Shown: positions 1 to 64,000 of the stretch, piece by piece
Position numbering within the stretch: the first letter of the stretch is position 1
How the letters are laid out: each line of letters begins with the position of its first letter
Source of the DNA: Saccostrea cucullata
Taxonomy: Eukaryota
Assembly (NCBI RefSeq): GCF_032062105.1
Contig: NW_026937089.1
Location: 1-64,000 of the forward strand
Reading direction: 5' to 3'
Length of the DNA stretch: 64,000 nucleotides
Position numbers and translations under genes: made by a program
Notes under the pieces: generated by a model
What the model was told of the DNA's origin: nothing
The model's database searches: none
The model's input: the letters and a program-made list of their open reading frames with translations, nothing else

Positions 1-13518: not shown

Positions 13519-16500
13519 ATACAGTGGCTGGAACGTTATTGTTGACAAACAAAACGTGTAGAATCGTTCGTGTATCGTGAGTGATCGTTCGTTTAACGTG
13601 AAAGATCGTTCGTGTATCAGACTCAATCGTGTGCGTTTTTAATCGTGCGAGATCGTGCGTTTAGAATCGTGTAAATTTCGTTTTGTAAGTTTTTATCGGA
13701 ATGTTATTTCTAAAATAAGCATTTCCCTTGTTGGTTTTTCTTAATTGATTAAATAAAATCAAAATTAAATGAAAATGAACAATTAAGATAATAGAATGCA
13801 GAACGAACTAGTTATCGCTCGTAAACAAGCAATAAAGTAAGTCGTACAATATTCAATTCTCGTCGAATAGCGCGATCAATATTGTGTTAAACCGTACTTA
13901 GATCTCTTACGCCTTTCTGAAAAATCTGATTTAATTATTATTTACTTTCTATTGTGGTCTAGATAATCTTGAAATCAATTCATTGAAAATGATTTTTTTT
14001 TTCAAAGAAATAAAAATTTCTCAATGCTTACATAGCTACATGTAGTTAATCGACAAATATACATGCACACGGCATGATTTTCTGGAGTTTTGATTATCTG
14101 TGTTTATCTCTTGAATTTATTTGTAACTCATTTATTTTAAATTTCTGCAAATAAAAAAGTTGAATAATTAGAAAGTTTATCAGACATTGAATAAATGGAA
14201 ACATAAAGATAAAATTTATAATTATTATTTAAGTCATTCAATGCTGCCATTTTTGTTGAATCGTATCCCCCTTTCTTCATATCATTATATTTAATTCAAT
14301 CAAATTATACGACCCACATACATGTACACAGTCTAATAGAACGAACAAAATCCGTTTTCTTTGATCAGAGAATTACCTTAGAAATAATTACTTTTAATCT
14401 GAAATATTTAGTCTTGCAAATATTTAGTTACAAAAAATATCATTTTCCATTTTTTTTCAAAGTTTATGAAATAATATTAATAATTTTTTGAAATCTTAAA
14501 TAAGTATTAAGCTTTATTTCGTTTTGAATATATTAATTCCTAAATATTTTGAACTATTTTGAGTGAAGAAACGTGCGTTTGCGTCAACAATCGTGCAAGA
14601 TCGTGTAACGTGTAGAATCGTGAACGTGAAAGATCGTTCGTGTAACAGGTTCAATCGTGCGTTAATCGTGCGGAATCGTTCGTGTAACGTGATCGTTCGT
14701 GTAAGTTGTCAACAATAACGTTCCAGCCACTGTACCTGTGACAGCTGGAGACTGGGGATAATCTCCTGGTATTATAGCAGTACTTTGGGATCCACCGACA
14801 AGTTCACAGTGATCCTGTCCTGATCCGCTCCCGTCTCCAATGTTGTAAAATGTCGTTGTTAAGTTTTCACCAAGGAATAATTTATATCTGAAATGCAAGT
14901 GAACCAACAATATATTTGACAACTCGTTTAAAGACTGAAAACCTGTATTCCACAAAAAAAAAAAAAAAAAAAAAAACAATCAGGAAGGGTTGCGATAACT
15001 TTTTTTCAGATACACTGTATGTTTCAATCAATTTACATATCCGGTGCAGTCTTCATTCATGTCAATATTAGATGTTTTTGTGAAACAGGAAAGACTTAAG
15101 AACTGACCATTTCGTGAAAGAGAGAATTGTTCTCGGGGACCATTGTTTTGAGATTTGTTTTTTCTCTCGCAGAATTGACAGTTTTAAACCTAACCCATAA
15201 AATGTGCCAAAATGGTTAACCACTTAATCAATATAACATCACGACTGATGCTTATAAAGATTTTCACTTGTTTCATGTTGCTCCAGTATGCAGTGGATTG
15301 TGTTGTATTCATTACTATATATACACATGTATATGATTATTTTTTTTAAATTAAGGTCAGACGACACGTTCCTCAAAAATATATAATTTTTCCCAAGAAT
15401 TTGTCATTGAAGTCTAGGTACTTAAACAAGTTTCCATACAAAAAATTAGGGTACCTTACCAGGCATTTGGACAAGATACCACAGGGTAATATTTCTTATA
15501 TATTCCATACGGGTAATTACCTGAATGGCCTATATTACAATTTTTGATGTTCTTATATAAAAAACGTATTGAAAACTAGAGGTACTGTGAGCAATGAGCT
15601 CACTAAATGATACCCCCCGCTTCCCATATGGTTATAACTGATGACAAAGTCCATGTTTTGCTGTGGCCGGGAAACCCAAAATATGTGTCGGATCAAAAAG
15701 TAAAATAGAAGGTGCACAATGGCAATATGTAATAAAGATTCTTTTAAAGTTTCATTAAATTTCACTCAGTGGTATAAGAGGAGTTGCGGATAAGAGATGG
15801 GTACCCTAAAGCGTTAATCATTAATTTCCTTTACATATACGTAAATGAAATGGCAAAAATGACTTTTTTTTACCTTGTAGGAGAACACAAAACCACCCCT
15901 ACCAGTGGAGCAGATGTATATCCCGTTTCTTTGACATATCTTGGACCACCTGCACATCCATTAAATTCATTGCCATGGGTAAAGTTGTACTTGTACCAAC
16001 AGGAATTCGTGATATTAAAGCAGTCTGAAAGAGAGAGTGGAAATAACTGAAATGTATGATCATTTGCTAATGTTTTGTCAATGAGTAGGAATGCTTACTC
16101 CTTTTAGGCGCCTGATCCCATGCACCTCTGATGTTTTAGAGGTCCGTGTTTGCTCTGCTCCTAATTTGTATTTTGATAACTGTTCGTTATTTTTTCCATA
16201 TATCATCTCAGAATGAATGTACAGAACTAAAATACCTGGCGGGTTAGACTGTTGTCCACATACATAGGCTGGCGATGACCAGGTCCCATTACTCCTACAG
16301 GTAGAGGTCAAGGTTATTGAGGGGTCAGAGTTACAGGTGTAGGTAAGGATAGTTCCGACCTTTGTGGCTGTGACCATGACCGAAGTTAAGGTCGCGTCGG
16401 GATGAAGGTCAGGGCAGTCTTAAGAATTGAAAATAAATGTTATTTATCAATTCTCGAAGAGTGTTTTTACGAAAGCCAAATTTTTAATTCATTCACAACA

Positions 16501-19500
16501 ATAAACTAATCTTGCGGCGAATAATTTTCGCGAATAAGGAAACATTTTTTACAAAAACAAAGCAAAATAAATTTGTCGCGGCGATTAATATTCTTTATTT
16601 CGTGACTTAAAGTAGGTCGCGAATATTTCTTACACGCGAAAAACAATGGGTTTACAGTATACAGTTACCTGAAACAGCAATCATTTACCTATTTTATTGG
16701 ATGAAAAAATTATGAAATTGAGAATGAAAAACCTGGTGTCTTGCACGAAGATGAGGATGATGACCAAGTTCCGTTGCTTCTGCAGGTTGAGGTCAGGTTT
16801 ATGGAGGGATAAGATGTACAGGTCAAGGTAAGAACAGTACCGACCTTAGTGGATGTGACCTTGACTGAAGTAGTGTTTGCATCTGGATGATTTGATGGGC
16901 AGTCTGAAATAGATCACTTAGATATGAATTTTGTTAATTTATTTTATTGACATGGTCTTTCTAAAAATCAGTGTATTTTCATGTTTAATCAGCTATATAT
17001 CATTCAAAGATTAATGCACGGAGTATAGAACAACTGTTTTTATATTAGAAAAACTAAAAAAAATTGTCAGCATTTCAATTAAGATTTGATCTTGTTCATA
17101 TAGGTAAAAGATTGATTAGTATCTGGTATTAGGTTTTTATTATACCCCCCTTTACCGAATACAAAGATGGAGTATGTAGCTGTCTGTTCGTCTGTCCGTG
17201 TAATCTTGACCAGACTACAACTTTATGATGGAGAATCACGGAAGCTCATACATCTGAGGGTGTGTCATGACCTTAATGCAAGATCATTCCAATAAATTCA
17301 TAAAAAGCGTAAAAGTCAGGACAGGTCTAGTCTACTCTAACTTATTTGTATACAAACATTGGAAGTTCATACTTCGTACAACGATTATGTGTGAAGACTT
17401 GACCCAACGTCATCATGTAAATCAAAATCAATATTGCATTGAAAAATAATTAATTCCTGGCCTTACCACATCTTATTTTAAACCATCGCCACCCAGCCTA
17501 CCCACTTTAGAGATTTCCCTTTAAAACCCACACTCAAAATCAATATGTAAAATAATTAGTACTGGATAAAGAAAAAAATCATTCAATTATAATAAAAAGA
17601 ATATCTCCCATCTTTGTGTTTTCCGTTATTTAGTGTTACATGTATAAAAAAAATTATAAATCTTATTTGATATAAAACGTAAAAAAAAATAGGAACCTGA
17701 TTGGATACATTTAGGTCCCGTAGCTGTCTGAATACAACTTCCTAGGGGTGAACAAGATGCATCACATGTCTCAATATACACCTATAAATTAAAAAAAAGA
17801 TAGATTTTTTTTCAACAACAACAACATAATTATAATCTTGACACATACAATCAATAAAATACGAAAGTGTTCGTAAAGAAAGATTGCATGAAATTAATTT
17901 TTGAAACACTTGAATGAAAATACGACACGAGATACAGACAAATAAAAATCCTGGACAACCATGTTTTGTTCCGCATATGCTTCAATGCATTGATTGCACT
18001 ATCCATGCTCACGGATCATTTTGAGTTTAGGGGGTACTAGTTCGTCAAAACGATTTATTTTTCGAATTTAATATTGAAAAGTGACATATTCTTAACCCAC
18101 GTTTGAAAAAATAGGGATAAATAGTGTTGAGATAGCCGTCCCTCGGTCCGTCCTGTCGTCTGTGACGTTTGGGTCTGCACATCTCAAATCCTCCACTCCT
18201 CCTTTACCACCGAATGAAATTTAATGCAGCTTTCAAACAGTCTTTTTTACATGGTCCCATTGTGCATTGTTTTTTTATTTTCCAACCTCATCAGACACAT
18301 ACTTCGGGTTTCCCATAGCAAAACATGGATATTGACATTCATTTTATATTTTGGGTACCCAACTACTTTTGTTATACCACTGAATAAAATTTAGGGAATT
18401 AAAATGATTAGCAAAAATTAGAACATCATTTGCCGATTTACTAAGCAGATACAGAACTTAAAATTCTTAATAATGTAAACAAGGCTTGTGCTCAGGAAAC
18501 TAGAAACTGTTTAACACACTGTGGTATTTAAAATTTTCTTTATTGAAAATTCTGCTTTGAATGAGCATATATTAGTGTATTAAACCTATTTAAATAAAAA
18601 CATGCCATGGACCTTGTTTATATAACAAAGGTTTGGAATTCTAAATTTGTCTTGTATCTCGACAACTGAAATTCAAAATTTTGATAATCATTAGAAATCA
18701 TTTGTAAACATTAAAAATTGAAAAATACCTTTGAGAAATTTAAGCTGCATGGAACTGTGTCCATGCCACTTTAAAACTTTTGATTTGACACATAGTTAGG
18801 GTTTCCCATAGCTAAACAAGTACTTTGCCATTATACATTTGTACTCATTTGGAGTGCATGGGGACATTATTTTGTAAATTGATTATTCACAGTATCTTAA
18901 TTTTTCAATTTGCAACTCATTGCACCTATAACATAATTATAAACTTTAAGGTAGTCCGATCCTCAGGCTTATAAAATTAGCAGTTAAGTAATCAAAAATA
19001 CTCATAAAAGTATCTCTGAATCCACAAAGTTATGTAACTTTATCCACAGTATTTCTTTAAAATTGAAGATTAAAGTTAATCATGTTATATAGGAAAATTT
19101 TCAAATCAACAATATTTTTGCAGAAAAAGCAAATTGGAATATCAGAAATGCATTTTCTAATTGCAAATTGATCAACAAATATATTTTAGGTTAAAAAACG
19201 ATAGGTAGCCATTCAGAAAAATTGTCATGATTTTTATACTTATTTGGTATTTTTTGTCTTCTATTTCGGTTATGTATTCTATAATACATAGTGTAAAAGG
19301 CTTTTGCTATCATTAAAAGACACTGAAAATCACTTTTTATTTCATATCTTGCTAATGAGCATTGGTATCTAAGGCTGGATTCAAGAAAATCTTGTTTCTC
19401 TAAAACTATATTAATTTTTTTTCCCTTTTATAGAATACAAATGTCAACTTTTATAAAACCTTATCTAAGACTTCCAAAACCCTTGAATCTTATAAAGATG

Positions 19501-20047
19501 AATAAAATGAAAATTGTTGCATGAAAAAAAAATTTCAAGCTTCATTTTGATGCATTTAAAATCAAATATCAATTTTTGGAGTTATCCTTCATGGCTGAGG
19601 ATCGGATATCCTTAAACAAATTATCATATTTTTATATTAGAATTCCATTATATTGACTGTATTAAAATAAAGACAATCATTCTAAAACGCTATGTGTACT
19701 AGATAAATAAAAAAATTTGAAAAATGTAGTACATGTACCTGTGGTATTTCTTTCCTTTCAATATAGACATATTCTTTATCAGATGTCAGATTTGTTGGGT
19801 TTGTTGATCCATCTTTGAAGGACAACTCACATTCTAACCGACCTCTATGAAAATTAAGCGAGGCACAAGACACCCTTTTGGCACACTCTTTAACGCACAT
19901 CTTTTTTCCAATGGGAGATATTTTTTCCATTAAAAATCCAGACAGTCTTTTGTTAGGGGTAAATGCAACCGAAATTCCTCCGTAGACAATATGGCCAGGT
20001 AAAAACAGAGAAAACACAATAGAAACCAGAAATATCCCTATTTTCAT
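13032..20047 (-). CDS. Secreted protein B (paralog of A): signal peptide + PAN/Apple + EGF-like + 2x Sushi + 1x TARSH/FNDC1 C-terminal domain (~392 aa, 7 exons)
   Basis: Exons (minus): 19739-20047 (MKIGIFLVSIVFSLFLPGHIVYGG...), 17697-17781, 16733-16903, 16236-16418, 15874-16024, 14736-14887, 13032-13159 (...YLECGISIPGTGTLP*). Exon sizes 85/183/151/152 match gene A. An N-gap lies in the last intron. Confidence 0.82.
13179..13310. other. Assembly gap (132 N)
   Basis: Run of n. Confidence 1.
13432..13512. repeat. (TA)n(GA)n compound microsatellite
   Basis: Direct reading. Confidence 0.95.
13522..14732. mobile_element. Tc1/mariner-type MITE (27-bp perfect TIR, TA TSD) inserted in the 5' splice site of gene B exon 6
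   Basis: ta|cagtggctggaacgttattgttgacaa ... ttgtcaacaataacgttccagccactg|ta, with subterminal atcgt(t/g)cgtg repeats. Confidence 0.9.
18950..19611. mobile_element. TTAA-flanked non-autonomous DNA transposon (Kolobok-like)
   Basis: ttaa|ggtagtccgatcctcag ... ctgaggatcggatatcc|ttaa. Confidence 0.75.
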
Positions 20048-20789
20048 GCTGAGAAAACCGCTTAGGAATATGGATAGAGCAACATAAATGTACATTTCCT
20101 TTATAACAATTATCGAATTACCAAACACTTGGTGCAAATAAGCTTACTCCATGATTATTTGTAAACTGCACATGCAGTTACTCTTGAAATCTGTTTGAAA
20201 AGGAAACTTAATATTTAGGAAAATCAAATATTCCTGCAACCGTTTTATGGTAAAATATTGATGTGCATCTATCAAAACATGAAAGAAAAACAAATTAGTT
20301 GATATACATGCTAATTACGCTATGTCACTTGGGAGATAATAGAATGACATGCAATTTTAAAGGTGACTACTATTTGTTATTTCAAACCATACAGAACCAC
20401 AGCAAGAACAATTGTTCATCCCAGCTTTAGTGTTTGATCACCTTGCTCCACTTAGAGATTTGTTAATTGTTCTTGAAATCACTTACGTTTTAGAAAAGAT
20501 GCAAGTCACTACAATACAAAAAAAATCAAACAATTAAATCGTATACTGAGTATAAATACATTTGCATGCTTATATGTTGTAAAGCAATATTGTTAAACCA
20601 TTCATTATTAAATTGTTATCATTCGATAACATAACATAAAGGTACTTTGTCTGGCTCTCCCATGTCGAGCGACCTAAAGTTTGTACCATTTAGTTTTAAG
20701 CTTAATACCCCGGTTTTCATTAAAAAGACTATATTCTATGTTTGTAATAGAACATTCCCATTTTAATTGATGAAGAATCTGTTTTAATA

Positions 20790-21312
20790 TAAGGAATGAA
20801 ATGGAGATAACAAACGGTATTCAAGATCAAAAGTCCATAAAACAATACAAAATAGGAGCAGAGCAAATACGGACCTCCATAACATCAGAGGTGGGATCAG
20901 GTGACATGGAGGAGTGAGCATCCCCTGCTGACCGGTTACACCCACCGTATGCTTCTTGTCATGATCGGGAAATAACGGAAAAATCTGTCGTCAATTCAGT
21001 GAATAAAAAACTAACAATTAGTATGAAAAATGTAAGACAGCATTTGACACAGTGATAAATTGTATTTGCTGACAAGGTCATTATATAGAACTTAAGAAAT
21101 GATGACTTTAAACGAGACCGCAGAAATACTTGTTTCATCAACTTGTTTGTCAATAATTTACCACGTTTTAGAAACTGTTCATACGTACAGCATGCTCTTG
21201 CGTATCGAATCAACTGAGATATATAAACTCTGTATGCAGATTATGAAGGTATATTGCTGCATAAATAAGGCATGCTGACGATTGTAAAGTTAAAATCATC
21301 ACATGTATCATA
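20790..21312 (-). mobile_element. Penelope-like retroelement 3' fragment (RT C-terminal region + 3' end)
   Basis: Degenerate ...YISQLIRYARACCTYEQFLKRGKLLTNKLMKQ..RLKSSF. Inverted homolog of 22100-23160. Confidence 0.75.
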
Positions 21313-21904
21313 GATCGCCAAAAACTACATAGATATTGTCAATCAGAAACTCAAGCATTTTTTATGTCAACTTCAGAGTACTTGTGAAATGATTTGCTAT
21401 TCGAAACATTGATATATATGTATTAAAATGATTACAGCGATACATATATTCTACCAAAAATACATAAATATAAAAGCAAGCGCAAATAACTTTAATCTTG
21501 TATGTGATTTTAAAAAAAAATATGCAAAGCAACAAAGAAAACATGCATTTTGTAACAGACTCAAAGTAATCAATAGCAGCAAAGACGCAATGATGGGTAT
21601 AGACAAATGCTATAAAATGCTTTCAAATGCGCGGTAGGTGAGGAGGAGACGACACAAACTTAAGTGAGTTCAATAAAAAGCACCATTTGAGAGGTTCGAA
21701 CAAAAAAAACATAATACAACCTCATTTAATAGACGGACCGTGAAAACGTAATATTCACTCACAAAAATAGTATCGGAAGAGGGAGGGGGCTGCACGTACG
21801 TACTCACATTTAACTTTCATGTGAAGTTCTTCATTGAAAGGGCCCTTTTGGTAGCACAGTCAAATTTCCCCATTTTATGACTTTATTACCTTAAATAGCA
21901 ATCC

Positions 21905-23160
21905 TCTGTCGTTTTCCTTCTGATGACTCAACATTTAGATATATCGACGACGTATTGTCATTTAACAATGGTAATTTCCATTCCTACGTCGATACGATAT
22001 ATCCTGGTGAGCTTGAGATAGAGATACCACAGAGTCTGACACATCTGCCTCATACTTGGATATTTTACTTGAAAAAGACGTTATTGGTAATCTAAAATCC
22101 AAGCTATATGATAAACGTGATGACTGTAACCTTTATATCGTCAACTTCCCTTACTTATGCAGTAATATACCTTCATCACCTGCATGCGGAGTGTATATGT
22201 CTCAGTTGATTTGTTCCGCAATAGCATGCTCTATGTATGGACAATTTCTAAAACGAGGTAAATTATTGACAAGCAAGTTGATGAAACAAATATCAGCGGT
22301 CTCGTTTAAAGTCATCATTTCGTAAGTTCAATGACCTTGTCAGCAAATACAATTTATCATTGAGTCAAATGCTGACTGACGTTTTTCATACTCGTTGTTA
22401 GTCCATTGTCTATACACTGAATTGACGACGATTTTTCCGCTGTTTCCCTGTCATTACAAGGAGTAGCTGCAGATCTGTAGCTCTCCGAAAAAAAATATAT
22501 TGATAGACCAGAGAGCTACAGTGCCACCCATTGAAAAAAACTGTATATTTTTTGCGCACAAAAAAGTGCGCTCGGTTCTCGATTTATTTCTCCATGTTTT
22601 TAAAACTGTAATCTCAAAATATTACTAACCGTGTGTTCCTAACATATTCTTTCGCTGTTTCCACAACCAAACATTCCTCATAATTGTTGATAATAGTCCT
22701 CCTGACCCTGATATTGTAATCATCGAACATTTCACTTATTTATACTGCCAATTTGGTTTCAAAGATAATTCGGTCCAATATGCTTCGTTCGGATGTCAAC
22801 TACGAGAGTACTTGATAGAAGATAAAGAAATGTTTTGAAATCTTTCCTTATTTTCAACTGAGGTAAGAATTTTGAAGAATTAATCAAGAACCGAGCGCAA
22901 TAAATATACAGTTTTTTCAATGGGTGGCACTGTAGCTCTCCGGTCTATCAAATTGAATATATTTTTTTTTCGGAGAGCTACAGATCTGCAGCTATACAAG
23001 GAGCACACGGCGGGTGTGACCGGTCAGCAGGGGAAACTTACTCCTCCATGACATATGATCCTACCTCTGATGTTTTGGAGGTCCATGTTTGCTCTGCTCC
23101 TATTTTGAATTGTTTTATGGACTTTTTATTGAATACTATTCGTTATCTCCGTATCCTTCT
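21905..23160 (+). mobile_element. Penelope-like retroelement fragment (RT, probably Naiad-type, no C-terminal GIY-YIG), interrupted by a MITE
   Basis: TFRYIDDVLS at 21931-21960, then YLDILL..KLYDKRDD..IVNFPYLCSNIPSSPA.GVY.SQL. Frameshifted. The 3' end (23005-23110) also occurs in introns at ~6080-6180 and ~16080-16170. Confidence 0.75.
22464..22994. mobile_element. MITE with ~85-bp TIRs and 9-bp TSD (Mutator-like)
   Basis: tacaaggag|tagctgcagatctgtagctctccg ... cggagagctacagatctgcagcta|tacaaggag. Confidence 0.9.
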
Positions 23161-24355
23161 TCCATATTTTACTTTGTACTTTTTTTAAATTTATAAATAA
23201 TAAAATGTTTTCTTTGTGAATGCAGGGATAAAATAAACCCCGTGGGCACGTAACCTAGTAAAGAAATAAATAACAATTTAAAAACTTTCATGAGAAATGA
23301 AGTGGATCGGCCATGTGATAAAATTTAGTGAGGGCCGAAAAACATGGAAAAACAAAACTTTCCATAATAGAGGATGGAAAAAATATTTTTAAAAGATATT
23401 ATTAAAATTGCAACATTGCAACTTCAGCAAAATTAAATCACGAAATAATAATAATAATTCCAACATTAAATAACACCTTGTACTTATTCTTCCCAAGAAA
23501 TGGTCTCAATACTTGCATGCTTTTTAATCCTTTAAAATGTGGAGAAAATTAATTTGAGGCAAAGTTTTCATCTCTTGAAGAAAAAAACACTACTAGTATT
23601 GACAATAAATTTCAAATGCAATCGGTCGTGAAGCATAATGTTTGAAATCTGACAATAGCTAAGTACATTGTGGTACTCTGAACTCTTTTAATGTGAAGGA
23701 AACAAATAGATTGCTTAATTCTTCAGTTTTCCTATTGGTAAAGATTAGAAATTTAATAAGCCATCTGAAAAGGGGTAAATATGAATATTACTTTCCATTG
23801 GAAAATGTAGATGTCCATATATGTCTGTCCGTGCAATTTCGTCCAGTTTACATAATGTTATAATAGAGAATCACTGCAAGATCATACTTAGTAAACAAAG
23901 GTTTTTTTCTGAGGGTAAGTCATGACCATGAGAAATGTAATTCTAACAAGTTGAAGGTCACAAGCAGAAAAACTATTTAATCCTTGTAAGATCTTCTTTA
24001 TAGAGAACCATTTGTGGTTCGTATTTGGTACAAAAATTGCTAATACCTGAAGATGCATCAAGACTTTGACCCAAGGTCATTTAATTAAATTCAATGTTTG
24101 TTTTCCTGGCATGATCATATTTTGTAATGGAGAACATTAGGAGTCCATACTTATCACCAATACTGCATATAATCTGAGGGTATAAACTGTCCATGACCCA
24201 AGATTATTCCACCAAGTTCAAGGTCAGTGAAAAAGTTGTGTTTTTGGTTCCGGTCTATAACTCTGTAATTTAAAGTTGCTGATCATGATTAAGGCTTAAA
24301 GGTGCATCATGATCTAAACATTGTTCTGTCAGTGACCTAGAACTTGTAAAAAGAC

Positions 24356-24712
24356 CATGCACGGATCTAGAGGAGGGGTCAGGACCCCCCCGGAATTTGC
24401 AAGGTTACTAAATTTATATACTAAAACAGGCAAAAAGTTACCTTGGACCCCCCTCGGAAAACGCAGACACCCCCCCCCCCCGGTAAACGCGAATTTGCGT
24501 AAAAGGTATGAAAAAAATCAAAAGGTTTGAAGCATTAGAAGTCATCGACTAAACCCCCACCCCCCTGAAATAGGTTTTTGAAGTTTTTGGCGAATTCCCG
24601 TGGTTTTTCTTTTTTGCTTGTCAAGAAATTTCTGGGTTGGATTCTTATTTTTGGACTGGGGTGGACAACGCCCCCCCCCCCTCCAGGAAAAAATTTCTGG
24701 ATCCGCGCCTGC
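24356..24712. mobile_element. GC-rich MITE-like fragments (gcggatccag-type ends)
   Basis: catgcacggatctagaggagggg ... ttctggatccgcgcctg with poly-C tracts, embedded in degenerate ccaaggtca-type tandem repeats (~23800-25100). Confidence 0.45.
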
Positions 24713-27700
24713 AGAAAACGTGTTAAATTCATTTCCAGTATATAAATTGGATAAGAGGTTCTCACTTTATATAAATAATATTTAAACTAACTTTTTTAAG
24801 GTATGCATTGGCCATGACCCAAGTCATCCAGAAAGTTTAAGATCACCGGCAGAAAAAGTAATATATTTTTTTTGTTTGAAGTTGAAAATCAAGCAAAGAT
24901 TTATTACATTAAATATACAAGTTCAAAGTCACCAGTCTGGTAGGAAAAAATATGAAATTAATGTTAAGTCCATAATTTTCTAACGGAGAATCATTTGATG
25001 TCCATATCTCACTCGAAGATCACATGACTAGAGGTTGTATCAATTTTTTAAAACCAAGGTCATTTTGGGCAGTTCAATGAAACACTTTCAAAATTTAGAA
25101 TAGGCTTTTTAAAAAAGATATAGTGGGGTATTCTTTGGTGTTTACCAGGTACTTACCGTACCTCTTTTGCTAATTAGTCCAAGGGGTATACTTAATTGCA
25201 TCGAAAAATGGAGCTTCTTTTCCTTATGCAATTAAGTATATCCGATGTGACATGAATATCTGATACATGCAAGATATTGATTCATCGTAAAACACTTCAA
25301 GCAGTGAGCACTAAATATTAAATCAAATTTTCAAAAAGAATATTTGCAGTATTTAACCCGGATCATGTTAGACTAAAATATTTAAGTACATCTATTTAAA
25401 CTTCAAAGAGAATATTAATAAACTAAATTTCAAATGTATGCTTTAATGCCCACACTTTTCGTATGCATATATAAATTCTATTAAAATTTTAAAATAACAT
25501 GAAATTGTGCACGTTAAATGTGAAATTTGTTTAGTCAAACAAATAAAGAAGCAGACCACTTTCTAATTTTCCAGGTCCCAAGACTATAAACTGAGTTAAT
25601 TCTGCTGTTTGATGTTTCCATTTTGAACAAAAAATCTGATGTTGCTACTTACTGCATCGGTCAAATTCTACCACCGTAGCCTTCTATGAAACAGACTTAA
25701 ATCAAAATTTTTAATTTTGATATTTTGAGATTTATTTCATGTCTGAAGACTTTTGCTAAGAAATCAACTCCTAATGTTTACTTACTTTTTATTTAATTTT
25801 ATTTTTTGTTGTTGTTTATATTCCCTCTCGAAAATCTTTCACTCAAATGGAGATGCCACCACTTGCCGGTGTAAAGCTGGATTGGAATAATTATATTTTT
25901 GTACATTGTAAACCTCCTATGATTCTCAAAATTCTACTTTTCTGCAATCATCCTTATTAATCTATACAATTTTTTTTTTTACTTTAAATCCAATTTTTGT
26001 GAAACTTTGAATGAAAAATTAAAAACTATGTGGTTAAATATATGTTTTCATTATACTAAACAGAACTCGAATTGCTATTTCAAATTTTTCGACAAAACTT
26101 TGTATCATCTGTCCTTAAGAAAGTTTTCCACTATTAATCAACCAATACCAGCTATGATCTCTTGATTAGATAAAAGATGTACAAATGCATAAATCTAACC
26201 GAAGGATGATGCAGATTTTTTTTATTTAATTGAACAAGGATGGATGTTTAAACTTGTAGGTCCAACACAGCTATATACTTCTATATATATTATTCATGTA
26301 CATAACCAATATCTAATTGAACAGCATCTTTATAAATACTCTATCTAAATCAAGTTTGATCACTTCACAAGTTTAGGAAAGTGCAGTAATACATATTCCT
26401 ACAGATAACTTATCCAATAAAGTTAATCTATTTAGCAAATACATGCACATGTATATTGAATATTTTGAAATCCTTGGCTTTCAAATTCTGCTTAAAAAAA
26501 TAATCAAAAATGCATTGGTTTTTTTTTCTATTTGTACAAGAAAAATAAGACGGTGAATTTTAAATTCTTCTACAAAAAGACCAACTTAAGAAAAGTGTGA
26601 ACATACAGAATGTTGCACATGTTTCAAACAAATGAAATCATAGGCACTTTTATGTTTGAATTGAATTATTAACAATAAGCTACTACTGCAAGCATAAGAA
26701 TCTGTGAATCTCAAAATTCAACATTTTTTATAAAAGTAAAAATAAAATTTCAATAGTATTGTAATGTGTGAACTTGAAAAACTAAACATTGTTGCAAAAA
26801 TATTACTTTCTACGATGACATCGTGGCAAGACAAGGATTACATATACATACATACACCAAAATACTATGATATTATTGTGAAAGATGATTTGAAATACCA
26901 CTGTCAGTAAAACATTTTTTTCAATCATAAGCTTCACTTAATTCTAAGAGAATACGGAAATCACAAAATGCAATCAAAAATAAATTATATCTACATTATA
27001 GTTGTACCAAAATATATAAAGATATTTCAATATATTTATGACAAAAAAATTTGGTAATATCATTTTCCATTCCTAAAATAAGGGATTTCAGATAACATTG
27101 AAATCAACAAAATCTTTTTTTCAGTGTTGGACATCTGTTATGTACATTCTGCATGTAAATTAAATTAAATATAATAAGAAAATGACATTTTTTTTACATT
27201 GAAAATATTGCAATACATATCGCAATACAATTAAAAATATTGCAATATATCGCAATACGAAATCTCGGGCCAATACCCAGCCCTACTGGTTAGTATGCAC
27301 TCCTCCATGTAAGCTTGGTTCAGTTACAGCTTAGACAATTTTGGAATTGGACCTGCTTTAAAAATTCTGACACATGGAGCCAACAAAGTTGCTCATACTG
27401 ACGAAAATCACATCTTTGTCAAGGTAAGCTATAAATACATGTACATGTAGTATCATCAATTTCTTTTACAGATCTACTGAACAAATCAGATCACATCTTA
27501 TTTATAATATGCCATTGGATTCTCTAATAAGCTTACTTCAAAAATAATCTTTTAAAACCTTAAGTTACACATATGCTACTACCCTTCTACAGATTGTTTA
27601 AGAATCAACAAAATACTGCATGCATACAGTATCTTATTCTTATTTTTGTGAAGAACTCAAGTGTAACATTAATATCTGGCATTAATAAGCACTAGTGGAT

Positions 27701-27844
27701 CACTATAATAATGGCCTGCAGTCGCCCACAACCTCTGTGAAATTTGTGGTATATATCTCCATAGTGCTCACTCAGGGCCCGTGGAGTTCAGAATAAATTA
27801 TGATGGATTTAACAATGGGAAATAATAGCTAAGTAAAGCCACTC

Positions 27845-30800
27845 TCAGCTGGAGGAATTTTCTTTGGCCTCTTTTTTCTCCTCTGAATTACTGGCAGAGT
27901 CTAATGCACTATCAGTCACATTTGCTGTATTATCTGTCTCTAGTTCAAAATTCTGGAGAAAAATAAAAACAATTCTTTTAGCAAAAACAAGTACTGTAAA
28001 ATCACATATTTTCGTGGGGTCAAATTTTCGGGGTTTGGGGAAAAATTCTTGGTTTGGGGGATTTCAATTCGCAGATGTAGAATTGTTGAGTAGTTATGTA
28101 TATAAAATTTTACATTTCGTGCTGGACATGAATTTGAGGGTTTCTTCATACCTCGAAAACAACGAAAATTTCCCCCCCCCCCCAAAAAAAATAACAAGAG
28201 GCCCAGGGGCCACATCACTCACCTGAGCAATTGGCTAGGAAAAAACATAAGTACTGAAAGTTTACTGGGGGGGGGGGGCTTGAATTTTACCCCCCCCCAG
28301 GGGGTCATGATTTAAGAATCACACATATAAATTCTAAGCATGGCTTTGAAGTACAAGGTTTCCCTATATATTCCTATGGGGTTTACCCCCGGGGGGTCAT
28401 GGAACAAATTTGAATTACCTTCCACAGGAGGTTAGGGGAAGAAAATTTTTCTATATATTCCTATGTGGATGTAGAACAAATTTGTTGAGGAGATTCCACA
28501 TAGTTGGCCCATGTATTTTTATATATAATTTTACATTTTGGCCCCACCCTTACCCCCGGCGGGTCATGGAACAAACTTGAATCTACACTGGACATGAAGT
28601 TTGAAAATTTTTAAAGATTTTTTTCTATATATTCCTATGTAAAACTTTGATCGGCCATACCTACCCCCGGGGGTCATGATTTGAACAAACTTGAATCTAC
28701 ACTACCTGAGGATGATTCCACATGAGTTTCATCTTTCCTGGCCCAGTGGTTCTTGAAAAGAAGATTTTTAAAGATTTTTCCTATATATTCATATAAATTT
28801 TGTGATTCCACAGTATAAACTTGAATCTACACTACCTGAGGATGATTCCACATGAGTTTCATCTTTCCAGGCCCAGTGGTTCTTGAGAAGAAGATTTTTA
28901 AAGATTTTTCCTATATATTCCTATGCAAAACTTTGATCAGCCATTTTGGCCCCACCCTAACCCTGGGGGTCATGATTTGAACAAATGTGAATGTGGCCCA
29001 TGTTATGAGAAGAAGATTTTTTAAAAATGCCATTATTTTTTCTCTATTCATGATTAGCCATTCTAAAAGAATATATACCAATGGTTGAAATTTGTTCTTG
29101 AGAAGAAGATGAAAATGTGAAAATAATTTATATGATTCAGGTGAGCTAAAAAAAATATATTTGTGATTCCACAGTATATGTACTTGATTCTTCATACATG
29201 CATGTACTCCATAGTTGTAGAAATTTACATGTATGTATCAAGAAGTTTTATTATAGACTTCTAAAAGAATATATACCATATAGTTGCATAAAAAATAATT
29301 TACATGATTAATTTACAGTGTATTTCATGAATTTTATCACACCTAGAGTGAAGATCAGTTTTTAGATCAATACATATTACATAAGAATAGCTCACCTCCA
29401 GTTCCCTCATAATTTCATCCATAAAATCTGTAGAATTGTTTTTGTATGCTACTGCAGCACGAATTGCATCTTTAAATAACTGCAAGTATGGAATAAATAA
29501 TCAGTGAAGATTTATATTCAATGCAATTTCAATCCAGCTTTGGAAAATCATTGTTTATTCAGCAAAATGTAATCCAGTGGTGAAATTTGTCAGGGAGGTA
29601 TAAACGTTGCAAAATCTATTCCATTTCTGAGTAGCATGGCATATGTTGCATTATTTGAATATTCTTACATATACTGTATACAGGTTTATTTTCGCCCCAT
29701 GTTATATTCTCCCTTTCACACTTGCGCCAATGCGGACAAATATGCACTGTAAAAAGCCCCAATTTTAAATCTGCCCTGTCATAGTTTTAATCAAATATAT
29801 ATACTGTTATTTTTTGAATTCGCCCCATTTTAAATTCGCCCGAATTAGGGTAATGTGAATGGGGTGACAATAAACAGGGGCGAATATGTCCCTGTATACA
29901 GTACTACAATAATATGATTACCAGTACATGTAATACATTTCATTTCTGCATAACTTTACTGAATTTTTCTTTCAGGTGAAAACTAGGTTCCTGCCACTTG
30001 TTTTTGTTTTAATAAAATATTTTGTTTGCCAAATCACATACCTTTACAACATTAGTGCCATCTGATGCCGACACAAAATAAAATGGCATGCCATGTTTTT
30101 TAGGGAATGTAAAAGCTTTCTTTGTTATTGAATAATCCACTGAAAAAAGAAAATATAAAAATTTAAATGTTAAATGAAGTCTTTACATGTTAATGCAGTG
30201 GACATCAAAATACTGATATTCTAAAATCGTATACCTATCCACCCTGAAATTATTTCAGAATAATACTATTTAAGAGCCATTATTACCAAAATTTTATTGT
30301 GATACAGTTAATTCAAAATAGTCATACACTGCATGCTATATAAGGTGTGAACCCATTGCTCACTGCAAAGTGGGCACAACAAAGATTACAGAATATGAGT
30401 AAAGTTAATCTAGGTCGAGTTGATCCAGAGATCAGTACATGTACTATACCTGTATAATAGATTTAAACCCCCCCTGCCCTCCCCCCACCAAAAAAAAGGA
30501 AAATGCTGTGAATAATAATTGAATTGTGACTAATGCTCTGTTCAGTTAATTATGCATACTCACCATCTATTTTATTTCCACAACATAAACATGGGATTTC
30601 AGGTCTGTATTCTCGAAGTTCTTTTAACCAGTTGGGTAGATTTTTATATGTCACTTTTCTAGTTGTGTCAAACACCTAATCAAGAATTAACAAAGTATAA
30701 AACAAAGAGTTGCCTTAAAAACAGGTTAAATGAACTTCAAAAAGTTGTTCTACATTCTAACATGTTCTTATATTTATAACAATCAGCTTATAATGATAAT

Positions 30801-33399
30801 AAAAAAAAATCATTTTGAAAAAATACATGTATCACTCAAAAATTATAGTAAAACTTCATTAAAAGGAAGACAATAGACCTTGAAATTTGTTTTACATAAG
30901 CTAGATTCTTTAAATGCTGTACACAGAACAGCATGCATAGTCTCTTTTTTTTTTTTTTTGTTGAGTTTTATTGAATAATCTCTGGAATAATCATTAAATT
31001 TTTGAATGATATAAAGTATGTTAACGTGACCTACCAGAATACAAGCATGTGCATTGTGGTAATATGAAGGATGCATGTTATTAAATCGCTCCTGACCCGC
31101 AGTATCCCAGAAATCTGTAAAGAAATTGGAGATGGTTTTGCCAATTTAACAATGAATACAAATAATGATACACACACACACACAAAAACTTCTGATCATA
31201 AAATATTTTTCAAAGACAATCATATAAATCAAATTTATTCAACATATGACACTTGTTCATAAAATCTACATTAATTTTTTTTCCCAGTTTAATTTATATT
31301 ACATGATAATTTATATTGTATCTTAATTCTTTCTAAAAAATTACTGAAATTCATCAGATTTCTAAAATTTCACTCAATATGTCATGTTAGAAAAATGATA
31401 AGGAATTTTATTCCAACTATAATAGTATGTCAACTGTAACTATTTTATTAACACATAAATCATCCTTACCCACTGATACTTTTTCATCACCAAGTTCTGT
31501 CTGGTAGTTGAATAAAGTCAGAGCATAAGTTGATAACTGTTGTGGTTTGCTAGATTCATTAAGGAGCAGTAAATGCTTTATAGATGCTTTATATTTGTCC
31601 AATTAATCAAATGAATGCAGTTTGTCAGGGGTCCCACAGCTGATTCCCACAGTGAACTCAGCTATGAGCCCTGATATGGAGAGAATGTTGAGAAGAAAAT
31701 CATATGTAAACATTTACTCAGAAATCTTGAACTGAAGGAAAAAGACTAAATCTATATGAAACACATGGTTACTGTCTAGAAATTAAAGTGATATTTGGGC
31801 AAAGGTAAGAAAAGGTGAGAGGGAGGCTTGTCATGCTCTCTATCATGTTTTCGACCCGAGCCCAAATATCACTTATATTTCAAGAGAGTAACCATGTTCA
31901 TTGTTTATCCTGCAACATACTTTTACATCAGGCCTCCAAAACATGCTATTTTCAACCCGATGAGGCACATTTCTGCAGTTGAAACAAAGATGCTATGACG
32001 TAAATAAACACTGCAATATACATGATGTCAAAATGCCTTTAGAATGTCAGAATACATGTACAAGACTTTATTAGGGCATTAGGTTACATTTAATAAGGCA
32101 ATGTAAGAGGTAGTTGCAGGATAAATGAAATATCTATGTGCACATGAAAAAGAAGCTCTAGATAAAGGATACTATCCATCCATCAAAAATCGCTCCACCA
32201 ATCTATAACGGAAAAATAGAAAAGGCACATTTTAGGAATTTTAGGATATTTCAAAATCAAAAAGTAAATAAGCGACTTCCTTAGGTTAACAATTTATTGT
32301 ATAGTTTTTGAAATATGATATAACAAGTGCATATACCCCCCCCCCCCCCTTTTCAAAGATGACATTCATTGTGTAAAAGGAAATTCAATTTGTTACATTT
32401 ATCCTTATCCATTAATTCATTTCATATCTTTTAATTTAACTTTGTATAATTAATTTAATACATAACGATTTTTTTTTTACGAACTTACAAGTTAGCATAA
32501 GTAAAGATATATAGAGGATATATATGTGAATATACTGAAATGGTGTATATATACTTGTTTGATATAAATGTGAAAGTTGAAATCAAATCACACAAAAAAT
32601 ATATCTCATGACTTTCGCAAAACATGAAACTACATGAATGACTGCCAAAATCAAATTGATGACGTATAACTTGAAGGCACCGTTGATGTTTACATGCCGA
32701 GAGAAAGTAGATCGATCAAAAAAAATTTGCTATCTGTGTATTTGAAAACATCAAGTGACAATTGCTGGAGCTTTACATCAAACGAACTTCTGACTGAAAG
32801 TTGTTATGACTATGGGGATCGTGAAAAAAAATGGCAGTACATCGTGCTAGGCAAGGCTAGGGGCCTAGACTTTGTCTAATTGTTTTGATCCATGGTAAGT
32901 TACACCTACATTACTAGGTAGGCATAGTATAATATAAGAAAGCATTGTTAAAGATGTCAATGGAGTCTTATAACAACAACTTTTAGGTTTTTGAAAACGA
33001 TATGATATAATAAGATACTTCTTTGACATATACCCGTCTTTTTCTTGCTTTTAACGATATTACACCCTTTATCATTCATTTTATAAGGGCAACAATTTTT
33101 ACAATTAAAAGTTTCAATAAAATAAAATCTTTCATATCTTTGTCAAAATTTAACTATTGATAATTAATTTAAAGCATAAGTTTTTTTATCACCAACTTAC
33201 GTAGAGAAGATAAAAACAAAAGTTGAACAGTCTGTTAATGTTATTCCCATTCGTTTTATACCCTGATACTCCAAATGTAACCAGTCTACATGTAAACTTA
33301 CTTTGATTTCCCTACAGCGCTGTCGCCTAAGCATATTATCTTGACTTTTGTCTCGCCATGCTCTCCTTTTTGCTCGTAGTCAGGTTCAACATTTGCCAT
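27845..33399 (-). CDS. RABL2: Rab-like protein 2 (ciliary small GTPase), 8 coding exons
   Basis: Exons (minus): 33302-33399 (MANVEPDY...KVKIICLGDSAVGKS), 32173-32202 (KLVERFLMDGY), 31470-31549 (KPQQLSTYALTL), 31035-31114 (DFWDTAGQERFNNMHPSYYHNAHACIL), 30564-30675 (VFDTTRKVTYKNL..EIPCLCVGNKID), 30042-30139 (FYFVSASDGTNVVK), 29396-29479 (LFKDAIRAAVAYK..DFMDEIMRELE), 27845-27952. No CAAX, as in RABL2. Confidence 0.95.
28193..29149 (+). mobile_element. Second copy of the Helentron/166-bp-satellite element (garbled), nested in a MITE in the last RABL2 intron
   Basis: aacaagaggcccaggggccacatcactcacctgagc start and tcaggtgagctaa end, with fragmentary monomers. Preceded by a tactgtaaaatcacatattttcgtggg MITE end at 27992. 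Confidence 0.8.
29673..29903. mobile_element. Tc1/pogo-type MITE
   Basis: tactgtatacagg...ttcgcccc / ggggcgaa...cctgtatacagta TIRs. Confidence 0.7.
31764..32125. mobile_element. Non-autonomous element with two inverted-repeat pairs
   Basis: acatggttact..aaagtgatatttgggc / gcccaaatatcactt..agtaaccatgt, and tttatcctgcaac / gttgcaggataaa. Confidence 0.6.
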
Positions 33400-33539
33400 G
33401 TTGATTTTTCGCCGAAGGAATGTCAATTACGGTGCATTCTGGGAAAATCATATATTTTAAAACCGATCGCGGTTGTAACATTAGAAGACGGAAAAAGTGA
33501 TTTCGAAGACCAAGTCTGGCAGGATTTTTTTAGTAAAAA

Positions 33540-33553
33540 GTTACCATGGTTAC
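33540..33553 (-). promoter_or_regulatory. RFX X-box upstream of RABL2
   Basis: GTAACCATGGTAAC on the minus strand matches GTHNYYATRRNAAC and lies ~140 bp upstream of the ATG of a ciliary gene. Confidence 0.7.
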
Positions 33554-35148
33554 TAAGATGAGCAGAATAATAAACGATCTAAAAAAAAATGGTTAATCAC
33601 ATATTTTGTGTAGCCGGGTTTTTTTTGTCAACTCTGACCTTTCATTTGGCACCAACATTTGTACGACCTTTTGACTTTGGAAATGGCATCCTTTTGAAAA
33701 ACCTTTAATCTTACCGGTACCATAACTTTGGAGTGGTTAGTGCTAGGGCTCTTAAGTTTCACACAAATGTATTTCAAGTGTATTCTTTGTGATATCTTTC
33801 TTAGAGTATCAACCTTTTTGATCTTCTGGCCTTGACATTTGAGATAGTGACATTTGTAAAATCTTTAACCTTCCCTATATTTTTCAAAAGGTTGGAGACA
33901 CGACTGTCACATTTCATCATATTTTATTCATTGTTTAAACGACAGATATGTGTGACCTTGGAGTATGAGCTTACTGCTACTTTTTTACTATAACCTTCGT
34001 CTTATTACCTGCATGGATGCATGATTGGTTGGTGCTAGGATTTCTTTTTTCAAAGCCACATTTTGTCTTGGCCTTGTATGCCATCACTGCCTTATAGCAT
34101 ACAACTATGCCTTTATTATGTTTTATGCCATGTTGCTGCATTACATGAAGTAAATACATCCTTTCATTATGTCGGCACTTCATAACTTGAAGTCAAAAAT
34201 TCATTATGTGAAGTGATAATGTGTTTACAGTGTGTTAAAACTTTATTACGTGTAATGAATGTTTCTTTACATCATTTCATTTCTTTAATATGTGAGGTCA
34301 AAATTGCATTACGTTACGTGAATTGTGTTTTATAATTAAACTTATCATTACATGAAGTCAAAAATCCATTCCTTTTTTTATATTTCAATGCATCATTAAA
34401 AAAAAAACCTTTGAACCAGAAGCCACATCTTTTTAACTCACGACCTTGGCCTTGGATTGGACTTATATTATTTTGAGAAAAAAAACTTTAACCTTGGCCT
34501 TAAGATACAATACGGTTGACAATGGTTTTCTTGGGTGAAAATTTTCAATGTTACACTCAACTACATGCAATATTTATATACCCGGTAGTATCATGCAAAA
34601 TTCTATTTTAAGTTTATAAATATTCCCGTTTTTGCGTAACGTATAGTCGCTTGCAGTCAAGTTTTTTCATGTATTTTTAAGGCCTGCATTTAAATAAATC
34701 AGACGCTTCATTTCAGTGGACGATTTGCATGGGAACAAGCATTCGGATTAACTAGGATTGACTGTAGTTTGATTATATAAGGATTGATTTAGTTTACAGG
34801 GGAGGCAAAATTCGGAAATAAAATTTTATTCAGGCTCCTTCCTTTCACTTTGTTTTTTTGACAATCCCCTGTTTATAACAGTAAACTATTCGTTAGTCTG
34901 CATTAATTAAAAATTTAATTTTACTTTTAAAAAATTAATATGAAGATGTAAGACATTATGATTGAGCATTCATGATTGACAAAAATAAAATTTATATTTG
35001 CTTTCTATTCTACAAAATCGTTTTAATCCACCGACCTGGCAAAACTGGGATAATATTATTTTATACCATTAGTTTTGCCTATTGAATATAATTAAATCAA
35101 TTTAGTGGTGTCAACACATTTTTATGCGAAGACGACGTAATGCCAAAT

Positions 35149-38100
35149 TTAATTTTCGTATGAAAAATCTCCACAAGCATGCAAATTTTCATCGTCGTGT
35201 TCAATAAAAAAGCTCTCGTTTGAAAGAAAGCAAGACATATTGACATCCAAATGGCGCTTTGCACAGGAACGAGCTTTGTCAACAGAAAACTTGACGAGAA
35301 CAGCAGCAACAAGATGGAGGGCTGTATTCTGTAAAAGAAGAAAAAAAACTTAATCCCTCATATTTCTTAACAAATAATTATATTTTAAAATGTTCTAAAT
35401 TATGTTTAAAACATATTGGATACTTTACTAACCGTATCATCTCCATATTGAGCAAACTCCTGCATGTATTCATAAACACTCCAATTTAAATTTTCCCTAG
35501 CGATTGCACAGAGAAGAGATTTTTCTGCAGCACATATCTTCCTAGCAACACATCTACGTCTAGTTCGACTGCATGTTGACTCAATGACGTAATGGACACC
35601 GTCTGCCGTTTTTGCAAAGACAACACGCGTTCCATGTCCTGTTCTTTGAAGCAACACTGTTGCTCCTTCCACAGTTTTTCTTCCAACGTAGCGCGCCCCA
35701 CGTCCAGTTTGCAGAGCTATGTTTGAAGCGCATTCCAGAGCACTTCGCACGCACGTCACAGATCTGTTTCTTAGTCCTTGAAAAGAATCAACAAAATTCC
35801 CAAATCCCGTATTTGTGGATTCCGCAGATGTTTCCAGAGTTACCGAATTGTCAAGTCTTTGGAGATACGAACTATTGGTTGCACTATCATCAAACGAGAA
35901 TCCATTTTTCTCAGCAAATGTATTTTCTGGACTTTCCTCTTGGAATGAGTCAAGATGCTCCGAAGTTCCTTCATTAAGGAAAAATAGAGAGCCCTCACAA
36001 TTCTTTTTGTCTGGGGTTGAAATAGGGAGTTGGATTGACGTTGTATTCCACATAGAATTCTGCTTATCTGACGTTGGCGGGTCCCTCAAAGAACCATTTT
36101 GTTCGTAGACTCGATCGTTTTCTGTACCGTAGCACGGGACTTGGGGTTCCGCGGATGATCCCAAAGTGTCACACGAAGAGTCGACAAAAGGACTCTTGGA
36201 AGATCCGTTCAGATTTGATTGGTAAAATGATTGCGGATCAGACTGCACGAAAGTTGAAGAATGTTGAGGGGGCCCAAGATCTGATAAACAGTCGATGTCC
36301 TCCAATGGTACACCGTCACGCATGTCCTGTTCGAAGCCCTTTGGCGGCGTTCGTTCAAATTTTCTTGGAACCTTGACTTTCTCGGTTTGTGTTTTCCTAC
36401 AAGATTTGATTTTTCCGTGACGATGCTCAGTACAGTTTGGTTTCACACACAACAGAGAATCAAGAAGTTCTCCGGGCAGGTCCTCGGCTTGATATTCTTC
36501 TAGTGCTTTTTTGCTCCTCTTCCCTCCCTTTTCCCTCTGGTGAAAGTTTGGATCTCTGTACTTGTCTAGTCGTACCTTGAGTGTTTCGACAGATCCATCT
36601 CGGCGCTTTCTAACCAACAGGCGAATTTTCCTCGAGTTCTTTTCTCGCTTGACTTGATCAGCTACTTGTTCTAGGCATCTGATTCTTGTTGCATCTTTTC
36701 TTTTCACAACAAAAGCTCTCAAATATGCAGAATTTTTATTAGCCGTGGTACAGATGTCTCTGGCCCCGAGCTCAATTTTTCCTGTAAAAATGTCATATTC
36801 ACCAACAATTTGAGTAAAATATTCATAAAGCTAAAATAACATTTCGGTCATTTTCCAAATGCATAAATTCCCCCTTTTGTAATTGAGGAGGACTTAGTAC
36901 ATGTAGAAAGTACATGTGTATGCTATATTCATCTGAAGAATATTTTATACTTCATAATTCAGTGCATGATTACAATTTCATATTCATACAGACATTTGAT
37001 GTATTCAGGAATATCTACTCACCTTCTCTGAAGCGTCGTTTCAAGATGTATATGGCCAACAGACATGAGCAGAACAAGAGTCCCGAGATACAACCAACAA
37101 CAATTGGGAGGAGAAGTGAATTTCCTAGATCTGAAACTGACAAGTCAGACTTTTAGTACATATATATTTATGTACATGTTTAGCTATCGTCAAAAAGACT
37201 TTGCATGAGGGGGACCAGTCACCACCACCACCAAAACCACCCACTATCCGGGGAAGTATAGCCCAGCTCCGTGGGCGTCAGATCAAAAGAAGCCCAGCTC
37301 TGTATTGCCATGTAAGCCCAGCAGAATCTCCACTGAGATTAGGGGGTGTGTAGTATGTTAAGTTCCAACTTCTAACAGTATCATTATTTTTTACTCAAAC
37401 ACTACATTAATCTTATATTTGACTATATCGCAACTAAAAGTGTGGGGGGAGGAAGGGGGGGGGGGGCAATCGGACTTTCAATATTTTCAATATTTTCTAG
37501 AGTAAAATGTTATGTTTGGAAAAAATTGCCCAAATATCCATATGACTGATACTAGGGGAATTTTTGTTCAAAATAAAATAAAATAAAATAATACTCAAAA
37601 TAAAAAAAAGTTATATAAAAGTATTTTGTGTATATGTATATCAATTTATTCATAATAGTACCATTATTGAAAAGCGGGAGAGTATAAACACTACATTAAT
37701 CTTATTTGACTATATCGTCCAACTAAAAGTCCGTCCGTCTGGGGGGGGGGGGGGGGACCCCTCCAATCCGCAACTCCTCTCACACCACTGAAGGAAATTT
37801 AATGAAAATTTCATGAATCTTTAAAAAAAGTGTGCACCTCCTATATACTTTTTGACTGATTCATATATTTTGGATTTTGAGCAAAAATGGACATTGCCAT
37901 TTTATAAAGTATGTAAAAGTATTTTGTGTATTTTGTATATTAATTTATTCACAATTTAGTTATATAACATTTAAAATGAGGTTGTTTGCGAATTCGAATT
38001 TTTGTTTTCAGACTGAGGGATGATTGAGAAGTCTACCTTATACCTAAGAAAGGAGAATTTTTCTCTGCTGGTTGTTGCTCATCGTCGCATAACAAACAGA

Positions 38101-38573
38101 CTGGTAATTTCTCCACCCCGAATACAGCATAGAACAGTTTCTCCCCGAGGTGATGTGTGTCGGCGTGTCTATCCTCCTCAGAGTGGGCGTGGCATAATCT
38201 AGTAAAGTGATACAAATGAATTGACAGGGGTATATTTCAAATTTTCAATAAATAATGATGATTAATCTATTTTTATGAGGAGAGTTGGAGTCCTCTCTCA
38301 ACAGGACGTACAAAAAATATGAAGAATTTATAAATAATCAGGTACGTACACAAGTAAGCACACTGAGTAGTCAAAAAAAATAATAATGTTAACAGATAAA
38401 TGCTCGTAATATTATTGGATTTTCAATATGAAATAAAATATAGACATTTTTACTTTTTTGCAAAGTAAACAGTCAAATCTTTCCGGCTAAATTGGCGATA
38501 AAATCTTAACTCACCCAATCTTTTTCAGCATAAAAAATATGCAAATTACTGCTACACAAAGCCACTTCATCAT
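35149..38573 (-). CDS. Uncharacterised type I single-pass membrane protein (short ectodomain, long cytoplasmic tail; ~615 aa, 5 exons)
   Basis: Exons (minus): 38515-38573 (MMKWLCVAVICIFFMLKKIG signal), 38044-38198, 37023-37130 (LLLPIVVGCISGLLFCSCLLAIYILKRR TM), 35433-36781 (large ORF), 35149-35328 (...HACGDFSYEN*). All junctions GT-AG and in frame. Confidence 0.75.
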
Positions 38574-52131: not shown

Positions 52132-52316
52132 TACTGTATATACTCGCCTATAAGTCGGTTTTTTGGGAGTTAATCTCTGGTCTAAAACTCTCTGTCCGAC
52201 TTATAGGCGAGCTATTAAAAGTATGGTTTTATATGATGTCAGTCCATCTGGTATACAAGCTTATTAAATACAACCGACTTATAGGCGGACTGACTTATAG
52301 GCAAGTATATACGGTA
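52132..52316. mobile_element. Pogo/Tigger-type MITE
   Basis: tactgtatatactcgcctataagtc ... gacttataggcaagtatatacggta. Confidence 0.7.
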
Positions 52317-53030
52317 CCTTATTTTGTCTAGTTTCTGCAGAAATGCTACAATGTTGATCATCTCTGAAGCAACAGTCTTAAAATTTTGTATCTCAAATTT
52401 GTATTGTTTTCAGATTTAAGCAAAAATAAAAGATTTGAAAAGAGTTTCCTAGTTTATTTTTTTCTTTAAACAATCATGAAAATGTTAACATTCACTGCCA
52501 AAACAAACAACGCACTTAATATACAAAGACTGGGACCAACACTTATTTACACACTGAAGAATTTATAACCTACAATATGGTTCAAATTCTTTTATGATCT
52601 GTGGTAGATTTTGACATTACTAGAAAGTGCTGTACAGGAAAAACACTGGGAATACTGACGTTGAAGTACAAAAACATATACAGTATATGCTACAGTCATC
52701 ACATGTACAAACAAATAATAACAATCTAAATTGACTACCGGTGCTTGGATTTGAGGAACCATTTACATGGTACTACATGTACTACTACATGTAATTGAAT
52801 ATAATCAATATATGTATGACGCAATGTCACTATGATATCACATATAAAAATATCACAGAAAAAAACTTGATCTGCAGATAATAAAGCATGTAAATGCTTG
52901 GCAAAGATCTTGTGGAAAGTTTAAGATGAAAAATATGTGTATGGAGTAAAATTGCCATGGACGGATTGGACTGGTTTTGTATCAAATTGATCACTTCTTT
53001 CAGGTTAGGTGTAGAGTAAAACTAGTCAGT

Positions 53031-56000
53031 TCAGGTTGGTTTTGGAATAAAACTAGGACCAGTGGCAGTGGAGGCAGATCTGGGGCGAACACTTGAGGAG
53101 TCCACTTTCTCAGCAGAGGACGGTAGACGTCGCTTTGTTGGACCACGCTGGACTTGGCGAGCTCGCGTTCCAAATCCCAGGCACTGTAGAGATTCTGTGA
53201 TGTACCTCTGGGCTGGGGAGACACATAAAAGTACCAGCAGCTTGGCATCTCCACCTGAAAAATAGTTCAGCAAGTCCTTTGAAGACATTTGCAAAGTTTT
53301 TCATATATGATACCAAAACGGAAATTTTATTTATTGATGGAAAAGAAAAATCTCACTACCACTATTCGTGTAATGTCGAAATTATATCCACAAATGATCC
53401 AGATAATTTCAAAAGTGTGTTGGTGATAGAATGACTTACTGTTGAAGTATTGTGTATTGGTGATACATGTAGAACTTAACAATAGAGTAAAAATGTTTGT
53501 GTATTGGTGATACATATAGAATGCTTTACCAATAGAGTATTTTTATTGGCAATAAAATGACTTGCCATTGGAATATTGATGTATTGGTGATGAATGACTA
53601 ACCAATGAGTCTTATTATTGGTGATGAATGACTTATGAGTCTTATGTATTTGTTATAGAATAGAATAACTTATCAATGATTCAAGTGTAGTGAAAATAGA
53701 ATGACTCATCATTTTTTATTGTATTGGTGATAGAATAACTCACCAACAGAATCTTGTATATTGCTGTCAGACAGAATAACTCACAAATAGAATCTTGTAT
53801 ATTTGAGATAAGAGTCTTGTGTGTTGAAGATAGAATGACTCATACTTAAGAGTCCTGTGCATTGGTGATAGACTTGCTAATGGAATCCATGGTATTTGAA
53901 AAGAATGACTTACCAATGGAGCCCTGTGTATTGGTGATAGAATGACTTATCAATAGAGCCCTGTGTATTGGTGATAATATGACTTACCAATGATGTCCTG
54001 TGTATCTTTGATAGAGTGACCTAACAAGGGGGTCTTGTGTTTTGGTGATGAATGACCTACCGATTGAGTCCTGTGTATTGGTGATAGGGTGACTTAACAA
54101 TGAAGTCCTGTGTATTGGTGATAGAGTGACTTAACAACGGAGTCCTGTGTATTGGTGATAGAGTGACTTAACAATGGAGTCCTGTGTATTGGTGATAGAG
54201 TGACTTAACAATGGAGTCCTGTGTATTGGTGATAGAGTGACTTAACAACGGAGTCCCATGCATTGGTGATAGTGTGACTTACCAATAGAGTCCTGTAGGA
54301 GATGGGTTAGCCTGGTATTCCTGTAGGGAACATGAGATCTGTGTTGATGATAGTGTGACTTACCAATAGAGTCCTGTAGGAGATGGGTTAGCCTGGTATT
54401 CCTGTAGGGAACATGAGATCTGTGTTGATGATAGTGTGACTTACCAAGAGTCCTGCAGGAGATGGGTTAGCCTGCTATTCCTGTAGGGAACATGAGATCT
54501 GTGTTGATGATAGTGTGACTTACCAAGAGTCCTGCAGGAGATGGGTAAGCCTGGTATTCCTGTAGGGAACATGAGATCTGTATTGGTGATATAGTATCTT
54601 ACCAATAGAGTCCTGCAGGAGATGGGTTAGCCTGGTATTCCTGTAGGGAACATGAGATCTGTATTGGTGATATAGTATCTTACCAATAGAGTCCTGCAGG
54701 AGATGGGTTAGCCTGGTATTCCTGTAGGGAACATGAGATCTGTATTGGTGATATAGTATCTTACCAATGTGTCCTGCAGGAGATGGGTTAGCCTGGTATT
54801 CCTGTAGGGAACATGAGATCTGTATTGCTGATAGTGTGACTTACCAAGAGTCCTGCAGGAGATGGGTAAGCCTGGTATTCCTGTAGGGAACATGAGATCT
54901 GTATTGGTGATATAGTATCTTACCAATAGAGTCCTGCAGGAGATGGGTTAGCCTGGTATTCCTGTAGGGAACATGAGATCTGTATTGGTGATATAGTATC
55001 TTACCAACAGAGTCCTGCAGGAGATGGGTTAGCCTGGTATTCCTGTAGGGAACATGAGATCTGTATTGGTGATATAGTATCTTACCAATAGAGTCCTGCA
55101 GGAGATGGGTTAGCCTGGTATTCCTGTAGGGAACATGAGATCTGTGTTGATGATAGTGTGACTTACCAATAGAGTCCTGTAGGAGATGGGTTAGCCTGGT
55201 ATTCCTGTAGGGAACATGAGATCTGTGTTGATGATAGTGTGACTTACCAAGAGTCCTGCAGGAGATGGGTTATATTCCTGTAGGGAACATGAGATCTGTG
55301 TTGTGATAGTGTGACTTACCAAGAGTCCTGCAGGAGATGGGTAAGCCTGTTATTCCTGTAGGGAACTTGAGATCTGTATTGTTGATATAGTATCTTACCA
55401 ATAGAGTCCTGCAGGAGATGGGTTAGCCTGGTATTCCTGTAGGGAACATGAGATCTGTATTGGTGATATAGTATCTTACCAATAGAGTCCTGCAGGAGAT
55501 GGGTTAGCCTGGTATTCCTGTAGGGAACATGAGATCTGTATTGGTGATATAGTATCTTACCAATAGAGTCCTGCAGGAGATGGGTTAGCCTGGTATTCCT
55601 GTAGGGAACATGAGATCTGTATTGCTGATAGTGTGACTTACCAAGAGTCCTGCAGGAGATGGGTAAGCCTGGTATTCCTGTAGGGAACATGAGATCTGTA
55701 TTGGTGATATAGTATCTTACCAATAGAGTCCTGCAGGAGATGGGTTAGCCTGGTATTCCTGTAGGGAACATGAGATCTGTATTGGTGATATAGTATCTTA
55801 CCAATAGAGTCCTGCAGGAGATGGGTTAGCCTGGTATTCCTGTAGGGAACATGAGATCTGTATTGGTGATATAGTATCTTACCAATAGAGTCCTGCAGGA
55901 GATGGGTTAGCCTGGTATTCCTGTAGGGAACATGAGATCTGTATTGCTGATAGTGTGACTTACCAAGAGTCCTGCAGGAGATGGGTTAGCCTGGTATTCC

Positions 56001-59000
56001 TGTAGGGAACATGAGATCTGTATTGGTGATAGTGTGACTTACCAATAGAGTCCTGCAGGAGATGGGTAAGCCTGGTATTCCTGTAGGGAACATGAGATCT
56101 GTGTTCTGCCAGGGCTCCCAGGACATCAGCAAGGGCTGATAAACTCTTGTTGATGTTGGACGCTTCCCTGAGAGCAGCACCCTTCACTCCACTCATACCT
56201 TACAGAAAGGATAGAAATACATTTACAATGCAATTATACAAGTTAGATTGTCAATATGTACTTAGGTCTCCTTATCTACATACAGAAAACAAAAATATAG
56301 AGTTATCAATATCGGTGAAATATTTAATTTTAGCAAGACTCAAATTTAGCAATTTGTCCTTAAAAATCAGGATTAAATTTTAGTGAGAAGCCATTTTAGA
56401 AATTTTATAGTGCATAGATAAATAAAGATAACTTATAATGCGGAATAAATTTTAAGCAATGTGGAAATTTAGCAAATCTTAACACACTCCGTAAAAATCA
56501 AAAATAAAGATTTCCAAATCCAACTGCTGTTCTTAATATAATAGGATATTTCCTTACCCACACATTCACTTCCAGCTAAGTCGACAAGCTGAAGCTTAGT
56601 GCGGATCACGGCTCCCATCCCTGGGACAGAGGCTGCTGATTGGTCAGCACCAGACCAGGTGTTGGACAGGTTACCAAGGTTAGGGGCAGAGGACGTGGAA
56701 TAGGATCGCCCTCTTATATCACGCTGTACTGAAAAATTCAAAGACAAGAGTGATTATTCTTTACTGTTTATGGTACATCTAAATCCAGATTAACTTGATT
56801 GGTTTTTCAACAGAGATATAGTCAAATATATGCATATATATATAAGGGGAAAGTACTTTAAATATATGTCAAAAAAGAAACAAACAGATAAATAGAAATG
56901 CAAGAAAAATACAATCCTTTTAATCCCACATTAAGCAACTGTAACAGTTTTTACTATATATATATAGACTTCATATATATCAAAATTTACCTATCCATTA
57001 ATGAGAAACTTTGAAAAAATATTTTGTTTTGACAGCTTAGCAGTTAAATAATTTCTTCTAAAACTGTATAATGTGCACATATGGAATAAGAAAACTTCTA
57101 ACTTTAGTTAGTAAAATGTTTAATTGGATTTTTAAAAGAGGTGTATAGTACCAAAAATCACACCCACTCCACGGGTATATTTGTGAGAGATAGAAAAAGG
57201 AAACATTTGATACATGTATCAAAATGATTTTTATTGTTGTTATTTCATATAAAAACTGAAAGGTAAAAGGTACCAATGATACAATATTAATAAATGTCTC
57301 TATTCACTTACAATGGTAATTTTTGTTTGTTGGAATTTTTAATTCTTTAATCTTTGGGTTTTTTATTTACTATTTAAATATTGAAGAATTTACATAAATA
57401 ATTAAATGCACTTTTTCTGAAAAAGGTTAAAAGTTTTTCTTAAAAGCTGAAAATTTTACTCAAAAGGGAAATCAAAACATTTTATTCTAAAAAAATACAT
57501 ATATTTCACTAATTATTCATTTTTTAAAAAATGCATAAAATACGATTATAATATTTTGTAGTGCAAATAGATGTACATGTACAACCAGATGTAAAACCAG
57601 ATTGAGTCGCTATAGACAAAGTCAGTTAAAAACCTGTTAATATGGTTACATTAATATTTTAATTCTACCAATAAATGAAATTTGAATCAAATTGAATGCT
57701 ACTGTTATAAATATATCCTGTGTTTTAAATGCCTTTCTGTTTTTCCATATATCTTTTCCTTCACGATTGCAAAGCTTTGTTTGGTAAATGCTGAACTTCT
57801 CTAAAGTTAACCAGAGACATACATGTATTTGTCTCTGAGTTAACATGGCAAAAGCCAATGGATGAAAAAAGAACACCAAGACTGAAAATAAATTCAATGA
57901 GGTAACACAACCAAAAGATTCAGGAAAAAAGATCTGAAAACAAAACTGTAAAGGAACACTGAACTAAACCAACCAGAGTAGACTTATTGGTAAACAAACA
58001 GGTTTTTGTCTTTGGGACAACAAACTTACTAATTTTGAGATTAGAAGGAATATTATTGAAGAAATCCTTGAAATGTTTTGTCGACCTTGGTGAATTTGGT
58101 GACCTAGGTGAACTCACTAATAAAGTAAAAAATGCAAGAATTCACAGACAAAATGAAAATCAAATAGATTTTAATATGTACTGAATACTCTTTAAATCAT
58201 TTGCAGACCTATTTCGAGAGATCAAAAAGGAAACTTTATTCATGTAATTGTATTTAAAATCAAAGTTTTATTTTTTACGAAAAAAATGGAAAGAAATTTT
58301 TTTTGTAATTTGGTATCTATGAAATACTCAAGCTTAAAAGTAGCTATATAACAAAAGAATTGTACCTTTTTATCACAACCAATAACATCCCCATGCATAC
58401 AAAAATTAATGAAACCATAGTATACAATGAATATATGTATATATATTATTTTTCACACTATATAACTTATATTTACATTTGCAAATGTTTTCCTTTATAT
58501 AACGCCACTGAAAGCAATGCATATCTATAACTGTATAAATACAGGTACAGGGTCAAGAGGTCATAGGCGTGCAATATAAACGTACACAGAAAAAAATTTC
58601 TCTGTGATGTCATAATGGGTCAACGCGCGTTCAGTGGATTACATACATGCCGCTGGGTTTGAAAAATAATGCATTTCAAACGTTAAAAGTCACACACAAT
58701 CAGGTAAATATAACGTATGAATAAGTCACAAATGTAAATATAAGTAATAAGGTAACATTCTAAAACATCTATCGGGCTATGTTGAACAAGACACATAAAT
58801 TCATCATAAACTGCCCTTCTGGCTTTAGTAAATCTTATTGTTAGTTGTATCAGGCTCCTATTTATATCCCGACAGATATTTAAAAATGATACCTTATTTC
58901 TTAATTACACTGCATGTTTAAGAAATATGATTGAAAAATACATCATTTTCATGTGAATAAATATGCATGTCTATAGTAAACACAATCACATTAGCAATAT

Positions 59001-62000
59001 AAATACAACACACTGAAAAAATGACAATAGAACAGAATACATACAATCTTGAGAAGATCCTGAAGAAGTCTTGGAGAAGAAGCTTGGAGCCTGGGAAATA
59101 ACGGTCAAGGTCACCACAAGGTGAGAACGACTCGAGTGTTCATGTACCATGGTTGCCGATTCTCTCCTGGTTCTGAGGCCATGTTGAACAAGACACATGA
59201 CATCATAAACAGTGTCCACCTGTCTGTAATTAGTAAATGTACATGTATATATGTTAGTTGTAGCAGGCTTAAAATGAAATATGACTGTCTAGCTGATATA
59301 AACTTCTTACTTTGACAACAGCATAGAAACATTGACTGTACCATCAGTACTTAATTACTAAAACTGCCTATCTGATAAAAGCTTCCTTACTTTGAGGACA
59401 GTGTAGAAACACTGACTGCCTGGTTGATACAATACTTACTTTGAGGACAGTGTAGGAAGGTTGACTGCCTAGCTGATATAATACTTACTTTGAGGACAGT
59501 GTGGGTACACTGACTGTGCCATCAGTACTTGTGTTGATGTCATGTTTGATACTGGGGTCATTACTGAGAAGATCCCTGATCTCGTTGTTGTATATCTCCA
59601 GCACAGACACCTCTATCTTGTGTGTGGCTGATTGTTTCTCTGATATTAACCTTCCATGAAAGAAATCAACTTAATGTGTTATTTTCATTACCTTAGATAA
59701 AGTTCATTTATGATTATAAATTTCAATCCTCATTAAAGACTTGTTACGGATACAATTATAAACCACTACCTAAAGAGTTCTCTTGCTGCCCGTGGTATGA
59801 CCCCTTCATCTCTGTGGGGATCCCTAGAGGGGTTGTAATCTTCGTTTTTATGACTCCCCAGCATGGTATGTGTCTTACCACTCCCTGTCTGTCCATAGGC
59901 CATAATACAAATATTGTACCTGTCCAAAATACATGTACCATAATTCAAATATTGTACCTGTCCAAAATACATGTACCATAATATAAATATGTACCTGTCC
60001 AATATACATGTACCATACCCTGGTAATACAAATTTTGTACCTGTTCAAAATACATAGGCCATAATACAAATATTGTACCTTTCCAAAATACATAGGCCAT
60101 AATACAAATATTGTACCTTTTCAAAATACATGTGTCATACATGTAATACAAATATGCTTTATGCAATATCCAATGACCGTTAAGCTTACCCATCCAACAG
60201 GGAAGTTAACATCGGCTGAACTTCTTCAAAGATATCATTCTGGGACTCTGTAGGGCTAAACACTCTGTAAAATAAGATTTAAAAGTCAATGTGATATATG
60301 ATAAATATAAATTAAAAAAAATTATTCTTAGTGAAGACTTACCTCTCATATTCAAAAACTTTGTTGTGTTTTGCTGTACGACAGCAAACATTCTCCTGAA
60401 ATTGGAAGAGAATTTTGTCCAAACACCTGAACAGTGTAACACATATTTTTTCACGCATGAAAATACATAAACAGTTACCTTTTTTGTTATACTAATTTCT
60501 CTGTTAATTATAATTAAAGACAATCTTGAATATTCTTTCTGAGTCACACTTACATCATCAACAAAATGCACCACCACTTCTGAGCGAGTGCCTGGCCTGC
60601 AAAGATATTCATAAACAAAATTTTGATAATACATTTTAAAAAAACTTACAGCTGATACTTATAGGTCTAGACTTTCCATAATCAATAGTATACATATTGT
60701 GATTTCAAAGGAGGCTACCCCTAAAAAATTATATCTGATGGAATGAAATTTTTTTGCTATGAAATGTATATGTTGTAATAAAAGGCAAGTGTTTCAGTAT
60801 GACATTGACATCATTCCAAAATCTTTTAAAGTCTGAAAGTAAACTGTTTTTTCTTCATAAAAAAGCAATAAATCATTCAGAAATCTTACTTTCCTAGAGA
60901 TCCAGAATCCTCATTCCCGCAGTCAAACTCCATCAGTGGGCGAATTCTACAGTGAACTCGGATATTTCCTCTCAACTCCTGAGAAAACATAAAACAATCT
61001 TGAATCCATATTCTCATTCTCCACCATCAAGCTACTGTATATAAACCAAAATATAAATTTGCAACCAATCTCAAAATGACTTGTTATCCACTGTATTTGA
61101 CTTTTTGGTTCACATTTACAGGGAGACAACTCAGTCTTTGGTAAATTTAATGTCGTTGGTGAGTTCCCTTAATTTTAGACTGACCATGAGGATATTGTGA
61201 AGCTCCTGTCTCCGTTTCTTCTCCTTGGCGTGCCGCTCCGTGATCTCCTGTAGAGCCAGCTCCATATTGGTCACCTGCGACTGGAGAGAGGTCATGCTGG
61301 AATTCTGGGATTGAAACACCTGCCTGTGGCGCTGGACTACTTTGTTGGCCTGAGTGGTGTACTTCTGAAACTCCTCAGGTATATCTATGGCAATGGACTG
61401 GAGTGATCTGAGATCATTTCTAATGGTCTAAAAATAAAATACAATTTTTTTCTAAATCCAAGTAGTATCATGTGAGAAAGACTTTCAAGGAATCTTGATA
61501 GTATTTGAATAATATTCAAAAGAAAAGTGTTGAAAACTGATACTGATAAAATTATGCTGAAATAGTACCTGTAAGTATATTCTAAAAGAACATGTAAAGA
61601 AAGAGAAAGAGAGGGAGCAGAGACAGATCTATATAACAATATGTCTTTGAAGTACACTTTTCATTCAATTTATTGATTGTTTATTATAAAGTAATTTGAG
61701 GTATACCTCTAACTCTCTGTGTAACTTAATTGCTGTCCCTGATACGTCACTACGGAACTGCTGCTCCGACTCCACCTGGCCATTGAGTGAGGAGTTTTCT
61801 TGTCTGACACTTTGCACTGTGCCATGTAGTTGAGCAAGTTTGAGATACAACATTGCATTTTCAGTTTCAAGCTGGGCAACTCTCTCATCTTTTGCCTAGA
61901 AAAGGATAAAGTACTTGTACTTAACAGGTCCAGTACAATCAGTACATTTAGCTACGTAGGTAGAATTACCTACGTAGCTTTATTTACCTACCTCAGGTAG

Positions 62001-62887
62001 CTTGATTTAGCTACCAAATGAATTTATTTCTATAAAAAAGCAATTTTCTCAGGATGTGCAAAAACTATCATTTTGATGCAGTGATCATTTTCAACTTTGA
62101 ACTCATCTGAAAACAATTCATGAAAAATTCCCTCTTGAAGAAATGTCTTTTTCTGCGCAATTGAAATCAAAGTTTTGGGGCTATGTATGACAGTTAGAGC
62201 AGTTACTCCTTGAATGAAATGACAAAGAAATCCAGTTCTGTTTAACACGATAATAGGTCAGTAATTATTCAGCACAATGTGAAGTAATCATACTCAGTCA
62301 TGCCTCACCGCACGGACAGCTAACCAAACAATGGATTATATGTTTTGCTCTAAATTGACCAAACACAGCGATGTTTAAACTATCTCTGCTTTGGAATGTT
62401 TTTTAAAGTCTCCCTAGTATAAATATCAATAGTCATTTAACTGCGATTTTTTGTCTCTTTTCCATAAAAAGAAAACTTACATTGAAATAGCTAAATCAAG
62501 CTACCTGAGGTAGGTAAATAAAGCTACGTAGGTAATTCTACCTACGTAGCTAAATGTACTGATTGTACTGGACCTGCTTAACGGCTTACGTTTTTTTCCC
62601 TTCAAATTTTGTTGCTTTTTTCGGACGGAGGGGGTATCATAATACTAAATACACAAACTTTTAACATTTCCAAATCCTGATTCGATAAAACATTAGTCTA
62701 TATGATTTTATTATGTCAATACTTAATGTCTGTGAATTCCTGTGTTTTGTGTTGTATTTTGAATTTTCCCTGCATTTATCGGGTTGAATATACCCATATC
62801 TAATGCTTTCCAACTTACATGTATTTCTTTCTCTTGTCTTTTAACCTTTTCTGCATAAAAGTGTGTTCTGTCTATGCCTAGTGGCAT
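53031..62887 (-). CDS. KIF25: Kinesin-like protein KIF25 (kinesin-14 type, C-terminal motor), 13 exons
   Basis: Exons (minus): 62819-62887, 61707-61895 ([21 protein letters not shown]), 61185-61427, 60890-60978 ([14 protein letters not shown]), 60554-60596, 60343-60395, 60190-60264, 59770-59919 ([19 protein letters not shown]), 59489-59650 ([11 protein letters not shown]), 59045-59223 (VHEHSSRSH), 56558-56728 ([12 protein letters not shown]), 56043-56198 ([30 protein letters not shown]), 53031-53254. HxxSSRSH and DLAGSEC variants are KIF25-like. Confidence 0.9.
53420..54280. repeat. Older, diverging ~38-bp tandem array derived from the KIF25 exon-12 donor region
   Basis: Unit aatggagtcctgtgtattggtgatagagtgacttaac, becoming progressively more degenerate toward 53420. 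Confidence 0.85.
54270..56105. repeat. 79-81-bp tandem array (22 extra copies) of the KIF25 exon-12 3' end plus 5' splice site
   Basis: Unit accaatagagtcctgcaggagatgggttagcctggtattcctgtagggaacatgagatctgtattggtgatatagtatctt. On the minus strand: [19 protein letters not shown] codons followed by G|GTAAG. Confidence 0.95.
59295..59530. repeat. ~49-bp repeats duplicating the KIF25 exon-9 end and donor
   Basis: cttactttgaggacagtgt..ctgactg copies give donors at 59488 (genuine), 59439, 59390 and a more diverged copy at 59310. Confidence 0.85.
59894..60155. repeat. ~38-bp repeats duplicating the KIF25 exon-8 acceptor and exon start
   Basis: cataggccataatacaaatattgtacctgtccaaaata copies give AG acceptors at 59920 (genuine), 59958, 59995, 60041, 60079, 60117. 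Confidence 0.9.
61925..62576. mobile_element. Young MITE with ~87-bp perfect TIRs and 5-bp TSD (CTTAA) in KIF25 intron 1
   Basis: cttaa|caggtccagtacaatcagtacatttagctacgtaggtag... / ...ctacctacgtagctaaatgtactgattgtactggacctg|cttaa. Confidence 0.9.
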
Positions 62888-63068
62888 GTTTTCTACTGAA
62901 TAATTCACTTTTCACAGATTCATTGAAAAACGCGTCTGAACACAACAAACCATCGAATACTTCGGATATCTATATTGAAAGAGTGTGATAACTCCGAATG
63001 TGTACCGAAAGCTACTTTCACTTTTGTTCCTCCCCATTCTGGAGAATTCCATTTCCGTCAACAAAACC
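62888..63068. promoter_or_regulatory. Putative bidirectional promoter between KIF25 and TTLL12
   Basis: The divergent ATGs are only 181 bp apart. Confidence 0.65.
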
Positions 63069-63221
63069 ATGCCTCATCTCACGAAAGATGAAGAGGTTAA
63101 AGAATCAGACCAGCAACCTAATGAATATCATCAATTTGTAGAATCTCATGGAACTCAGCTGATTGCTTCCGGAGTTCCAGATTACTATTGGCCGAAACTT
63201 TTCGAAAAACTGAGCAAAGAG
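63069..63221 (+). CDS. TTLL12: Tubulin-tyrosine ligase-like 12, first coding exon (gene continues beyond window)
   Basis: MPHLTKDEEV...EYHQFVESHGTQLIASGVPDYYWPKLFEKLSKE|GT resembles the TTLL12 N-terminal motif (F...HG..L.ASGVP..YW..L..KL..E-VFDAG). Confidence 0.8.
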
Positions 63222-64000
63222 GTAGACATTCTTTATATTGCAGTATTGTACATGGCTACATGCCAGTATGCAATGTCAGTGCTCATCATGACATGTACAT
63301 GTTGTAAATATTTTCTTGTATGTATGGTATAAAAATTTCACAATGGGTCCATTGTCACAAACTTTGAGAATAAAAAAAATCTCCATTTAACTCTTCAGAA
63401 ATACTTAGTTGACAGCTAACACTATTCTCAAAATTGCTGTCATAAAATTGAGAACACCCCCAGACTGAGACCCAAGACAACTATGATTTATGATGGTAGA
63501 CCCAAAAGTTTTTCTTTAGTTAGTGTCGATCATCAGTCCACCAGGTTTACTTGTTCTTGGGTTACAATGTACTTGAGTAAATTGAATGTCCTAGCACTCT
63601 CTTGATGTTTACGCTTACATGTATAAGAGGAAAGAAGACATTTATATTTTATTGCTAGACCTGGAAGTGAACACAGGACCCCGGTATTTTAAGTTAAATT
63701 CTCAAATCACTGAGCTACCGAGGCTGATATATATGATCCATATGGCTCAAACCACTACATTCCCCTTTTGAATGATCATCGTCCTTGATTTTTGTAGACA
63801 TTCTGGATTCTTTAGTCCCTGATAGGACTTTCAACTGCAAGTCTTTATTATGTGTTCATGTGTGGAGAGAGGATGGGGGTTTCCACATAACCCAAATCAT
63901 CAGAGTCTAAAATCAGGGTCACAGCACCAAATGAAAATATTTGGTTTATCTGGGAATTAGATCTGGGCCTCTACATTACTACATATTAGTCAGGTGCTCT

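What the first reader, a model, noticed from the sequence alone, without database searches (positions are those of the whole stretch)
53420..56105. Polar tandem array of 22 decoy copies of a kinesin exon end plus its 5' splice site
Seen: the last ~60 nt of KIF25 exon 12 ([18 protein letters not shown]) plus GTAAG and ~15 further intronic nt are amplified as 79-81-bp units, giving 22 extra near-identical donors downstream of the real one (56042). Beyond them is an older 38-bp array of the same donor that decays with distance, and many of those copies have GTAAG mutated to GTTAAG. Homogeneity is highest next to the exon, and a 79+81+81+81 higher-order period is visible. Inference: repeats are repeatedly born at the exon-intron junction and pushed into the intron. 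The array may tune splicing, seed new exons or homogenise coding sequence by conversion.
Basis: partly seen in the sequence, partly recalled or inferred. Interest (0 to 1): 0.7.

Follow-up and report, generated by a model that had tools for sequence, protein, structure and literature searches.

The report
Splice-donor minisatellite in oyster kinesin gene
The end of one exon of an oyster kinesin gene, with its splice signal, is repeated 22 more times in the next intron in front of an older, shorter repeat of the same signal; the copies are likely ignored by the cell, as in known human and lancelet cases, but in the genes sampled from this genome such repeats begin at splice signals about four times more often than chance.

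Summary
The array is real. It holds 22 copies (73-81 bp) of the last 60 nt of KIF25 exon 13 plus its donor, then about 23 decayed 37-bp copies; together they fill 94% of the last intron. This is a known kind: lancelet 'mirages', the human F7 intron-7 VNTR, chicken 'exon stuttering'. This scan has also noted it before (68 notes, at least 26 genomes, two in this genome).

A relative's spliced contigs join donor 1 (the real one) to the last exon. Every extra donor would break the motor domain. The exon shows no conversion. Another relative has the 37-bp tier directly behind the exon, so the 81-bp tier is likely younger and arose at the junction.

Added here: in 819 kb from six gene families, 13 of 93 local minisatellites start across a splice junction (3.2 expected, p=0.0002), mostly donors. 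Likely a neutral by-product of a donor-biased birth or survival process.

The parts
53031..62887 (-). KIF25 kinesin gene, 14 coding exons (62887-62819, 61895-61707, 61427-61185, 60978-60890, 60596-60554, 60395-60343, 60264-60190, 59919-59770, 59650-59489, 59223-59045, 58116-58030, 56728-56558, 56198-56043, 53254-53031)
   Evidence: spliced translation 629 of 629 residues identical to P0017
56043..56198 (-). coding exon 13 (156 nt); its last 60 nt (56102-56043) are the source of the 81-bp unit
56037..56045 (-). authentic 5' splice site TTG|GTAAGT, intron starts at 56042
   Evidence: contigs of runs X1 and X3 (a relative) run from this exon end directly into exon 14
54262..56021 (-). young tier: 22 copies of exon end + donor + 21 intron nt, 73-81 bp; 13 distinct unit types among the 23 units; 10-unit higher-order period
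55943..56021 (-). copy 1 (79 bp): its 2-bp deletion shifts the frame and puts a TAA stop in the read-through frame at its own donor (55963)
53419..54261 (-). old tier: about 23 decayed 37-bp copies (about 14 exon nt + donor + intron nt); the first five have G+1>T
   Evidence: unit found only at this locus in the genome
53255..53418 (-). non-repeated remainder of the intron (about 165 bp) with the acceptor at 53255
53031..53254 (-). last coding exon 14 (end of the motor domain and tail)
59900..60155 (-). second junction array in the same gene: 38-bp units spanning the exon 8 acceptor, about 6 copies
59282..59516 (-). third junction array in the same gene: 49-bp units spanning the exon 9 donor, 2.7 copies plus a further decayed copy

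Best explanation
This is a minisatellite that begins across the exon 13 splice donor of oyster KIF25 and likely grew in two rounds by local tandem duplication, and the cell likely splices at the first donor and ignores the 22 copies, so the array is likely neutral. Steps: (1, shown) a 37-bp duplication and an 81-bp duplication both span the same donor and leave the exon intact. (2, inferred from one contig of a relative) the 81-bp tier is younger and pushed the 37-bp tier away from the exon. (3, inferred) growth was by slippage or unequal exchange, the last large event being a 10-unit block duplication. (4, shown in a relative's contigs, inferred for this animal) the first donor is used, as in the upstream-first rule shown for human F7. 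(5, predicted) leak to copy 1 gives a frameshifted motor; leak to copies 2-22 meets a premature stop at least 80 nt before the last junction and would be degraded. (6, shown in a sample, cause unknown) such arrays are several-fold over-represented at donors in this genome.
For: Anatomy. Local origin: the exon end and the 37-bp unit match only this locus in the 1.17-Gb assembly. Order of tiers: the X5 contig has a 37-bp-type unit right after donor+21 (24 of 31 letters by my eye comparison), and a second X5 contig (depth 24 against 4.65) continues with 30 letters identical to the TRF consensus of the 37-bp tier. First-donor use: X1 and X3 contigs cover the exon from 56121 and 56152, upstream of the unit start, and continue into exon 14; the named full-length oyster proteins read DSIGGDAK across this junction. 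Unselected decay: 14 of 23 old units have lost GT, and 8 of 22 young copies have frame-breaking lengths. No productive isoform from any of 22 donors. Precedent: F7 minigenes use only the most upstream of 5-9 identical donors (PMC1557585); lancelet mirages do not disturb splicing (PMC3087553, PMC3902484).
Against: No RNA from an animal known to carry the 81-bp tier was seen. X1 and X3 differ from the window (2 of 81 and 5 of 112 letters), are not on record as RNA (I read them as RNA from the exon-exon join), and contigs drop rare forms. All 22 young copies keep GT, which fits youth but also selection. The enrichment at donors means plain random slippage is incomplete as an explanation. Each unit also holds two acceptor-like sites (scores 7.5 and 6.3 against 6.7 and 10.4 for the flanking real acceptors), so internal splicing is conceivable. 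The tier order rests on one low-depth contig.
Confidence: 0.72

Rival explanations
1. The array tunes KIF25 output: extra donors draw U1 snRNP and divert part of the transcripts to frameshifted or decay-bound forms, in proportion to array length.
For: All 22 copies keep a scoring donor (8.5 or 6.9 against 8.5 for the real one), and donors 2-22 lead to a predicted decay-triggering stop. Human tandem repeats can change splicing (PMC10078293, passages).
Against: The F7 experiments show that downstream identical donors stay silent. The old tier lost its donors. The young tier is absent at the junction in a relative's contig. Similar arrays sit in unrelated gene families in this genome.
Confidence: 0.12
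2. The array is partly an assembly artefact, in particular the 10-unit block that occurs about twice.
For: The 10-unit period is strong, 9 of 23 units are identical, and no DNA reads of this individual or species could be laid.
Against: There are 13 distinct unit types with linked diagnostic variants, and units 10 apart still differ by 1.6 changes on average. The 37-bp tier is seen independently in run X5. Other genes hold arrays of the same design.
Confidence: 0.08
3. The array is raw material for new exons or introns, or homogenises the exon by gene conversion (first reader; the Rogers-type duplication model as cited in PMC3087553).
For: Each unit has AG and GT sites that could bound a 10- or 38-nt internal exon. 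14 of 22 copies are 81 bp, in frame and without a stop of their own.
Against: Copy 1 blocks read-through with a stop. The exon keeps the ancestral letter where 18 of 22 copies differ. The protein is identical to P0017 and the 51 residues are identical in other oysters. None of the six oyster-type read-through proteins that run past this donor (P0001, P0002, P0004-P0007) shows a second copy of the peptide.
Confidence: 0.08

Closest known systems
Human F7 intron 7 (IVS7) 37-bp VNTR (PMC1557585; seen: abstract and Discussion)
   Same: The first unit spans the exon-intron boundary; the real donor is followed by identical pseudo-donors; only the most upstream is used.
   Different: 5-9 copies in F7 against 22 plus about 23 here; two tiers of different unit length here; silence of the copies was shown by experiment in F7 and is inferred here.
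Lancelet 'mirage' minisatellites: Adh3, troponin C, globins BflGb6 and BflGb9, PGBD5 (PMC3087553 and PMC3902484; seen: matching passages; the original Adh3 papers not seen)
   Same: Tandem repeats spanning 5' or 3' exon-intron boundaries in a marine invertebrate, several per gene or genome, 10-160 bp units, end units left out of homogenisation, normal splicing.
   Different: A mollusc rather than a cephalochordate; the passages read give no test against random placement; length and somatic instability were shown there and not tested here.
Chicken 'exon stuttering' (Hron et al. 2026, PMC12954441; seen: abstract, first of two parts of section 7, matching passages)
   Same: [quoted passage not shown]
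   Different: Concentrated on GC-rich dot chromosomes and less regular; here the genome is AT-rich (33% GC background) and the arrays are regular and spread over many contigs.
Internal tandem repeats that create introns in human duplicated genes (PMC2812944; seen: matching passages)
   Same: Minisatellites at exon-intron boundaries.
   Different: There they alter transcripts; here no altered transcript or protein was seen.

Membership tests
mirage / exon-boundary minisatellite | tandem unit spans an authentic exon-intron boundary | tested here: met
   unit = 60 exon nt + 21 intron nt around donor 56042
mirage / exon-boundary minisatellite | minisatellite-size unit, head to tail, copies lie in the intron and the exon stays intact | tested here: met
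   81 and 37 bp units; protein 629 of 629 identical to P0017
mirage / exon-boundary minisatellite | local origin, not an interspersed repeat | tested here: met
   only this locus matches in the genome
mirage / exon-boundary minisatellite | copies carry intact splice signals, many but not all | tested here: met
   22 of 22 young and 9 of 23 old units keep GT
mirage / exon-boundary minisatellite | mRNA is spliced at the authentic site | tested here: inconclusive
   first-donor join seen only in contigs of a relative not known to carry the array
mirage / exon-boundary minisatellite | copy number varies between alleles or individuals | not testable with these tools
   one haplotype in the assembly; no reads of this species; differs from a relative's contig
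chicken-type exon stuttering | exon edge with splice site copied into the adjacent intron | tested here: met
chicken-type exon stuttering | GC-rich, repeat-dense chromosome setting | tested here: not met
   window 29-44% GC per 2 kb; sampled background 33%
regulatory alternative-donor cassette | downstream donors used, conserved, giving a defined product | tested here: inconclusive
   not conserved at the junction in X5 and no intact product predicted; usage not measured

The most novel reading that the evidence does not exclude
Oyster genomes have a mutational process tied to 5' splice sites, for example co-transcriptional damage or stalling where the spliceosome first binds, perhaps helped by small hairpins, that seeds minisatellites at donors about seven times faster than elsewhere in introns and can fire repeatedly at the same donor. 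About 4 in 10 local intronic minisatellites would then be copies of splice junctions, and splicing would leave a direct footprint in DNA.
Probability: 0.25. Interest if true: 0.65.

Novelty: new member of a known kind. Interest (0 to 1): 0.32.

Why it matters
The single array is ordinary for its kind. What may matter is the rate: in a sample of six gene families, 11 of 303 donors and 4 of 304 acceptors begin such an array, against about 3 in all by chance, and 27 of 95 local minisatellites carry a strong sense-strand donor against 6.7 expected. If this holds genome-wide, oysters offer hundreds to thousands of natural replicates (my extrapolation) for two open questions: why these repeats are born or kept at donors, and how general the upstream-first rule of donor choice is outside mammals. 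In practice such arrays can also mislead gene prediction and read mapping.

Tried and rejected
Reads: no RNA holder was listed. The five listed runs are low-share contig sets of relatives, so neither copy number nor donor usage could be measured. One search was dominated by interspersed repeats.

Weak first tests of enrichment, told in full: with raw HMM ends and a wide window, 13 of 246 kinesin ends were hits against a 3.5% background. A 24-nt probe test gave 18 of 607 against 1.7-2.4% for unmasked decoy sites. After masking interspersed repeats it gave 17 of 607 against 67 of 5751 sense and 43 of 4444 antisense decoys (odds 2.4 and 2.9, p=0.002 and 0.0005). These backgrounds include satellites and arrays at exons I had not annotated. 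The probe test also misses the KIF25 exon 13 array itself, so it undercounts.

Rejected: a 4-unit higher-order repeat (p=0.15) and polarity in the young tier; general polarity; an interspersed origin of the unit.

Hairpin idea: a 7-bp inverted repeat brackets this donor and the 399-nt stretch folds better than shuffles (z -3.8), but a single junction or unit does not (z -1.3 to +0.4; 25% of other donors are as stable). Donors with arrays fold somewhat better than others (n=11, z -0.92 against 0.16, p=0.003); this was post hoc and the window can include part of a second copy, so it is only a lead.

Acceptor enrichment is not established: 15 motif-bearing arrays against 8.1 +/- 2.6 expected, max 16 of 300 draws.

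Families searched but not used for junctions because the top matches were mostly single long exons: DEAD, AMP-binding, the top 30 kinase loci; they served only for repeat masking.

Literature: no paper held all of oyster, minisatellite, intron and splice site. The listings showed no title on such arrays in molluscs. The library lacks most subscription journals, and no supplements were read.
Full report
The gene. The array lies in the last intron of a kinesin gene on the minus strand. The 51 residues of the exon before it are identical in oyster proteins named KIF25. A spliced alignment gives 14 coding exons whose product equals P0017 at 629 of 629 residues. The exon is 56198-56043, the donor G is 56042, and the next acceptor leads into 53254. 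The intron is 2788 bp.

The young tier. Splitting at a fixed 10-mer gives 23 units from 56102 to 54262. Unit 0 is the real exon end; 22 are copies (14 x 81 bp, 5 x 79, and 80, 78, 73). All keep TG|GTAAG; 10 read GTAAGT and 12 GTAAGA. There are 13 unit types, the commonest present 9 times. There is no gradient: distance to the exon unit does not rise with position (rho -0.13, p=0.57), and the closest copies are 5, 15 and 22. Against 5000 shuffles of unit order, lag 10 stands out (1.6 differences against 4.8, p=0.0002) and lag 4 does not (p=0.15). The last large event was therefore likely a block duplication of about 800 bp.

The old tier. From 54261 to about 53419 lie 23 units of about 37 bp that match the native junction at 19-31 of 35 letters (chance 19.6 +/- 2.2) and decay with distance (rho -0.60, p=0.002). 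The first five carry a G+1>T substitution; 9 of 23 keep GT. Both tiers together fill about 2.62 kb, 94% of the intron. Neither unit occurs elsewhere in the assembly.

History. In run X5, a relative with 15 other letters in 190, one contig follows the exon and 21 intron bases and then enters a 37-bp-type unit, with no 81-bp copy; a second, five times deeper contig repeats the 37-bp consensus exactly over the 30 letters shown. It rests on one low-depth contig.

Use of the donors. No RNA run was listed. Contigs of runs X1 and X3, from another relative, join the exon end at 56043 directly to exon 14, so they are spliced and use the first donor; whether that animal carries the array is unknown. Copy 1 is 79 bp: its donor shifts the frame and replaces the end of the motor domain, and every later donor includes a TAA at copy 1, at least 80 nt before the last junction, which would trigger decay under the 50-55 nt rule (recalled; not tested in oysters). 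The exon keeps the letter at 56068 that 18 of 22 copies have changed, and X1, X3 and X5 show no difference there, so there is no sign of conversion.

How common. KIF25 itself has three such arrays among 26 junctions, and a decayed copy of a fourth junction. I then sampled other genes, leaving KIF25 out. Matches used: kinesin 117 of 135, myosin 67 of 78, Aldedh 12 of 15, HECT 21 of 21, SNF 89 of 115, kinase 45 of 129. Rows were dropped as likely alleles, single-exon genes, KIF25 itself, or not fetched; I chose the kinase rows for being short exons. The 351 matches gave 700 candidate ends, of which 607 passed a splice-site score of 5. In 819 kb there were 208 arrays, 162 not interspersed, 95 with period 20-200 and score 80 or more. 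Fifteen of 95 begin across a called junction with the body in the intron, none with the body in the exon, against 3.2 by random placement (max 10 of 2000). Removing two duplicated pairs leaves 13 of 93 (10 donors, 3 acceptors; p=0.0002; p=0.0006 if two doubtful calls are also discounted). Non-kinesin families alone give 6 of 50 against 1.7 (p=0.009). A test free of annotation agrees: 27 of 95 unit consensuses hold a strong sense-strand donor against 6.7 +/- 2.3 in random windows, while antisense motifs are at background (9 against 8.0); acceptors are only borderline (15 against 8.1 +/- 2.6). Junction arrays are also longer (median 9.9 copies against 2.55 for arrays without a motif).

Limits of that test. 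Junctions are predicted from HMM ends and a scoring matrix seeded on KIF25, not from RNA. Cruder versions gave weak results. Junction arrays are richer in GC (0.38 against 0.33), so a liking of minisatellites for GC-richer seeds, or better survival of long arrays there, could explain part of the excess without any link to splicing.

Mechanism. Most likely a local duplication across the donor, harmless because the exon and its first donor stay intact, grown by slippage or unequal exchange, with spare donors silenced by the upstream-first rule shown for F7 and leak removed by decay. The duplications and their consequences for the frame are shown; growth mode, silence in this animal and decay are inferred. 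The cause of the donor excess is open.

Comparison. The same design is in print for human F7 (PMC1557585: abstract and Discussion read), lancelet genes (PMC3087553, PMC3902484: passages) and chicken dot chromosomes (PMC12954441: abstract, part of section 7, passages). PMC2812944 and PMC10078293 were seen as passages. My searches found no mollusc report. Earlier notes of this scan hold the same words 68 times in at least 26 genomes and include two cases in this genome; one note reports a donor-only excess in an annelid. These are unchecked AI notes and are not counted as support.

Verdict. The sampled excess at donors is the part worth a genome-wide follow-up. Interest 0.32.

Noticed in passing
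window 58775-58833 (-): A 77%-identical copy of the exon 10 acceptor and exon start lies about 390 bp downstream, inside the next intron rather than in tandem.
   Followed up: partly
window 58030-58116 (-): An 87-nt exon present in the 629-aa protein P0017 and absent from the 601-aa oyster proteins: an in-frame cassette exon in a loop of the motor domain.
   Followed up: partly
L012:3238-5014 (G000:C21725:192037-193813): Another kinesin has a 54-bp x 33 donor array at the exon encoding the same HIPYR motif region, at a different intron position; the same contig has 40-bp acceptor arrays of 24 and 43 copies shared by two neighbouring kinesin paralogs.
   Followed up: partly
G000:C10361 and C11781 (HECT), C20375, C15047, C12612, C34: Further donor arrays of 2-30 copies; many more arrays away from called junctions carry strong sense-strand donors and probably mark exons I did not annotate.
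   Followed up: partly
run X5 against window 54074-54221 and 56022-56211: Unexplained: X5 differs at 15 of 190 letters around the exon, yet its deeper contig matches the 37-bp intronic consensus at 30 of 30 letters shown. A mixed sample or two divergent haplotypes could explain it.
   Followed up: no
window 61930-62020 and 62480-62580: An inverted pair of about 100 bp, about 450 bp apart, in KIF25 intron 1; similar 18-bp units occur in L010, so probably a small interspersed element.
   Followed up: no
window 62979-63332 (+) and 51472-51708 (+): A gene starts head to head with KIF25 within about 130 bp (looks like TTLL12), and a lipase-like last exon ends tail to tail; both names are recalled, not tested.
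   Followed up: no
window 6077-6424 and 16078-16419 (-): Two near-identical cysteine-containing exon-like frames 10 kb apart, suggesting a local segment duplication.
   Followed up: no
window 1339-2109, 28687-28924, 45303-47400: Arrays of a 166-bp satellite also seen in many other loci; resembles the known oyster satellite of that length (recalled).
   Followed up: no
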